From NCBI GenBank assembly GCA_964467035.1, contig CAYXNX010000002.1, forward strand, positions 10,896 through 74,895: a stretch of 64,000 bases of DNA, in the 5' to 3' direction. Source of the DNA: Candidatus Woesearchaeota archaeon (GTDB lineage: Archaea > Nanobdellota > Nanobdellia > Pacearchaeales > GW2011-AR1). This document shows, piece by piece, positions 1 through 64,000 of the stretch. Positions within the stretch are counted from its first letter, which is position 1; each line of letters opens with the position of its first letter. Under the pieces are notes generated by a model, which had not been told where the DNA came from, did not search any database, and worked only from the letters and a program-made list of their open reading frames with translations. Made by a program: the position numbers and the translations under genes.

Positions 1-1
1 A

Positions 2-430
2 AAATTTGAAGAGGTTGGAGAAAGGTTTAGAGGGGTTGTTAGGGATAAAAAGAAATTTGTTATAGGGATTTTTGCATCATTATTGTTTCAAGCTTGTATT
101 TTTACAGCTTCATATGTTTTGTTTTTATCATTAAATTATGAAATTAATTATCTTTTTGTTATTGTTGCTCTTAGTGTGGGTTATTTTTTTGGAGATATTT
201 CTCCTTCTCCTGGAGGGATTGGAATTTTAGAAGCTGCTGTATTGGTTATTTATTCTGCTTTGGGGGTTAATCCGGAAATAGCTTTGTCTGTTGCTCTTTT
301 GGATAGGGTAATTGCTTTATTTTATAGACTGGGTATTGGAGGGATAGCTACATTATCTTTCAGCGAAAGAATAAGTTATTTGCTGAAATTTTCTCAAAAA
401 TCTAGTGAAAATGGAGAATTTCCGAAATAA
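2..430 (+). CDS. C-terminal part of a flippase-like / lysyl-PG-synthase-TM-region (UPF0104) family membrane protein; 5' end lies outside the window
   Basis: The frame is open from nt 2, so the listed start at 83 is an internal TTG. The product is hydrophobic and carries GDISPSPGGIGILEAAV, resembling the family P-x-(T/S)-P-G-G-x-G-x-x-E motif. Confidence 0.5.
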   Translation, partial: KFEEVGERFRGVVRDKKKFVIGIFASLLFQACIFTASYVLFLSLNYEINYLFVIVALSVGYFFGDISPSPGGIGILEAAVLVIYSALGVNPEIALSVALLDRVIALFYRLGIGGIATLSFSERISYLLKFSQKSSENGEFPK

Positions 431-458
431 TTATAAATGATTTATTTTAAGTATATTT

Positions 459-803
459 ATGTCAGATTGTATTTTTTGCAAAATTGCTAAGGGAGAAATT
501 AAAACTGAAATTATTTATGAAAATGATAACTTTGTTGTTTTTCCTGATGCAAACCCTAAGGTTGAAGGTCATTGTTTGGTTGTTCCAAAAAAACACTTTG
601 CAAATATTTTAGATTTACCTCAAAGTTTGGGTAGTGAGTTGATTGAAGCTATTAAAGGTGTTGCAGAAATAAAATTAAAACAAGGAGCTCAAGGGTTTAA
701 TATTGTGCAAAATAATGGAAAAATGGCTGGACAAGTTGTTGAGCACATTCATTTCCACTTACTTCCAAGAAAAAAAGGAGATGGTTTTCAAATTAGCTTG
801 TGA
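459..803 (+). CDS. HIT (histidine triad) family nucleotide hydrolase/transferase
   Basis: Histidine triad HIHFHLLP near the C-terminus, N-terminal CIFCKI, and a typical length of 114 aa. Confidence 0.85.
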   Translation: MSDCIFCKIAKGEIKTEIIYENDNFVVFPDANPKVEGHCLVVPKKHFANILDLPQSLGSELIEAIKGVAEIKLKQGAQGFNIVQNNGKMAGQVVEHIHFHLLPRKKGDGFQISL

Positions 804-843
804 TTTTCAAAAGTATTAAAAAGGTTATTTTCATAAATTTGTT

Positions 844-1932
844 ATGGCAGAATGGGATTTTGTTGAGTCATGGGGTGATTTAATTTCAAGTAACACTCAA
901 TCAGATTTTCTTGTTGCTTTAGGAATTTTTATAGGTTTGTCAATATTTTTGAAATTTTTTGATAGTTATATTATCTATCTTTTAGAAAAAGCTAGTAAAA
1001 AAACAAAAAACAATTTTGATGATATTATTATTGGTTTTTTAGAAGGAGTGCATTTTCCATTTTATGTTTATGTTTCATTTTTTATTGCAGCTCAATTTTT
1101 GAAAATACCTGAATTATTTTATAGTATAATTTTTAATGTGTTAATTTTGTTTTTGGTTTTTTATGGTGCTAAAGGAATTATTGGGATTTCTAATCATTTT
1201 GTAGATAAGTATAAGGAAACGAAAAAAAAGAATGGTGAAAAGCATAGCGATTCTATGTTGAGTGTTTTGAAATTAATTTTTAAAATTATTGTTTGGGTTG
1301 TTGCTCTTTTAATGGTTCTTACAAATTTTGGTGTTGAAATTACTCCATTGATTGCAAGTTTGGGTGTTGGAGGTGTGGCAATTGCTCTTGCTTTGCAAGC
1401 TGTTTTGGGAGATTTATTTTCTGCTTTTACAATTTATTTTGATAAACCTTTTGAAGAAGGGGATTTTATTATTATTGGGGAGGATATGGGGGTAGTGAAA
1501 CATATTGGAATTAAATCAACTAGAATTCAAGCATTGGCAGGACAAGAATTAGTTATTTCAAATTCTGAATTAACTTCTACAAGAATAAACAATTATAAAA
1601 GAATGCCCAAGAGAAGGGTGGTGTTTGGGTTTGGAGTAGAATACAGCACAAATGTTGAACAATTAAAAAAAATTAAAAAAATTGTTTCAGAAATAATTAA
1701 TAAAACAGATAATGCTGAATTAGATAGAGTTCATTTTAAAGGATTTGGAGATTCAAGTTTGAATTTTGAAGCTGTATATTATGTTGATTCTGCAGATTAT
1801 AATTTATACATGGATGTTCAAGAAAAAATTAATTTTGAGATTAAAACCAAAGTTGAAAAACTTGGGGTTGGATTTGCTTTTCCAACAACTACTGTTCATT
1901 TTTTTGATGAAAGTAAGAATAAAAAGAAATAG
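844..1932 (+). CDS. Small-conductance mechanosensitive channel (MscS family)
   Basis: N-terminal TM helices are followed by a beta-domain region (GVVKHIGIKSTRIQALAGQELVISNSELTSTRINNY) typical of MscS. Confidence 0.8.
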   Translation: MAEWDFVESWGDLISSNTQSDFLVALGIFIGLSIFLKFFDSYIIYLLEKASKKTKNNFDDIIIGFLEGVHFPFYVYVSFFIAAQFLKIPELFYSIIFNVLILFLVFYGAKGIIGISNHFVDKYKETKKKNGEKHSDSMLSVLKLIFKIIVWVVALLMVLTNFGVEITPLIASLGVGGVAIALALQAVLGDLFSAFTIYFDKPFEEGDFIIIGEDMGVVKHIGIKSTRIQALAGQELVISNSELTSTRINNYKRMPKRRVVFGFGVEYSTNVEQLKKIKKIVSEIINKTDNAELDRVHFKGFGDSSLNFEAVYYVDSADYNLYMDVQEKINFEIKTKVEKLGVGFAFPTTTVHFFDESKNKKK

Positions 1933-1947
1933 GGCATTTACATGCCC
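1932..1947. terminator. Short hairpin directly after the MscS stop codon
   Basis: GGGCAT-TTAC-ATGCCC (6-bp stem) overlaps the TAG at 1930-1932. Its function is uncertain because archaeal termination usually relies on oligo-T. Confidence 0.2.
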
Positions 1948-2259
1948 ATAATTTCATACCATTCTTCTGGAATTATTTCGTTGTCAGGGCTAAGAGAGAA
2001 TAATTGTCCAATGGTTGGTAGGTTCCTGTAATAAAGTCATATTCAAATTTAGGTTGGTATTTTGTTTCTTGTTTTCTTGTTTCCATTTTTCCTCCGTTTA
2101 ATTTATTTAAGTTGCCACAAAGTATGTAATTAATTTAGAATTCAACTACACACTTTTGTGGTAGTTAGCAAGCTAGAAGTAACAGTTCTTTTGAAAAGTT
2201 AATTCTTTTTTGCATTGGATAATTAATTAAAAAGAGTTTATTAATTTTTGGGAAAATTT

Positions 2260-2412
2260 GGCTTTGTTGAAAATCTAAATTTTTATTTGTTTTTGATTTT
2301 ACATTTTCCCACTACAAGTTTCGACTTCGTCGAAAAACCCACCCTATATTCTACAGGAGTTTCCTAAACTTTTAGTAAAATCAAAAATTATCTTAACTTT
2401 TTCAACAAAGCC
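2260..2412. mobile_element. 153-bp MITE-like non-autonomous element, copy 1
   Basis: By eye it is identical to 31009-31161. The termini are inverted repeats (GGCTTTGTTGAAAA / TTTTCAACAAAGCC). It is flanked by a perfect 9-bp direct repeat, GGAAAATTT, at 2251-2259 and 2413-2421. Confidence 0.8.
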
Positions 2413-2445
2413 GGAAAATTTTTAAAGTTTTAAAACCTATTTTTT

Positions 2446-2616
2446 ATGGAAAGAAATTATGAGCTTAGTGCAGGAAAATGGAAGTTATTTATGAGTCCTG
2501 AAGAATACGAGGCATGGAGTGAAAGGTTTTATGATAAAGTTAAATCAGTGTTGGATAAACAAAAAGAAGCTAGGAGAAGGTCTGAAGAAGAGTCTATGAA
2601 ACATTATGTTGATTAA
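2446..2616 (+). CDS. Small hypothetical protein (56 aa), charged and helical
   Basis: An ATG-to-TAA ORF read by hand (MERNYELSAGKWKLFMSPEEYEAW...), below the ORF-track cutoff. No recognisable family. Confidence 0.3.
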   Translation: MERNYELSAGKWKLFMSPEEYEAWSERFYDKVKSVLDKQKEARRRSEEESMKHYVD

Positions 2617-2618
2617 TA

Positions 2619-2691
2619 TGGCTGCACTGGGATTCTAACCCAGGACCTCTGCCTCATGAGAGCAGCGCTCTAACAACTGAGCTATGCAGCC
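2619..2691 (-). tRNA. tRNA-Met (anticodon CAT), elongator-like; could alternatively be the Ile2 CAU species
   Basis: The reverse complement folds as a cloverleaf: GGCTGCA/TGCAGCC acceptor, GCTC/GAGC D-stem, CTGCT-CTCATGA-GGCAG anticodon arm, CTGGG-TTAGAAT-CCCAG T-arm. No intron and no encoded CCA. Confidence 0.9.
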
Positions 2692-2753
2692 TTTATTTTT
2701 TCTATGATTCGGTGTTTAAAAAGTTATTTAAAACTTAGGTTCTTTAGAAAAAT

Positions 2754-2972
2754 ATGGTTGTTGGGAATGTTATTGGTGATTTATCAAATTTAGAAATTGG
2801 TGTAAATAGTTTAGTAACTATTTTTCAAATTATTGGGGGGCTTTTTGGAATTTATGTTATTTTTTGGATAATAAATCTTTTTATCAATTGGAAGAAAAAT
2901 AGATTTTTGAAAGAAATTTTAGAGAATATTAAAGAAATAAATAAAAAAATAGAAAAAAATAAAACTAATTAG
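2754..2972 (+). CDS. Small membrane protein, hypothetical
   Basis: A 72-aa ORF with one clear TM helix (VTIFQIIGGLFGIYVIFWIINLFI) and a basic tail. Confidence 0.35.
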   Translation: MVVGNVIGDLSNLEIGVNSLVTIFQIIGGLFGIYVIFWIINLFINWKKNRFLKEILENIKEINKKIEKNKTN

Positions 2973-2977
2973 ATATT

Positions 2978-3343
2978 TTACTTTGTTAAAGTTATATCTA
3001 TTGTAGAGATGTTGATATCTTTGCCTTCTTGATTTTTGAAGTTGTCTGTTCCAATAATAACATTGTTTTTCAAATCAATGTTATCCTTATCTTTTAATCT
3101 CTTTTTTGCAACTTCGGCAATATCAACAGCTCTTGAAATAAACTTTCCACGAGCCTTTACAATTGCACTATTGTTATTTTCTTTTTGTAATTGCATCATT
3201 GTTGCAACCACATATTTCATAAAAGGTTTGTTTCCAACAAAAATTTCGTTGGTTTCACCTTTTTTTTCTTCTCCTTGAGAAAGTGTTTCTTGCGCTGGCT
3301 CTTGGCTTGTTGTTTCAATAGTTGATTCTTCAGTCATTTTCAT
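2978..3343 (-). CDS. albA: Alba DNA/RNA-binding chromatin protein with an acidic N-terminal extension
   Basis: The Alba core reads NEIFVGNKPFMKYVVATMMQL...VKARGKFISRAVDIAEVAKKRL...IDITLTK. Confidence 0.85.
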   Translation of the reverse strand: MKMTEESTIETTSQEPAQETLSQGEEKKGETNEIFVGNKPFMKYVVATMMQLQKENNNSAIVKARGKFISRAVDIAEVAKKRLKDKDNIDLKNNVIIGTDNFKNQEGKDINISTIDITLTK

Positions 3344-3357
3344 TAAGGTTATTTAGG

Positions 3358-3558
3358 TTATTTAGCTGGTTTTTCTAGTTTTTCGGCTTTTTTAAGTCTT
3401 GCTATATAACCAGCAATTTTGTTTCTTGTTCCTTTGTCAGGAAGATCATATTGTTGAAGAATTTCTTTATTTTTGTCAAAATCTTCTGTTAAACTAGGTT
3501 CTAAGATAATTAATTCTCTTGCATTTCTTTTTATAGCCATTGATTTTATTCTGCCCAT
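3358..3558 (-). CDS. rps17e: 30S ribosomal protein eS17
   Basis: N-terminus MGRIKSMAIKRNARELI, C-terminal region NKIAGYIARLKK, and a length of 66 aa are typical of archaeal S17e. Confidence 0.9.
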   Translation of the reverse strand: MGRIKSMAIKRNARELIILEPSLTEDFDKNKEILQQYDLPDKGTRNKIAGYIARLKKAEKLEKPAK

Positions 3559-3693
3559 ATTTAATGGAATTTTTTATTGACACTCAATTTTCAGAGCTTG
3601 TCAAATATTTGGTTATTTAGTATTAAATTAGGTCTAAATTTAGGTATTTAAATTTTTGGTTAGTTTTATATATTTAAGTATTTTTATTAGGTT

Positions 3694-4227
3694 ATGGCTC
3701 CAAGAACAAAAAAGAAAATAAAAGCACATTTTAGCGGGGATTCAATTTCAAGTTCTTCAAAAGAAGCAAAAGATATTTATGGAAATAAGCTTTTTGGAGA
3801 ATATGTTTCTAAAAAAATTGTGTATTCATTTTCTGAAGCTTTGTATTTAGTTGAAAAGAAAAAAATGGATATTTATAGAAATACTAAGAAATTAAGTTTT
3901 AATGAAGCTATGGAAAAGTGTAAAAAGCTAGATAGAAAAATTCAAACAAAATATATTGTTTTTAAGGATATGAAAGATAAAGGGTATTTGTTGAAAAGTG
4001 CATTAAAGTTTGGGGCTGATTTTAGAGTTTATGAACCCGGAAATAGGCCTGGAAAAACTCATGCAAAATGGATTTTATTTCCAGTAAGTGAAGATGCTGA
4101 AATGACTTGGCAAGATTTTTCTGCTAAAAATAGGGTTGCCCATAGTACAAAGAAAAATTTGTTAATTGCAATTGTTGATAGTGAAGGAGGAATTACTTAT
4201 TATGAAGTTACTTGGAAAAGGCCTTAA
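3694..4227 (+). CDS. endA: tRNA-splicing endonuclease
   Basis: The C-terminal catalytic domain motif is LKFGADFRVYEPGNRPGKTHAKWILFPV ... RVAHSTKKNLLIAIVD. Confidence 0.85.
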   Translation: MAPRTKKKIKAHFSGDSISSSSKEAKDIYGNKLFGEYVSKKIVYSFSEALYLVEKKKMDIYRNTKKLSFNEAMEKCKKLDRKIQTKYIVFKDMKDKGYLLKSALKFGADFRVYEPGNRPGKTHAKWILFPVSEDAEMTWQDFSAKNRVAHSTKKNLLIAIVDSEGGITYYEVTWKRP

Positions 4228-4907
4228 GAAATCTCAATAGAATTGTCTCCTTTTACTCCAAACTTTTTAACTTTACCATCTAAAAATATTTTTTTGTTTT
4301 CAATTTTTAATTTACCTTCAAATCCCTGTATTTTTAATTCTTCGTTTCTTAAATTTATTTCAGATTTGCTATCTTCGAGAAATATTTTTCCAGAAGTTGA
4401 ATATTCTATCTTTGAAATTCCTATATTGTTTTTTATGTCTAATCGTTTAAGATTAAAATTTTCTTGGATTAAAATTTCTGTAGTTTTTCCTGACTTTGAG
4501 TTTATTGGAAGGTTATTGATTGTTATTTTTTTGCTGTCTCCCTTTAAATTATTTAATCCTTTTTTATCTAATTCGATTTTTCCATCAAATTTTTCCAAGG
4601 AAATTTTGTTAGAAGGTTCTGATAATTGTAATTCTTGATCTTCTATTGAAACTTTTGAATAAGCTGCTGTTAAATCAATATCCCCCAAATTTCCGTTTAA
4701 ATTTATTTCTGGGATTGTAAGTTCTGCTTTAATAGGGATTGAGTCTTCAGAGTTTTCATCAACACCTATTATTTTTCCAGTTAATTCGTTTCCTCCAAAA
4801 ACTGTGAAATAGACAAATCCAAATATAAAAATAAAAACCAAAACAGTTAGTATTGCTTTGGTATTTTTTCTTTTTGGGTTTTCTTGCATTTCTGTTTCAT
4901 CGAGCAT
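4224..4907 (-). CDS. Hypothetical membrane-anchored protein
   Basis: One N-terminal TM helix (AILTVLVFIFIFGFVYFTVF) is followed by a repetitive beta-rich ectodomain. It overlaps the upstream gene by 11 nt. Confidence 0.5.
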   Translation of the reverse strand: MLDETEMQENPKRKNTKAILTVLVFIFIFGFVYFTVFGGNELTGKIIGVDENSEDSIPIKAELTIPEINLNGNLGDIDLTAAYSKVSIEDQELQLSEPSNKISLEKFDGKIELDKKGLNNLKGDSKKITINNLPINSKSGKTTEILIQENFNLKRLDIKNNIGISKIEYSTSGKIFLEDSKSEINLRNEELKIQGFEGKLKIENKKIFLDGKVKKFGVKGDNSIEIS

Positions 4908-5370
4908 TCTTTTTTACCTGTTGCATTTTTTCTTCTAAAAATTGCGCAAATTCTGAGGGGTTATTAATTTCTTTTATTGAGGTTTTTGTTTCGTTTGAGT
5001 ATAATCTAACATTAACGTCTCCATAGTTTAAAATTCTTTGCCAAAGTGTTTGTTCTATATCTATGTCACTTATTGCCATTAAATCAACTCTTTTTGAATT
5101 TTTATTAAAATACCCTGTTGTGAAAATTAGGCATTTTGGGTTTATTTCATATTTATCTCTTAATCTGTGAACTTCTGTTATTTTAATTCCAAATAATGTA
5201 AAAACCCCTATAATTGTTAATACAGGTTTACCAACTGTGTTGCCTGTTACTTTTGCAATTCCAATCGTTACTAAAAGTATGAAAATCATTAGATAAACTG
5301 GTAGATATTTTTTTCTTGAAACTCTTGTTGTTAATTCTGAACCATCTTTTTTTATTTTGTGTTTTGCCAT
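4897..5370 (-). CDS. Membrane protein with a bacterial-PH (YdbS/YdbT-like, bPH_2) domain
   Basis: Two TM helices are followed by DLMAISDIDIEQTLWQRILNYGDVNVRL, a pattern typical of membrane-flanked PH domains. Confidence 0.5.
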   Translation of the reverse strand: MAKHKIKKDGSELTTRVSRKKYLPVYLMIFILLVTIGIAKVTGNTVGKPVLTIIGVFTLFGIKITEVHRLRDKYEINPKCLIFTTGYFNKNSKRVDLMAISDIDIEQTLWQRILNYGDVNVRLYSNETKTSIKEINNPSEFAQFLEEKMQQVKKNAR

Positions 5371-5467
5371 TGATAGGATTAAATAATCAAATCTTATAAA
5401 GATTGCGAATATTTTGGATATTAAAAATCACAATAAAGTTTATAACTTTGTAGCTTTTTTTGTTTAG

Positions 5468-6631
5468 ATGGAGTCACGTTCTAATAATCTTGAAGAGAGG
5501 AAACAAAAAGTTTTGGATTTTATTAATGTAAATGGGCCTAGTTTGCCTGTTAGAATTGCTTCTAATTTAAAAATGGATTCGTTAATTGTTAGTGCTCTTC
5601 TTGCAGAATTGACAAAAGAGAAGCAACTTTTTATGAGTAATATGAGGGTAGGAAGTTCTCCATTGTATTATGTAAGGGGACAAGAATTTCAATTAGAAAA
5701 ATATGTTCAATATTTAAACAAAAGAGAAAGGGAAGCTTTTGATTTATTGAAAAATTATGGTGTTTTAGCTGATGAAAAAGTTGAACCAGCAATAAGGGTG
5801 GCTCTTAGAAGTATTAAAGATTTTTCTTTTCCATTAGAGCATAATAATAAATTGTATTGGAGATTTATTGAATTTTCTCTTGATAGGGCTGTTGAAAAGA
5901 TTAATTCGGGAAATGAAAATTATTCAATAATTGGGAAAACAAATCAAGAATATCAAGAAACAGAACAAGAAACAGAAAATCAAGAAGGTGTTGAAGAAAA
6001 AAAGGAAGAAACTGGGATAGAAAAGAAGAGAATTCAGGAAGAAAAAGGGGAAAGGAGGGATGGTGGAAAAAGGGAAGAAGATAATAAAAAAGATGAAAAA
6101 GAGTCTGTTCCTTTTTTTCAAAAAATAAAACAAGTTGTTTTGCCTAAAGAACAGGAGCTTGTTGAAAGAGGTTTAGAAACAAAACCCAAAGATAATTTGT
6201 TTAGGGAAGAGGGTTATGTGGTTAAACGAGAAACTGATTTTATTCAAACAAAAAATGAAGATAAAGAAGAAAAACCCCTTTTAAAAATTAAAAAAAATTA
6301 TCAAAATAAGGAAAAGGAAAAAAGTGATTTTGTTTTTGATGTTGTGAATTTTTTAGAGAGTAAAGAATTTATTATTTCAAAAGAGATTGATTGGAAAAAG
6401 AAAGAATATTTTGCAGAGGTTAAAGGAGATACTAATTTTGGGAAAGTTGTTTATCATGTTATGGCGAAAGATAAAAAGTCTATTACAGATAATGATTTGT
6501 TGCAGGCAATTCAAACATGTCAAGATAAAAAAATGCCGGTGATTTTGGTTTCAAAAGGTGAGCCAAATCGAAAAGCGCAAGAAAAATTGGATGAGGCAAG
6601 GAATTTGGTGTTTTTTATGAAGTTGAGTTAA
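5468..6631 (+). CDS. Winged-helix-like protein with a long charged low-complexity linker and a C-terminal globular domain; function unknown
   Basis: The N-terminal ~110 aa look like tandem wH/HTH (LDFINVNGPSLPVRIASNLKMDSLIVSALLAELTKEKQL). The middle is an E/K/Q/T-rich tract, and the C-terminal ~100 aa are ordered. Confidence 0.5.
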   Translation: MESRSNNLEERKQKVLDFINVNGPSLPVRIASNLKMDSLIVSALLAELTKEKQLFMSNMRVGSSPLYYVRGQEFQLEKYVQYLNKREREAFDLLKNYGVLADEKVEPAIRVALRSIKDFSFPLEHNNKLYWRFIEFSLDRAVEKINSGNENYSIIGKTNQEYQETEQETENQEGVEEKKEETGIEKKRIQEEKGERRDGGKREEDNKKDEKESVPFFQKIKQVVLPKEQELVERGLETKPKDNLFREEGYVVKRETDFIQTKNEDKEEKPLLKIKKNYQNKEKEKSDFVFDVVNFLESKEFIISKEIDWKKKEYFAEVKGDTNFGKVVYHVMAKDKKSITDNDLLQAIQTCQDKKMPVILVSKGEPNRKAQEKLDEARNLVFFMKLS

Positions 6632-6665
6632 TTCTATATGGGCACAAATTAGAAAGGTTTAAAAA

Positions 6666-7604
6666 ATGTGCCCACATAGATTTATTATGGTTTATCATGA
6701 AATTAGGAAAATTAATGGAAAAATTTTGAATTATCTTGTTTATAATAGTCGGAGCAATGGGAAATGGAAAAAACAAAGCAAATTTATTGGGAAGGGAAAT
6801 ATTTCTAAAGAAAAAATTGAAAAGATGAAAAAAGAATTTGAAAAAGAATTAATTTTGAAAAAAAATTATGATTATTTGACTAAAGAACAAGTTAAAAAAA
6901 TAGAAGAGTTAAAGGATAGATACAGTAATAAAATTAGCTCACTTAGTAAAGAAGAATTTGAAAAGTTTCAGGAATCTTTCTTTACAGAATTAACTTATGA
7001 TAGTAATGCTATTGAAGGTAATTCACTTTCTTTGGAAGAAACTGATTTAGTAATTAATGAGAATATTTCCCCAGAAGGAAAATCTTTAAGGGAAATTAGT
7101 GAAGCAAAAAACCATATTAAAGCAATTGAGTTTATGAAGAATTATAAAGGAGATTTGAATGAAAGGTTTATTTTGAAACTGCACTCAATTATTTTGAATA
7201 ATATTTCAGAGAGATTTGCAGGCAATTATCGAAGAACTAATGTCCGGATTTTTGGAAGTAATGTAAAACTTCCAAGTTATGATAAAATTCCTCAATTAAT
7301 TAAGAATTTGATTTATTGGTATAAAAAAAATAAAAAGGAGTATCATGATTTTGAAATGGCAGTTATATTTTCTATGAAATTTGTAACAATTCATCCTTTT
7401 ATAGATGGAAATGGAAGAGTTTCAAGGTTGTTGATGAATTTTTTACTTTTAAAAAATAATTATCCTTTGATAAATATTTATAAAAAAAATCGACAAAAAT
7501 ATTTGAATGCAGTTAGAAAAGCTAATGGTGAAAATTATTTGCCTATTTTGGGTTTTTTGGTAGATACTTTGGAAGAGAATTTAGATAGTTTTAATTTTAA
7601 GTAG
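6666..7604 (+). CDS. Fic family protein (AMPylase/NMP-transferase type)
   Basis: The Fic active-site motif is HPFIDGNGRVSR. An upstream SNAIEG matches the (S/T)xxxE(G/N) auto-inhibitory helix. The start may instead be the ATG at 6687. Confidence 0.85.
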   Translation: MCPHRFIMVYHEIRKINGKILNYLVYNSRSNGKWKKQSKFIGKGNISKEKIEKMKKEFEKELILKKNYDYLTKEQVKKIEELKDRYSNKISSLSKEEFEKFQESFFTELTYDSNAIEGNSLSLEETDLVINENISPEGKSLREISEAKNHIKAIEFMKNYKGDLNERFILKLHSIILNNISERFAGNYRRTNVRIFGSNVKLPSYDKIPQLIKNLIYWYKKNKKEYHDFEMAVIFSMKFVTIHPFIDGNGRVSRLLMNFLLLKNNYPLINIYKKNRQKYLNAVRKANGENYLPILGFLVDTLEENLDSFNFK

Positions 7605-8141
7605 TTCATATAAATCTTTAAATAAATCTCAATTGTTAATTTAAAATGAAAAATTTGAATTTTGTGGAGAGGGATATTCAAGAAGGGGATTTGGTAAAAT
7701 TTTATTTTGGAAATGGTGTTTTTTTGTAGGTTATAGATGGGAAAGACCTAATGAACCATTTTCTTTTAGTGGATTTCATCCATCTTATCAAGGAAATTTG
7801 TATGAAAGGGATTTTCAAGTTTTAGATTTGTTGAAAGGAACATTAAATTCTGAAAGTGTTTTAGGGTATGATATAATAAGGAGAAATACTTCTCGACAAA
7901 GAAGTACTTCTAAAAAAAGAGAAGATTTAGATATAGGTTTTGAGTCCTATGAAAGATGTTTTGGGCCTTTTAGTTCTTCTTTTGATATAGAGCTAGTTAG
8001 AGAAAAAGAGAGAAGAGAACTAAGAGAAGAAAAAGAAAGAGAACAAGATGAAGATTGTGGGATTATGCATAGGGATTGGTGATTTTTGATTCTTTTTTCA
8101 ACGCCCAATAATTTTAAATATGCGCTTTATTGTAAAAATTC

Positions 8142-10610
8142 ATGGATGAGTATGATTTTAAAGAAATTGAGAAAAAATGGCAGGCTAATTGGGAAAGTGA
8201 AAAAGTGTTTGAAGTAACTGAAGATGACAGTAAAGATAAGTGTTATGTTTTGGAGATGTTTCCTTATCCTTCGGGTAGTGGGTTGCATGTGGGTCATGCT
8301 TTTAATTTTACAATTGGGGATATTTATGCAAGATATCAAAGAGCTAAGGGAAAAAATGTTTTGTATCCAATGGGTTTTGATGCTTTAGGACTTCCAGCTG
8401 AGAACGCTGCGATTAGAAACGGAACTCATCCAAAAGAGTATACAAAGAAATCTACAGATTATTTTAGGAATCAAATGAAGAAGTTGGGTTTTAGTTATGA
8501 TTGGAGTAGGGAAGTGAATACAACTCATCCTAATTATTATAAATGGGATCAATGGATTTTTTTGAAAATGTTGGAAAAAGGGCTTGCATATAAAAAAAAG
8601 TCTTCAGTGAATTGGTGTCCGAAGTGTGAGACTGTTTTGGCGAATGAGCAGGTTCATAATGGTAAGTGTGAGTATCATAGTGATACAGATGTTGAATTGA
8701 AAAATATTGAGCAATGGTTTCTGAAAATTACTAATTATGCTGATGAATTATTGGATAATATTGATGATTTGAATTGGCCTCATAGAACAAAGGCGATGCA
8801 GAAAAATTGGATTGGGAGAAGCGAGGGTGTAGAAATTGATTTTGAGATTGAGGGAAAAAAATGGCCGGTTTTTACTACAAGGCCAGATACAATTTATGGG
8901 GTTACATTTATGGTTGTGTCTGCACAACATCCCGAGCTTATGAATTTGGTTAAAGAAGAACAGAAAAGTGAAGTTGAAAAGTTTTTGAAGAAGATTAAAT
9001 CAGTTTCAGAGAAGGAGATGGAAGATTTAGAAAAGGAGGGTGTTTTTACTGGAAGTTATGCTGTTAATCCTATTACGCAAGAAAAAGTGCCTGTTTATGC
9101 AGGGAATTTTGTAGTGGCAGATTATGGTAGTGGGATGGTAATGGCTGTGCCTGCTCATGACCAAAGGGATTTTGAATTTGCGAAAAAATATAGTATTAAA
9201 ATAAAAGTTGTTATAAACCCTGTTGAGTATGAATTGAATTCTGAAAAAATGGCAAGGGCGTTTACAGGTAGGGGGAAAATTACAAATTCAGAAAAATTTA
9301 ATGGTTGGGATAACGAAGATGCGATTGATGAAATGATTGGGTTTTTAGAAGAAAAAAAAGTTGGAAAGAGAAGTGTTCAATTTAAGTTGAGAGATTGGTT
9401 GATTTCAAGACAAAGGTATTGGGGGACTCCTATTCCTGTTGTTTATTGTAAAAATTGTGGTATTGTGCCTGTTCCAGAGAATGAGTTGCCTGTTGAACTT
9501 CCAGAAAAAGTTGAATTTGGGAAAGGTAATCCTTTAACAACTAACGAAGATTGGATTAATACTTCTTGTCCCAAGTGTGGGGCTGAAGGAAAAAGGGAAA
9601 CTGATACAATGGATACTTTTGCAAATAGTTCGTGGTATTTTTTGAGATATTGTGATCCTAGAAATGATAAAGAAATTTTTTCAAAAGATAAAGTAAATTA
9701 TTGGATGCCTATTGATACTTATATTGGGGGGAAGGAGCATGCGACAATGCATTTAATTTATTTTAGATTTTATACTAAGTTTTTAAGGGATATTGGTTTG
9801 TTAGAATTTGATGAACCTGCGAAGAGTTTGTTTCACCAAGGGATTTTACATGGGGAAGATGGGTTTAAGATGTCAAAGACAAGAGGAAATGTTGTCGATC
9901 CTTTGGATACAATTGAAAATTATGGGGCAGATTCTTTGAGACTTTTTTTAGTTTCAACAGCTTCACCAGATAGTGATTTTAATTGGAGTGATAAAGAATT
10001 GCAAGGAATTTATAAATTTGTGAATAAGGTTTGGGATTTTTTTCAAGAAATTAAATTGGGAAAATCTTCTGCAAAATTAGAAAGTAAGTTGAACAAAACT
10101 ATTAAAGAACTTGGAGAAGATATTGAGAATTTTAAATATAATTTGGCAGTTATTAAATTAAGACAATTGTTTTCTAGTTTTGAGAGTGAAAGTGAAATTG
10201 CAAAAAAAGATGTTGAGAAATTTTTGAAATTATTTGCTATTTTTTGTCCGCATATTTCTGAAGAAATTTGGAGCAATTTGGGAAATGGAGAAATGATTGG
10301 TTTATTAAAGTGGCCAGAGGTGGATGAAAGCAAAATTAATGAAAAATTTGAGCAAGAGGAAAAAGCATTTGAGCGAACTATTTCCGATATTAATAATTTG
10401 TTAAATTTGATGAAAGAAAAAGGAAGGGAAATTAATGATGTTTATATTTATACAATTCCTCCTGAGCTTGAGATTTACAATGAGGAAAAACTTTCAAAGA
10501 GGTTTGGTGTAAATGTAAAAATATTTGCGTCAAATGATAAAGATAAATATGATCCTGAAGGAAAAGCAGGGAAGGCAAAACCTGGAAAACCGGGAATTTA
10601 TTTAGAATGA
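8142..10610 (+). CDS. leuS: Leucyl-tRNA synthetase, bacterial-type architecture
   Basis: MFPYPSGSGLHVGHAFNFTIGD (HIGH region), GFDALGLPAENAA, WCPKCETVLANEQV, QKNWIGRSEG and FKMSKTRGN (KMSKS). The N-terminal ~230 aa are collinear with E. coli LeuRS as I recall it. Confidence 0.95.
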   Translation: MDEYDFKEIEKKWQANWESEKVFEVTEDDSKDKCYVLEMFPYPSGSGLHVGHAFNFTIGDIYARYQRAKGKNVLYPMGFDALGLPAENAAIRNGTHPKEYTKKSTDYFRNQMKKLGFSYDWSREVNTTHPNYYKWDQWIFLKMLEKGLAYKKKSSVNWCPKCETVLANEQVHNGKCEYHSDTDVELKNIEQWFLKITNYADELLDNIDDLNWPHRTKAMQKNWIGRSEGVEIDFEIEGKKWPVFTTRPDTIYGVTFMVVSAQHPELMNLVKEEQKSEVEKFLKKIKSVSEKEMEDLEKEGVFTGSYAVNPITQEKVPVYAGNFVVADYGSGMVMAVPAHDQRDFEFAKKYSIKIKVVINPVEYELNSEKMARAFTGRGKITNSEKFNGWDNEDAIDEMIGFLEEKKVGKRSVQFKLRDWLISRQRYWGTPIPVVYCKNCGIVPVPENELPVELPEKVEFGKGNPLTTNEDWINTSCPKCGAEGKRETDTMDTFANSSWYFLRYCDPRNDKEIFSKDKVNYWMPIDTYIGGKEHATMHLIYFRFYTKFLRDIGLLEFDEPAKSLFHQGILHGEDGFKMSKTRGNVVDPLDTIENYGADSLRLFLVSTASPDSDFNWSDKELQGIYKFVNKVWDFFQEIKLGKSSAKLESKLNKTIKELGEDIENFKYNLAVIKLRQLFSSFESESEIAKKDVEKFLKLFAIFCPHISEEIWSNLGNGEMIGLLKWPEVDESKINEKFEQEEKAFERTISDINNLLNLMKEKGREINDVYIYTIPPELEIYNEEKLSKRFGVNVKIFASNDKDKYDPEGKAGKAKPGKPGIYLE

Positions 10611-11095
10611 GTAATCAAGAGCTTTTACAAGAATTGAAAGAGAAATTTGAGGAAGAGAAAAAGAGGTTGGGATTTAAAGCAGAATTTGAAAAAGTTAATG
10701 ATATTTATTGTATGAGTGATATGGTTCTTTCAGATGGCTTTGTGAGTGAGAAGTTTTCAAGGCAATTGATAAATAGGATTGTTGAATTGTTTGCTTCTTG
10801 GCTTAATGAAATTTATTCTTGGGTTTATCCTAACCAAATGGATTTTATTCACTTAAATGAAAATAGGACTCTTTCTGAAGAGGAAAGAAAAGAAATTCTT
10901 TTAATGATTGATAGGGTTATGTATCTTGTTAGAAAAAATAAATTAATTGCGTTTGAATATTCGGGTAAAAAAGAAGAAGGGGATTTTGTTGACGAGTTGG
11001 TTGAATTTAATGAAAAATACTTTACCCCTTTTGTGTTAAAGTTTTATGGGAAATTTGAAAAATTTTGGCGTGATGAATTTAATAAAAATTCTTAA
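10607..11095 (+). CDS. Hypothetical protein (162 aa)
   Basis: Its start overlaps the leuS stop (ATGA). No recognisable motif. Confidence 0.5.
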   Translation: MSNQELLQELKEKFEEEKKRLGFKAEFEKVNDIYCMSDMVLSDGFVSEKFSRQLINRIVELFASWLNEIYSWVYPNQMDFIHLNENRTLSEEERKEILLMIDRVMYLVRKNKLIAFEYSGKKEEGDFVDELVEFNEKYFTPFVLKFYGKFEKFWRDEFNKNS

Positions 11096-11100
11096 TATTT

Positions 11101-11517
11101 ATGGTAAGAGTAAATTTAATTGAACCTTTGAAATTATCTGATCAACATTTAATTGCAGAGTATAATGAAATTTTAATGTTGGTGGGTTATGTAAAAAAAT
11201 TCCCGGTGCTGGATGGGATTCCAAAAGAATATGTTCTGGGTGAAGGCCATATTAAATTCTTTAAAAATAAGCTGGGCTATCTTCAAGATAGGCATAATAA
11301 GTTAAGAAAAGAAATGTCTTGGAGAAAATTTAAAGTTAATAAAAAATTAGTTGTGAAAGGTTTTGGTAAGGAGTATTTTTCCTTATGGAAACCAAAGAAA
11401 AAAGATTTTGATTTGATTAAAAATAGAATTAAAGAAAAAATTGAATTAAAACAAGGATTTTATAGATATTATGGAAAGCAGAAAAATAATGAATTTTTTA
11501 TTGATTTGATGGGTTAA
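11101..11517 (+). CDS. Pyrimidine-dimer DNA glycosylase / AP lyase (T4 endonuclease V, DenV-like)
   Basis: The N-terminus MVRVNLIEPLKLSDQHLIAEYNEI and the GEGHIKFFKNKLGYLQDRH segment match the Pyr_excise family signature. Confidence 0.75.
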   Translation: MVRVNLIEPLKLSDQHLIAEYNEILMLVGYVKKFPVLDGIPKEYVLGEGHIKFFKNKLGYLQDRHNKLRKEMSWRKFKVNKKLVVKGFGKEYFSLWKPKKKDFDLIKNRIKEKIELKQGFYRYYGKQKNNEFFIDLMG

Positions 11518-11547
11518 ATTTATTAATCAGTAATTATTTTAATATAA

Positions 11548-13182
11548 ATGGAAGCTGGTATTGTTGTGTTGGTTGCAGGTCTTTTTTTAATTCTTAATTA
11601 TTGGTTTTATGGGAAATTTGTTGAGAAAAAGATTAAACCTTTGAAAAACAAAACTCCTGCTGTATCAAATAAAGATAAGTTGGATTTTTATCCTGCGAAT
11701 AAGTATTTTTTGTTTGGGCATCATTTTGCTTCTATTGCCGGGGCTGGACCAATTATTGGGCCAATTTTGGCAGTTAGTTATTTTGGATGGTTGGCTGTTG
11801 TTTTGTGGATTGTTTTGGGAAGTGTTTTTATTGGAGCAGTCCATGATTATTTTTCTTTGATGTTGTCTGTGAGACATAAAGCAAAAGGAATTTCTACGAT
11901 TACTTCAGAATCTTTGAATCAACGCTCGGGAAAAATTTTTGCAATTATGATTTGGTTAACTTTGCTTTTGATTATTACTGTTTTTTCTGTGGGTGCGGCA
12001 GATAGTATTGTTGCACAACCTTCTTTGGTTATTCCGATTATAGCTATATCTTTTATTGCAATTGGATTAGGTTTAAGTGTTTATAAGTTTAAATTTAATG
12101 CTTTAGTTTCAACTTTGGTTGCACTTGTTTTAGCTTTTATTTTTATGTATGTTGGTTATTTATTTCCTGTTGAACTTCCTTTTTCTTTAGTTATTAATAA
12201 AATTATTTGGATTTCTGTTTTGATGATTTATGGAGCTGTTGCTTCTTTGGTTCCTGTTTGGGTTTTTTTACAACCCAGAGATTATTTGAGTTCAATACAA
12301 TTAGTTTTGTTTTTATTTTTGGGTTTTTTTTCTTTATTGATTGTTAACCCTTCTGTAAATGCTCCGTTGATTTCCAAAGGTGATTTTCCTATTTGGCCAA
12401 TAATGTTTATTGTTGTGGCTTGTGGGGCTGTTTCAGGATTTCATAGTTTGGTTGCCTCGGGAACAACTTCAAAACAGTTAGCAAAAGAAAAACAAGGAAG
12501 GTTTGTGGGTTATGGGGGGATGATTGCAGAAGGTTTGTTGGCTTTATTGGTTGTTTTGATGGTTTCTAGTTTGTCTTTTGGTTCTAAAGGTATAAGTTTT
12601 TTTGATTCTTTAGATGAAGGATGGATTATTGCTTTTAGTAATGGTTTTGGGAATGTTATTTCTCAGTTAGGGATTCCTTTTTTAAGTTTTTCAATTGTGA
12701 GCTTGGTTGGTGCTTTTATGGTTAATCAATTTATTTTAACTTCTTTAGATACTTCTACAAGGATTTCTAGATTTGTTTTAGCTGATACATTTAAACCAAA
12801 AATTTTCAAAAATAAGATTTTTGCAGTTGTAATGATTGTTGTTCCTGCTTATTTGCTTGCAATTACTAATGCTTATACTAATTTATGGAGATTATTTGGT
12901 AGTTCTAATCAGTTAATTGCAGCAATTGCTTTAATTACAATTTCTGCTTATTTTATTGAGCATAAGAAAAGCATCAAGTTTTTGTTAATTCCCACTTTGT
13001 TTATGATTATTACTACTATCTCTGCTTTGTTTTATGAGTTGTTTAATTCTCAAGGTTATTTGGTTACTGGTAATTGGGTTTTGGTTTTTGTTTCAAGTTT
13101 GTTAATAATTTTAGCTTTAGTTATTTCTTGGGAGTGGATGGTTCTTGTTAAGAAAAGGTTTAAAATTAGATTATATTCATAA
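11548..13182 (+). CDS. cstA: Carbon starvation protein CstA family transporter
   Basis: FGHHFASIAGAGPIIGPILA motif, many TM helices, 544 aa. Confidence 0.85.
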   Translation: MEAGIVVLVAGLFLILNYWFYGKFVEKKIKPLKNKTPAVSNKDKLDFYPANKYFLFGHHFASIAGAGPIIGPILAVSYFGWLAVVLWIVLGSVFIGAVHDYFSLMLSVRHKAKGISTITSESLNQRSGKIFAIMIWLTLLLIITVFSVGAADSIVAQPSLVIPIIAISFIAIGLGLSVYKFKFNALVSTLVALVLAFIFMYVGYLFPVELPFSLVINKIIWISVLMIYGAVASLVPVWVFLQPRDYLSSIQLVLFLFLGFFSLLIVNPSVNAPLISKGDFPIWPIMFIVVACGAVSGFHSLVASGTTSKQLAKEKQGRFVGYGGMIAEGLLALLVVLMVSSLSFGSKGISFFDSLDEGWIIAFSNGFGNVISQLGIPFLSFSIVSLVGAFMVNQFILTSLDTSTRISRFVLADTFKPKIFKNKIFAVVMIVVPAYLLAITNAYTNLWRLFGSSNQLIAAIALITISAYFIEHKKSIKFLLIPTLFMIITTISALFYELFNSQGYLVTGNWVLVFVSSLLIILALVISWEWMVLVKKRFKIRLYS

Positions 13183-13537
13183 GTTTTATATAATGGATTT
13201 TATTTATGAAGATATGAAAAAAGAGATTAGTTTTTGGTATTATGTTGTTTGGGGATTGGGAATTATTGCTATCGGATTGTTGGTTTTTGGAATTTTTAGA
13301 GCTTTGATTTAAAATGAGGATGGGGGAATCTTTATCTATAATTTCACATTTAATTAATTTTTTGATTTTTATTTATTTTAGTATTTTTCTGATAAAACTT
13401 AATGCTTTGGATTTTTTTGGGCTTTTTATAAGTGCTTTTGGTTTGATTGTTTCTTTAATTGCAAACATTATTTCTGTTTTGGAAAAATAATTTATCAATA
13501 ATTTTATATAATAGATTTTATTTATTATTTTTATAAA

Positions 13538-13795
13538 ATGGCAAAACAAATTGGGAAGATTACTCATTTTTTTGATAAAGTTGGTGTAGCAGTTATTGAG
13601 CTTGAAGGAGTTTTAAAAGTTGGAGATGCAATTCAGATAAAGGGGGCAACTACTGATTTTGAGCAAAAAGTTGATTCTATGCAAGTTGAACATAAGAATG
13701 TTGAAAGTGCTGGCAAGGGTGATGCTGTGGGTTTGAAAGTTGGAGAAAAAGTTAGGCTGAATGATTTGGTTTTTATTATTGAAAACGACCAATAA
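13538..13795 (+). CDS. Small beta-barrel protein resembling EF-Tu domain 2 (translation-factor-like)
   Basis: 85 aa reading GKITHFFDKVGVAVIELEGVLKVGDAIQIKG...GDAVGLKVGEKV. Confidence 0.45.
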   Translation: MAKQIGKITHFFDKVGVAVIELEGVLKVGDAIQIKGATTDFEQKVDSMQVEHKNVESAGKGDAVGLKVGEKVRLNDLVFIIENDQ

Positions 13796-13924
13796 TTTTT
13801 TATATTGTTTTAATTTATAATTTTTATGCAGGATTTAAGAGAGGAGGTTTTATGTATTGAAGAAATGATTAAGAATACTCCAAATAGTTCTAAAGATGTT
13901 GTTACAAATTATCATGCTTAAATT

Positions 13925-14230
13925 TTGCAGAGACTTGATTTAGGGGGTGTAATTCCTGTTCCTTCTTCTTACCATAGAAATTTACATCAGATAATGTGGA
14001 TGAAGGGACATGAAGTTTTTGAGGGTTATAATGATTTTGGGGAAAGTGTTAGTGATTTTGTTTCACACGGAGAAAGGGATAGATTTAATGTTTGGTATGC
14101 TTGGAAGTATATTTTGGGAAAAAAGTTAGATGAGTGGGAGTTAAATATTGTGAAGGATGCTTCTACTCTTTGTATGGAAAAATATAATCATCCTTTGGAG
14201 GATTTGGACGGAGATGAATTGGCTATTTAA
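13925..14230 (+). CDS. Hypothetical protein; possibly the 3' part of a gene interrupted by an in-frame TAA at 13919
   Basis: TTG start only. An ATG ORF at 13826-13921 lies in the same frame immediately upstream. Confidence 0.3.
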   Translation: MQRLDLGGVIPVPSSYHRNLHQIMWMKGHEVFEGYNDFGESVSDFVSHGERDRFNVWYAWKYILGKKLDEWELNIVKDASTLCMEKYNHPLEDLDGDELAI

Positions 14231-14277
14231 TTTTTGTTTAAAATCTTTGGCTTATTCTTTGGAAGTTATTGGATGAA

Positions 14278-16026
14278 TTATTCTATAATTGCTTTGATTC
14301 TTCTTATTCCTGCAGAGCTTGAAGATTCTTTTAAGATTTTGAATTTTCCAATTTCAGCAGTGTTTGAGACATGGGGTCCGGTGCAAATTTCTTTGCTGTA
14401 TTTTCCAATTGTATAAACTGAAACTATGTCTGGGTATTTTGCGCCAAATTCTCCTTGTGCACCTGATTTAAGGGCTTGTTCTAAAGGCATTTCTTTTTTT
14501 TCAATTAGAATGTTTTCTTTAATCCTATCATTTACCCATTGCTCTACTTTTTTAAGTTCTTCATCTGTTAATTTTCTGGGGAAATTAAAGTCAAATCTTA
14601 GGCGTTCGGGGTTGATATTTGAACCTCTTTGTTTTATGTTTGGGTCTTTGAAAACTTCTTGTAATGCTGCGTTTAGTAGGTGGGTTGCTGTATGTAATTT
14701 TTTAGTTTTTTCACTTGAATCAGCTAAGCCAGATTTGAACTGGCCAGAACTAGAAGTTCTTGAAAGTTCTTGATGTTTTTTTAATTCTCTTTCAAATTCT
14801 TTTACTTCAACTTTAGCTTTTTTTTCTTTTGCAAGTTCTTGTGTCATTTCTATTGGAAAGCCAAAACTTTGGAATAAAAGGAATGCTTGTTTTCCAGAGA
14901 TAACTTTGTTTTTAGAGAACTTTTCAAATTTTTTTATTCCTAAGGAAAGTGTTTTGTTGAATTTGTCTTCTTCTTTTTCAAGTTCATTAAAAATAAATTC
15001 TTTATTTTTTTCAAGCTCTTCATAATCTTTGTAGATTGGAATTACTGATTGGGCAATTTGTTTAGTAAATTGTTTTTGAATTCCTAAAATTTTTCCATAT
15101 CTTATTGCTCTTCGGATTAGACGGCGAAGAACATAACCTCTTTCGGCGTTGGAGGGTGTAACTTTTTTTTCAGCTAAAATAAAAACAGATGCTTTTATGT
15201 GGTCGGCGATGATTCTCATATGTTTTTCATTTTGTTGATAAGTTTTTTCAGAGATTCTTTCTATCTCTTTGATTATTGGGGTCCAAATTTCTGTTAAGTA
15301 ATTATCTTCAAGTCCTTGAAGAACTGCAATTGTTCTTTCAACTCCGCCTCCAAAATCAATATTTTTTTGAGGGAGTTCTTCAAATTTGTTGGAAGGGTTT
15401 TTATTAAATTCCATTAAAACATTATTTCCAATTTCAACCCAAGTTTCATTTTCGGGGTCAAATGTTTCTGGAGTTTTTGAGGAAGATTTCCAATAAAATA
15501 TTTCTGTGTTTGGTCCGCAAGGTCCGGTATTGCCTGCTGGCCCCCACCAATTATCTTTGAGAAAAGCAATTCTTTTTTCAGGAATTCCTATTGATTTCCA
15601 AATTTCAACAGATTCTATGTCTTTTTTTATTTTTTTATCTCCGGCGAAAACAGAAACTGCTAATTTTTCTGGAGTAATGAGGAGGGATTTGGTGAGAAAT
15701 TCGTAGGTTAATTTTATTGCTTCTTTTTTCCAATAATCTCCAAGAGACCAATTTCCAAGCATTTCAAAAAAAGTGTGGTGGTAAGAATCACCGACTTCTT
15801 CAATGTCGACTGTTCTAATACATTTTTGAATATTTACTAATCTTTTTCCCAACGGGTGTTTTTGACCTAATAAGAAAGGGGTGAGTGGTTGCATTCCTGC
15901 TGTTGTGAATAAAACCGTGGGGTCGTTTTCAGGGATTAAACTAGAGTTTGGGAGAACTGCGTGATTTTTTGATTTGAAAAATTCTATATAATTGTTTATT
16001 AATTTTTTTCGAGTTAGTTTTTTCAT
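14278..16026 (-). CDS. alaS: Alanyl-tRNA synthetase, bacterial-type, minimal form lacking the C-Ala domain
   Basis: DPTVLFTTAGMQPLTPFLLG, IQKCIRTVDIEEVGDSYHHTFFEMLGNWSLGDYWK, editing-domain HTATHLL and CTGPHV. The protein ends at AGIRRIKAIIE at 582 aa. Confidence 0.9.
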   Translation of the reverse strand: MKKLTRKKLINNYIEFFKSKNHAVLPNSSLIPENDPTVLFTTAGMQPLTPFLLGQKHPLGKRLVNIQKCIRTVDIEEVGDSYHHTFFEMLGNWSLGDYWKKEAIKLTYEFLTKSLLITPEKLAVSVFAGDKKIKKDIESVEIWKSIGIPEKRIAFLKDNWWGPAGNTGPCGPNTEIFYWKSSSKTPETFDPENETWVEIGNNVLMEFNKNPSNKFEELPQKNIDFGGGVERTIAVLQGLEDNYLTEIWTPIIKEIERISEKTYQQNEKHMRIIADHIKASVFILAEKKVTPSNAERGYVLRRLIRRAIRYGKILGIQKQFTKQIAQSVIPIYKDYEELEKNKEFIFNELEKEEDKFNKTLSLGIKKFEKFSKNKVISGKQAFLLFQSFGFPIEMTQELAKEKKAKVEVKEFERELKKHQELSRTSSSGQFKSGLADSSEKTKKLHTATHLLNAALQEVFKDPNIKQRGSNINPERLRFDFNFPRKLTDEELKKVEQWVNDRIKENILIEKKEMPLEQALKSGAQGEFGAKYPDIVSVYTIGKYSKEICTGPHVSNTAEIGKFKILKESSSSAGIRRIKAIIE

Positions 16027-16116
16027 TAAATTTGTAGTGAGGGAGTGTTTAAAAAATTTGTTAGTTTTTTGGGTAGGACTACAAAACTTTATAAGTTATT
16101 TTGCATTTTATAATAA

Positions 16117-17871
16117 ATGAAACCAAAACTTAATTATTCTTGGGGAAGATATATTAAAGATTATTGGATGTTATTGGAAGGACGGAGATTTAAGTTTACT
16201 TTTTATTCTTTGGTGATTGCTATTTCTTATACTATTCCTTTTATAATTGCTTATTTATTTGGAAAGACGATTGATTTTTTTGTGGATTATTCTGTTGGAA
16301 ATGATTTAAAATTATTTTATATTTTGGCTCTTTCAATTGCTGTTTTAGGAGCTCTTCAAGTTTGGATTAGGTTTTATGGGAAAAAAGGATTAACTACTTT
16401 GGGAGCAGATATTAAACGAGAAATAAGAATTGGAATTATGTCTAAACTTATGGATCTTGAATTAAAATGGCATGATAAAGAAGAAACAGGAAGTAAGGTT
16501 CAAAAAATTAATCGGGGAGCTGATGATATTCATAATGGTATTGGCACATTTACAAGTATAGTAATTCCTATTTTTGTAGGTCTTTTTGGAGGGATCATAG
16601 CTTTTTTGGCATTAAATTTTACATATTTGATTTTTATTTTAATTTATATTTTTGTTTATTTGTTAATTGAAGGTTATTATAATTCTAGAATTAATTACTG
16701 GGAAGATAGATTGAATAAATATAGGGAAAGAGTTAGTGGAAAGTTTCATGAATCTGCTTCTAATCTTCTTACAATTAAATCTTTGGGATTGAAAGAGAGT
16801 TTTAGAAATTCCACTGCTAATTATGAAAAAAGAGCTTACAAAATTTGGGAGAAAAAACGTGATGTAAATCAAATGAAATTTAAAGTTGCTAAAAGTTTTG
16901 GAGCTTTTGGATATGGTTTATTTATTGTCTTAGTGGGATTAAATGTTGCAAAAGGATTGATTAGTGTCGGTTCTATAGTTATGTTTGTAGCATATTTTGA
17001 AAGAGTGAAAGGAGCTCTTGATAATTTGACAAATAGTAGTTTACAATTTATTAAAGTAAAATCCTCTGTAGGCAGGTTTATGACAATTTTTGGAATTGAA
17101 TTGTTTGACCAAGATGAAAATAAAGATCAAATTCATAATAATTGGAAAAGTGTAGAATTTAAGAATGTTAGTTTTAAATATAAAGATCAACTGGTTTTGA
17201 AGAATTTTAATTTTAAACTTAAAAGAGGAGAAAAAGTGGGAGTGGTTGGGGAATCTGGGTCAGGCAAGTCTACTTTAACCAAATTAATCTTAGGATTATA
17301 CAAACCAAATAAAGGACAAATATTGATTGATGGGAAAAATATTAATCAATATTCTCATAATTCTTTGATAGATTTGGTGAGTGTTGTTTTACAAGAATCT
17401 GAAATTTTTAATACTTCTTTGATTAATAATGTTACAATTTCTTCTAGAAAAAGGGATCCTGAATTATTTGAAAAAGTTGTTAAATTGGCACAAGTTGAAC
17501 CAATAATTAAGAGGTTGCCTAAAGGAATGAATTCTTTGTTGGGGGAAAAGGGTTATCATTTAAGTGGGGGTGAAAGACAAAGAATTGGGATTGCAAGAGC
17601 TTTATACAAAGATTCTCCCTTTTTGATTTTAGATGAAGCAACAAGTTCTCTTGATTCAAAGACTGAAAATTTAATTCAAGAAGCTATTAGTGAAAATCTT
17701 GAAAAGAAGACAGTTTTGATAATTGCACATAGGCTTTCAACATTAAAAGATGTTGATAGAATTATTGTGCTTGATAAGGGGAAAATTGTTGAACAGGGAA
17801 ATTATAAAGAATTGATTAAAGCTAAGGGGATTTTTTCTAATTTGTTGAAAAGGCAAAAAATGGAACATTGA
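16117..17871 (+). CDS. ABC transporter, fused permease/ATPase (MsbA/MdlB-like exporter)
   Basis: Six-TM N-terminal domain, Walker A GESGSGKST, signature LSGGERQR, Walker B FLILDEATS. Confidence 0.9.
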   Translation: MKPKLNYSWGRYIKDYWMLLEGRRFKFTFYSLVIAISYTIPFIIAYLFGKTIDFFVDYSVGNDLKLFYILALSIAVLGALQVWIRFYGKKGLTTLGADIKREIRIGIMSKLMDLELKWHDKEETGSKVQKINRGADDIHNGIGTFTSIVIPIFVGLFGGIIAFLALNFTYLIFILIYIFVYLLIEGYYNSRINYWEDRLNKYRERVSGKFHESASNLLTIKSLGLKESFRNSTANYEKRAYKIWEKKRDVNQMKFKVAKSFGAFGYGLFIVLVGLNVAKGLISVGSIVMFVAYFERVKGALDNLTNSSLQFIKVKSSVGRFMTIFGIELFDQDENKDQIHNNWKSVEFKNVSFKYKDQLVLKNFNFKLKRGEKVGVVGESGSGKSTLTKLILGLYKPNKGQILIDGKNINQYSHNSLIDLVSVVLQESEIFNTSLINNVTISSRKRDPELFEKVVKLAQVEPIIKRLPKGMNSLLGEKGYHLSGGERQRIGIARALYKDSPFLILDEATSSLDSKTENLIQEAISENLEKKTVLIIAHRLSTLKDVDRIIVLDKGKIVEQGNYKELIKAKGIFSNLLKRQKMEH

Positions 17872-17958
17872 AGGGTTTAAAATTTTGAGGAAAATTTGTT
17901 TGGGGTGTTATTTCTTTTAGATAGTAACTTTTATAAATGGGTTTTGGGATTGGTGGAG

Positions 17959-18912
17959 ATGGGGAAGCGAATTGAGAGAATTAGAGATTGTGGAATAAAA
18001 ACAAGAAACCATATTGGAGAATATAAACAATTTCCTTTGGAAAATGCAAAAAGAGATGTTTATGCTATTGGAAAGAATTTAAAAGATAATCATGGGAAGA
18101 GGATGGCTGCTGCTATGGCTTTGAGTGGATTTACAACTCCTTTAAAAGCTTATTTGGAAACCTCTGGAAAAAGTATTATGGGTTCGATTTATGATTTTTC
18201 TCCAGAAGTTTTTCAAAAAGGATTTGATTCTATTTATTATTCAATTCCTCAATCAATGGAGTGCTTGATTGATTTTAGCACTTCTGGGGAAGAGTTGAGT
18301 AATTTTAATTCTTTTTTGGCGAGAGGAATTTCAATTGGGACAGGTTATGTTGTCGGACATACAGTTATGGAACAATTAAGGGAAAAACCTTTGCGAAAAA
18401 TGAAACTTCGAGGAAAAGGAGCTTTGAAAGAATTAGGAAAGGGAGGTTATGATTTTGGTTTGGCTCTTAGTTTGGGGGGTTTGTGGGAATATGTAAAATA
18501 TGGTTCAGTCCAGTATTTAATGGGGGATGTTGATGCATCTAAAACTACTAATTCAACTTTAGCTGTTTTGTTTCCTACTGCTGCTTTGCATGTTGCAAGA
18601 GGGTGGTTGTTAGATGTTTCTGGAGATTTAGTAGGTTATAGAGAGAGTGAAAGAACTCCTAATTGGTTAGCAGAAAAATCTCAGAATTTTAAGAAAAATA
18701 TTTTTAGGGCTTTGACTGTAGGAACAATTGGAGCTACAGCATTAGTTTATGCAGGAAATGATGCACCTTTTTTTCCTTCAGAAGAATCAGGGGTTCAAGT
18801 AGAACAGGAAATTTCTCAAGTTCGAGAAATTGATTTGGAAAGTAAAGAAGGATTGGAAAAAAGATTAGAAAGTGAATCTGAAACTAAGCAAGTTCTTGAA
18901 GACGTTTTCTGA
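17959..18912 (+). CDS. Hypothetical protein with hydrophobic segments
   Basis: First ATG in the ORF (the track start at 17896 is non-ATG). No recognisable family. Confidence 0.4.
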   Translation: MGKRIERIRDCGIKTRNHIGEYKQFPLENAKRDVYAIGKNLKDNHGKRMAAAMALSGFTTPLKAYLETSGKSIMGSIYDFSPEVFQKGFDSIYYSIPQSMECLIDFSTSGEELSNFNSFLARGISIGTGYVVGHTVMEQLREKPLRKMKLRGKGALKELGKGGYDFGLALSLGGLWEYVKYGSVQYLMGDVDASKTTNSTLAVLFPTAALHVARGWLLDVSGDLVGYRESERTPNWLAEKSQNFKKNIFRALTVGTIGATALVYAGNDAPFFPSEESGVQVEQEISQVREIDLESKEGLEKRLESESETKQVLEDVF

Positions 18913-19273
18913 TTTCTTGAAGTTGTGTTTCAACATTTTTCTTTGGTTTTTCAGTTAGTTTTGGTTTTTCTTTGTGTTTTTTTTGGATTTGTTTTCTTTT
19001 TTCTTTTATGCCTTTTGTTTCAGGAACTATTTCTATAAAATCTTTGAAAAGTTGTTTTGTTTCCTTAATATTGTTTCTTAATTTTAATTTTGTTACATAT
19101 TCTTTTTTTCTAAGTTCTTGATAAGATTTCATTATTTGAATTGTTTTGAGTAATTTTTCCTGCATTTCAAGCATATTTCTCTTAATATTGTAAGATGAGT
19201 TGTAATTTAGTTTAGAATAAATTGGTTTTTCATTTTTTTGAGAATTCTTTTTTTCAGATTTTTTTTTAGCCAT
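18884..19273 (-). CDS. Hypothetical lysine-rich coiled-coil protein
   Basis: 129 aa, separated by 1 nt from the upstream ORF on the same strand. Confidence 0.5.
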   Translation of the reverse strand: MAKKKSEKKNSQKNEKPIYSKLNYNSSYNIKRNMLEMQEKLLKTIQIMKSYQELRKKEYVTKLKLRNNIKETKQLFKDFIEIVPETKGIKEKRKQIQKKHKEKPKLTEKPKKNVETQLQEIRKRLQELA

Positions 19274-19274
19274 T

Positions 19275-20009
19275 TTATACCTGACTGAAAATGTTTTTGT
19301 CTATTTCATCCAAATTGTTTTTAATCGATTCTATTTCTTTTTCCCAATGTTCAATTTTTTCATCTTCTTTTGCCTTTGTTTCTTTTATTGTTTTTAAAAG
19401 AGATTCAATTTCTGAAATTTTTAGTTTCATTTCGTCAAAAGTTGAAATTGTTTTTTCAAATTTATCTAGTTGGATAAACAAAGGCCCTGTTCTTTTTGGT
19501 CGAGGGGGTTGGGGTGTTGATTGTGTCATAGCTCCAGACATTTCAACTGTTCGAGTAGGAGAAGTGTTTCTAGAAGTTTCTTCATAATGTAGGGGTTGTC
19601 TTTGTTCTTGAGTTAACATGTTGTTTGGCATTTGGGGAGGAGTTTGCCGAAGGGGAGGGGTTTGCTGAGGAGGTTGAGGTATTGAACTTTCTTGTTGTTC
19701 TTGTGATACAGCATCTTTTATTATATTTTGATTCATTTGATTTCCCATATTTGAGTTTGGAATTGAAGGGAGTGAGGGTTGTTCGCGAGGTTGGGGAACA
19801 ATTGCTCTTTGTGGATTATTTTCTTCTTCATATACTTCTTGTTCTTGAGTTTGCTGAGGAGGTTGAGTTTGATAATTAGGAACACTTGGAAATTTTGGAA
19901 GCTGAGGAGGGCTATCTTCCATTTGTTCTTGAGTAGTGTTTTGTTCTTGATTAGTGTTTTGCTCTTGCTGTTTGGCTTGTCTTTTATCCTCTTTTTTAAA
20001 AAATCCCAT
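19275..20009 (-). CDS. Hypothetical protein with a Q/P-rich disordered N-terminus and a C-terminal coiled coil
   Basis: NTNQEQNTTQEQ and PPQQTPP tracts, then GPLFIQLDKFEKTISTFDEMKLKISEIESLLKTIKE. Confidence 0.5.
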   Translation of the reverse strand: MGFFKKEDKRQAKQQEQNTNQEQNTTQEQMEDSPPQLPKFPSVPNYQTQPPQQTQEQEVYEEENNPQRAIVPQPREQPSLPSIPNSNMGNQMNQNIIKDAVSQEQQESSIPQPPQQTPPLRQTPPQMPNNMLTQEQRQPLHYEETSRNTSPTRTVEMSGAMTQSTPQPPRPKRTGPLFIQLDKFEKTISTFDEMKLKISEIESLLKTIKETKAKEDEKIEHWEKEIESIKNNLDEIDKNIFSQV

Positions 20010-20105
20010 ACAATTAAATTTGCAATTTTATTTTTATACCTTTGTGTTAATTTGAAAAGAGTTACACATCAAAAAATTTATAAATTTCTAATTCTTAAAA
20101 ATTTT

Positions 20106-20879
20106 ATGGGAATGCATAGGTTAAATTCTTCTTTGACTGGAAGGGGTTCAAAAAGGTTTGTAACACCAACTGAATTTCCAAGTTTTATTCAAGGAAATAT
20201 TAAGACAGAATTAGAAAAGGTTTATCAAGAAATTGTTTCAAAGTATTCTGGGAATAATAATTTGGAAGAATTTGGTTTTGGAGAAGATGTTGCAATAGGT
20301 TCTTCTTTTTTGATTAATGCGGCGATTTATCCGGTTTTAAGAAAAAGAAAACTTAGGCCTGTTTTTTCAAGAGATGACCAAGATGGCGAGGTTTCACGAT
20401 TAATTTTGGGAAAATATTACACTGATTTTAATGATTTGATTGTCCACTCTCCTAATCCTGTTTGTAGAAAGAATAGGAATGTTTTAAGAAAATTAATTGA
20501 AACAACAGAAGATAAAGAAGGAACTGTTAAGTTTCCTTTTAAAGTTGAAGGGGTTGCTTTAGATGTTTTTCCAGAAGATTTTGAGGAAGGGTATGGAGTT
20601 AGGTTTGTTCCTACAGAAGATTGGAGATATGTTTCTGATAAAAGATTAAATTTTAAATCAGGAACTAAATTTAAAAATATTGATGATTTGGGAATTCCTG
20701 ATTTTGCAAAGGATGGATTGAGGACTTGGCGTTCTACAAGAGAGGGGTTGTCTGGTTTGTTTACTGGAGGTGGTTTGGGTTTGTTCTCGTATGGGGGTTT
20801 TTCTGGTTCTAGTAGCGAGGGAAGAGTGGTTTTAACTGAAACTGAGAATGTTTCTCTGAAAAATTACATGAGCGAATAA
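20106..20879 (+). CDS. Hypothetical protein
   Basis: First ATG lying beyond the overlap with the opposite-strand gene. The ORF-track start at 19779 would overlap 19275-20009. Confidence 0.45.
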   Translation: MGMHRLNSSLTGRGSKRFVTPTEFPSFIQGNIKTELEKVYQEIVSKYSGNNNLEEFGFGEDVAIGSSFLINAAIYPVLRKRKLRPVFSRDDQDGEVSRLILGKYYTDFNDLIVHSPNPVCRKNRNVLRKLIETTEDKEGTVKFPFKVEGVALDVFPEDFEEGYGVRFVPTEDWRYVSDKRLNFKSGTKFKNIDDLGIPDFAKDGLRTWRSTREGLSGLFTGGGLGLFSYGGFSGSSSEGRVVLTETENVSLKNYMSE

Positions 20880-20908
20880 TTTTTAAATCATTGTTTCTTG
20901 GTTTTGTA

Positions 20909-21712
20909 ATGCCTCCAAAACCAAAAAAACTTTCTGCTAAAGATAAACGGCTTGAACTTGTTAAACAAGTATCAGTTGTATCTGGAAGAAACACTACTCC
21001 TGTGATTGAAATTCTTTTTGAAAAAGAAAATGTTAATGAGTTTTTAATTTCCAAAAAATTGGGTTTAACAATTAATCAAATTAGAAATGTTTTGTATAAA
21101 TTAAGTGATTATGGGTTGGTTTCGTTTATAAGGAAGAAAGATAAGAAAAAAGGATGGTATACTTATTTTTGGACATTTGATTCTGAAAAGGCTTTTGTTT
21201 TGTTAAAAAAACTTATTGAAAAAGAGATTCAACAATTGGAAAATGATTTGCAAAGTAGAAAAACAAAACAATTTTATAAAAGTCCTGATGCAGATATTGA
21301 ATATAACGAAGAAAAAGCATTGGAATATAATTTTATTTGTCCTGAAACAGGAGAGGTGATGGAATTAAAAGATACTTCTAAAGAAATTAAAGATTTGAGT
21401 TCAAAAATTACTAGATTAAAAAATCAAATTGAAAATATTGATTATGAAATTTCAGTTATAAGGAAGAAGAATGAGAAAAAATCTGAAAAAAGGAGAGCAT
21501 CTGAAAAAAAAGAAAAAGCAAAAAAAACAGCTGAAAAAAGAGCTAAAACTAAGGCTGATAAACTAGCGGCTGGAGAAACTACTAAAAAAGCAACGAAGAA
21601 AACAGCAAAGAAAAAAACAACGAAGAAAACAACGAAGAAAACAGCAAAGAAAACAACGAAGAAAACAGCAAAGAAAAAAACAGCAAAAAGATCTTCTGAG
21701 AAAAAGAAATAA
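20909..21712 (+). CDS. tfe: Transcription factor E (TFE-alpha, TFIIE-alpha homologue) with a lysine-rich C-terminal repeat tail
   Basis: The wH region (LISKKLGLTINQIRNVLYKLSDYGLVSFIRKKDKKKGWYTYFWTFD) is collinear with archaeal TFE. The Zn-ribbon position reads FYKSPDAD...NFICPETGE. The tail is KKTAKKKTTKKTTKKTAKK. Confidence 0.7.
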   Translation: MPPKPKKLSAKDKRLELVKQVSVVSGRNTTPVIEILFEKENVNEFLISKKLGLTINQIRNVLYKLSDYGLVSFIRKKDKKKGWYTYFWTFDSEKAFVLLKKLIEKEIQQLENDLQSRKTKQFYKSPDADIEYNEEKALEYNFICPETGEVMELKDTSKEIKDLSSKITRLKNQIENIDYEISVIRKKNEKKSEKRRASEKKEKAKKTAEKRAKTKADKLAAGETTKKATKKTAKKKTTKKTTKKTAKKTTKKTAKKKTAKRSSEKKK

Positions 21713-21760
21713 TTTAATGATAAAAAGTTTTTTAATTAAAGTTTATTTAAGATTTATAAA

Positions 21761-22486
21761 ATGGTAAAAGGAATTAGATTTTATACAAAAAGAAATTTGA
21801 AAAAAAATTCAGTGCAAGAATTTTTTGGAAAGCTTTCAGTTACAAATTGGATTATTTTAATAAATGTTGTTGTTTTTGTAATTGCAAATATTTTGTTTTT
21901 GATTAATCAAGATTATATTAAGTTTTTTGCACTTAAGCCAAATTATGTTTTGCAAGGTAAGTTTTTATGGACCTTTATTACAAGTATGTTTTCTCATATA
22001 ATGTTGTTTCATCTTTTTGCAAATATGATTACTTTGATGTTTATTGGGGGTTTTGTTGAAAAATTGATTGGGAGTAAAAGGTATTTGAGATTTTATTTGT
22101 TTGCAGGAATTGTTGCATCTTTGTTGTTTGTTTTTTCAGCTTATTTTTTTGGAAGCACTAATACTGAATCATTGGGTTTTGGAATTTTTGGAAGTCCTGA
22201 AATTTTTGCATTGGGTGCTAGTGGGGCAATTTTTGGTTTAGCAGGTATTATTACTATGTTGATTCCAAAGTTAAGGGTTTTGGTATTTTTTATAATTCCT
22301 ATGAGAATGTGGGCTGCAATGGTTTTCTTTTTGGTTGTGTTTTGGGCTTTGTCTGCTTTTTATGGTTTGCCTATTGGAAACTCTGCGCATTTTGGAGGGT
22401 TTATTTGTGGTTTGGTTTATGGAGGATATTTGAGGAAAAAATATAGAAGAAAAGTTGCAAGATTAAATCAAATGGTAGGGGTATGA
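21761..22486 (+). CDS. Rhomboid family intramembrane serine protease
   Basis: GASGAIFGL (GxSG) and NSAHFGGF (catalytic His) in a multi-TM protein. Confidence 0.85.
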   Translation: MVKGIRFYTKRNLKKNSVQEFFGKLSVTNWIILINVVVFVIANILFLINQDYIKFFALKPNYVLQGKFLWTFITSMFSHIMLFHLFANMITLMFIGGFVEKLIGSKRYLRFYLFAGIVASLLFVFSAYFFGSTNTESLGFGIFGSPEIFALGASGAIFGLAGIITMLIPKLRVLVFFIIPMRMWAAMVFFLVVFWALSAFYGLPIGNSAHFGGFICGLVYGGYLRKKYRRKVARLNQMVGV

Positions 22487-23079
22487 AAGATAAATTAAAA
22501 ATTAAAAATTTGAAAAAAGAGTATAAAGAAGTTTGGAATTATTTGAAAAGTTCAAAATATTATCTTTTATTTACTGTTTGTTTATTTTTTGTTGTAGCAA
22601 TGTTGGTTTTTTTTGGCGTGCAAAGTCAAGAAGTAAATCAAAATGTTGAAAAACAACTTGAGCAAATTATTGAAAGATTTAAGGGGCTTGGAACTTTTGA
22701 GACAATTTTCTTGATTTTTTTTAATAATGTGCTGGCCTCTTTTTTAGGAATTGTCTTAGGAATTTTTTTTGGAATTATAACTTTGGGTTTTGTTATATCT
22801 AATGCTTATGTTATTGGTTATGTTGCAGAAAAAAGTGTTGATAGTGCAGGGCTTTCTATTTTGTGGAGTTTAGTTCCTCACGGAATTTTTGAATTACCTG
22901 CAGTGTTTATTTCTTTTGCATTGGGTATTAAATTAGGGATGTTTGTTTTTACTAAAAATCCTTGGGAGGAATTGAGGAAGGGATTTAATAGTTCTATGAA
23001 GGTTTTTGCTTATATTGTTTTTCCTTTGTTAGTTGTGGCTGCAATTATTGAAGGTATTTTGATTGGAATTATTTCTTGA
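22483..23079 (+). CDS. SpoIIM-like (DUF95) membrane protein
   Basis: PHGIFELPAVFISFALG motif, multiple TM helices, and a start that overlaps the rhomboid stop. Confidence 0.65.
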   Translation: MKDKLKIKNLKKEYKEVWNYLKSSKYYLLFTVCLFFVVAMLVFFGVQSQEVNQNVEKQLEQIIERFKGLGTFETIFLIFFNNVLASFLGIVLGIFFGIITLGFVISNAYVIGYVAEKSVDSAGLSILWSLVPHGIFELPAVFISFALGIKLGMFVFTKNPWEELRKGFNSSMKVFAYIVFPLLVVAAIIEGILIGIIS

Positions 23080-23093
23080 TTTTTTTAGAAATA

Positions 23094-23103
23094 TTTATAA
23101 ATA
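23094..23103 (+). promoter_or_regulatory. Candidate TATA box (TTTATAAATA) of surface-protein paralog A
   Basis: Lies ~35 nt upstream of ATG 23134. The identical sequence sits at the same distance from paralog B. Confidence 0.35.
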
Positions 23104-23133
23104 CTTTTTTATTTGATGGTTTATAAAATTAAA

Positions 23134-25482
23134 ATGAAAAAAAGAAGTGAACTTACAAAGGCTCAAAAGGGAATTTTGGGAGCTATTGTTCTTGTTATTG
23201 TATTGGGATTGGTTGGGGTTTTTTTGTTTAATGTTTTGATTGAAAAACCATTGCTTAGTTCTTCCAGTCCTTATTATATTTATCAAGGAGGAGGTAAGGA
23301 AATTACTTTGGATAGGGAGGATAACGTATCTACTCTTTTTATTAGAGATGAAGGAGATAATAGCGTATATAAGTATAATTTTGGGTATTGGGAGGACGAG
23401 AGGTTTACTATTACTAATGCATATCAAAATGACTCTGAACAGTATTATACGGAAAGGGATAATCGTAATGTAACTGCTTTGGTTTTGAATGAGTCTAAGG
23501 AGGGTGATGTTATTTATCCTCATCAAGAAGGACCTATTAGGGTGATAATCAGGGAAAAAAATGACAACAATATGACTATTAGGGTGGTTGATTTTTCAAG
23601 TGATGAAGAAATTGAGGTAAATGGGGGGGATTATTATTCTTCAAATTCTCTTGTTTTTATTAGTGGTATTAACCCTAGCAATATTGGTGATGAGGGGTTT
23701 TTGAAATATCCAATGACCTATACTAGGAAAGTAACTATTGATGGGGGGGAGTATAATATAAATTATAAAAGTAAAGATTTTTCTGATTTCGGCTATAATT
23801 TGTGGATTTCTAATGTTAATCAAGATTTTGAGGAACAACATTATGAATATTCGGATATTGGTAATAAAACTTATGCGCGTTTTAATATTTCTGAAGGAGA
23901 TGTTATTCATCCTGTTGAGGAAGGGTTGATTAGTTTAGAAGTTAGGGATAAAACAAAGGATTATGTTACTTTAAAGATTGTGGGGGTTGAAGGAAATGTG
24001 AATATTGATGAGAGGGATCCTTATGAGTTTATTGTAGAAGATAGAGGGAATAGGAATTTTATAAAAAATGGTGAGGAATATGGGATTGATTATAACTCTA
24101 ATGGTGGAGATAATGTTTTTGTGGATTTTTCAAATGGGACAAGAATGGGGGAATTTAATTTGGAGGAGGGAGATTCAGAATATTTGAGTGAGGGGAATTT
24201 TTTTCTTGAGATTATTAATAAAACTAATGATTATTTGATTGTGGGGGTAAAGGATAGGGATAGTGAGTGTGATAAAAATCAGGATTGTGATTTTCCTTAT
24301 GAAAAGTGTGTGGATAATGAATGTATTGATAGAGCTTCTTTTAAGGTTCTTGATGTGGATTATGATGATGTGGAAGTAGCATATAGTTTTCCATCTTCTT
24401 TGGGAGGTAGGATAAATGTATGGGCAAATGATGTTGTATATATTTATAATCCTAATGCTGAGGATGAAAAATGGTTTGAGAATGAGATTGGAGATTTGGG
24501 GGGAAATTTGACAGATGATTTTGAAATAGATGCTGGTTATTGGTCTCCTGTTTCAAGAGATGAAGAGTGTGGGGAGGGGGGTTGTATTTATGTTTGGGAT
24601 GGTAAAGAGGTTTATAGGGCTATTCCTGGAAAGGATGGAGGTAAATTTTATAATTATACAGATTCAAAAACCAGTGTTTTGGGAATTGAAGAAGATTTTG
24701 AGCCAGAATTTGGTTATTATGATTCTATAGAAGATAAGGTTGTTCTTGTAAGTGGAGATGAAGTATATCTTTTGAATAGCACTCATAATATAAGTATGGG
24801 ACTTGATGAATTGAGCTGTTTTGATTTTGATTATTTTAATACTACCTTGGGAGATTATGACCCAAATATTAGTGAAAATTATAATGGTTCTATTTGGGGA
24901 GGAGATGATTTTTATAATGATTATGAAGGGTGTGATGGTTTTTGTCCTGAAGGAATTTTTGGAAGTCCTAATGAGTGTGTTTTTGATTATACTGGCGGGG
25001 GAGGAGGGGAATGTGGAGATGGGATAATAGATGAAGATGAAGAATGTGATGGGGATAATTTGAATGATACAAGTTGTTTTGAATTAGGTTATGATGAAGG
25101 AAATCTTTCTTGTAATGATGATTGCACTTTTAATAGAAGTGACTGCGAATTTATTGGAGGTGAAGGAGAAGGTGAAGGAGAGGGAGAAGGAGAGGGTGAG
25201 GGAGAAGGTGAAGGAGAGGGAGAAGAAGAACAATCTTATTGGTGGATTCTTTATGTTGTTTTTGGTATTTTAATTATAGCTATAATTGCAGTAATTGTTT
25301 TTATAATCTTTTTTAGTAAAGGTGGGCAAGATGAAAATTCTGATAAAGATTCAGAATATCTTGTTAGTTCTTCTAATAAGTCAGGTAATTCTGGTGTTCA
25401 ATCTTCTAATTCTCAAAGAAAATCTTTATCGCAGAGTTCTTCTCAATCTCGAAATATTTCTGCAAAAAAAAGCACCAAATAA
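23134..25482 (+). CDS. Large surface/secreted protein, paralog A: N-terminal signal anchor, Cys-rich modules, GE-repeat stalk, C-terminal TM anchor, Ser-rich tail
   Basis: MKKRSELTKAQKGILGAIVLVIVLGLVGVFLF; CGDGIIDEDEECDGDNLNDTSC; (GE)n; EQSYWWILYVVFGILIIAIIAVIVFIIFF. Confidence 0.7.
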   Translation: MKKRSELTKAQKGILGAIVLVIVLGLVGVFLFNVLIEKPLLSSSSPYYIYQGGGKEITLDREDNVSTLFIRDEGDNSVYKYNFGYWEDERFTITNAYQNDSEQYYTERDNRNVTALVLNESKEGDVIYPHQEGPIRVIIREKNDNNMTIRVVDFSSDEEIEVNGGDYYSSNSLVFISGINPSNIGDEGFLKYPMTYTRKVTIDGGEYNINYKSKDFSDFGYNLWISNVNQDFEEQHYEYSDIGNKTYARFNISEGDVIHPVEEGLISLEVRDKTKDYVTLKIVGVEGNVNIDERDPYEFIVEDRGNRNFIKNGEEYGIDYNSNGGDNVFVDFSNGTRMGEFNLEEGDSEYLSEGNFFLEIINKTNDYLIVGVKDRDSECDKNQDCDFPYEKCVDNECIDRASFKVLDVDYDDVEVAYSFPSSLGGRINVWANDVVYIYNPNAEDEKWFENEIGDLGGNLTDDFEIDAGYWSPVSRDEECGEGGCIYVWDGKEVYRAIPGKDGGKFYNYTDSKTSVLGIEEDFEPEFGYYDSIEDKVVLVSGDEVYLLNSTHNISMGLDELSCFDFDYFNTTLGDYDPNISENYNGSIWGGDDFYNDYEGCDGFCPEGIFGSPNECVFDYTGGGGGECGDGIIDEDEECDGDNLNDTSCFELGYDEGNLSCNDDCTFNRSDCEFIGGEGEGEGEGEGEGEGEGEGEGEEEQSYWWILYVVFGILIIAIIAVIVFIIFFSKGGQDENSDKDSEYLVSSSNKSGNSGVQSSNSQRKSLSQSSSQSRNISAKKSTK

Positions 25483-25503
25483 GAATCAAGGAAAAAAATA
25501 AAA

Positions 25504-25689
25504 TTATTCTTTTAGGTTACTAATTCCAAGCAAAAGGAAAAGCAACCCAACCATTATAACAAACCAGATTATTCCTCCTTTTAGGAATTCTAGTGCTGCT
25601 GTTCCAAATCCCCATTGGTTTATTGCCCAAACATAAATTGGGGCTACCAAGAGGATTAATCCTATCAAAATTTCTAGCCACTTGTTCAT
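25504..25689 (-). CDS. Small two-TM membrane protein, hypothetical
   Basis: 61 aa with two clear hydrophobic helices. Confidence 0.4.
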   Translation of the reverse strand: MNKWLEILIGLILLVAPIYVWAINQWGFGTAALEFLKGGIIWFVIMVGLLFLLLGISNLKE

Positions 25690-25791
25690 ATTTTTTTAAT
25701 GTGTTTGGTGTTTAAAAAGTTATTTGTTTTTAATTTCAATGTTTTTTGAAGTTTTCAAATTATTTATAAACTAGAATTTTTATTATTTGGT

Positions 25792-26358
25792 ATGGGTGAA
25801 AAATATTTGGTTTTTAATTTGAATGAAGATAAAACAAATTTGTTAGCTGATGTTATTAGTAATAAAACTAGTAAAAAGATTTTGAATTATCTTGCTGAAC
25901 AAGAAGCATGTGAAACAGAAATTGCAAGGGATTTGAATGTTCCAGCAAATACTGTTAATTATAATATTAAAAAACTTTTAGAAGCGGGTTTGATTGAGAA
26001 AACTAAGAACTTTTTTTGGAGTGTTAAGGGGAAGAAAATTGTTAAGTATAAAATTGCAAATAAAAGGATTTTAATTTTGCCAAAGAGTTCTAAGGTTTTG
26101 GGAATTTTGTCTGCTTTTTTAGCTACAGGGATTGTTGCTTTTTTGATTAAAATTTTTATTCCTGTAAAATCTAGGGCTGAAGAAAATTTTCATATGTTAA
26201 AAGAGAATTCTGTGGAATATGGGGGTTCTGGAGTTTCAGAAGTAGCAAGTAAGGCTTCGGAATTGATTGTGAATACTCCTGGAACTTGGGTGTGGTTTTT
26301 ACTGGGGGGAACTTTTGCTTTATTGATTTTTATGATATTAAATTGGAGGAAGCTATAA
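25792..26358 (+). CDS. ArsR-type HTH protein with C-terminal TM segments
   Basis: KKILNYLAEQEACETEIARDLNVPANTVNYNIKKLLEAGLIE, followed by hydrophobic helices. Confidence 0.65.
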   Translation: MGEKYLVFNLNEDKTNLLADVISNKTSKKILNYLAEQEACETEIARDLNVPANTVNYNIKKLLEAGLIEKTKNFFWSVKGKKIVKYKIANKRILILPKSSKVLGILSAFLATGIVAFLIKIFIPVKSRAEENFHMLKENSVEYGGSGVSEVASKASELIVNTPGTWVWFLLGGTFALLIFMILNWRKL

Positions 26359-27068
26359 TGGAAAAAACTTGGGTTTTTGTTATTTTGCTTGTGGCATTTC
26401 TTTCAATAGGAGCTTATTTAATTGTGAATAATCCTATTGAAAAACAAATAATCAATGTTAATGGAAATGCTGAAGTAAAATCTATGCCTGATTTTGTAAG
26501 TGTTTATGTTTCAATTGAAACTCTTGAAGATAGTGCTGAAGACTCTAAAAATCAGAATGCTGAAATTTCAGAAGATGTAATGCAAGTTTTGAGAGAATTA
26601 AACTTTAAAGAAGACGAAATTGAGACAATTGAATGGAGAGTTTATGAAGAGTATGATTGGAGTGAGAACAGGAGAGAATCTAAAGGATTTAAAACTTCCC
26701 ATATTTTGAAAGTTGAAGTTGAAGAATATGATTTTGTTGGTAGTGTTGTGGATAGGGTTGTTGATGCTGGAGCTGTTATTAGTTCTTTGAATTTTGAGAT
26801 TTCTGAAGAGACAGAGAGTGAATTGAAAAATCAAGCTATTGAAAAAGCGACAATAGATGCTGAAGAGAAAGCACAGGCTGTTGCATCTGGAACAGGTCAG
26901 AAATTAGGTAAACTTGTAAGCATTAATGTTGATGATTATTACTATCATCCTTATGCTTTATATGATTCCAGTAGTTCTGTCAAATCAGTTCAAGAAACTA
27001 CTACACAAATTTCTCCTAGAGAATTAACTGTTAATGCAAGGGTTAGAGCTGTTTACAATATCAGATAG
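26358..27068 (+). CDS. SIMPL / DUF541 domain secreted protein
   Basis: The ATG overlaps the previous stop (TAATG). A signal anchor is followed by VSVYVSIETLEDSAEDSKNQNAEI...AIEKATIDAEEKAQAVA, typical of SIMPL. Confidence 0.7.
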   Translation: MEKTWVFVILLVAFLSIGAYLIVNNPIEKQIINVNGNAEVKSMPDFVSVYVSIETLEDSAEDSKNQNAEISEDVMQVLRELNFKEDEIETIEWRVYEEYDWSENRRESKGFKTSHILKVEVEEYDFVGSVVDRVVDAGAVISSLNFEISEETESELKNQAIEKATIDAEEKAQAVASGTGQKLGKLVSINVDDYYYHPYALYDSSSSVKSVQETTTQISPRELTVNARVRAVYNIR

Positions 27069-27100
27069 TTTTTTATTTTTTATTTTCTTTTTTGGAAATA

Positions 27101-27110
27101 TTTATAAATA
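27101..27110 (+). promoter_or_regulatory. Candidate TATA box (TTTATAAATA) of surface-protein paralog B
   Basis: Same sequence and spacing as 23094-23103, inside the conserved 169-bp block 27095-27263. Confidence 0.35.
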
Positions 27111-27140
27111 CTTTTTTATTTAATAGTTTATAAAATTAAA

Positions 27141-29282
27141 ATGAAAAAAAGAAGTGAACTTACAAGTGCTCAAAAGGGAATTTTGGGAGCTATTGTTCTT
27201 GTTATTGTATTGGGGTTGGTTGGGGTTTTTTTGTTTAATGTTTTGATTGAAAAACCATTGCTTTCTCCTGAAAAAATTTTGGCTGGTCAAACTGAAGATA
27301 TTCGGTTGGATTTGGGAGAATCAAAAAATTTATCAATTAGTGGAAAAAATTATACTTTGAAGTATACTGATTCTGACTTTAATAATAATTGGGATTCTTC
27401 TGATGAAAATGCAATTTTTGTTTTGTGGGATGAAGAGGAAGTAGAGACTGTTTATTTTAATCAGGGTGATGATTTAGAATTTGAGGAAAATTTACCATTT
27501 AAGATTTTTGTTAAATCTGTTGTTCATAATACTTATACAGATAGGGTTACTTTGGAAATTACAAGTGGGGTATTTATTGAACCAGGTAGTTCTGAAAAAT
27601 TTGAAGTTGAAAAATCAAGTGAAGAAGCTTTGTTTTTTGGTGATGAAATCAAGTATTGGGTTTCACTTCCTTCTTCAGGCGATGAATTGAGGTTTGTTGA
27701 GTGGAGCGAATCTGGGGGAAAGATTACTAGTTCTAAGGAATTTCCGAAGTTTGAAAAAGGTTGTTTGAGTGTTAGAGAGGAGGGTTGGCCTATGGCTGTT
27801 TATTTGACTGAAGTTAACGATGAAAGTATTGAATTAGAAGTTTATAATAATGATTATGAAATTGAGGAATATTGTGAAGATGATAGAAATTGTTTTGATG
27901 AAAAATGTTTAGCTGGTTTTTGTGTTGGTAGTTCTAATGTAGATGAAAGTAAATTTCATGATATGGATAAAAATAGGGATTACAATATTGAACTTTCTGA
28001 ATTATCAAGGATTATTCAATTTCATAATTCTGAAGGGTATCATTGCCAAACTGGAACTGAAGAGGGTTATGCTCCTGGAGTTAATGATGGTAAGCAGGAG
28101 TGTGGAACTCATGATGCTGATTTAAATGGGGATTGGAAGATTAATGGAACAGAATTAAATAGGGTTATTGAATTTTTTGATGAGGGCTATTATCCTTCGG
28201 AGGAAACTAAAGATGGTTTTGAAATTGGAGAAGGAAATGATTGCGGAACTAATGATGAGTGTTCAGGCGGAGGTGTTTGTTTAAACGGTGTTTGTGTTCA
28301 AGGAGTTAATTTTGATTGTAGTTCTGATGATGTTTGTGGAGATAACGAGGTTTGTCAAAATGGGCACTGTATACTCCTTAGTTGTCCTTATACATTTGGG
28401 AGTGAATATCATAAAGCTGATTTGAATGGGGATTGGAAAATCGATGTTGGGGAATTGTTAAGGATTATTCAATTTCATAATTCTGAAGGGTATCATTGTA
28501 ATCCTGCATCTGAAGATGGTTATGCTCCAGGAGTTGATGATGATAGGCATATGTGTGGAACTCATGATGCTGATTTAGATGGGGATTGGAAAATTGATGG
28601 GGAAGAATTAAATAGGATTAGGGAGTTTAATAAGAATGGATTTAAGTATTGTCCTGAAGAAGATACTACTGATGGTTATTGTATAAGAGGGGGTGGAGAA
28701 GAAGGTGAAGGAGAAGGTGAACCCCCTAGTCCTGGAGGAGGTCCTTCTGGAGGAGGTCCTTCTGGAGAAGAAGATGATTGCGGAGATGGGATAGTAGATG
28801 AAGATGAAGAATGTGATGGGGATAATTTGAGTGGTAAAAGTTGTCTTGATTGGGGTTATGATAAGGGAACTCTTTCTTGTGATGAGGATTGTAATTTTGA
28901 TAGAAGGGGTTGTGGATATGAAGGAAGTGAAGGAGAAGGTGAAGGAGAAGAAGGAGAAGGGGAAGGAGAAGGGGAAGGAGAAGAACAATCTTATTGGTGG
29001 ATTCTTTATGTTGTTTTTGGTATTTTAATTATAGCTATAATTGCAGTAATTGTTTTTATAATCTTTTTTAGTAAAAAGGGTAAGGAGGGTTTTGGAAAAG
29101 GAAAATTATCTAAAGATAAACAAGATTTGGGTAAAAATAAATCAAATCAAAATGTTTCTTCAAAATCTTTGAAAGACCTGCCCAAAAATTCTGAAAAAAA
29201 ATCCTCTAAAAAAATTGTTAAAAAATCAAGGGATAAAGATTATAAAAACATAGGTCCAAAAATGAAGGATAATTTGGATTAA
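27141..29282 (+). CDS. Large surface/secreted protein, paralog B: signal anchor, four dockerin/EF-hand-like Ca-binding loops, Cys-rich modules, GE stalk, C-terminal TM anchor, Lys-rich tail
   Basis: The N- and C-terminal cassettes are near-identical to paralog A. Also DLNGDWKINGTELNRVIEFF-type loops and CGDGIVDEDEECDGDNLSGKSC. Confidence 0.7.
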   Translation: MKKRSELTSAQKGILGAIVLVIVLGLVGVFLFNVLIEKPLLSPEKILAGQTEDIRLDLGESKNLSISGKNYTLKYTDSDFNNNWDSSDENAIFVLWDEEEVETVYFNQGDDLEFEENLPFKIFVKSVVHNTYTDRVTLEITSGVFIEPGSSEKFEVEKSSEEALFFGDEIKYWVSLPSSGDELRFVEWSESGGKITSSKEFPKFEKGCLSVREEGWPMAVYLTEVNDESIELEVYNNDYEIEEYCEDDRNCFDEKCLAGFCVGSSNVDESKFHDMDKNRDYNIELSELSRIIQFHNSEGYHCQTGTEEGYAPGVNDGKQECGTHDADLNGDWKINGTELNRVIEFFDEGYYPSEETKDGFEIGEGNDCGTNDECSGGGVCLNGVCVQGVNFDCSSDDVCGDNEVCQNGHCILLSCPYTFGSEYHKADLNGDWKIDVGELLRIIQFHNSEGYHCNPASEDGYAPGVDDDRHMCGTHDADLDGDWKIDGEELNRIREFNKNGFKYCPEEDTTDGYCIRGGGEEGEGEGEPPSPGGGPSGGGPSGEEDDCGDGIVDEDEECDGDNLSGKSCLDWGYDKGTLSCDEDCNFDRRGCGYEGSEGEGEGEEGEGEGEGEGEEQSYWWILYVVFGILIIAIIAVIVFIIFFSKKGKEGFGKGKLSKDKQDLGKNKSNQNVSSKSLKDLPKNSEKKSSKKIVKKSRDKDYKNIGPKMKDNLD

Positions 29283-29322
29283 AAATAGTAAGATTAAAAA
29301 AAGGTTGTTTCTAATTCTATTG

Positions 29323-30393
29323 ATGTTATCTAAAAAACAAATTGACGAAGTTAAGGAACATTTGGAAAGAGCTCAAAATCCAGTGATTTTTTTTGATAAT
29401 GATTGCGATGGTTTGATGAGTTTTATTATGTTGAGAAAATATCTTGATAGGGGAAAAGGAGTTCCTGTTAAAAGTTCTTTTGAATCTAGATATGCTCATA
29501 AAGTTGAAGAACTAAATGGAGATTATGTTTTTATTTTAGATAGACCAAATGTTTCTAAAGGATTTATTGAAGATGTTGTTTCTAAAGGGATTCCTATTGT
29601 GTGGATTGACCATCATGATATGAAGCCTGAAGAGTTGATTATTTCAGAGGATGAAAAAGTTTTGTTGAAAGATGTTGGAAAAGAATTGGTGAGTTATTAT
29701 AATCCTGGAAAAAATGCAGAACCTGTGAGTTATTTGGTGTATCATATTTTGAATAATAGAAATTTTCAGTGGATTTCTATGGTGGGATGTATTGCAGATA
29801 ATTTTGTTCCAGAGTTTGCCGAGGAGTTTTCTAAAAGTTACCCAGAACTTTGGAAAAGTGGAACTAAAGAAGCATTTGAGATTTTTTATGAAAGTGATTT
29901 GGGGAGAATCATTAACTTGTTGGATTTTTCATTAAAAGATAGGACTAGAAATGTTGTTGCAATGATGAATTTTTTAGTTAAAATTAATTCTCCTCTTGAA
30001 TTGTTGAAAGAAGATTCTAAAAATTCTTTGATACACAAACGTTATTCTCAAGTTGAAGCTGTTTATTCTAAATTAATTGAAAGGGCTAAAAATGTTGCGA
30101 GAAGGTCTAGTAAGGTTGTTTTTTTTGAATATGGGGGAAATTTGAGCTTGAGTGCGAATATTGCAAATGAGCTTTCTTATAGATTTCCTGGAAAAGTGAT
30201 TATTGTTGCATATGTCCGAGGTGATGGGGCAAATGTTTCTGTTAGGGGGAGGATTGATGTTAGGAAGATTGCATTGGAGGCAATTAAAGAAATTTCTGGA
30301 GCGCAAGGAGGGGGGCATGAAAATGCTGTTGGAGCGAAGATGAGTGTAAGCGATTTGGAAAAGTTTAGAGATTTTTTTATTAAAAGTGTTTAG
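29323..30393 (+). CDS. DHH/DHHA1 phosphoesterase, RecJ/Cdc45(GAN)-like
   Basis: DNDCDGLMS (motif I), VWIDHHD (DHH) and GGGHENAVGA (DHHA1 GGGH). Confidence 0.75.
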   Translation: MLSKKQIDEVKEHLERAQNPVIFFDNDCDGLMSFIMLRKYLDRGKGVPVKSSFESRYAHKVEELNGDYVFILDRPNVSKGFIEDVVSKGIPIVWIDHHDMKPEELIISEDEKVLLKDVGKELVSYYNPGKNAEPVSYLVYHILNNRNFQWISMVGCIADNFVPEFAEEFSKSYPELWKSGTKEAFEIFYESDLGRIINLLDFSLKDRTRNVVAMMNFLVKINSPLELLKEDSKNSLIHKRYSQVEAVYSKLIERAKNVARRSSKVVFFEYGGNLSLSANIANELSYRFPGKVIIVAYVRGDGANVSVRGRIDVRKIALEAIKEISGAQGGGHENAVGAKMSVSDLEKFRDFFIKSV

Positions 30394-30427
30394 GAAATTT
30401 TATAAATTCTTTTTTACTTAATTTAAG

Positions 30428-31006
30428 ATGGGTGATTTAGGAAATAAATTTTCAATTATTCAAGAATTGGAAATTGTTGAGGTTTTTACACGTTTTGAAA
30501 CTGCTAATAAGTATAATGTTTTGGATGAGTCAGGAAATAAGGTTTTTTATGCTTATGAAGACGATACTGGTTTTATTGGGAAACAATTTTTAAAAAGTAG
30601 GAGAAGTTTAAAGTTACATATTTTGGATGAAAATCAAAAGGAATTATTTGTTGTGGATAGACCTTTTTTCTTTATGAAATCCAAGGCAAATATTTTTATG
30701 GGAAATGAAAAAACTGGAAAAGTTAAACAAACTAAAGCTATTGGAAATAAAAAATTTGATTTTATTTCTAATGAAGGAAGAGTTATTTTTTCTTGTGTTT
30801 CAAAATTGCCTCATCTTTGGACTTTTAAAGTTATGAAAGATGGATATCATATTGCAACTATTTTGAAAAAGTGGAGAGGGGGGCAAGAAGTAATAAGTGA
30901 TGCAGATATGTTTGATGTTGAGTTTCATTATCAACTTGATGACTCTATGAAAATTTCGATTTTGATTTGTGCATTTATAATTGACTTGAGAGTTTTTGAA
31001 AGCTAA
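30428..31006 (+). CDS. Phospholipid-scramblase / LOR (tubby-like fold) family protein
   Basis: LEIVEVFTRFETANKYNVLDESGNKVFYAYED...SLKLHILDENQKELFVVDRPF resembles the scramblase family core. Confidence 0.55.
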   Translation: MGDLGNKFSIIQELEIVEVFTRFETANKYNVLDESGNKVFYAYEDDTGFIGKQFLKSRRSLKLHILDENQKELFVVDRPFFFMKSKANIFMGNEKTGKVKQTKAIGNKKFDFISNEGRVIFSCVSKLPHLWTFKVMKDGYHIATILKKWRGGQEVISDADMFDVEFHYQLDDSMKISILICAFIIDLRVFES

Positions 31007-31008
31007 CC

Positions 31009-31161
31009 GGCTTTGTTGAAAATCTAAATTTTTATTTGTTTTTGATTTTACATTTTCCCACTACAAGTTTCGACTTCGTCGAAAAACCCACCCTATATTC
31101 TACAGGAGTTTCCTAAACTTTTAGTAAAATCAAAAATTATCTTAACTTTTTCAACAAAGCC
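31009..31161. mobile_element. 153-bp MITE-like element, copy 2
   Basis: By eye it is identical to 2260-2412. It is flanked by the 9-bp direct repeat AAGCTAACC (31000-31008 and 31162-31170). Confidence 0.8.
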
Positions 31162-31288
31162 AAGCTAACCAACAAGTTTTTAAATAATATTTTATTAGTA
31201 AAAAGATGGAATCAAAAGGGGGTTCGATACTGTTATTATTAGTGGAATTTTAACAGCTATTGGAGCTTTTATTGTTTTAGTTATTGGG

Positions 31289-31522
31289 GTGTTGGGATTG
31301 TTTTCAGATGAAAATGCAGTTCTGGGTGCTATTTTTGTTTTTGTTATGGCAATTATTTTGGGAATTATTTCAGGTTTAAAATTTTGGGCTTCGAGTTTGA
31401 TGAAAAATTCTTTAACTGTTAAAAAAGGAGGTTTTATTGCATTAGTTGTAGGTATTTTTACAGGGCTTGATTTATTAGCAGTGATTGGAGGAATTTTGGG
31501 AATTGTTGCAGCTGAGAAATAA
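31289..31522 (+). CDS. Small membrane protein; an ATG at 31206 would join it if the G5 run at 31218-31222 were G6
   Basis: GTG start in the track. Hydrophobic (AVLGAIFVFVMAIILGIISGL; GIFTGLDLLAVIGGILGIVAA). Confidence 0.35.
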   Translation: MLGLFSDENAVLGAIFVFVMAIILGIISGLKFWASSLMKNSLTVKKGGFIALVVGIFTGLDLLAVIGGILGIVAAEK

Positions 31523-31538
31523 TTTAATAAAAAATAAA

Positions 31539-31829
31539 ATGAACGGAGATATAAAAAAAAGAATTATGTGGGGCAATATTATTTCTTTTTCAGTTTTATT
31601 CTTTTTATTAATCTTGTTTTTAAGTATTGTTTGGTTTGTTCCAGTTTTTTATGATAAGGATACTGGCGAAAAATTAGTATTAAGTGAAAGAACTAAATTT
31701 ATTTGGACAGGAGTAATTGTTTCTTTAGCAATTATTTGGGTTTTTATTCAATTATTGTGGAGCAAATATTTAAAATCTGAAAAAGGTAAGCCGGTTGTTG
31801 ATTTTTTTAAAGATAATTTTTGGGTATAA
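31539..31829 (+). CDS. Hypothetical two-TM membrane protein
   Basis: First ATG after the end of the previous ORF. Two hydrophobic helices. Confidence 0.45.
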   Translation: MNGDIKKRIMWGNIISFSVLFFLLILFLSIVWFVPVFYDKDTGEKLVLSERTKFIWTGVIVSLAIIWVFIQLLWSKYLKSEKGKPVVDFFKDNFWV

Positions 31830-31991
31830 ATTCTTCATAAATTGTTGAAGATTTTGAGAAAAGAAAAATATATAAACGTTTTTTTTTTCAATAGGGTATG
31901 AAAATTTTAAAAAATTGGGTGAGAGTTAAACTAAGGGTTTTTCACTCATTTGATAAAATTTAAGTTATATCAACTGAAAGGAGGTGATGAA

Positions 31992-33056
31992 ATGAAAGAT
32001 ACAAAAAAGAAGAATTTGATTGTTGTTGTTTCTGTTTTGGCGATTGTGTTGGTGGCTTTGGGTTTGACGTATTTTTTTAATTTTGGTCCGCAGTTGAGTC
32101 CAGGTTCTTCAAATCCAGGTGGTTGGAATTATTGTAAGAATAATCCTTGTAATGCTGGAGAGGGGGATTGTGATGGAGATGGAGAGTGTGCTGAAGGAGA
32201 GTGTGTTAATAATGTTGGGGGAGTTTATGGATTTTCTAAATGGGCAGATGTTTGTGAATTGAAGAGAGAAATACCTTGTGGAAATTATGGAGATGTTGAT
32301 GGCGATGGTTGGGTTACAACTAGGGATTCACAGTTAATTCTTAATTTCTTATCAGATGAAGATTTAATTAATAGAGTAAATGCAGATGTTAGTGGAGATG
32401 GCGAAGTAAATGGAGTCGATGCATGGTTTATTAGAGAATATCTTAAGGATGCAAGATCTCCTTTGCCTGTTTGCGGGGGTGAAGAGTCTGATTTGAGAAA
32501 GGTTTTAGGCCTCGGAGATTCTTTTACTCAGGATGGTAAATCTTTTTGGGTGGATCTTATTGGAGAAAATACAGCAAGGATAAATGGCGAGACTATTAAT
32601 GAAGGATCTTCAAAAATAGTTGATGGTGTGAAAATAAAACTTGTTAAGGTTTATTGGAATAACTCTAAAGAAAAATCAGTGCTTCTAGAGGTTAGTGAAA
32701 GTGAAAGTTCCGGAGATTCTGGAGGTTCTGGAGGTTCTGAAGAAGTGACTTATGAAGGAGTTTTGGAGATGTTGGGCCAATGTAATTGGGCATCAATAGC
32801 TATTGGGACAAATGATTCAGCTACTTCTTGTAATGAAGCTTGTGCTCCTCACAAATGTATTGGGGGGATGGCTCTTCTTCAATATGAATTTGCAACCGGA
32901 GAAAATATAGATCAAATGGAACTACTAACTTATCCAATTTCTTGTGGAGACAATTTGGTTCAATTTAATTCAGATTTACAAGAGGGATTTAGTTCAACAA
33001 TTCCTACAACTCTTGAAACCGATGTACTTTGTCATTGTTGTTCAGCCCCTAACTAA
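31992..33056 (+). CDS. Secreted/anchored protein with a canonical dockerin (two EF-hand-like repeats) and Cys-rich regions
   Basis: GGAGGTGA lies 5 nt upstream of the ATG. Signal anchor LIVVVSVLAIVLVALGL. Dockerin reads DVDGDGWVTTRDSQLILNFL ... DVSGDGEVNGVDAWFIREYL. Confidence 0.7.
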   Translation: MKDTKKKNLIVVVSVLAIVLVALGLTYFFNFGPQLSPGSSNPGGWNYCKNNPCNAGEGDCDGDGECAEGECVNNVGGVYGFSKWADVCELKREIPCGNYGDVDGDGWVTTRDSQLILNFLSDEDLINRVNADVSGDGEVNGVDAWFIREYLKDARSPLPVCGGEESDLRKVLGLGDSFTQDGKSFWVDLIGENTARINGETINEGSSKIVDGVKIKLVKVYWNNSKEKSVLLEVSESESSGDSGGSGGSEEVTYEGVLEMLGQCNWASIAIGTNDSATSCNEACAPHKCIGGMALLQYEFATGENIDQMELLTYPISCGDNLVQFNSDLQEGFSSTIPTTLETDVLCHCCSAPN

Positions 33057-33057
33057 A

Positions 33058-33127
33058 TTTTTATTTTTTCTTTTCTTTTTATTTTCTTTTTATTTTCTTT
33101 TTATTTTCTTTTCTTTTTATTTTTTTG
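33058..33127. repeat. Pyrimidine-rich low-complexity tract with TTTTTATTTTC-type tandem units
   Basis: About 70 nt with no G on the + strand, between the dockerin gene and rarA. Confidence 0.6.
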
Positions 33128-33164
33128 ACATAAATTTTTAAAAAACTTAATTCTATGTAAACTT

Positions 33165-34379
33165 ATGAAGAAAGTTCCGTTGGCGCATTTAATGAGGCCT
33201 AAATCTTTGGAAGAATTTGTTGGGCAAGAGCATTTAGTTGGAAAAGGAAAGCCAATAAGAAAGATGATTGAATCAGGAGAGCTGAATAGTTCGATTATTT
33301 TTTGGGGTCCGCCGGGTTGTGGGAAGACAACTTTGGCAAGATTGATGGCAAAATTAACTGAAAGTGAATTTGTAGAATTATCTGCTGTAAGTGCAAAAAA
33401 GGAAAATATTAAAGAAGTTATTAACAAATCGAGATTATTTAATAAAAGGGTTGTTTTGTTTTTAGATGAGATTCATAGGTTTAATAAAGCGCAACAGGAT
33501 TTTTTGCTTCCTTATGTTGAAAAAGGAGTTATTACTTTGATTGGTGCTACTACTGAAAATCCGAGTTTTGAAGTAATTTCTGCGCTTTTGTCAAGGAGTA
33601 GGGTATTTGTTTTAAATCCTCTTTCTAAGGAAGAAATTAAGCAAGTTATTTTGAATTCAATTTCTAAAAAAGATTTTCCTTTTGAAATAAATGTTGATGA
33701 AGAAAATATAGAACTTATTGCAGGGTTGGCAAATGGGGATTCAAGAAGTGCTTTGAATATTTTAGAATTTTTGGAAAGTTATGAAGGGGAAGTTAGGAAG
33801 GAAGATATTTTAGAAGCTGTGCAAAAAAGTTTTTTAAGATATGATAAAAATGGGGAAGAGCATTATAATATAATTTCTGCATTGCATAAATCAATGAGGG
33901 ATTCTGATTCTCAAGGGGCTGTTTATTGGATTATGAGGATGATTGAGGCAGGAGAAGATCCCAAGTATATTGTTAGGAGATTAATTAGATTTGCATCTGA
34001 AGATGTGGGAAATGCTGATCCTCAGGCTTTGCAAGTTGCGGTTTCAGCCCGAAGTGCAGTAGAGTTTTTGGGTTATCCCGAGTGTGATTGTGCTTTGGTG
34101 CAAACAGCTGTTTATTTAGCAAATGCTCCTAAAAGTAATTCAATTTATGAGGCTGTTAATTTTACAAAGAAAGAAATTAAAAAATCAGGAAATTTGCCAG
34201 TGCCTTTGCATTTGAGAAATGCTGAAACTAATTTGATGAAAGAGTTGGGGTATGGGAAGAATTATAAATATGCTCATGATTTTTCTGAAGCTAAAATTAA
34301 GCAAGAACATTTGCCTAAGGAGTTAAAAGGGAAGGTTTTTTGGAAGGCAAAACACAGGAATGAAGAGAATAAAATTTAG
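33165..34379 (+). CDS. rarA: Replication-associated recombination protein A (RarA/MgsA/WRNIP1 AAA+ ATPase)
   Basis: FWGPPGCGKTTLARL, VLFLDEIHRFNKAQQD, and a C-terminal MgsA domain (YNIISALHKSMRDSD...GEDPKYIVRRL). Confidence 0.9.
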   Translation: MKKVPLAHLMRPKSLEEFVGQEHLVGKGKPIRKMIESGELNSSIIFWGPPGCGKTTLARLMAKLTESEFVELSAVSAKKENIKEVINKSRLFNKRVVLFLDEIHRFNKAQQDFLLPYVEKGVITLIGATTENPSFEVISALLSRSRVFVLNPLSKEEIKQVILNSISKKDFPFEINVDEENIELIAGLANGDSRSALNILEFLESYEGEVRKEDILEAVQKSFLRYDKNGEEHYNIISALHKSMRDSDSQGAVYWIMRMIEAGEDPKYIVRRLIRFASEDVGNADPQALQVAVSARSAVEFLGYPECDCALVQTAVYLANAPKSNSIYEAVNFTKKEIKKSGNLPVPLHLRNAETNLMKELGYGKNYKYAHDFSEAKIKQEHLPKELKGKVFWKAKHRNEENKI

Positions 34380-34794
34380 TATAATAAAATTTATAAATAA
34401 TTGAATCTTAAATTTTTTATGGATTACAAGGTAAAATCTATGAACTGGAATTATCTAGTAGCTAGATTTATCTTTGTTTGTCCTACTAAACATAACTTGA
34501 TTTAATTTGTGTCTATCTCTTTGGGGCTGAATTAAATCAAGGGAAGATTTCTAAGATTTATTTGGCTCAAGAAAGAGTATAGATTACAAGTTTTTTCAGA
34601 TAAAAAATGAAAAAAACGGAGGTAAAAGAAATGGAAGAAGTAGAACAAGAATTGGGTAATTTGATAGAGGTTACTTTGCAATTGGAAGATGAAGTGAATA
34701 ATTTGCTTTTAAATTCTTAATTTATTTTTTATTATTTTTTCTTTATGTTGAATAGTATGCTAATTTATTTAAAATATGGTTTGGAAGTTGTTTA

Positions 34795-35280
34795 ATGAGA
34801 ATTTTACAAGGAAGTGAATCTAAAGATTCTATGAAATATATTTTAGAAGCTAAGAAAGTTGCACAGAATGCAACTTGTTTAAGGTCTAAGTGTGGCTCAG
34901 TTATTGTTAATCCTAATGGAGAAATTATTGGGAAAGGTTTTAATTCTCCTGCTGGGAATTTAGAGAGTCAGAGAAGGTGTTTAGATGATAAAACAGATTT
35001 GCATTCAAAAGTTGTAGATAAAACTTGTTGTGTTCACGCTGAACATAGGGCTATTGTAGATGCGTTGAGAAAAGATTATGATTTGAATGAGAGTAGACTT
35101 TATTTTATTAGATTGGATGAAAATAATGAAGAAATATTTTCTGGAGAACCTTATTGTACTCATTGTAGTAAATTTGCCTTAGATGTTGGAATTAAAGAAT
35201 TTGTTTTATTTCGAAAAGAGGGAATTTGTGTTTATGATACTGAAGAATATAATTTGATTTCTTATAGGTTTAGAGGTTAG
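34795..35280 (+). CDS. Cytidine/deoxycytidylate deaminase family (dCMP deaminase-like)
   Basis: CVHAEHRA (HAE) and PCTHCSK (PCxxC) zinc-binding motifs. Confidence 0.8.
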   Translation: MRILQGSESKDSMKYILEAKKVAQNATCLRSKCGSVIVNPNGEIIGKGFNSPAGNLESQRRCLDDKTDLHSKVVDKTCCVHAEHRAIVDALRKDYDLNESRLYFIRLDENNEEIFSGEPYCTHCSKFALDVGIKEFVLFRKEGICVYDTEEYNLISYRFRG

Positions 35281-36710
35281 TAAGATTTACCAATATAAAT
35301 CCAATAATCTGCAGGTTCATTGCTTATAATACAATTTACTCCTTTTACTGAAGGTTGTTTTAAGGGGGAATTAAGTGTTTTAACTCCTCCTGTTTTGTGT
35401 TTCAAAATATCTTCAACTTCTTCAGAATTTTTTAATGGAACTAATACTAATTTTTGTTTTTTTAACAATTTTTCAGTTTCTTCCCAATTGTCTGATTGTG
35501 CTAAGTTGTCATAAAGCAAATTTTTTGCTTTTTTAAATAAGGAATTTTGCATTTGTTCAATTTGGTTTTTTATTGTTTTTTCTAAAGCAGATATTTTAAT
35601 TTGGTTTTTCTCTCCAGTGTCTCTTCTTACCAAAACGACTTCTTTTTTCTCTAAATCTTTTGGACCTATTTCAATCCTTAGTGGAATTCCTTTTAATTCC
35701 CATTCATTAAATTTATATCCTGGAGTTATTCCTTTTCTATTATCTAAAATTGGAGAATATTTTGATAATTTTTTTTCTAGCTCTTTTGATTTTTCTAAAA
35801 CTTTTTTGTTTGTTTCTGATTTAATAGGTATGATTGCAATTTTGTTTGGTGCGATTTTTGGAGGAAGTATAAGCCCTTTGTTGTCTGAATGAATTGCGAA
35901 CATAACTCCCAACATTCTTGTTGAAATTGCCCAAGTATTTTGCCAAGCAAATTGTTTTTTTTCATTTTTATCTAAAAATTGAATGTTATATGCTTTTGAA
36001 AAATTTTGTCCGTCATGGTGAAAATCTGGACCCTGAATTGCTTTCCCATTTGGAAGATAACTTTCAATTGTTAGTGTGTATTCTGCTCCTGCAAATTTTT
36101 CCTTGTTTGATTTTTTTCCAACAATGCCAGGAATTGCCATAAAATCTTCCATTATTTTTTTATACATATTTGTGATAGGTATTGCTTCAGCTTCAGCTTC
36201 TTTTTTTGTTGCAAAAACTGTGTGTCCTTCATTGAATATGAACTCTCTTGTTCTAAAAAAAGGAGCAGGATGTTTAAATTCCCATCTAACAACATTGCTC
36301 CATTGATTGTATTTTAGGGGTAGATCTCTCCAGCTTCTTATCCATTTGGAAAAAGAATCATACATTATTGCCTCAGAAGTGGGACGGACAGCAAGTTTTT
36401 CATTTAGTTTTGTATCTCCTGTTTGTGTTACCCATGCAACTTCGGGAGTAAAACCTTCTACATGCTCTTGTTCTTTTGTTAAAAGTGATTCTGGAATAAA
36501 CAATGGAAAATTAACATTTTGAACACCAATTTGTTTTATTTTTTTATCAACTTCGTTTCTTATTTTTTCCCAAATTGCCCAAGATGTAGGACGGAAAACA
36601 ATACATCCTGAAACTTTTGTGTAGTCTGCAAGTTCTGATTTTAAAATTAGTTCTTGATACCATTCGCTGAAATTGTCTTCTTTTTTTATTGTTATTCCTT
36701 CTTGTTCCAT
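35277..36710 (-). CDS. proS: Prolyl-tRNA synthetase, archaeal/eukaryotic type
   Basis: Class II core (FRPTSWAIWE, AVRPTSE, RTREFIFNEGH), no bacterial insertion domain, and a C-terminal domain ending in Tyr. Confidence 0.92.
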   Translation of the reverse strand: MEQEGITIKKEDNFSEWYQELILKSELADYTKVSGCIVFRPTSWAIWEKIRNEVDKKIKQIGVQNVNFPLFIPESLLTKEQEHVEGFTPEVAWVTQTGDTKLNEKLAVRPTSEAIMYDSFSKWIRSWRDLPLKYNQWSNVVRWEFKHPAPFFRTREFIFNEGHTVFATKKEAEAEAIPITNMYKKIMEDFMAIPGIVGKKSNKEKFAGAEYTLTIESYLPNGKAIQGPDFHHDGQNFSKAYNIQFLDKNEKKQFAWQNTWAISTRMLGVMFAIHSDNKGLILPPKIAPNKIAIIPIKSETNKKVLEKSKELEKKLSKYSPILDNRKGITPGYKFNEWELKGIPLRIEIGPKDLEKKEVVLVRRDTGEKNQIKISALEKTIKNQIEQMQNSLFKKAKNLLYDNLAQSDNWEETEKLLKKQKLVLVPLKNSEEVEDILKHKTGGVKTLNSPLKQPSVKGVNCIISNEPADYWIYIGKSY

Positions 36711-36732
36711 AATCTATTTTGATAAAGAATAT

Positions 36733-37620
36733 TTAAATAATTATTGTTATGTTTTGTGATTCAAATATTTCATTTATTTCATCTACTGCGTAATTTGATT
36801 CTAATGCAAAACCCAAGTTTTCTCCGCCTTGAATTTTGAAATTATTTATTCCTATTACTTCTCCTTCTGTGTTGATTAGTGGTCCTCCTGAATTTCCTGG
36901 ATTTAAGGAAGCATCAATCTGGATATATGCAGGTATTCCATTAATTCCTTCCCTATTTAGTGCAGATATAATTCCTTCAGATACTGTAAAAGATAGTCCT
37001 AAAGGATTTCCTATTGCTATTGTTTTTTCTCCTACTTTTAATTTATCTGAATCTGTGAAATTTAAACTTTCATAATTTCCTGAAATATTTAAAATAGCTA
37101 TATCTGTCTTCGGGTTATATCCTATTAAATTTGCTTTTTTCCAACGAGAGCTGTCTAAATTTAAGACCTCTGCGTAGTTTGCTCCAGACAATATATGGGC
37201 ATTTGTTACAATATATCCTTGTTTTGAAATTATAAATCCTGTCCCCTGGGAAACATCTGTTCTAATACTTACAACTGAAGGGGATACTTTTTCAATGATT
37301 CCTGAAAAATCAGAGTCTGTTTGAGCTTTGAGTTTGTTGAATTGTTGTGTTAAATCTTTTTCTGTTAAATACAAATTGTCACTTAATTCATTTATTTGGC
37401 TTTGGGTTTGTTGTTGGTTATCATTTATTTTTGTTTTTAATTCTTGTTCTAAATTATTTATCTGTTGTTCTAATTCTGTTTTTATTGTAATTAGGTTTAA
37501 TGCAAGCCAAATTACTGAGATTATTAAAATAATTTTTACAAAAAGAAAAATTCCCACCCCTATTTTGTGTGATTTTTTCAACCCAAATGTTTGGTTTATT
37601 TGTGTTGATTGTTTTACCAT
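36733..37620 (-). CDS. Trypsin-like serine protease (S1C/HtrA-like core, no PDZ), membrane-anchored
   Basis: TNAHIL (His), DIAIL (Asp), GNSGGPLIN (Ser), with an N-terminal TM helix plus coiled coil. Confidence 0.8.
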   Translation of the reverse strand: MVKQSTQINQTFGLKKSHKIGVGIFLFVKIILIISVIWLALNLITIKTELEQQINNLEQELKTKINDNQQQTQSQINELSDNLYLTEKDLTQQFNKLKAQTDSDFSGIIEKVSPSVVSIRTDVSQGTGFIISKQGYIVTNAHILSGANYAEVLNLDSSRWKKANLIGYNPKTDIAILNISGNYESLNFTDSDKLKVGEKTIAIGNPLGLSFTVSEGIISALNREGINGIPAYIQIDASLNPGNSGGPLINTEGEVIGINNFKIQGGENLGFALESNYAVDEINEIFESQNITIII

Positions 37621-37696
37621 TATAAATTATGTAAGGTAAGTTTATTAAATGTTTTTATAGAATAATTTTTAAGGGAGTAATTGTTTAGTTTGTTAA

Positions 37697-37768
37697 GGGC
37701 CTATAGTTCAATGGATAGAACACTCGGCTTCGGACCGAGCAATCTGGGTTCGAATCCTAGTAGGCCCA
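37697..37768 (+). tRNA. tRNA-Arg (anticodon TCG)
   Basis: GGGCCTA/TAGGCCC acceptor, GTTC/GAAC D-stem, CTCGG-CTTCGGA-CCGAG anticodon arm, CTGGG-TTCGAAT-CCTAG T-arm. Confidence 0.9.
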
Positions 37769-37913
37769 TTTTAAAATGTTTTAATTTAAACAGGAGATAT
37801 TATTAAGATTGTTAAAAATATAAAAAAATTTTCCGGAATTTTGGTTTTGTGCAAAATGTTTGTTTGAGATAATTTAATAAATGCTTGTTTATTTTATTGA
37901 GAGAGGTGAGAAA

Positions 37914-39035
37914 ATGAATAAAAAATTTTGGGCAACTGCGTTTACACTTACTGGGGCAATTATTGGTGCAGGGATTTTGGGGTTGCCTTATGTTTTTGCT
38001 CAAAGCGGGTTTTTTATTGGTTTTTTTTGGCTGTTTTTTTTAGGGTTAATTATGTATTATATTAATCTTTCTTTAGGGGAAGTGACTTTGAGGACTAAAA
38101 AAAATTATCAGCTTCCTGGTTATGCGAGGAAATATCTGGGGAAGTGGGGGGAAAAATTTATGTTTTTGGCTTTGGTTTTTGGTGTTTATTCTGCTTTGCT
38201 AGCTTATCTTATTGGAGAAGGAGAAAGTCTTTCTATTTTGTTTTTTGGCAAGGTTAATTTTGCAGTTTATTTTGCTTTAGGTTTTTGGGGGATTATGGTT
38301 TTTTTATTGGGAAAAGGCATTAAAGGGTTAAAAAAGGTTGAAACTTGGGGAGTTCTTATAATTATAGGTTTGGTTTTAGGTGTTTTTGTTTGGTTTTTTC
38401 CACAAGTTGATTATTCTAATGTTGTTTATTTTGATATTGGAAAATTTTTTGTTCCTTTTGGAGTTACTCTTTTTGCTTTTTTAGGATTTACTTCAGTTCC
38501 AGAATTAAGAAGGGAAATTAAGGGGGAAGAAAAAAAATTAGGCAAAGCGATTTTGGTTGGTGTTTTAATTCCTGTAATTTTGTATGTTCTTTTTACTTTT
38601 GTTTTTGTTGGAGTTTTGGGAGAAAATATTCCTGAAGTGGCAACAATTGCGTTTGGCAAGGTAACTCTTTTGTTAGGAATTTTTACTATGTTAACAAGTT
38701 ATTTTGTTTTGAGTTTTGCTTTGAAAGATACTTTTAAATATGATTTTAAAAAAGGAAAAATGTTTTGTTTGTTTTTTGTTTATCTTTTTCCATTGGGGTT
38801 GTATCTTTTTGTTAAGTTTTTTGATTTGGCTGATTTTGTTTCAGTATTGGGGCTTGGAGGGGCTATTAGTGCTGGGGCTACAGGAATTATGGGGTTGTTA
38901 GTTCATAGGAAAGCTAAAATTTTTGGTGAGAGGAAACCAGAAACTCAAGTATTTAGTAATATATGGGTTATTATAATTTTAAGTTTGATGTTCATTATTG
39001 GGATTGGTATTGAACTTGTTAACTTTTTTAAATGA
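37914..39035 (+). CDS. Amino-acid permease (AAAP/HAAAP-like transporter)
   Basis: GAGGTGA precedes the ATG. Contains FWATAFTLTGAIIGAGILGLPYVFAQSG and about 11 TM helices. Confidence 0.7.
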   Translation: MNKKFWATAFTLTGAIIGAGILGLPYVFAQSGFFIGFFWLFFLGLIMYYINLSLGEVTLRTKKNYQLPGYARKYLGKWGEKFMFLALVFGVYSALLAYLIGEGESLSILFFGKVNFAVYFALGFWGIMVFLLGKGIKGLKKVETWGVLIIIGLVLGVFVWFFPQVDYSNVVYFDIGKFFVPFGVTLFAFLGFTSVPELRREIKGEEKKLGKAILVGVLIPVILYVLFTFVFVGVLGENIPEVATIAFGKVTLLLGIFTMLTSYFVLSFALKDTFKYDFKKGKMFCLFFVYLFPLGLYLFVKFFDLADFVSVLGLGGAISAGATGIMGLLVHRKAKIFGERKPETQVFSNIWVIIILSLMFIIGIGIELVNFFK

Positions 39036-39053
39036 TAATCTGCTTTAATAAAA

Positions 39054-40532
39054 ATGAATGATTTAGATTTTGTTAAAAAACATCAAAAAGAAATTATTTT
39101 ATTATCTAGTGCTGGGGTTTTGATGGGGTGGGATCAGCAAGTTTATATGCCTGAGCTGGGAAGTGATTCAAGAGCTAAAACTTCTTCTTTAGTGAGTAGT
39201 TTGATTCATGAAAAAATTGCTGACGATGATTTTTTTAAAGCATTAAAAAGATTGAAAAAAGAAGATTTGAAAAAAGAGGATAAAATAATGGTGGAAAGAG
39301 TTTGCAAAGATGTTGAAAAAACGAGAAAACTTCCTAAAGAGTTTGTCGAGGAGCTTAGTGAAATAGAATCTCTTGGATTTTCTGCTTGGCAAAAAGCAAA
39401 AAAGAAAAACGATTTTAAGATTTTTCAACCTTATTTAGAAAAGTTGGTTGAATTAAATAAGAAGAAAGCAAATTATTATGGGTATAAAGGACATATTTAT
39501 AATGCTTTGTTAGATGATTATGAAGAGGGTATGAGTGTTGAAGAACTGAAGCCGAAATTTAAAAAACTAAAAAAAGAATTAATTGAATTATTGAATAAAA
39601 TTGAAAGTTCTCAAAAGTATAAAGAGATTGAAAAACAAAAAATTAAGATTTTAAATGAAAATCAAATGGAATTGGTGAAGGATGTTTCTGAGAGAATTGG
39701 TTTAGAAAATAAAAATACAAGGATTGATTTTTCAGAGCATCCATTTACAACTAAGATTGGGTTTAATGATGTAAGAATTACTACGAATATAAGAGATGAT
39801 GTGTTTTTTTCTTTTACTTCAACAGTTCATGAGGCAGGACATGCGTTATATGAATTACAAATGCCTGAGAAACACAAATATGATTTTTTAGGAGAAGCTC
39901 CTAGTTTGGGTTTGCATGAGTCACAATCTCGGTTGTGGGAAAATATGGTTGGGAAAAGTAAGAATTTTTGGATTTATTATAGTAAAAAATTTGATAAAAT
40001 TTTTGGAGAAAAGAAAGGCAAAGATTTTTGGTATGAATCAATTAATTGTGTTTTTCCAGGGAAGATAAGGGTTGAGTCAGATGAAGTTCATTATTGTTTG
40101 CATATTATTTTAAGGTTTGAGTTAGAATTGGGTTTGATGGAAGGGAGTATTAAGGTGGATGAATTGCCGAAAATTTGGAATGAAAAAATGAAAGAGTTTT
40201 TTGGAGTTAAAGTTGAGAATGATGCCGAGGGTGTTTTGCAAGATGTTCATTGGAGTGAAGGAATTTTTGGTTATTTTCCAACTTATGCTTTGGGAACGAT
40301 TTATGCTACACAGATTTATGATGTTATGAAAGGAGAAATTAAGGATTTGGAAAAAAAGATTTCTCGAGGGGATTTTGGAGATATAAGGGATTGGTTAGAA
40401 AAAAATATTCATAAGTATGGGAGAAAATATTTGTCTGAAAATTTGATTAAAAAAGTTACTGGAAGAGGATTAGATATTGAAAATTATGTACGATATTTGA
40501 ATGAGAAGTATGGTGAGATTTATGGATTTTAA
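39054..40532 (+). CDS. Metallocarboxypeptidase, family M32 (Taq-type)
   Basis: HEAGHALYE, HESQSRLWEN and IRVESDEVHYCLHIILRFELE. Confidence 0.9.
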   Translation: MNDLDFVKKHQKEIILLSSAGVLMGWDQQVYMPELGSDSRAKTSSLVSSLIHEKIADDDFFKALKRLKKEDLKKEDKIMVERVCKDVEKTRKLPKEFVEELSEIESLGFSAWQKAKKKNDFKIFQPYLEKLVELNKKKANYYGYKGHIYNALLDDYEEGMSVEELKPKFKKLKKELIELLNKIESSQKYKEIEKQKIKILNENQMELVKDVSERIGLENKNTRIDFSEHPFTTKIGFNDVRITTNIRDDVFFSFTSTVHEAGHALYELQMPEKHKYDFLGEAPSLGLHESQSRLWENMVGKSKNFWIYYSKKFDKIFGEKKGKDFWYESINCVFPGKIRVESDEVHYCLHIILRFELELGLMEGSIKVDELPKIWNEKMKEFFGVKVENDAEGVLQDVHWSEGIFGYFPTYALGTIYATQIYDVMKGEIKDLEKKISRGDFGDIRDWLEKNIHKYGRKYLSENLIKKVTGRGLDIENYVRYLNEKYGEIYGF

Positions 40533-41878
40533 TTAAGCTTTTTTTCTAAAAGTTTTTTTGCGATTTTAAAATCAGCTCTACGATTGGAAATTTTCATAAC
40601 TTGTCCGATTAAAAAATTTAAAGCTTTTTGTTCTCCAGAGCAGTAATCATTAACAGCTTGGGGATTTTCTTTTATAGCTTGTTTGACGAATTTTTCAATT
40701 TCTTTTTCAGAGGTTTTTTCTATATCTTTTTTTTGTGAAATTGAAAAGGATTTTGGAATAAATTCATTTAACAATTGTTTAGCTTTTAGTTCTGTGATTG
40801 TTTTGTTTGTTACATTTTTTATTAGTTCTGCAAAGTGTTCAACCTGAATTTCAATTTCGTCTAAAGTTTTTTTGTTGTAGTTTAAGACTCTTAAGAGTTC
40901 TATAGTAATCCATGAAAGATGTTTTTGAATGTTTAAATGCTTTCCAAGTTGTTCGACAAATTCTACAAGTTCGAGGTTTTTTGTTAAGATTTCTGCATCT
41001 TTTTTTGGTATTTTATGTTCTTTAATTAGCTTTTTTAATTTTTGTTCAGGAGTTTCGGGCAAGTTTTTTGAAGTTTTTTCAACTTGGGATTTTGAAATTT
41101 TGATTACTGGGAGATCTGGGTCTGAAATGAATTTATAATCTGCGGCTTGTTCTTTTTTTCTCATCGGCTCTGTTTGGTTTTTTTTAGAATTCCAACGGCG
41201 AGTTTCCATTGATTTTGGAGGTGTTTTTTTGTGGCGTTGAAGTTCTGAGTCAATGGCTTTGACAATTTCTGAAATTGAATTAACATTTTTAATTTCTGTG
41301 CGTTCAGAGATTCCTGAGATGTTTACATTAACATCTGCCTTAATTCCTGCTTTTTTATCTAATGCTTTAATGTAAGATAAAGTTAGAATTAGTTTTTTCA
41401 ACCATTCAGAGACTTCATAACTTGAAGAAAAGTCTGGTTCTGTTACTATTTCAATTAAAGGAGCTCCGGAGCGATTGTAATCTATTTGTCCTGTTTTTGG
41501 GTCCCATGCTGCAGGGTCTTCTTCTAAATGAAGTTCGCGAATTTTTATTTTGTGAAATTTTCCGTTTTCTCCAATAGGGATTGCATAGGTTCCTGATAAA
41601 GTATTTTGATAACCTTTTGGAAGGTCTGGCCAAGAATAATGTTTTCTTTGCCAAATAAGTTTTTTTGGCGAGGTATTGATTTTTGTTCCAAGCATTAGAC
41701 CAATTTGGACTGATTTTTTTAAAGCTTCTGAGTTTGGTAAAAGGGGTTTGCTTCCGGGTTGGCCTGTGCAAATTGGGCAGATTTCAGTGTTTGGGGATTT
41801 AGATGTTCGAGAACAGCAACAAAAAAGTTTTTCGTTAGTGTTTAAATATCCATGAATTTCTAATCCTATTTTATCCAT
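40529..41878 (-). CDS. gatB: Asp/Glu-tRNA amidotransferase subunit B
   Basis: IGLEIHGYLNTNEKLFCCC N-terminus, a C-terminal GatB/YqeY-like domain, 449 aa. Confidence 0.85.
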   Translation of the reverse strand: MDKIGLEIHGYLNTNEKLFCCCSRTSKSPNTEICPICTGQPGSKPLLPNSEALKKSVQIGLMLGTKINTSPKKLIWQRKHYSWPDLPKGYQNTLSGTYAIPIGENGKFHKIKIRELHLEEDPAAWDPKTGQIDYNRSGAPLIEIVTEPDFSSSYEVSEWLKKLILTLSYIKALDKKAGIKADVNVNISGISERTEIKNVNSISEIVKAIDSELQRHKKTPPKSMETRRWNSKKNQTEPMRKKEQAADYKFISDPDLPVIKISKSQVEKTSKNLPETPEQKLKKLIKEHKIPKKDAEILTKNLELVEFVEQLGKHLNIQKHLSWITIELLRVLNYNKKTLDEIEIQVEHFAELIKNVTNKTITELKAKQLLNEFIPKSFSISQKKDIEKTSEKEIEKFVKQAIKENPQAVNDYCSGEQKALNFLIGQVMKISNRRADFKIAKKLLEKKLN

Positions 41879-42039
41879 TTTAATTTGAGGAGAGAAGGGT
41901 TTTTATTATTTGTGGGCTTTAAAATTTTAATTTTAACAAAAAATTAATAAATAACCTTTTACTACTTTTGTAAGATAAACGCATTTTAAACAAAAGATAT
42001 AAATACTGAGGGTAGCTTATATTTAAATCCTATTTGAGC

Positions 42040-42480
42040 ATGGAAAAAGTTATTAAAGAAAAAATTAGCGCAGATCATTTGCTTTATGTAAGTTTAAAAT
42101 ATACTAAAACTTCTGAAGTAATTGTAAATCTTATTCTTAGGTGGAGTGTTATGATTGACCATTCTATTAGTGCTTTGCTTTCACATGCGAAAAAGAAGAA
42201 AATGATTAAATCAATTCCAATCTCGCCAAAACCACGGATTGATTTAGTGAGGGAAGTTTTTAAAGATGAGAAAATTATTCAAGAAACAATAGACTTGTAT
42301 GAGATGTTTAGAAGAATAAATATATTAAATAAAGAATCTGAAGGGGAATTTAGAAAGAATGTGGCTTTAAAGGTGGATTATAGGGGTAAAACTGTTAAGG
42401 TAAATCTTGATAAGTTAAAAGAATATGCTACAACTTTGGAAAATTTTATAAATTATCTTAAACAGTTTCTTTCAACATAA
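42040..42480 (+). CDS. Hypothetical protein
   Basis: ATG at 42040 (the track start at 42034 is TTG). No motif recognised. Confidence 0.45.
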   Translation: MEKVIKEKISADHLLYVSLKYTKTSEVIVNLILRWSVMIDHSISALLSHAKKKKMIKSIPISPKPRIDLVREVFKDEKIIQETIDLYEMFRRINILNKESEGEFRKNVALKVDYRGKTVKVNLDKLKEYATTLENFINYLKQFLST

Positions 42481-42487
42481 TTGAAAA

Positions 42488-43240
42488 ATGTCAAGGTTCA
42501 TTGTTATAACATCTGGTAAAGGTGGAGTTGGTAAAACAACAAGTGCTGTTAATTTAGCTACTGCTATTAATTCTTTTGATGAAGATGTTACTCTTGTTGA
42601 TGTTAATTTGACAACTCCTAATGTTGGTTTGCATTTGGGGGCTCCGGTGGTGCCTTTAACATTTAATCATGTTCTTTCAGGAAAAGCTGATCTTGTAGAT
42701 GCAATTTATGAGCATGCTTCTGGAACAAAAGTTATTCCTGCTTCGCTTTCAATTAAAGAATTGAAAGCGTTGAATGAAAGAGATTTAATAAGTACTGTAA
42801 AAGATTTGAAAAAAATTTCAGATATTGTTATTTTTGATTCAGCGGCGGGGCTTGGGGAGGAAGCTAAAGTTGCGTTGCAAATTGCTGATGAAGTTATTTT
42901 AGTTACAAATCCTGAAATGCCAGCAGTTACTGATGCATTGAAGACTGCAAAAGTTGCTCAAGATATGGGAAAAGATGTTAAAGGGGTTATTGTCAATAGG
43001 GTGAGGGGGAATAAATCTGAAATGAAACTTAAATCTATAAGAGAAATGTTGGAGCTTCCTATTTTGGGGGTGATTCCTGAAGATTCAAAAGTGCAGGAAG
43101 CTCTTTATCAAAGAAATGCTGTTTTTTTTACTCATCCAAGAAGCAAGGTAGCAAAAAATTATTACAAGTTAGCTGCTAATGTTCTTGGGCGTGAGATTCC
43201 GAAGGAAAAAGGATTTTTTTCAAGATTTTTTGGCAGATAA
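42488..43240 (+). CDS. minD: MinD/ParA-class P-loop ATPase (archaeal MinD-like)
   Basis: Deviant Walker A SGKGGVGKTT, with DSAAG and NRV motifs. Confidence 0.85.
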   Translation: MSRFIVITSGKGGVGKTTSAVNLATAINSFDEDVTLVDVNLTTPNVGLHLGAPVVPLTFNHVLSGKADLVDAIYEHASGTKVIPASLSIKELKALNERDLISTVKDLKKISDIVIFDSAAGLGEEAKVALQIADEVILVTNPEMPAVTDALKTAKVAQDMGKDVKGVIVNRVRGNKSEMKLKSIREMLELPILGVIPEDSKVQEALYQRNAVFFTHPRSKVAKNYYKLAANVLGREIPKEKGFFSRFFGR

Positions 43241-43270
43241 ATTTTTATAATTGTTTGTTTATGTTTTAAA

Positions 43271-43477
43271 ATGGGTTATAATCCTTTAGAATTAAATGAT
43301 AAAACTAAAAGAAATATTGAAAGACATTTAGGGTTATCTATGGGTTCAATAAAGAGGATGACTCCTGAGGAAATGGATAATTATATTGCTCGTCGAAGTG
43401 GAAGGAAAGAAATTCCCCTTGGTTATAGTTCTTTATTAAGATTGGTTAGTAGGGAAGAAATAGATAAAAGATTGTAG
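43271..43477 (+). CDS. Small hypothetical protein (68 aa)
   Basis: ATG ORF following minD. No family recognised. Confidence 0.35.
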   Translation: MGYNPLELNDKTKRNIERHLGLSMGSIKRMTPEEMDNYIARRSGRKEIPLGYSSLLRLVSREEIDKRL

Positions 43478-43488
43478 GATTGGGTAAA

Positions 43489-45261
43489 TTAACTAACTTT
43501 TGCTCCTGGAGAGATATTTTTTTCTGGAGAAATTAGCACTACTTTTTTATGGTCGTTGGAAATTGCAGCCAATAACATGCCTTGTGATTCAATTCCTTTC
43601 ATTTTTCGAGGAGCTAAATTTGAAATAACAATTATTTGTTTTTCTTTTAATTCTTCTTTTTTGTAATAGGGTTTGATTCCTGCACATATTGTCCTGGTTT
43701 CAGTGCCTATATTGACGGAAATCTTGTAAAGTTTGTCAGCTCCTTCAATATCTTCTACTGAGATAATTTCCCCAACTTTTAAATCTAATTTTTCAAAATC
43801 TTTAAAATCAATTGTGTTCATTATTCCCTCTATTTTATTTTCTTTTTGATATTCAATTTTCTTGAATAAATTTTCTGGTTTCTTTATTTTAGTAATTTTT
43901 AGGGGTTTATTAAGATTTTCATAGTTTATTTCAAAGTTGAATGTTTTTGCGATTTTTTCACATGTTTCTGGGATGAATGGAGAAAGCAAGATTGTTATGG
44001 TTTTTATTGAGTCTGCAAGTTCGTATAAAATTTTTGAATCTTTTGTTTTCCAAGGTTTTTTATCTTGAATATATTCATTGCAAATATCAATAAAAGCGAA
44101 TATTTCATTCAAGGATTTATCTAGTTCATAATTTTCCAAATGTTTTTCAATTTTTTTTAAGTTTAATTTTTTTATTAAATTGTTTTGTTTTTTTTCTAAG
44201 CCATATTTTTCTGTTAGATTTGAAACTCGGGAGATTAAATTTCCTAGTTTATTTGCGAGTTCGTTGTTATTTCTTTTAATTAAAATTTCTTCTGAATAAT
44301 CTGAGTCTTCAAAGACATTGCATTTTAGTAATGAATATCTTGATTGGTCTGTCCCATATTTTTCAATTAGGTTTAAAGGGTCTATTACATTGCCGAGGGA
44401 TTTGCTCATTTTTTGCCCTTTGATGTTTAGATATCCGTGGACTAGTAGTTTTTTTGGAAGTTCGTAATCAGCAGACATTAACATTGCTGGCCAAATTACT
44501 GAATGAAACCAATTGATTCCTTTTCCAACAATATGCAGGTCTGCAGGCCAGTTTTCTTCAGCTCCAGAGATATAATTTATTAATGCGTCAAACCAGACAT
44601 AGATTTTGAAATTTTTATCTATTGGAGAGTCAATTCCCCAATTTAAATTAGTTCTTGAAACACATAAATCTCTGAGTTCTTCATTTTTTAATCTTGAAAT
44701 TATTTCGTTTTTTTTTGATTCAGGGATTATATAATTTTCTGCAATTTTTATTAATTTATTTTGGTATTTGCTTAGTTTGAAGAAGTAAGCATCTTCTGAA
44801 ATCCATTCTGGTTTTTTGTTGTGTTCTGGGCATTTTCCGTTAACTAATTCTTTTTCTGTAATAAAAGACTCGCAACCGGTGCAATAATATCCTTGGTATT
44901 TTCCTTTATAGATTTCACCTTTATCATAAACTTTTTGAAAAATTTCTTGAGATTTTTTTATATGTTGTTTTTCTGTGGTTCTTATGAATCTGTTGTATTT
45001 TACATTTAGTTTTTTGCATAATTGTTCAAAAATATCTGAGTTTTGTTTTACGAATTTTTTTACAGGGATTTTCTTTTCTTCTGCAACCTGGGCATTTTTT
45101 TGAGCATTTTCATCTGTGCCTGTTAAGAAAAAAACATTTTTTCCTTTTAGTTTATGCCAACGAGCAATAGCATCAGCTAAAACTTTTTCAAAAGCATGTC
45201 CAATGTGTGGGCGTGCATTAACATAATCTATTGCTGTAGTAATGTAAAATTTTTCTGTCAT
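43489..45261 (-). CDS. metG: Methionyl-tRNA synthetase with a C-terminal tRNA-binding (EMAP/Trbp111-like) domain
   Basis: ARPHIGHAFE (HIGH), KMSKSLGN (KMSKS), a CTGCE...CPEH knuckle, and a C-terminal LKVGEIISVE...ICAGI OB domain. Confidence 0.92.
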   Translation of the reverse strand: MTEKFYITTAIDYVNARPHIGHAFEKVLADAIARWHKLKGKNVFFLTGTDENAQKNAQVAEEKKIPVKKFVKQNSDIFEQLCKKLNVKYNRFIRTTEKQHIKKSQEIFQKVYDKGEIYKGKYQGYYCTGCESFITEKELVNGKCPEHNKKPEWISEDAYFFKLSKYQNKLIKIAENYIIPESKKNEIISRLKNEELRDLCVSRTNLNWGIDSPIDKNFKIYVWFDALINYISGAEENWPADLHIVGKGINWFHSVIWPAMLMSADYELPKKLLVHGYLNIKGQKMSKSLGNVIDPLNLIEKYGTDQSRYSLLKCNVFEDSDYSEEILIKRNNNELANKLGNLISRVSNLTEKYGLEKKQNNLIKKLNLKKIEKHLENYELDKSLNEIFAFIDICNEYIQDKKPWKTKDSKILYELADSIKTITILLSPFIPETCEKIAKTFNFEINYENLNKPLKITKIKKPENLFKKIEYQKENKIEGIMNTIDFKDFEKLDLKVGEIISVEDIEGADKLYKISVNIGTETRTICAGIKPYYKKEELKEKQIIVISNLAPRKMKGIESQGMLLAAISNDHKKVVLISPEKNISPGAKVS

Positions 45262-45509
45262 TTTTCCTTCAATTTTGGTTTGTTGGTGAATTTAATTCTT
45301 AGAATTATTTAAAGATTTGGATAACTAATTTATTGGTATTTTGTAGGGGATTAGTTATTGGAAAAGTGCAAGAAAGGAGGAGGGTTTGGGGTTAAATTAT
45401 TTTTGAAGTGGGTTTTTGAGTAGTTGGATTTGAGATTTTTATTATTTTGTTATAAATTAAATTTTTGAATATCAGTAAGTTTTTTAAATATTGGATTGTT
45501 AGTTTAATT

Positions 45510-46157
45510 ATGTTTAAGAAAAACAAATGCTCCAATTGTGGAGGTAAAATTTCTAAGGATTTTGAATTTTGCCCTTATTGTGGTAATAATTTACAAAGCG
45601 ATAGTGGAAACTATGGGTTTTTGGGAAAAAGTGATTCTGAAAATTTAGAAGACAATTTGCCTTTTGGATTTGGGGCTGTTTTAAAACCTTTGATGAAAGA
45701 GTTGACAAAACAAATGTCTCAGCTTGATAAAGAACTTAAAAGAGATAATGGGAAAGATAATTTTAAAAATACTGGTTTTAGTGTAAATTTTTCAACTCCT
45801 GGGCATAAACCAATAAAAATCAAAGCAGTTGGTCCAAATGCTAGAAAGGAAATTGAAAAGAAAAAACCATTAGAATTGCCAAAATTTTCTGAAGATAAAT
45901 TGAGAAAAATGAGAAAATCAAAAAGGGAAGAGCCAAAGACTTCGGTTAGAAGATTGTCAGACAGTGTTGTTTATGAGCTTGATGTTCCTAAGGTTGATTC
46001 TTTAGAAAATGTTAATATAACTAAACTTGAAAATTCTTTTGAAATTAAGGCTATTTCAGAAGATGTTGTTTATGAAAAAAATATTGAAGTTAGTTTTCCT
46101 CTAGTAAGTTATTCTTTAGAAAATTCTTCTTTAATTTTAGAGTTTGGGGCTAAGTAA
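45510..46157 (+). CDS. Zinc-ribbon protein with a possible C-terminal Hsp20/ACD-like beta domain
   Basis: CSNCGGKISKDFEFCPYCG. C-terminus VVYELDVPKVDSLENVNITKLENSFEIKA. Confidence 0.45.
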   Translation: MFKKNKCSNCGGKISKDFEFCPYCGNNLQSDSGNYGFLGKSDSENLEDNLPFGFGAVLKPLMKELTKQMSQLDKELKRDNGKDNFKNTGFSVNFSTPGHKPIKIKAVGPNARKEIEKKKPLELPKFSEDKLRKMRKSKREEPKTSVRRLSDSVVYELDVPKVDSLENVNITKLENSFEIKAISEDVVYEKNIEVSFPLVSYSLENSSLILEFGAK

Positions 46158-46172
46158 TTTTAAAATTTTAAA

Positions 46173-46247
46173 TGAGCCTGCACGGATTCGAACCGTGGAC
46201 CCCTACCTTATCAGAGTAGTGCTCTAACCTGGCTGAGCTACAGGCTC
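46173..46247 (-). tRNA. tRNA-Ile (anticodon GAT)
   Basis: The reverse complement gives GAGCCTG/CAGGCTC acceptor, GCTC/GAGC D-stem, CTACT-CTGATAA-GGTAG anticodon arm, CACGG-TTCGAAT-CCGTG T-arm. Confidence 0.9.
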
Positions 46248-46520
46248 ACGTTTTTGTTTGTCGCCTTCCACTCGTTTTCCTCTCAAGTTCGGAAAAGAGC
46301 TACAGGCTCACGTTTTTGTTTGTCGCCTTCCACTCGTTTTCCTCTCAAGTTCGGAAAAGAGCTACAGGCTCCTATGTTCGCCTTCCACTCGTTTTCCTCT
46401 CAAGTTCGGAAAAGAGCTACGGAGACTTTATGTCTCTCCACTCGTTTTCCTCTCAAGTTCGGAAAAGAGCAACAGGCTCCTATGTTCGCCTTCCACTTGT
46501 TTTCCTCTCAAGTTCGGAAA
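46248..46520. repeat. Five-unit tandem array (periods 62, 62, 55, 53, 55 bp) abutting the 5' end of tRNA-Ile
   Basis: The core CCACTCGTTTTCCTCTCAAGTTCGGAAAA starts at 46268, 46330, 46385, 46438 and 46493. Cores 1, 2 and 4 are followed by (near-)copies of GAGCTACAGGCTC, core 3 by a truncated GAGCTACGG, and the degenerate fifth core by none. Confidence 0.9.
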
Positions 46521-46776
46521 ATTAGTTGAAAGCTATTTCAAATTATATTGAAAAACAATTTATAAGGCTTTTGATGGGTTGGATTTTGTTGAACATTTAA
46601 TTTTGCTTTATTTTGGTTTTTTAGTTTCTTATCAGGGTTTGGCTTGTCAAAATTTTTCTATATTTTGCTTAAATAGTTTGAGTTTTTGAAAATTAAAATT
46701 CTTTACAATTTTTTACAATTTTTTAATAAAACTCTGATTTGCAAAGCTTTTTAAATCATTTTTTTCTTTGGTTCTA

Positions 46777-47301
46777 ATGGCTGGATTATATCAATTTATG
46801 AAACAAGCATGGAAAAAACCTGACAGGGAAGGTTTGAGAGAAAGAATGATTCAATGGAGAAAAGACCCTAGTGTTTTGAAAGTTGAAAAACCTTTGAGGT
46901 TGGATAGGGCGCGAGCATTGGGGTATAAAGCTAAAACAGGTTTTGTTGTTGCAAGGGTGAGGGTGGTGAGAGGAGGACATAAAAGAACTAGGCCAAGAAA
47001 AGGAAGAAAGGTTAGAAATTTAACAATTAGAAAAAATCTTTCAATGAATTATAAAGAGATTGCCGAGAGGAGAGCTCAAATGAGATTTAAAAATTTAGAA
47101 GTTCTCAATTCTTATAATTTAAGCAAAGATGGAAGATATTATTTTTATGAAGTAATTTTGGTTGATCCTGAGAGAAATGAAATAAAAAATGATAAAGATG
47201 TTGGTTGGATTTCTTCAAAGAAAAACAAAAATAGGGTTTTGAGAGGATTGACTAGTGCAGGTGATAAGTCAAGAGGGCTTAGAGGAAAGAAAAGGAATTA
47301 A
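46777..47301 (+). CDS. rpl15e: 50S ribosomal protein eL15
   Basis: MAGLYQFMKQAWKKP...MIQWRKDPSVLKVEKPLRLDRARALGYKAKTGFVVARVRV. Confidence 0.9.
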   Translation: MAGLYQFMKQAWKKPDREGLRERMIQWRKDPSVLKVEKPLRLDRARALGYKAKTGFVVARVRVVRGGHKRTRPRKGRKVRNLTIRKNLSMNYKEIAERRAQMRFKNLEVLNSYNLSKDGRYYFYEVILVDPERNEIKNDKDVGWISSKKNKNRVLRGLTSAGDKSRGLRGKKRN

Positions 47302-47338
47302 TGAGTAGTTTTATATATTGGGTTTCTTTTTTTAATTT

Positions 47339-49027
47339 ATGAAATATTTGGAGCTTGTTGAGGTGTATGAAGCGCTTTCTAATACAACGAAAAGATTGGA
47401 AAAGATTAATATTATTGCTGATTTTTTAAAAAAATTAAAAGTTCAAGGCAAGAGTCAGTGGATTTATCTCCTTCGGGGAAGGGTGTTGCCAGATTATGAC
47501 CCTAGAGAATTGGGACTGTCTGGAAAACTGGTTGTTAAATCAATTTCAAGAGCAACAGGTGCGAGTTCTCAAGAAGTAGTAAGGAAGTATAATCAAATCG
47601 GGGATTTGGGAGATGTTGCAGAAGAGCTTTTGAAAAAGAAAAAACAATTTGCTTTATTTTCAAATAAATTAACAGTGGGCAAGGTTTTTGATAATTTGCA
47701 AAAGATTTTAGATATTGAGGGAAAAGGAAGCATTGATAAGAAACTTGATTTGGTTTCAGAATTAATTGTAAATGCATCTGATAAAGAATCAAAATATATT
47801 GTTAGGACAATTTTGGGTATTTTAAGATTGGGAGTGGCAGATTCAACTATAAGGGAGGGAATTGCTGAAGCATTTTTTCCAAAAGATAAAAAAGAAATGT
47901 CAAAGAAAATTGAAGAAGTTTATGATTTGGCAAATGATTTTGCAATTGTTTTTGATGCAGCAGTTAAGGGAAAAAAGGCATTGGATGATGTGAAAATTCT
48001 CCCAGGCAAACCCACCCATGTTATGCTTCCTATAAAAGTTACTGAATTAAAAGAAGCGTTTAGAATTTGTGGTAAGCCTTGTGCTATTGAACATAAATAT
48101 GACGGATTTAGGGTTTTGATTCATAAACATAAGGGGGAAATAAAATTATTTACTCGAAGATTGGATGATATTACTTCTCAATTTCCTGATGTTGTAAAAA
48201 TGATTAAAAAACAAGTTAAGGGAAATAGTTTTATTTTAGATAGTGAGGTTGTAGGGTATGATCCAAAGACAAAAAAAATCAAACCTTTTGAAGCAATTTC
48301 TCAAAGAATTAAACGAAAATATAATATTGATAAACTTATTAAAGAGCTTCCTGTTGAGACAAATGCTTTTGATGTTATTTTTTATAATGGAAAGAGTTTG
48401 ATTGATGAACCTTTTTTAAAGAGGAGGAAATTATTGGAAAGAATTGTTTATTCTAAAAAGAATCAAATAAGAGTTGCAAAACAGATTGTTACTAAAAATG
48501 AAGAAACTGCTGAGAAGTTTTATGAGAAAGCTCTTTCAATGGGGGAAGAAGGAATTATGATTAAGAAACTTGATGCTCCTTACAAACCGGGGAGGAGGGT
48601 GGGTTATATTGTAAAACTTAAACCAATTGTGCAAGATTTGGATTTGGTTATTACTGGGGCAGAATATGGGACTGGGAAACGGAGCGGGGGGTTGACAAGT
48701 TATATTGTTTCTTGTAAAAACGGAGAAGAATATTTGGAAGTGGGAAAAGTAAGTTCTGGATTAAAAGAAAAGGAAGAGCAAGGGGTTACTTATAGTCAGA
48801 TGTCAAAACTTTTGAAACCTTTGGTAACAAAAGAAAGTGGGCGAAGAGTTGAAGTGAAACCAAAGATTATTGTTGCTGTGACTTATCAAAATGTTCAAAA
48901 ATCTCCAACTTATAGTTCTGGTTTTGCATTGAGATTTCCAAGAATTATTGCTGTTAGGAATGAAAAACCTTTGAGTGAAATTAATACTTTGAAAGACATT
49001 AAAAAAGAGTTTGAGAAAAATTATTGA
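47339..49027 (+). CDS. lig: ATP-dependent DNA ligase (Lig1 type)
   Basis: Motif I EHKYDGFRV, an N-terminal DNA-binding domain and a C-terminal OB domain. 562 aa. Confidence 0.92.
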   Translation: MKYLELVEVYEALSNTTKRLEKINIIADFLKKLKVQGKSQWIYLLRGRVLPDYDPRELGLSGKLVVKSISRATGASSQEVVRKYNQIGDLGDVAEELLKKKKQFALFSNKLTVGKVFDNLQKILDIEGKGSIDKKLDLVSELIVNASDKESKYIVRTILGILRLGVADSTIREGIAEAFFPKDKKEMSKKIEEVYDLANDFAIVFDAAVKGKKALDDVKILPGKPTHVMLPIKVTELKEAFRICGKPCAIEHKYDGFRVLIHKHKGEIKLFTRRLDDITSQFPDVVKMIKKQVKGNSFILDSEVVGYDPKTKKIKPFEAISQRIKRKYNIDKLIKELPVETNAFDVIFYNGKSLIDEPFLKRRKLLERIVYSKKNQIRVAKQIVTKNEETAEKFYEKALSMGEEGIMIKKLDAPYKPGRRVGYIVKLKPIVQDLDLVITGAEYGTGKRSGGLTSYIVSCKNGEEYLEVGKVSSGLKEKEEQGVTYSQMSKLLKPLVTKESGRRVEVKPKIIVAVTYQNVQKSPTYSSGFALRFPRIIAVRNEKPLSEINTLKDIKKEFEKNY

Positions 49028-49077
49028 TTTTAATTTATGGAAAGTTTTAAAAACTAATCTATTTATAAATATATATA

Positions 49078-49623
49078 ATGAAAAGCAATTTATCTGTTCA
49101 AAATATTGTTGCAACTGCTTCTTTGGGAAAACCGGTTCCTTTAACAAAACTTGCAAGAAGTCAAAGCAATACTGAATATAATCCTGAGCAATTTCCTGGT
49201 CTTGTGTTAAGAATTGAAAAGCCTAAATCTGCTGTTTTGGTTTTTTCATCAGGGAATTTAGTATGCACTGGAACTAAATCTGTTTCTCAAGTTAGGGAAG
49301 TTATTAATCAAGTTATAAAACATATTGGGAAAATTGATGTGAAGATTACTGAAAAACCAAAAATTACTGTTCAAAACATAGTGGCTAGTGGAAGTATTGA
49401 TTTAAAATTGAATCTTAATTATTTGGCTTTAGCTCTTGAAAATACTGAATATGAGCCAGAGCAATTTCCTGGATTGGTTTATAAATTGATTGAGCCAAAT
49501 GCGACATTTCTTTTGTTTAGTAATGGGAAACTTGTTTGTACTGGAACTAAAAATAAAACCCAGCTTAATGAAAGTATGAGGATTTTGAATGAGCACATTG
49601 GTGAAGTTTCTAAAGATAGATAA
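49078..49623 (+). CDS. tbp: TATA-box binding protein
   Basis: Two direct repeats (QNIVATASLG...EQFPGLVLRI and QNIVASGSID...EQFPGLVYKL). Confidence 0.92.
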   Translation: MKSNLSVQNIVATASLGKPVPLTKLARSQSNTEYNPEQFPGLVLRIEKPKSAVLVFSSGNLVCTGTKSVSQVREVINQVIKHIGKIDVKITEKPKITVQNIVASGSIDLKLNLNYLALALENTEYEPEQFPGLVYKLIEPNATFLLFSNGKLVCTGTKNKTQLNESMRILNEHIGEVSKDR

Positions 49624-49713
49624 TTAATACTTATTTTTTTTAATAGAAATCAATATAAATAGCGATGTTTTTTTACTTATACCTTAGAATTTTGTAAAGA
49701 GGACTGGAGTAAA

Positions 49714-51726
49714 ATGGAAAAATCTGAAGAAATATTTGAAGAGGCTAAGAATTTTTTTAATTTATCGCATATTAAGAAATCTGTTGGACAAAGTATCAGG
49801 GAATCTGAAAAGGTTGTTTTTATTAATTTTGAAGATTTGGCAGAGTTTTCTCACGAGCTTTCAGATACTTTGTTGGAAAGGCCTGAAGAAATTTTGACTA
49901 ATTTAGAATCTGCTTTAAGTGAAACAGGTCTTATTAAAGAGCCAAAAATTAGGATGAAAAATATTCCTGAGGCAAGTAAGGTTAAAATAAGGGATATAAG
50001 GGCTAAACATTTGAGTAAATTTATTTGGGTTGAAGGTATTGTTAGGCAAGCAAGTGATGTTAGACCCCAAGTTGTAAGTGCTAAATTTGAATGTCCTTCT
50101 TGTGGAACTATAATTTCTGTTTTACAATTAGAAAAAAAGTTTAAAGAGCCGACTAGATGTTCTTGTGGTAGAAAGGGTTATTTTAAGCTTGTTTCAAAAC
50201 AGATGGTTGATGCTCAAAGGTTGGTGATTGAGGAATCTCCTGAAGCTCTTGTGGGTGGAGAACAGCCAAGGAGGTTGAATATTTTTGTTAAAGAAGATTT
50301 GGTTGAGCCAAAAATGGAAGAGAGAACTACTCCAGGTAGTAAAATTATGGTTTTGGGTATTTTGAATGAAATTCCTGTTCCTTTACAGACAGGTGCAATT
50401 TCTACAAGGTTTGATTTAGCTATTGATGCAAATAATGTTATTCCTTTAGAAGAAAGTTATGATGATTTGAAAATTAATGAAGAAGATGAAATGCAAATTA
50501 AGGAGCTTTCAGTGGATTCTCAAATTTTTAAAAAACTTTCAAGTAGTATTGCTCCAAGTATTTATGGTTATGAGGAGATTAAGCAATCTATTGTTTTGCA
50601 ATTGTTTGGGGGTGTTAAAAAGGTAAGGTCAGATGGGACATTTACAAGGGGGGATATTCATATTTTATTGGTGGGGGATCCAGGAGTTGCTAAGTCAGTT
50701 ACTTTGGGATTTATCTCAAAAATTGCTCCAAAAGGAAGGTATGTTGTAGGAAAATCTACCTCAGGGGCAGGGCTTACAGCGACGGTTGTGAAAGATGAGT
50801 TTTTGAAAGGTTGGAGTTTAGAAGCAGGAGCTATGGTTTTATCAAATAAAGGAATTGTTTGTATTGATGAAATTGAAAAAATGGATGCTCAGGACAGGAG
50901 TTCAATGCACGAAGCAATGGAACAGCAAACTGTGACAATTTCTAAAGCAAATGTTCAAGCAAGTTTGAGAGCAGAGACTTCTGTATTGGCGGCTGGGAAT
51001 CCCAAATTTGGTAGATTTGACCCTTATATGCCTATTGCTCAGCAAGTTGATATTCAACCTACTTTGCTTAGTAGATTTGATGTTATTTTTATGCTTAGAG
51101 ATAATCCTGATAAATCTAAAGATGAGGCAATTGCGTCACATGTTTTAAATCAACATAAGAAGTCGGTTTCTACTGCAAGTGTTGACCCAGAACTTTTTAG
51201 AAAGTATGTTGCTTATGCAAAACAAAATATTCATCCTACTTTGAGTGATGAGGCAATTAAAGAAATTAAAGATTTTTATGTTAATTTGAGAAATGCTCCT
51301 GTTTCAGGGGATATGGCTGTTAAGGCAATTCCTATTACTGCTCGGCAATTAGGGGCTTTGGTGAGAATGGGGGAGGCAAGTGCTAGAACAAGGTTATCTG
51401 AAGTAGTTGAAAAACAAGATGCTGAAAGAGCTATTGGAATTATGAAGTATTATTTAATGCAAGCGGGTTTTGACCAAGATACTCAGAGTTTTGATATTGA
51501 TAAAATTGTTACAGGTGTTACAGCTTCGAAAAGGGGCAAGATTATTGAGGTTAAAAATGCTTTGATTGATATGGAAAATAAATTTGGGAAACAAATTCCT
51601 GTTGAAGAGTTAGAAAAAAATTTACAAGGAAAAGTGGATAAAGTGGATTTGGATGAAGCAATTGAAAAACTTTCAATTTCTGGAGATATTTTTTCTCCTA
51701 AAAAAGGATTTGTTCAACTTGTTTAG
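49714..51726 (+). CDS. mcm: MCM replicative helicase
   Basis: Zn motif CPSCG...CSCG, Walker A LLVGDPGVAKS, Walker B CIDEIEKM, arginine finger SRFD, and a C-terminal wH. Confidence 0.95.
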   Translation: MEKSEEIFEEAKNFFNLSHIKKSVGQSIRESEKVVFINFEDLAEFSHELSDTLLERPEEILTNLESALSETGLIKEPKIRMKNIPEASKVKIRDIRAKHLSKFIWVEGIVRQASDVRPQVVSAKFECPSCGTIISVLQLEKKFKEPTRCSCGRKGYFKLVSKQMVDAQRLVIEESPEALVGGEQPRRLNIFVKEDLVEPKMEERTTPGSKIMVLGILNEIPVPLQTGAISTRFDLAIDANNVIPLEESYDDLKINEEDEMQIKELSVDSQIFKKLSSSIAPSIYGYEEIKQSIVLQLFGGVKKVRSDGTFTRGDIHILLVGDPGVAKSVTLGFISKIAPKGRYVVGKSTSGAGLTATVVKDEFLKGWSLEAGAMVLSNKGIVCIDEIEKMDAQDRSSMHEAMEQQTVTISKANVQASLRAETSVLAAGNPKFGRFDPYMPIAQQVDIQPTLLSRFDVIFMLRDNPDKSKDEAIASHVLNQHKKSVSTASVDPELFRKYVAYAKQNIHPTLSDEAIKEIKDFYVNLRNAPVSGDMAVKAIPITARQLGALVRMGEASARTRLSEVVEKQDAERAIGIMKYYLMQAGFDQDTQSFDIDKIVTGVTASKRGKIIEVKNALIDMENKFGKQIPVEELEKNLQGKVDKVDLDEAIEKLSISGDIFSPKKGFVQLV

Positions 51727-52016
51727 TTATTTTTCATTTAATAATTCTTTTGTTGTTCTACCATTATCTAAGAAATCAGTTTCTGGAAGAGATTCATTTG
51801 GGTAAATAGTTGTTTTTGTTTGAGTAGATGTTGAGTATAATAATTTGTTGTAATTTAATTTTTGGATTGGATTTTATTCTTGTTCAATTTCTAACCAGTT
51901 TTTTGTGTTGTTTTAATTTTGTGTTGCTTAGATAATTTTTGGCAAGTATTGGTATATTGTGTGGGAAAATAACTAAATCTTTAAAAAATAACCTGTTTAT
52001 TTTGTTTAGTGTGAAA

Positions 52017-52529
52017 ATGAAGAAGCTTGCTTTTGTTGGAACTCATGGAATTGGAAAGACTACTTTGACTCATCAGACTGTTTCAGAATTGAAAAAGAGG
52101 GGAGTTAATGCTGATTTTTTGGGAGAGGTTGTGAGAGATTGCCCTTTACCTATTAATGAAGGAACTTTGGAGGAAAGTCAAATGTGGATTATTCATAGTC
52201 AAATTGTTAAAGAACTTGAAATGAAAAATAAGTGTGATTGGTTGATTTGCGATAGAAGTGTTTTAGATGGATATGTTTATTATTTTAATAAGTTTGGAAA
52301 AAATGAAGTTTTGGAGAATTTAGTTAAAAATTTTCTTAAAAGTTATGATTTAATTGTTAGGGTTAAAATTAATCCAGATTTTTTGAAAGAGGACGGGATT
52401 CGTTCAGTTGATAAAGAATTTCAAAAAGAAATTGATGAAAAAATGTTTAGTTTTTTGAATGAAATGGGGGTTGATTATATTGAGTTTGAAGATGTTGAGA
52501 GAATTTGCGAAAAAATTTTGGAAGCGTAG
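52017..52529 (+). CDS. P-loop NTPase (AAA_28/NadR-like ATPase)
   Basis: FVGTHGIGKTTL Walker A and WLICDRS Walker B-like. The track start at 51939 is non-ATG. Confidence 0.5.
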   Translation: MKKLAFVGTHGIGKTTLTHQTVSELKKRGVNADFLGEVVRDCPLPINEGTLEESQMWIIHSQIVKELEMKNKCDWLICDRSVLDGYVYYFNKFGKNEVLENLVKNFLKSYDLIVRVKINPDFLKEDGIRSVDKEFQKEIDEKMFSFLNEMGVDYIEFEDVERICEKILEA

Positions 52530-52627
52530 TTTATTATCTAAATCTTTAAAAATTAGTTTTTATTTTTTATAAGATGATAGATGATTTAATTCAAATCAAG
52601 GATTATTTATTTTGGAGGTTGTTATAA

Positions 52628-53242
52628 ATGGCACAAGGAGATTTTAAAAGACAAACAGCTTATAAAATTAAAGTTGGTGATGTTTTTAAAGGTAAACCCT
52701 TTTATGATGGGGAGAGATTTAGTTTTATAGAGTTGGGTGATAAAAAAATTGCAAGAGTTAATATTGTTGCAAATATTGTTGAGCGTTATTTGTCTGAAGA
52801 TAAGAATTTTTTATCTTTAACAATTGATGATGCTTCTGGACAATTAAGAATTAAGGTATTTGGAGATGAAATTCCCAGGTTTGAAAATTTGGAGCAAGGA
52901 GATACAGTTATGGTTGTTGGGTTGTTGAGAAGTTACAATAATGAGCTTTATATTAATCCAGAGTTTATTAAAAAAAAGGACCCGAGATATTTGTTAGTTA
53001 GGAAATTAGAGTTTGAAAAGAGTGCTCCTAAAGAAGTTGATAATGGAAAGGTTATGGTAATTGCAGACCAAGTTTTGAAAATGATAAAAGAAGCAGAGCC
53101 AGAAGGGGTTTCGGGGGATAAATTGATTACAGAAGTGGGTGAGTCAAGTGATATTGTTAATCAAGAAATTAAAAAAGCATTGGAACAAGGAATTATTTAT
53201 GAACCTCGACCAGGAGTTTATAGATATTTGGGAAGTGAGTGA
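52628..53242 (+). CDS. OB-fold plus C-terminal winged-helix protein, RPA32/Stn1-like ssDNA-binding candidate
   Basis: OB region ARVNIVANIVERY...LTIDDASGQLRIKVFGDE...GDTVMVVGLLRSY. C-terminal wH LKMIKEAEPEGVSGDKLI...GIIYEPRPGVYRYL. Confidence 0.5.
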   Translation: MAQGDFKRQTAYKIKVGDVFKGKPFYDGERFSFIELGDKKIARVNIVANIVERYLSEDKNFLSLTIDDASGQLRIKVFGDEIPRFENLEQGDTVMVVGLLRSYNNELYINPEFIKKKDPRYLLVRKLEFEKSAPKEVDNGKVMVIADQVLKMIKEAEPEGVSGDKLITEVGESSDIVNQEIKKALEQGIIYEPRPGVYRYLGSE

Positions 53243-53301
53243 TTATAAAAGCTATTTCTGAAAATAGTAATCTTTAGAAATAAATTAGTTATTGTATTTT
53301 T

Positions 53302-53976
53302 ATGTATTTGGCACATATGAATAATTTGGGAAATTATGTTGTAGAAAAATTAGAGTATAGTATGGATTGTTCTAATATTGGTGGAAGTGATTTAAAATCG
53401 CATCCGAATTTTTTTGAGTTTGAACCAGCAAATTTTTTTCCTGGTTCAGGACAGATGAAAAGATTTTTTGGTGAGAGTGTTGAGTCTATTGTTGAAGACT
53501 TTGGTCAGGAACTTGAAGAACATGCAAAATTGGCTAGGAAAGTTCAAAAAGGATTAAGACCTGGAATAAATGAGTTGTATATTTTTAATGTTCCTAGTAA
53601 AGAGTTTCCATTGGGAGAGGTTTTTAATTATGGAGAACATGGAGGTTTTAATAGAATATTAACAAGACAAGTTATTTCAAAACCAGTCCTTTTAGCAATA
53701 GAAGAAGGTTTTAGGGGAAGTAGTAGAAGAATGGAAGCTTCAGAATATACTTCAGAAGTTCAGGGAAAAAATCCTTTGCCTAGGAAAGAATTTTTGGAAT
53801 TGGGAAGAGAGATGGTTAAAGTTTTGCTAGATTTTTATGATGAAGTTAATGAACCTTATTCAAAAAATATCGAAGAACTTGAGAATAAGGAAAGATTTGA
53901 AAGATTAAGACAAGTTCCTAAAGGTGTAAATATTGAGAAATTTTTGCCCCATTCTTCTTCTAATTATATTCATTAA
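53302..53976 (+). CDS. Hypothetical protein
   Basis: 224-aa ORF, no family recognised. Confidence 0.4.
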   Translation: MYLAHMNNLGNYVVEKLEYSMDCSNIGGSDLKSHPNFFEFEPANFFPGSGQMKRFFGESVESIVEDFGQELEEHAKLARKVQKGLRPGINELYIFNVPSKEFPLGEVFNYGEHGGFNRILTRQVISKPVLLAIEEGFRGSSRRMEASEYTSEVQGKNPLPRKEFLELGREMVKVLLDFYDEVNEPYSKNIEELENKERFERLRQVPKGVNIEKFLPHSSSNYIH

Positions 53977-54009
53977 ATTTTGAAGATGAAAAAGCGAGGT
54001 TGAATGACT

Positions 54010-54534
54010 TTATTTCTTTTTGTTCATCCAATAAGTAAATCCAATTAAAATTGAAAGCCCTATTAGAGAAATTATAAATCTTGCTAAGTTTTCTGCATTT
54101 GGCCAATAACTGAAAGCTCCGTAAAGTAAAGTTATAATTCCTCCCCCCATAATTCCAGAGCTGACATTGTTGAGTTTGAAAAAGGTTGCTCCTATTGTGA
54201 GTAAGATTAATGATAAAATGATTGTTATTATGAAAATGTTTTTTGAATGTTTTGTTCTTGCATTTTTATATTGTTCATAGCATTTTTCTTGTTCACTTTC
54301 GCAAGGAAAGAATTCACAGTCATTGTTTGGATCTCGAGAAACATAACTTCCGTCAGGACATTCTTTTACATCTTGGGCGCAAAGTGTTTGGTTTTTGGGA
54401 ACTAAAGGGGGTTTTGTTTGGCTACAAAAATCATCATATTCTGGAGAAGGATAGAAAGTTTGAATTCCTGTGAAAATTACTAAGAAAGATAAAATTGTTA
54501 TTGCAATTCCTATTAGTAAGTTTTTAATGTCCAT
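54010..54534 (-). CDS. Hypothetical membrane protein with a Cys-rich extracytoplasmic loop
   Basis: N-terminal TM helix, then CSQTKPP...CAQDVKECPDGS...DCEFFPCESEQEKC, then three TM helices. Confidence 0.5.
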   Translation of the reverse strand: MDIKNLLIGIAITILSFLVIFTGIQTFYPSPEYDDFCSQTKPPLVPKNQTLCAQDVKECPDGSYVSRDPNNDCEFFPCESEQEKCYEQYKNARTKHSKNIFIITIILSLILLTIGATFFKLNNVSSGIMGGGIITLLYGAFSYWPNAENLARFIISLIGLSILIGFTYWMNKKK

Positions 54535-54619
54535 ATTTGGGTTAAAAAAACATCTTTTATAAAATTTTGCAAGTGTTCAAATTCGATAGACTTTTAAATC
54601 AAGTTTTTATAAGTTTTAT

Positions 54620-55027
54620 ATGGGATATGAAGAACTTTTGCATGGAGCTTATGAAGAAGTAGAGCAAGGAGAATCTTGTGATTTAAGTAGATGGAAGCTT
54701 CCTGAAATTGATGTTAAAATTTGTGGAAGTAAAACATTTATTTGTAATTTTACACAAATTGTTATTTATCTTAGAAGAAGTCAGGAGCATATTTGCAAGT
54801 TTTTATCTAAAGAGTTGGCAACTTATTCTAAGATAGAGGGAGATAAGCTTGTTTTAAATCGGAAACTTTCAAAAACAAAAATTGAAGAAAAAATTAAACT
54901 TTATATTTGTAAATTTGTTCAGTGTCCTGATTGCAAAAAGCCAGATACTGAGCTTGAGAAAAAAGATGGAATGTTGATGTTGCATTGTTTGGCGTGTGGG
55001 GCAAGACATAGTTTTGGGAGATGTTAG
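54620..55027 (+). CDS. eif2b: Translation initiation factor aIF2 beta subunit
   Basis: eIF2-beta/eIF5 core (FLSKELATYSKIEGDKLVLNRK) and zinc ribbon CPDCKKPDT...LHCLACGA. Confidence 0.85.
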   Translation: MGYEELLHGAYEEVEQGESCDLSRWKLPEIDVKICGSKTFICNFTQIVIYLRRSQEHICKFLSKELATYSKIEGDKLVLNRKLSKTKIEEKIKLYICKFVQCPDCKKPDTELEKKDGMLMLHCLACGARHSFGRC

Positions 55028-55140
55028 GTAATTTAAGAAGCTGTTGTTAATTATTTTTAGTAGGCTTTGGGCAAAATAAATGGAGATTTCCGAAGATGCA
55101 TACTTTTTTAAATTAAAATTTATTCTAAAGTAGTATCAAG

Positions 55141-55317
55141 ATGGCAAAAGAATCAGATTTAGAAAAAGAATTAGCAATTCAAATAATGGCTGGAACTTTA
55201 GTTTCAGTTTTAAAAGATACTCAAAGAGAGGTTAATATAATGAATCAAGAAATTGAATCAGCTTTAGAATATTGTAGAAATTATAATCTAGAACCTGTTT
55301 CTCAAGAATATCGTTAG
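55141..55317 (+). CDS. Small hypothetical protein (58 aa)
   Basis: ATG-to-TAG ORF read by hand, below the track cutoff. No family. Confidence 0.25.
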   Translation: MAKESDLEKELAIQIMAGTLVSVLKDTQREVNIMNQEIESALEYCRNYNLEPVSQEYR

Positions 55318-55446
55318 CTTAAATTCTGAATTACATATAATTGCGATTAAAAAACCTGGGGCTTGAGCGAAACGAAGTAACCTTGAGTTTTTTTGTTTCT
55401 TTTTTAAAAAGAAAATTTTTATAGTTTCTCTTTTTCTTAAGTATAA

Positions 55447-55899
55447 ATGGAAAGAACGCTGATAATTATCAAACCAGATGGAATTCAAAAAAAATTAGTT
55501 GGAGAAGTAATTAAGAGAATAGAGAAAGAAGAATTAGATATTGTTAATGTTAAAATAATAGAATTAACAGAGGAACAGGTTTCTAAGCTTTATGAAGATT
55601 CCTTAAACAGATTTCCTCAAATCAGAAAAGAAGTCATAGAATATATGACTGAAAACCCCTCAATCATAATGATAATTCAAGGAGATGACGCGATTAAAAA
55701 AGGAAGAGATATTAGGGGTTTGTCTAATCCTTCCAAATCTCCGATAGGTAGTGTGAGAAGAGATTTTGCAGGAGACCAAAATATGGAAGAATTAACCAAA
55801 AATGGAAAGGTTACAAAGAATGTAATGCATGCTTCTGGAAATAAAGAAGAAGTTGAATTTGAAATTAAATTATTCTTTGGAGAAGAAGATGAAATCTGA
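55447..55899 (+). CDS. ndk: Nucleoside diphosphate kinase
   Basis: MERTLIIIKPDG..., RGLSNP..SVRRDF and NVMHAS (active-site His). Confidence 0.9.
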   Translation: MERTLIIIKPDGIQKKLVGEVIKRIEKEELDIVNVKIIELTEEQVSKLYEDSLNRFPQIRKEVIEYMTENPSIIMIIQGDDAIKKGRDIRGLSNPSKSPIGSVRRDFAGDQNMEELTKNGKVTKNVMHASGNKEEVEFEIKLFFGEEDEI

Positions 55900-58639
55900 T
55901 TTTTTTTATTCAAAAACTACTGGATTATATGTTTCAAGAAAACCGCTAAAAATTGATAGCAGAGTAAAAAAAGCAACAGAAAATGAGAATATTGAACTTA
56001 ATTGGGACGATGAAGGGAGAATAAATTTTGTGGATTTTGATGAATCAAAGAGAATTCTTACTCTGTTAGGTTCTACTATGCTAAGTCCTGTTGAATATTG
56101 GAAAGTTTTAGAAGATGCAAAAAATGAAAAAGATGAAGAGATGATTCAGGAGTTGATGTCTAATAAATATTGTGAATGGTTGGATAGGGTTTATCTGATT
56201 GATAAAAACTGGATTGATCATCCAAAAATAATTGGGGATTATGAATATTCTGGCAAAAAAGAGAAATCAGTCGAACCAATTGGAAAACCAGGATGGTTTA
56301 ATCCTGAAAATAATATTAATTTTAAATTGGGTGTTCCAAAAAAAATAAAGTTATTTAGAGATAAGTTTTCGACAAGTTGGAAATATTGGTCTCCTGATTT
56401 TTCTGTGACTAAGCACAGACCAAGAGCCCCTATAAGAGGCTATGTGACTTCTGTTGGAAAACCTTCTTTTGATCAAGGTATCCCTGTTGATGCTAAACAA
56501 CCAATGCAAATGATTAGAGAGTGTAGGACAGAACCTTTAGAACCTCCAATAAAAATAGAAATCTTGAAAACTGCCTTAGAAATATTAAAACAATATGATC
56601 AAAAAAAGATAGATACAAATTTTGTAGTCGAATTTTTGGAAGAGCATGGAAAATTATTTAGGAATTCAAAGCAATTAACAATTTATAAAATAAGAGAGAA
56701 ATTATTTGATTTGCTTGGATTAATGAAAATCAAAACAATAAATGAAAAAGATAATAAAATGTTATCTATGTTGGATAAAGCATCAAGAACCTTATATGAT
56801 TCTGATCTTGAAAAAGTTGGTTTTGATAATTTTTTAGAATTTATTAAAAAATCTAGACAAAGATTGAAAGATGCCCTTGATGAAAAAAAGGATATTGTTT
56901 TTGTAATGGGGCATAAAAATCCAGATACTGATACGGTGATTAGTTGTATCTTTGAGTCTTGGAGAAATCACTTGTTGGATAAAGGACAAATTGTTTATTT
57001 TCCTATTGTCCAGAATTATAAAATTCCAGATGAAGTAAGAAGGCTATTGGGTGATGAAATTTCTGATTCAATCTTACTAGAAAAAGAAGAGGATTACAAA
57101 AAAGCTAAAAATTCAGGTTTAGCCAGATGGATTTCTGTAGATCAAAATAGGGAGCCAGATGTTCAGAGATATTTTATTTCAATTATTGATCATCATGTTC
57201 CTTCTGAAATATCCTTACTTCAAGATTTACCAAAAACAATAGAATTAATTGGATCCTGTACTGCTTTAATATTTCAGAAAATGTTGGGAATAGGATTTTA
57301 TCCAGACAGAAAACTTGCAAAAATTCTTCATGGAGCTACATTGATGGATACAGAAAATAGAGTATTTCATAAGATGACTGAAAAGGATAAAATGATAATG
57401 AACTATTTAAAAGAATTATCTGAAATTAAAAACGAAGATGAATTTTATAGCGATTTAATGTCTTACCTTCTTAACACAGATGATCCAAACATATTATTTG
57501 GAAGAGATTACAAAGAAGACTGGGGATTTGGATTTGCTGTAGCAAAAATTAAAGGAGGTTTTAGTGAAAAAGGAAAAGGAATCAAGGACGATTTAATTAA
57601 AAAAGCTGTTAAATTGGCTCGTGAAAATAATATAAATAAGAATTTTCCTTTAACAATTTTAAGAATTACAGACTATTTGGAAGATAATATTACTGTAAAT
57701 AGGGAAAGAGTTTATCTTGTGTTTAATGAAGAAAGTTCAAAAGAATTTAAATCAGCAATATTTGATTTGTTAGAGAAAATTGTAAAATTTGAATTTGGAG
57801 AGGTTAATATTACTACAACTGGAGAATTTGTGGAGTTTTGGGGAACTGGGATGCAATTATCTCGAAAGAAAACTGCACCAATATTAGAACCTGTTATTAA
57901 AGTTTTTAATGAATATTTTTATTCTCCCAAAAATAAACTTTGGATCAAGAGGGATTTCCTAAAAAGATCTAAAGATGTTTTAAATGCTGGAAAGAAACTA
58001 AAACTAAAAGTTTCTTTTGATCAGGAGCAAAGAGTAAATTATCTCACTTATCCAGAAGCAAGGTTTTTGGTAGAAGAATTGGGGTTTACTATTCTCACAC
58101 TAAAAGAATACTGGCTTGCCTTAAATGATGCTAAGAAAATTGGGGATGTACAAATGATTGACAGCTTACAAGGATCGAATTTTGTAGAATTTTTAGATAC
58201 AATGATTAAAGACTATGGTATTATGCTAGAACATCCTACTATTATTAGAAATGGAGAAGGATATAAGTTTGATGGAAAAAAAGTTGGAGTTGTAATTCCA
58301 AAGGGAAAGCCAAGTTTAATACATCCAGACCAAATAGATCCTAATACAGGAATACCTAAGGAGGTTAGACCTCCTTCAGAATATGGTAATCCTCATCTTT
58401 GGAGATATTGGGAACCTGATTCAAACTTAGTTATCCCTACAAGAAGTTATATATTCTTATTAAAGCAACCTTGCTGGGATGGGAAATTTCATGTTAATGA
58501 TAGTTTTCCAAATTTAGGAATAAGGCCTTGCTGTAAAAAATTAGTTATACCTCATGTAAAAATTAATCAAGATGATAAGAAATTAGAGATTGAAATTAAA
58601 AAAGAAGGGGATACGATAAAGCATACTTGGAAAAAATAA
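55889..58639 (+). CDS. 916-aa protein with a family-II inorganic pyrophosphatase-like DHH/DHHA2 core flanked by two homologous domains of unknown function
   Basis: The ATG overlaps the ndk stop (ATGAAATCTGA). The core carries GHKNPDTDT, VDQNRE, IIDHH, GSCTAL, ILRITDYLEDN and LSRKKTAP. The flanks share EYW..L.DAK, E(W/F)LD, HP.II, GKP and W.YW.PD. Confidence 0.75.
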   Translation: MKSDFFYSKTTGLYVSRKPLKIDSRVKKATENENIELNWDDEGRINFVDFDESKRILTLLGSTMLSPVEYWKVLEDAKNEKDEEMIQELMSNKYCEWLDRVYLIDKNWIDHPKIIGDYEYSGKKEKSVEPIGKPGWFNPENNINFKLGVPKKIKLFRDKFSTSWKYWSPDFSVTKHRPRAPIRGYVTSVGKPSFDQGIPVDAKQPMQMIRECRTEPLEPPIKIEILKTALEILKQYDQKKIDTNFVVEFLEEHGKLFRNSKQLTIYKIREKLFDLLGLMKIKTINEKDNKMLSMLDKASRTLYDSDLEKVGFDNFLEFIKKSRQRLKDALDEKKDIVFVMGHKNPDTDTVISCIFESWRNHLLDKGQIVYFPIVQNYKIPDEVRRLLGDEISDSILLEKEEDYKKAKNSGLARWISVDQNREPDVQRYFISIIDHHVPSEISLLQDLPKTIELIGSCTALIFQKMLGIGFYPDRKLAKILHGATLMDTENRVFHKMTEKDKMIMNYLKELSEIKNEDEFYSDLMSYLLNTDDPNILFGRDYKEDWGFGFAVAKIKGGFSEKGKGIKDDLIKKAVKLARENNINKNFPLTILRITDYLEDNITVNRERVYLVFNEESSKEFKSAIFDLLEKIVKFEFGEVNITTTGEFVEFWGTGMQLSRKKTAPILEPVIKVFNEYFYSPKNKLWIKRDFLKRSKDVLNAGKKLKLKVSFDQEQRVNYLTYPEARFLVEELGFTILTLKEYWLALNDAKKIGDVQMIDSLQGSNFVEFLDTMIKDYGIMLEHPTIIRNGEGYKFDGKKVGVVIPKGKPSLIHPDQIDPNTGIPKEVRPPSEYGNPHLWRYWEPDSNLVIPTRSYIFLLKQPCWDGKFHVNDSFPNLGIRPCCKKLVIPHVKINQDDKKLEIEIKKEGDTIKHTWKK

Positions 58640-59098
58640 TTTTGCTAAGCAAAACTAAATGTCCGAAGGACTAAGGAAATCCTCATATAAATTCAAAAAC
58701 GAAGTTTTTGCTATTTAGTTTTCTTGAAAAGAAAACTGCGCGCGTCCTCTCTATTGGGCGAGCATTTTGCTCTTGACTAACTAAACTAAAAATAACAAGA
58801 GTAAATTTGGGGTTGGGAGAAAAATATTATTTCCTATTTCTTTGTTTTAATTCTAACTTCTAGGTATTCTCAAAAATTGAAACTAAATCGCTGTTAAAGT
58901 TTTGGGGAAGGATATCGAAATTTATACTTTCAGAGAAATTTGTTCGGATGCTTTGATTAATAAGAACAAATTTACTTTTATTGATAAAAAATTAGTGAAT
59001 AAATGTTTTTTTCGGGAGACAAAATAATTCTTTAGAGAATCTTATTAACTATTTAGTAGTAAAACAATAGAAACTTTTATAAAGTATTAAAAAATACT

Positions 59099-59902
59099 AT
59101 GTTTATGGAAAAAATATTAAGTAAAGATAAAAGAATTCAAATTGCTAGAGAAGAGTTAGAAAATTTTGAAATGCCTCACCTACCTTCTTTAGAAGAAATA
59201 GCTTGGGCTTTTCCTGTTGCAGGACCTACAAATCTTACAACTCAAAAAAATAATGGACAATATTTTAATATTCAAGATGTGAATGCATGGAGAGTTCTTT
59301 TATTATTACAAAATTATAATAATACTCTGCAAGGATCTTTACAAGGAGATGTAAATCAAAATGAGTATCCTGTTTCACATACTAGTTTTCGTGACCCATT
59401 TGAAATTTTAGATGTTACCCATTTATCTCCAATGTTTCCTGATTTTGTAAGGGGGGTTTATGATAAAGAAATGGAAGAATCAGGTAGACCTTCAAGAGGA
59501 TATTTTTGGGAGAACATTCCTAGAGAAATTTTACAAGGTGTAAAAAGAATACATGACATCAATTGGAATACTCAACATAATGAAGAAGATACTCGGTATT
59601 ATTTAAGTAATGTTAGAAACATCTTAAATGAAGGTAGCAGATACTTAACTAAAGTTGTTGAAAATTCAAGTGAGGCGAATGAGTGGCCACAATTAACAAA
59701 AGCGTCTGTTGATGATCTTAAAAATGGTTCTTATTTTCAAATTGTTTTATTTGGAAGAGGAAGGGCTGGATTAAAACAAGGCGTTTCTATGGGAGTATCT
59801 GGAGATAAATTAACACTTAGGTATTCTGGAAGAGATGAACCTGTAGAATATAATTTAAATGAATTTAGGGATGCTGATCCTAAATTGTGGACCATCAAAT
59901 AA
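59099..59902 (+). CDS. Hypothetical protein
   Basis: 267-aa ORF isolated between two long intergenic regions. No family recognised. Confidence 0.45.
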   Translation: MFMEKILSKDKRIQIAREELENFEMPHLPSLEEIAWAFPVAGPTNLTTQKNNGQYFNIQDVNAWRVLLLLQNYNNTLQGSLQGDVNQNEYPVSHTSFRDPFEILDVTHLSPMFPDFVRGVYDKEMEESGRPSRGYFWENIPREILQGVKRIHDINWNTQHNEEDTRYYLSNVRNILNEGSRYLTKVVENSSEANEWPQLTKASVDDLKNGSYFQIVLFGRGRAGLKQGVSMGVSGDKLTLRYSGRDEPVEYNLNEFRDADPKLWTIK

Positions 59903-59978
59903 AATAAATTTTTGGGGGAACAACTTTCTCAAGAAAAAAGACAATCTCTTCTAATAGGGGTGGGTGGTCGGGGGTTTT

Positions 59979-60203
59979 AAAGTGTCCTCTTTACTAACTT
60001 TTTATATTTTAGTTTTGGCTCACGATTGAGTTTAACATCGCGATTAAGAGAAGTCGCCGAAGGCGATTTGGGTGGAGCGAGGTGCAACCGAGCGTAACCT
60101 CATAATCCTTGTTATATTCCCCGAAGGGCTGAAATTTAGTGCAATGTTGGCGAAGCCAAAAAATCAAAGTCGTGAGCCATATTAATTTTAAAGAGGACAC
60201 TTT
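59979..60203. ncRNA. Candidate structured RNA or palindromic element of unknown class
   Basis: Nested long-range helices: 59979-59993 pairs with 60189-60203 (15 bp) and 60016-60025 with 60170-60179 (10 bp). There are three internal C-GAA-G hairpins, and the region is visibly GC-enriched relative to its surroundings. Confidence 0.35.
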
Positions 60204-60326
60204 AGGACTGCAGGTTCCGTCTGTAAAACCCATTAAATGAGAGATGTGTGCGTCTTCTTTGCTTCTTTCTTCCTAAGAAAGAAGATGGGCTCCGAATTTT
60301 GCTTCTTTTTCTAAAAGAAGAAGTTC

Positions 60327-61196
60327 TTAGAAATAATATTCTAAAGCTTCCTTAAATTTTTTATCTTTTGTATTTTTATACAATTCCTCAATTTTTTCTT
60401 TTAATCCATACTTTAAGATTTTCCTCCATAACTCGGGATAATTTTTTTTAATTAAATCCCAATTACCTAATTGAGGATTGCTGAAACATTTTGCAGAACA
60501 CATATAGCAAACGCCATCTCCTTTACATAAATTTTCTGTATCTTTATGAAAATAAATATCTTTAACATACGGAAAATTTAATTTATCAAGAACCTTAAAA
60601 ACTTCCTCTTTTTTCAACATCGCAATAGGCAAAAATAAATTTTCTGGATTTCCAAGTTGTAAATAACCTTTCTCTAAAACTCTTTTATATCTTTTTGGTT
60701 TATCTGATGCTAAGAAACCCATAATTGTTAAATCGGGTTTCAATTTGCTATATTGTTCTTGAAGAATAGCGTCCTTTAATTTACTACAAGCATAATTTAA
60801 GTTTAATTTAGAAAAATCTTTTTTCTCGTATCCCATTTCTTCTATTCCTGGATATATTGGAATTCCAAATTTTTCTATAAATTCTTTTTCACTATAATCG
60901 ATTTTGAAGTAATGTAAATTTTTTATTTTTGGTTTAATATTCTCATTAAATAACTTATTAAAATCAGGAAAATTCATACGCATATCAACATACAAAACAT
61001 TAGTATCTGGTTTGTGTTTCAAAAGAAATGCTAACAGCAATAAGCTATCAGAGCCTCCGCTAAACAGAAGAAGAGGATTTCTAGATAGCTTAAGTCCCTC
61101 AGAAAAGATTTTATCTATTTTGTTAATTTTTTCATCTAAAGACAAATCTAAATCTTCAGGTTTAAATTCAAAGATTGAGTTTTTTTTCGATTTCAT
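60327..61196 (-). CDS. PP-loop ATP pyrophosphatase of the PAPS-reductase family with a C-terminal Cys cluster
   Basis: LLLFSGGSDSLLLLAF (SGGxDS), VLYVDMRMNFPD, IMGFLASDKPKRYKR and CKGDGVCYMCSAKC. The ORF is open up to 61238, and the second Met at 61196 is preferred. Confidence 0.75.
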   Translation of the reverse strand: MKSKKNSIFEFKPEDLDLSLDEKINKIDKIFSEGLKLSRNPLLLFSGGSDSLLLLAFLLKHKPDTNVLYVDMRMNFPDFNKLFNENIKPKIKNLHYFKIDYSEKEFIEKFGIPIYPGIEEMGYEKKDFSKLNLNYACSKLKDAILQEQYSKLKPDLTIMGFLASDKPKRYKRVLEKGYLQLGNPENLFLPIAMLKKEEVFKVLDKLNFPYVKDIYFHKDTENLCKGDGVCYMCSAKCFSNPQLGNWDLIKKNYPELWRKILKYGLKEKIEELYKNTKDKKFKEALEYYF

Positions 61197-61764
61197 CTGA
61201 ATAATCAAATAATTCCTTATGGTGATTGAATGCTTCAAATATTTTTTCTTTGTTTTCTTTTGCTATTTTTTCAGATTCGTTAAAATGAAATTTTCTTTCA
61301 TTCATTTTCTCCATTAATCTTAAAAAAATCTGCTCATCATTCATTTTAAATTTTTCATGCATAATAATTGATTTTCTTATTACTTCTCCAATCGTTGTCT
61401 TTTCTAATTTATCTGCGTCAAAAAGGATTTTTTGAAATTCAGTTTTACAATCTTCAAAAACTCCATGAGTTGAAATTGTTTCTTTGATAATTTTTATTTC
61501 CTCTTTACTAAAATCTTCTCCTAGAAGAATTTCTTCAACCATTTCAACAGAATATTTTTCATGCATATCTTCTCCTTCATTTTCAAATTGTTTTTGATAA
61601 CCAACATCATGGAGGAGTGCACAAACTTGAATCATCCTTTTGTCTTTTTTTTCTAAATTTAATTCTTCTGAAAGCATTGTAGCAAAAGCTAAAACTCTTT
61701 TTACATGGCCCCATTTATTCACAGAGAGGTTTTCATAAATTTTCTTAACTTTTTCTTTTATCAT
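61168..61764 (-). CDS. HD-domain metal-dependent phosphohydrolase
   Basis: GHVKRVLAFATML...VCALLHDVGY (H...HD). Confidence 0.8.
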   Translation of the reverse strand: MIKEKVKKIYENLSVNKWGHVKRVLAFATMLSEELNLEKKDKRMIQVCALLHDVGYQKQFENEGEDMHEKYSVEMVEEILLGEDFSKEEIKIIKETISTHGVFEDCKTEFQKILFDADKLEKTTIGEVIRKSIIMHEKFKMNDEQIFLRLMEKMNERKFHFNESEKIAKENKEKIFEAFNHHKELFDYSDEIEKKLNL

Positions 61765-62737
61765 CTTGTTTTTTCCAATATTTTTCTCTTATGTGACAAT
61801 TCCCACAATTCCAATTTTTTCTGAAGTTCTTTGCTTTTTTAGATAACCATAATTCCTTAAGTTTTGATTTCCTTATATTTCCTAAATGTAATTCTCCTGC
61901 ATTACATTCCCAAACATCTCCCAATACATCAATATACAATCCATATTTGATTTGTCTACATTGGAACCCTCCCAAAAACGGAAGTTGATAAGGATAATTT
62001 AATCCTTTTTCATTATCATAAGTTTTTGCTTCATTATAAATCTTCGTGTATTCTTTCTTATTTAAAACAAGACCTCTTTCTAAAGCCTCTCCATGAGGAA
62101 TTAATCCAGAGAATTGGGGAGATATGTTATTTTCTCTACAAAATTTAAACAAAGGAATTACATCATTTTTATTTATCTTTGTGGCTATACAATCTATAGC
62201 AAGCCTTGGGGGAGATTGTTCATTAAACCCATAATCCATTAAAGTTTTTAATGCTTTTTTTATTTTCTTATCATAACCTTTAACCCCCACCAACTTGTCT
62301 TGAATTTTATTATCAAATGAATTATACTTAAGAATGATAGAAGTCTTTAATCTAAAAAGTCTTTTAACACTTTCTTCATTAATCATAGTTCCATTTGTAT
62401 AAATAACAGAGAGTATTCCTAATTTTGAAGCAAATTCTATGATTTTCCAAAAATTCGGATCTAACATTGGCTCTCCTGCTCCAATAAATTGTAAATTTTT
62501 ACAACCTAATTTTTTTGCTTGTTTTATAATATCATAATATTCTTCTAATAAAAGCTCGTTTTCTTTTTTGCAATGTCTTTCTCCAACACTTGTTTTATCA
62601 CAATAAATACATCTTAAGTTACAAATATTTGACATATCCAAATCTAAATTAAGTAATTTGTTTTCCTTTTCTGCTTCTTCTATTTCTGCATCCGAATAAT
62701 ATAAACCTTTTACGAATGTTTTTTCGAGATTATTCAT
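61745..62737 (-). CDS. Radical SAM enzyme with a SPASM/twitch-like C-terminal Cys cluster
   Basis: CNLRCIYCD (Cx3Cx2C), GAGEPMLD, and C-terminal CRQ...ECN...GNIRKSKLKELW...CGNC. Confidence 0.85.
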   Translation of the reverse strand: MNNLEKTFVKGLYYSDAEIEEAEKENKLLNLDLDMSNICNLRCIYCDKTSVGERHCKKENELLLEEYYDIIKQAKKLGCKNLQFIGAGEPMLDPNFWKIIEFASKLGILSVIYTNGTMINEESVKRLFRLKTSIILKYNSFDNKIQDKLVGVKGYDKKIKKALKTLMDYGFNEQSPPRLAIDCIATKINKNDVIPLFKFCRENNISPQFSGLIPHGEALERGLVLNKKEYTKIYNEAKTYDNEKGLNYPYQLPFLGGFQCRQIKYGLYIDVLGDVWECNAGELHLGNIRKSKLKELWLSKKAKNFRKNWNCGNCHIREKYWKKQDDKRKS

Positions 62738-63254
62738 TTTTTATAACTTCTCCTAATTTGATAATTGCGTCTTCTATTGATAAATCTTTGTTTCTTAATA
62801 AATAATGGGGCAAGTTAAGACAAGAAGAATAAATTTTAGAATATGCAGAATTAAAATTATTCTCTTTGATTATTTGTTCTAGTTCTAAACATCTTCTTTC
62901 TTCTCCATCTTTTTGTCTTCTTTGCAAAACCAATTCAGGATTTGCTTCAACCAAAATAATTTTTCCGGAATATTCTGAATTAAATCTTAAATGCATTTGA
63001 TACTTTTCATCAATTCCCATATGAAAATCATAAGGAGTTTTGCTACTACTTGCAGCGTAGTGGGTATCTATAATAAACTTTCCTTCGGTGTCAATCAATT
63101 CTTGAATAAATCTTTTATCAAATTCTGGACGATATCTTCTGAATCTTTCTCCAGTATTAATGTATTCCAAATCTAATAAAGAAGATATAGCTCTGGCTAA
63201 TGAAGTTTTTCCTACCCCCTTACTTCCTCCTATAAAAATTAGTTCTTTACTCAT
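62730..63254 (-). CDS. P-loop nucleotide kinase resembling archaeal-type adenylate kinase (AdkA family)
   Basis: FIGGSKGVGKTS Walker A, then IIDTHYAASSSKTPY and ILVEANPELVLQRRQKD, collinear with AdkA (VDTH...TP.GY, ...RR). Confidence 0.6.
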   Translation of the reverse strand: MSKELIFIGGSKGVGKTSLARAISSLLDLEYINTGERFRRYRPEFDKRFIQELIDTEGKFIIDTHYAASSSKTPYDFHMGIDEKYQMHLRFNSEYSGKIILVEANPELVLQRRQKDGEERRCLELEQIIKENNFNSAYSKIYSSCLNLPHYLLRNKDLSIEDAIIKLGEVIKNE

Positions 63255-63534
63255 CTTTTATTACAAATTCTGGGACGACATGCCTAACAAAAGAAATGTC
63301 TTCTTTATTTAATTGACCGCCGGATAACAAAAAGGTTTTCCCCTCTCTTCTGTAGCTTACTTCTTTCCCTAATCTATCTAATATTTTTTCTAATTTCTCC
63401 TTGTCAGTATTGCATTCTCTGGAATTGCAAATATCTCTTTGAGAATCTATGCAAGGAAATCCGCAATTATCTTTTTTCCTTTTTTCTCTAATATCATGAC
63501 TATTATAATCTGGTTCTCCAAATAAATAAGACAT
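63247..63534 (-). CDS. Small Cys-containing protein (95 aa); possibly the C-terminal part of the upstream ORF
   Basis: CGFPCIDSQRDICNSRECN. Its reading frame stays open upstream to 63639 without a start codon. Confidence 0.4.
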   Translation of the reverse strand: MSYLFGEPDYNSHDIREKRKKDNCGFPCIDSQRDICNSRECNTDKEKLEKILDRLGKEVSYRREGKTFLLSGGQLNKEDISFVRHVVPEFVIKDE

Positions 63535-63625
63535 TGCACAAGAAGTGTGCCAAAAAACAGGAATTTGTGCAACATCTCCAATTATTTTTGTTGCAAGAGA
63601 TGAGAGTTCATCGTCTCTCTGTTTG

Positions 63626-64000
63626 TTAGTGTATGTTTTTTATTTCTGGGATTGGAATTCCTCTAATTTTTAGTGATTCGACTATCTCTGGAGTTAATCT
63701 TATCCCGGAGAGTGAAGAGGCATCAACTTTTCCTTTTATTTGAGAAGCTAAATTTGTCAACCTTTCTTCGTCTATCCATTCCCTAACTAAGGGACGAACA
63801 TAATCCACAACTTTGATACCTTTCTTTTTTGCATCATCCATTAATTTAATTCTTTGTTCATAAAAAACAGATTCTAAGCCTGGAATTAAATTTGCATAAG
63901 AAACAAAAAGCCCTATTTTTAAATGTTCTAATTTATTTAATTCATCCAAATAATCTTCTCCAGGATGAATCTTTGAAATTAATCCAATTTTATTTTTCCA
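63626..64000 (-). CDS. Hypothetical protein, 5' end outside the window
   Basis: The frame is open to nt 64000, so the listed start at 63949 is an internal TTG. Partial sequence ...KIHPGEDYLDELNKLEHLKIGLFVSYANL... has no family I can assign. Confidence 0.45.
   Translation of the reverse strand, partial: WKNKIGLISKIHPGEDYLDELNKLEHLKIGLFVSYANLIPGLESVFYEQRIKLMDDAKKKGIKVVDYVRPLVREWIDEERLTNLASQIKGKVDASSLSGIRLTPEIVESLKIRGIPIPEIKNIH

What the first reader, a model, noticed from the sequence alone, without database searches (positions are those of the whole stretch)
60327..64000. Translationally coupled operon (kinase, radical SAM/SPASM-like, HD hydrolase, PAPS-reductase-family PP-loop enzyme) with no assignable pathway
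Six consecutive minus-strand ORFs are packed with start/stop overlaps at 63247-63254, 62730-62737, 61745-61764 and 61168-61196. In order of transcription they are as follows. First come a partial ORF running off the window and a Cys-containing 95-aa ORF, which may be one gene. Next is an archaeal-AdkA-like P-loop nucleotide kinase (GGSKGVGKTS, IIDTH). Then a radical SAM enzyme (CNLRCIYC) with a C-terminal auxiliary-cluster region (CRQ..ECN..GNIRKSKLKELW..CGNC). Then an HD phosphohydrolase (LLHDVGY). Last is a PP-loop ATP pyrophosphatase of the PAPS-reductase/DndC-like family (FSGGSDS, VDMRMNFPD, CKGDGVCYMCSAKC). Phosphorylation, radical chemistry, dephosphorylation and adenylation/thiolation-type activation together suggest stepwise synthesis or modification of a nucleotide-derived molecule or a nucleic-acid base. 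It does not fit the pathways I know. It is not preQ0 (no QueD/FolE, and the PP-loop enzyme is not QueC-like). It is not Dnd/Ssp phosphorothioation (no cysteine desulfurase, SMC-like or nickase partners). It is not a prokaryotic viperin module either, because the rSAM has a SPASM/twitch-like tail, although a kinase neighbour is typical of those systems. An alternative is RiPP-type chemistry, with the small Cys-containing ORF as substrate. The operon lies in a stretch with unusually long structured spacers and orphan genes, consistent with an accessory island. It is a candidate for an undescribed nucleotide-modification or antiviral small-molecule system.
Basis: partly seen in the sequence, partly recalled or inferred. 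Interest (0 to 1): 0.7.

Follow-up and report, generated by a model that had tools for sequence, protein, structure and literature searches.

The report
Mobile radical-SAM nucleotide-tailoring operon in DPANN archaea
A compact, mobile five-gene operon found only in a few tiny symbiotic archaea most likely makes an unknown modified nucleotide or nucleoside. It is built around an uncharacterised radical-SAM enzyme family that elsewhere is fused to immune-type and nucleotide-hydrolysing domains.

Summary
The ORFs, their start/stop overlaps and all domain calls are real. There are five genes, not six. The partial ORF and the 95-aa Cys ORF are one ~351-aa gene ("gene A"), split in this assembly by one extra A in a poly-A run. 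Gene A is a second radical SAM enzyme whose nearest solved fold is spore photoproduct lyase, with an extra invariant Cys site.

The cassette gene A / AdkA-like kinase / twitch-type rSAM / HD / Fe-S-type PP-loop enzyme recurs in about 8 independent Pacearchaeota/Woesearchaeota lineages with unrelated flanks. It is bracketed by direct repeats. One 4,030-nt copy is 99.4% identical in two different contexts, so the cassette is mobile and accessory.

A sister cassette keeps gene A, the kinase and a phosphohydrolase (MutT-like NUDIX) but swaps the tailoring enzymes. More distant gene A relatives are fused to MazG-like, TIR or deoxyribosyltransferase-like domains. On bacterial plasmids they sit with ThyA-like, NDK, MazG and NUDIX genes.

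No gene reaches any curated family cutoff. Viperin, Dnd/Ssp, preQ0, MoaA, CysH and RiPP readings fail. The best reading is a nucleoside-analogue-type pathway with the logic of thmABC (4'-thiothymidine); the product is unknown.

The parts
63638..64000 (-). Gene A, N-terminal part: radical SAM core with the CPLRCAYC motif. It continues outside the window to the ATG at window-equivalent 64306.
   Evidence: L001:218-886. Pfam Radical_SAM 29.4 bits. Orthologues are single ~351-aa ORFs. The AlphaFold model of the close orthologue P0020 has pLDDT 94 and its nearest PDB fold is spore photoproduct lyase, TM 0.52.
63636..63641 (-). A6 homopolymer that interrupts gene A. One extra A relative to orthologues puts a stop 4 codons downstream in frame 0.
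   Evidence: Orthologues have GAAATAAAAAC (A5) or an interrupted run. Skipping one A restores ...PEIKTYTNKQRD..., as in all relatives.
63247..63636 (-). Gene A, C-terminal part in the +1 frame.
   Evidence: The 129 codons are open and have dN/dS 0.06-0.18 against intact orthologues.
62730..63254 (-). AdkA-like P-loop NMP-kinase-type kinase (174 aa).
   Evidence: The profile matches archaeal adenylate kinases in the PDB at E 1.6e-10, sharing the DTH..KTPY and RR motifs. It scores 45 bits against a cutoff of 155 on the AdkA equivalog model. It matches PADLOC VakA weakly (25 bits).
61745..62737 (-). Radical SAM enzyme with a single auxiliary-cluster ('twitch'/partial SPASM) tail (330 aa).
   Evidence: Pfam Radical_SAM 72.8 bits and SPASM 39.9 bits. 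All NCBIfam equivalogs are far below cutoff. Conserved Cys at 39/43/46 and 260/278/314. Wider relatives pair with or are fused to class I methyltransferases, or to CYTH.
61168..61764 (-). HD-domain phosphohydrolase (198 aa) with a six-residue conserved pattern: H20, H52-D53, H68, H100, D118.
   Evidence: Pfam HD 53 bits and HDIG 31.8 bits. Alignment. The closest PDB relatives are themselves uncharacterised HD hydrolases.
60327..61196 (-). PP-loop ATP pyrophosphatase of the PAPS-reductase superfamily (289 aa) with SGGSDS and three invariant cysteines (C137, C230, C233).
   Evidence: Pfam PAPS_reduct 39.5 bits. Only 18 relatives among 5.8 billion proteins. The model has pLDDT 92.5, and its nearest folds are [4Fe-4S]-LarE, CysH, TtuA and the GMP synthetase ATPPase at TM 0.4-0.48. 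Alignment.
59950..60326 (-). GC-richer structured segment between the PP-loop stop and the downstream repeat copy. It may be a non-coding RNA or an attachment-site region.
   Evidence: MFE -98.9 kcal/mol against -75.5 +/- 5.6 for shuffles, z = -4.2, with two C(UUCG)G hairpins. No Rfam match. Its 3' part has a homologue upstream of the cassette in L024.
59955..59993 (-). Downstream copy of a ~40-nt direct repeat (exact core ACCCCCGACCACCCACCCCTA) that brackets the cassette. The upstream copy is at L001:4-42, window-equivalent 64482-64520, outside the window.
   Evidence: The motif is unique in the 64-kb window, with 0.01 matches expected by chance. There is one copy in L001. Alignment; blastn 39 nt at 89.7%.

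Best explanation
This is a mobile, accessory five-gene operon of Pacearchaeota/Woesearchaeota. It most likely encodes a biosynthetic pathway that converts an ordinary nucleotide into a modified nucleotide or nucleoside.

The conserved engine is a triad: (i) gene A, a spore-photoproduct-lyase-like radical SAM enzyme with an extra 3-4-Cys metal/Fe-S site; (ii) an AdkA-like NMP kinase; (iii) a phosphohydrolase, which is HD here and MutT-like NUDIX in the sister cassette.

Proposed mechanism (inferred):
- The kinase supplies or activates the phosphorylated substrate (NMP to NDP/NTP, or a cryptic phosphorylation).
- Gene A carries out the key radical (5'-deoxyadenosyl) C-H activation on the sugar or base.
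- In this cassette type two tailoring enzymes follow. A twitch-type rSAM does a second radical step. A PP-loop enzyme with three invariant Cys adenylates a carbonyl or carboxyl group and replaces the oxygen with sulfur or nitrogen, in the manner of LarE, TtuA, QueC or GMP synthetase.
- The HD hydrolase removes phosphates, either to release the product or to keep the toxic triphosphate out of the producer's own pools.

The logic matches known rSAM + kinase + NTPase nucleoside-analogue clusters: thmABC for 4'-thiothymidine, albomycin AbmM/AbmG, oxetanocin OxsA/OxsB, and viperin + kinase.

Shown: gene content, conservation, purifying selection, mobility, family relationships and fusions. Inferred: substrate class, order of steps, sulfur or nitrogen chemistry, and biological role (antagonism, defence or self-marking).
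For: (1) Cassette conservation. A-kinase-rSAM/SPASM-HD-PP occurs in about 8 independent lineages with unrelated flanks. All five genes have dN/dS 0.04-0.18.

(2) Invariant triad. The sister cassette (about 10 lineages) keeps gene A, the homologous kinase and a MutT-like NUDIX (E 1e-12 to MutT). It replaces rSAM/SPASM + PP-loop with a (TIM-barrel-)methyltransferase, an IucA/IucC-like protein and sometimes a U32 protein. Reduced forms A-u372-K-HD (L026) and A-K-HD-PP (L011) exist.

(3) The kinase is NMP-kinase-like. Its profile hits archaeal AdkA structures at E 1.6e-10, with shared DTH..KTPY and RR motifs.

(4) Fusions and partners of the wider family. Gene A's wider family has 708 representative clusters. 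It includes fusions to a MazG-like NTP pyrophosphohydrolase (P0190/P0316, Nealsonbacteria; YpjD E 1e-3), to a nucleoside 2-deoxyribosyltransferase-like domain, to TIR, and to TCAD9 + APH kinase. On bacterial plasmids A-like rSAM sits with a DEDDh exonuclease, an AAA_28 small NTPase/kinase and an aldo/keto reductase or HD protein. In Streptomyces ThyA-like, NDK, MazG-like and NUDIX genes are added.

(5) The PP-loop protein's nearest folds act on mononucleotides or nucleobases: [4Fe-4S]-LarE, GMP synthetase ATPPase, TtuA. It has three invariant Cys, like Fe-S-dependent sulfur transferases.

(6) Accessory and mobile behaviour fits secondary-metabolite or conflict functions: flanking direct repeats; a 99.4%-identical 4,030-nt cassette in two contexts; a deletion derivative, L008; and the frameshift in this window.

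(7) A published analogue exists. thmABC (rSAM + nucleoside kinase + NTPase) suffices to make 4'-thiothymidine, ThmC confers self-resistance, and the cluster also moves between unrelated flanks (PMC12691670).
Against: - No product, substrate or activity is known for any of the five families. All functional assignments stop at superfamily level.
- Gene A's best structural match is a DNA-acting enzyme, SPL, though only at TM 0.52 and 14% identity, barely ahead of PFL-AE, HydE and RlmN.
- Bacterial relatives pair with a DEDDh exonuclease, and type 2 cassettes can include a U32 protein. From general knowledge, U32 is a family that includes RNA base hydroxylases. Both hint at polynucleotide substrates.
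- PP-loop enzymes with 3-Cys clusters also include tRNA thiolases and DndC.
- Homology to ThmA/B/C, AbmM/AbmG or OxsA/B could not be tested because no sequences were available. The small kinases of the bacterial operons (AAA_28) are not homologous to the window's kinase, so the parallel is one of logic, not ancestry.
- Gene A is interrupted in this genome, so this copy may be inactive.
Confidence: 0.5

Rival explanations
1. Pre-replicative nucleic-acid hypermodification. The cassette makes a modified (d)NTP that is meant to be incorporated into the organism's or element's own DNA or RNA as a protective mark. The HD/NUDIX/MazG enzymes deplete the canonical competitor nucleotide, as in phage dNTP-pool reprogramming.
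For: The Streptomyces relatives combine a ThyA-like enzyme, NDK, a small kinase, MazG-like and NUDIX genes with the A-like rSAM. From general knowledge, this is the gene set typical of phage hydroxymethyl-pyrimidine and dNTP-exclusion pathways. The kinase + NTP-hydrolase pairing is invariant. NDK lies 4.5 kb from the cassette in the window. L011 carries a reduced cassette on an orphan-rich, co-directional, mobile-element-like contig next to a phage-type phosphoesterase.
Against: There is no polymerase, glycosylase, transferase or restriction partner in the archaeal cassettes. No relatives were found in IMG/VR or in cultured phage genomes. The archaeal cassettes have no ThyA-like gene. Nothing links the cassette to a cognate nuclease that would read the mark.
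Confidence: 0.2
2. In-situ nucleic-acid repair or modification. Gene A acts on DNA or RNA like spore photoproduct lyase or RlmN. The kinase and HD heal ends or process nucleotides, and the PP-loop enzyme thiolates a base or the backbone, like TtuA or DndC.
For: SPL is the top structural neighbour of gene A, and JGI labels the family 'DNA repair photolyase'. Bacterial relatives are coupled to a DEDDh 3'-5' exonuclease. TtuA and CysH are among the PP-loop protein's neighbours. Type 2 cassettes carry an AP_endonuc_2-type TIM barrel, a methyltransferase and sometimes U32. In L002 the cassette lies next to HhH-GPD and Ogg glycosylase genes.
Against: The kinase is AdkA-like, an NMP kinase, and not Pnk- or Clp1-like. 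The hydrolases are MutT-, MazG- or HD-type nucleotide enzymes, and one is fused directly to the rSAM. The SPL match is weak (TM 0.52, 14% identity), and a sequence search of the PDB found no SPL at E <= 1. DndD/DndE, a cysteine desulfurase and a nickase are absent. A mobile, sporadic, often-decaying cassette is unusual for repair or tRNA modification.
Confidence: 0.15
3. RiPP-type peptide maturation, with the small Cys-rich ORF as precursor and the SPASM rSAM as maturase.
For: The SPASM domain and weak similarity to sactipeptide, PQQ and mycofactocin maturases. A Cys-rich 95-aa ORF lies upstream.
Against: The 95-aa ORF is the C-terminal Cys module of gene A. It is a single ORF in all orthologues, with invariant cysteines across a family of 708 clusters. 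There is no separate small conserved ORF in any locus. The rSAM/SPASM gene is dispensable in L011 and L026. Only one auxiliary cluster is present. The partners are nucleotide enzymes.
Confidence: 0.02
4. Housekeeping nucleotide salvage or cofactor biosynthesis in a reduced DPANN genome. For example, the kinase is the cell's adenylate kinase, the rSAM is MoaA-like and the PP-loop enzyme is CysH-like.
For: DPANN archaea depend on salvage (general knowledge). The kinase resembles AdkA. The rSAM scores 60 bits on MoaA models. The flanking genes are housekeeping.
Against: All scores are far below the curated cutoffs: AdkA 45/155, MoaA 60/284, CysH 14.5/165. The PP-loop family has only 18 clusters and gene A has 37 close clusters among 5.8 billion proteins. 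Only 10 of 185,579 GTDB species representatives carry gene A. The cassette is mobile, deleted in L008 and frameshifted here.
Confidence: 0.05

Closest known systems
thmABC cluster for 4'-thiothymidine (Photorhabdus; PMC12691670), and the albomycin AbmM/AbmG steps cited there
   Same: Same three-part logic: a radical SAM enzyme, a nucleoside/nucleotide kinase and a nucleotide triphosphatase in one tight cluster. thmABC also moves between unrelated flanks. The NTPase gives self-resistance. In albomycin the rSAM AbmM uses an Fe-S cluster as sulfur donor. Here both rSAMs and the PP-loop enzyme carry extra Cys clusters.
   Different: Homology is untested because no ThmA/B/C or Abm sequences were available. 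ThmB and AbmG are described as nucleoside kinases homologous to each other, whereas this kinase is AdkA-like. This cassette has two rSAMs and a PP-loop enzyme, occurs in DPANN archaea, and its product is unknown.
Prokaryotic viperin (pVip) with associated kinase
   Same: A radical SAM enzyme next to a small nucleotide kinase. There are weak profile matches (pVip 58 bits over the rSAM core only; VakA 25 bits). The expected substrate is at nucleotide level.
   Different: The viperin equivalog model scores 50.7 bits against a cutoff of 180. The matching rSAM has a SPASM/twitch auxiliary cluster, and it is the dispensable one. The conserved rSAM (gene A) has no viperin similarity at all. The HD and PP-loop partners are not part of pVip systems.
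Spore photoproduct lyase (SplB, COG1533)
   Same: Best structural neighbour of gene A (4fhc, TM 0.52, E 5.5e-8). N-terminal CxxxCxxC radical SAM core of similar size. JGI annotates the family as 'DNA repair photolyase'.
   Different: About 14% identity. No SPL hit by sequence at E <= 1. Gene A has an additional invariant TSC...C...C cysteine site and a C-terminal alpha/beta domain. The partners are nucleotide-pool enzymes, and the organisms do not form spores.
PP-loop sulfur/nitrogen transferases acting on nucleotides or nucleobases ([4Fe-4S]-LarE, TtuA, QueC, GMP synthetase ATPPase) and PAPS reductase/DndC
   Same: SGGxDS PP-loop, the same core fold (TM 0.4-0.48), and three invariant cysteines as in Fe-S-dependent thiolases and DndC (DndC features from PMC10853773).
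   Different: No subfamily model is reached: CysH 14.5/165, CysD 18/195, QueC 13.5/22, TilS 19/94, BrxP 17 bits, and no DndC or SspD hit. No significant PDB sequence match. It forms a tiny family of its own, with 18 clusters.
Oxetanocin A genes OxsA (HD phosphohydrolase) and OxsB (radical SAM)
   Same: From general knowledge: an rSAM enzyme remodels a deoxyadenosine phosphate and an HD phosphohydrolase processes the phosphates of the analogue. That is the same rSAM + HD pairing on a nucleotide.
   Different: From general knowledge, OxsB is B12-dependent, and no B12 domain is present here. Homology was not tested. There is no kinase or PP-loop enzyme in that system.
Uncharacterised bacterial plasmid operon: A-like rSAM / DEDDh exonuclease / AAA_28 / aldo-keto reductase or HD
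   Same: The anchor rSAM is homologous (127-194 bits to the gene A profile). It is again coupled to a small P-loop NTPase/kinase and a hydrolase, and sits on mobile DNA next to toxin-antitoxin, HNH, methylase and recombinase genes.
   Different: The small NTPase belongs to a different family (AAA_28; no HMM match to the window kinase). It has an exonuclease and an aldo/keto reductase instead of rSAM/SPASM and PP-loop. It is also uncharacterised and absent from PADLOC.

Membership tests
Prokaryotic viperin (pVip) system | Viperin-family radical SAM protein reaching the curated model (NF038283, cutoff 180 bits) | tested here: not met
   The rSAM/SPASM protein scores 50.7 bits. The PADLOC pVip match of 58 bits covers only the rSAM core, residues 34-192. 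Gene A has no pVip match.
Prokaryotic viperin (pVip) system | Adjacent nucleotide kinase | tested here: met
   An AdkA-like kinase is translationally coupled upstream. It matches VakA weakly (25 bits, E 4.9e-6).
Dnd / Ssp DNA phosphorothioation | DndC/SspD-type PP-loop protein | tested here: not met
   The PADLOC scan gives only BrxP at 16.8 bits, with no DndC or SspD model hit at E <= 0.01. NCBIfam lists no DndC hit.
Dnd / Ssp DNA phosphorothioation | Obligate DndD (ABC/SMC-like ATPase) + DndE pair, cysteine desulfurase, or SspB nickase/SspC ATPase partners (core as defined in PMC10853773) | tested here: not met
   None of these is present in or next to the cassette in any of about 20 cassette loci.
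preQ0 / 7-deazaguanine pathway | QueC, QueE, QueD and FolE homologues | tested here: not met
   QueC Pfam 13.5 bits against a cutoff of 22. QueE model 35.8 against 260. No QueD or FolE in any locus.
MoaA (GTP 3',8-cyclase) | Score at or above the equivalog cutoff (284 bits) | tested here: not met
   59.7 bits. PDB MoaA E about 1e-4 over the rSAM core only.
PAPS/APS reductase CysH or sulfate adenylyltransferase CysD | Score at or above the subfamily cutoffs (165 and 195 bits) | tested here: not met
   CysH 14.5 bits and CysD 18.3 bits. Only the generic PAPS_reduct domain passes, at 39.5 bits.
Archaeal adenylate kinase AdkA | Score at or above the equivalog cutoff (NF003122, 155 bits); a housekeeping, single-copy role | tested here: not met
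   45.2 bits, C-terminal half only. It is related to AdkA (PDB profile E 1.6e-10) but always cassette-bound and sporadic. Whether the genome has another Adk could not be checked from 64 kb.
Spore photoproduct lyase (SPL) | Sequence-level family membership | tested here: not met
   A phmmer search of an intact orthologue against all PDB chains finds no SPL at E <= 1. The structural match is only TM 0.52 at 14% identity.
Spore photoproduct lyase (SPL) | Catalytic H-donor Cys/Tyr network and DNA-lesion-binding hairpin | not tested
   No residue-level structural superposition tool was available, so this needs an explicit superposition on 4fhc/4fhf.
SPASM/twitch radical SAM subfamily | SPASM domain match | tested here: met
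   PF13186 scores 39.9 bits against a cutoff of 21.5.
SPASM/twitch radical SAM subfamily | Full seven-Cys motif for two auxiliary clusters | tested here: not met
   Only C260, C278 and C314 (plus C311 in most) are conserved. This fits a single auxiliary cluster of the twitch type.
RiPP maturation system | Separate precursor peptide gene co-conserved with the maturase | tested here: not met
   The 95-aa ORF is the C-terminus of gene A. No other small conserved ORF is found in the cassettes.
thmABC-type nucleoside-analogue gene cluster | Tight co-clustering of an rSAM, a nucleoside/nucleotide kinase and a nucleotide triphosphatase that travel together between unrelated flanks | tested here: met
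   The triad is invariant across about 20 lineages. Flanks are unrelated. The defining description is from PMC12691670.
thmABC-type nucleoside-analogue gene cluster | Homology of the components to ThmA, ThmB and ThmC | not testable with these tools
   The sequences are not held in any accessible collection. The paper gives only genome accessions.
Catalogued anti-phage defence systems (PADLOC v2) | Anchor protein matches a defence-system model; defence-island context | tested here: not met
   Intact gene A orthologues and bacterial relatives give 0 hits. Only the fused TIR parts match. The archaeal flanks are housekeeping genes.

The most novel reading that the evidence does not exclude
The spore-photoproduct-lyase-like radical SAM family anchored by gene A is the catalytic core of a previously unrecognised, horizontally mobile class of nucleotide-analogue-producing conflict systems. 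The family has about 700 sequence clusters across DPANN archaea, CPR bacteria, Streptomyces, rhizobial and cyanobacterial plasmids. Some members are fused to TIR, deoxyribosyltransferase-like, MazG-like or kinase domains. On this reading the Pacearchaeota cassette makes a new nucleotide, possibly sulfur-containing, that these episymbiotic archaea use against viruses, competitors or their hosts.
Probability: 0.3. Interest if true: 0.85.

Novelty: new variant of a known kind. Interest (0 to 1): 0.62.

Why it matters
DPANN archaea have tiny genomes with few accessory pathways, yet this lineage maintains, moves and sometimes loses a five-enzyme, iron-sulfur-rich cassette. That argues for a strong conditional benefit.

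If the cassette makes a modified nucleotide or nucleoside, it would be one of the first secondary-metabolite- or immunity-type chemistries assigned to these organisms. It would also be a possible source of a new nucleoside analogue, a compound class with proven antiviral and antibacterial value.

The anchor enzyme family is large, unnamed and absent from defence catalogues, but it shows immune-type fusions (TIR, NDT-like) and nucleotide-pool partners in bacteria. One biochemical characterisation would therefore annotate hundreds of gene clusters across both domains.

The cassette also gives a clean, bounded test object of 4.03 kb with defined ends.

Tried and rejected
- Viral origin: scans of IMG/VR with the gene A profile, the PP-loop profile and an L011 protein found nothing. 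A broader gene A profile (A6) was too divergent for the scanner. tblastn of gene A relatives and an L011 protein against 50,697 phage genomes gave no match. PHROGs on L011 gave only one phage-type phosphoesterase. L011 therefore remains 'mobile-element-like, unverified'.
- Defence catalogue: PADLOC gave no match for gene A or its bacterial relatives.
- Sequence-only PDB searches for gene A and the PP-loop protein were uninformative.
- The HD profile only reached uncharacterised HD structures.
- Rfam found nothing in the structured downstream segment or upstream leader.
- The sigma-70/terminator scan is not applicable to archaea and was not enriched.
- The 113-kb source contig could not be recovered. 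Only the 4.3-kb Logan contig was returned, so the sequence upstream of the first repeat copy is unknown.
- Literature searches for the gene combination found no description. The eLife conflict-systems paper's rSAM mention concerns another system.
- I considered that the small ATPase of the bacterial plasmid operons was the orthologue of the window kinase. I rejected this: there is no HMM match, and it is AAA_28.
- I considered a programmed -1 frameshift at A AAA AAC and rejected it. The -1 frame does not restore the protein; only skipping one A (a +1 shift or a 1-nt deletion) does.

Full report
OBSERVATION. Pfam and NCBIfam confirm every domain call at superfamily level. The kinase hits AAA_17, plus the archaeal adenylate kinase model at 45 bits against a cutoff of 155. 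The rSAM hits Radical_SAM at 72.8 bits and SPASM at 39.9 bits. The HD protein scores 53 bits and the PP-loop enzyme hits PAPS_reduct at 39.5 bits. No product reaches any curated equivalog cutoff: tungsten-cofactor maturase 88/380, MoaA 60/284, viperin 51/180, CysH 14.5/165, CysD 18/195, QueC 13.5/22. The window is a 29%-GC archaeal chromosome encoding MCM, ATP-dependent DNA ligase, archaeal ProRS, GatB, several aaRS, TBP, aIF-2beta and NDK. Relatives are labelled Pacearchaeota, Woesearchaeota or Nanoarchaeota.

FIVE GENES, NOT SIX. An exact-protein look-up returned a 4.3-kb Logan contig (L001). It is identical to the window over 3,779 nt and extends 523 nt beyond nt 64000. It completes the first ORF: 226 aa with a CPLRCAYC radical-SAM motif. 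In every orthologous locus this ORF and the 95-aa 'Cys-containing ORF' form a single ~351-aa gene, here called gene A. The window has A6 at 63636-63641 where orthologues have A5 or an interrupted run. Skipping one A restores ...PEIKTYTNKQRD...VPVFWHTSCAMSYLF... exactly. The 129 codons after the shift are fully open, and their dN/dS is 0.06-0.18 against intact orthologues, the same as the other four genes at 0.04-0.18. The interruption is therefore recent, an artefact, or bypassed by slippage. The RiPP idea with this ORF as precursor is refuted.

WHAT THE PROTEINS ARE.
- Gene A. It has invariant GCxxxCxYCxxxKD and four further invariant cysteines in the DPANN clade. Three of these stay invariant down to about 20% identity across the wider family, together with N93, E133 and R159-P160. 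A confident model (pLDDT 94) is closest to spore photoproduct lyase, but only at TM 0.52 and 14% identity, just ahead of PFL-AE, HydE and RlmN. Sequence search finds no SPL.
- Kinase. Its profile matches archaeal AdkA structures at E 1.6e-10, with the shared DTH..KTPY.F..G block and RR pair. It is an NMP-kinase-type enzyme.
- rSAM/SPASM. It conserves only three or four C-terminal cysteines, so it is a single-cluster 'twitch' type.
- HD. It conserves H20, H52-D53, H68, H100 and D118. It only resembles uncharacterised HD structures.
- PP-loop protein. It has SGGxDS and three invariant Cys. It has only 18 relatives among 5.8 billion proteins and no significant PDB sequence match. Its model (pLDDT 92.5) matches [4Fe-4S]-LarE, CysH, TtuA and the GMP synthetase ATPPase only at the level of the common core, TM 0.4-0.48.

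CONSERVATION AND MODULARITY. I mapped gene order in 41 loci from exact look-ups, GTDB genomes and JGI metagenomes.
- Type 1 cassettes (A / kinase / rSAM-SPASM / HD / PP-loop) occur in about 8 distinct lineages, each with different flanks.
- Reduced forms exist. L011 has A-K-HD-PP on an orphan-rich, co-directional contig. L026 has A-u372-K-HD between EF-2 and ribosomal/RNAP genes. L013 has an extra u372 gene.
- Type 2 cassettes occur in about 10 lineages, where gene A is at 33-39% identity. They keep gene A and the homologous kinase but have a MutT-like NUDIX (E 1e-12) instead of HD. They add a methyltransferase, often fused to an AP_endonuc_2-type TIM barrel, a 411-aa protein weakly like IucA/IucC, and sometimes a U32 protein.
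The invariant core is therefore gene A + AdkA-like kinase + a nucleotide phosphohydrolase, and the rest is interchangeable tailoring. The rSAM/SPASM family is wider. At 40-45% identity it occurs in Patescibacteria and Aenigmarchaeota, where it pairs with or is fused to class I methyltransferases, and one member has a CYTH fusion. Gene A is absent there, so this is a recruited module.

THE WIDER GENE A FAMILY POINTS TO NUCLEOTIDES AND CONFLICT. An exhaustive profile search of 1.84 billion representatives finds 708 clusters at E <= 1e-3 and 98 at E <= 1e-30. Fused forms include:
- TIR + A-like rSAM;
- a nucleoside 2-deoxyribosyltransferase-like domain + A-like rSAM;
- TCAD9 + APH kinase + A-like rSAM;
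- a MazG-like NTP pyrophosphohydrolase + A-like rSAM in Candidatus Nealsonbacteria (UniRef name; the N-terminal domain matches YpjD at E 1e-3).
On bacterial plasmids the A-like rSAM sits in a conserved operon with a DEDDh exonuclease, an AAA_28 small P-loop NTPase/kinase and an aldo/keto reductase or a dGTPase-like HD protein. The surroundings hold toxin-antitoxin, HNH, methylase and recombinase genes. In Streptomyces the operon is extended by ThyA-like, NDK, MazG-like and NUDIX genes. The AAA_28 protein is not homologous to the window kinase, so this is a parallel of logic. None of this is in PADLOC.

MOBILITY.
- The window cassette is bracketed by a ~40-nt direct repeat with a 21-nt exact GC-rich core. 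The core is unique in the 64-kb window, with 0.01 matches expected by chance. One copy is at 59955-59993 and the other at L001:4-42, just outside the window.
- Between the PP-loop stop and the downstream copy lies a 377-nt segment that folds much better than shuffles (z = -4.2). It has two C(UUCG)G hairpins and no Rfam match. Its 3' part has a homologue upstream of the cassette in L024.
- In L025 an unrelated 52/53-nt direct repeat brackets the cassette, and its downstream copy overlaps the 3' end of a convergent ThrRS gene.
- L024 and L025 share exactly 4,030 nt at 99.4% identity, from about 50 nt upstream of gene A to the PP-loop stop codon, and nothing else.
- L008 is L006 with a clean 3.2-kb deletion that removes gene A, the kinase and the start of the rSAM/SPASM gene.
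- Only 10 of 185,579 GTDB species representatives carry gene A.
The cassette is thus a discrete, mobile, dispensable unit, even though its neighbours are mostly housekeeping genes.

INTERPRETATION. The evidence favours chemistry on free nucleotides. The kinase is NMP-kinase-like. The obligatory partner is an NTP/NMP hydrolase (HD, MutT-like NUDIX, or MazG by fusion). Bacterial relatives recruit ThyA-like and NDK enzymes. The PP-loop enzyme's nearest folds include enzymes that adenylate mononucleotides or nucleobases. A published three-gene cluster has the same logic: thmABC (rSAM + nucleoside kinase + NTPase) is sufficient for 4'-thiothymidine, and the NTPase confers self-resistance. In albomycin the rSAM AbmM donates sulfur from its Fe-S cluster, and the kinase AbmG acts through cryptic phosphorylation (PMC12691670 and references cited there).

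I therefore propose that the operon makes a modified nucleotide or nucleoside. Sulfur or nitrogen insertion is plausible given the cysteine-rich sites, but it is not shown. Rival readings are: pre-replicative DNA/RNA hypermodification (0.2); in-situ nucleic-acid repair or modification, supported by the SPL-like fold, the exonuclease partners and the TtuA/DndC-like features (0.15); housekeeping salvage (0.05); and RiPP maturation (0.02). Dnd/Ssp membership fails because the obligate DndD/DndE core described in PMC10853773 is absent and there is no DndC or SspD model match.

LIMITS. No activity is known for any component. Homology to Thm, Abm or Oxs proteins could not be tested. The source contig upstream of the first repeat copy was not recoverable. 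The viral nature of L011 is unverified. The gene A copy in this window may be inactive.

VERDICT. This is a real, conserved, mobile and uncharacterised operon. Its gene count, its RiPP alternative and its 'island' argument are corrected. The general kind (rSAM + kinase + NTPase nucleoside-analogue clusters, and viperin-type systems) is known. This is a new variant with a new anchor enzyme family. Interest 0.62.

Noticed in passing
window 59950-60326 (minus strand): A 377-nt GC-richer segment downstream of the operon folds far better than shuffles (z = -4.2) and contains two C(UUCG)G tetraloop hairpins. It has no Rfam match. Its 3' end is one copy of the direct repeat that brackets the cassette, and a related piece lies upstream of the cassette in L024. 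It may be an unannotated RNA gene serving as an integration site.
   Followed up: partly
L024:1072-5101 and L025:351-4380: The same 4,030-nt cassette at 99.4% identity sits in two contigs whose flanks are otherwise unrelated. In L025 it is bracketed by a 52/53-nt direct repeat whose downstream copy overlaps the end of a ThrRS gene. No integrase lies inside the repeat-bounded unit.
   Followed up: partly
L006:2891-6055 versus L008: L008 is a precise 3.2-kb deletion derivative of L006 that has lost gene A, the kinase and the N-terminal part of the rSAM/SPASM gene. ~196-nt inverted repeats (about 85% identity) and several HNH genes lie upstream of the cassette in the L006-L008 contigs, and a tyrosine integrase lies about 2 kb downstream.
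   Followed up: partly
L045-L050 (bacterial plasmids: Streptomyces, Gluconobacter, Labrenzia, Nostoc, Mesorhizobium): An uncharacterised conserved operon: A-like radical SAM / DEDDh 3'-5' exonuclease / AAA_28 small NTPase / aldo-keto reductase or dGTPase-like HD. In Streptomyces it is extended by ThyA-like, NDK, MazG-like and NUDIX genes. It sits among toxin-antitoxin, HNH, methylase and recombinase genes and is not in PADLOC.
   Followed up: partly
P0247, P0192, P0271, P0190/P0316 (proteins from the exhaustive search): Gene-A-like radical SAM domains are fused to TIR, to a nucleoside 2-deoxyribosyltransferase-like domain, to TCAD9 + APH kinase, and to a MazG-like NTP pyrophosphohydrolase. The last is from Candidatus Nealsonbacteria and was seen on 25 contigs.
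   Followed up: partly
L009:232-4203: About 4 kb upstream of a type 2 cassette is a separate co-directional cluster: rSAM / rSAM (Fer4_12) / DUF2064 (CofC-like nucleotidyltransferase) / 202-aa protein / CYTH triphosphatase. It may be another nucleotide-directed radical SAM pathway. A CYTH-SPASM fusion (P0069) also exists at 73% identity to the window's rSAM/SPASM.
   Followed up: no
L013:1510-2628 and L026:8047-9165: A conserved 372-aa protein with no Pfam match is inserted between gene A and the kinase in two lineages. In L026 it accompanies a cassette that lacks both the rSAM/SPASM and PP-loop genes.
   Followed up: no
window 55447-55899 and 51939-52529 (+ strand): A nucleoside diphosphate kinase gene lies 4.5 kb from the operon, and an AAA_28 (NadR-like) small NTPase lies 8 kb away. 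AAA_28 is the family that partners the A-like rSAM on bacterial plasmids. This may be coincidental.
   Followed up: no
window 55829-58639 (+ strand): A 936-aa protein has a central DHH/DHHA-type (Mn-dependent pyrophosphatase-like) region, flanked by N- and C-terminal regions that look similar to each other by eye ('...EYWKVLEDAKN...' versus '...EYWLALNDAKK...'). It converges on the operon region. Function unknown.
   Followed up: no
window 1-64000: GC skew is strongly positive across the first 60 kb, where genes are mostly on the + strand. It turns negative over 60-64 kb, where the operon is on the minus strand. This shows a marked coding-strand G-over-C (GC-skew) bias in this genome.
   Followed up: no
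L001:185-217 (window-equivalent 64307-64339, outside the window): A TTTATAAT box lies 22-29 nt upstream of the gene A start codon, and 120-155 nt of upstream sequence is conserved with L012 and L024 at 78-86% identity. This suggests an archaeal promoter with a very short or absent leader and a conserved regulatory region.
   Followed up: no
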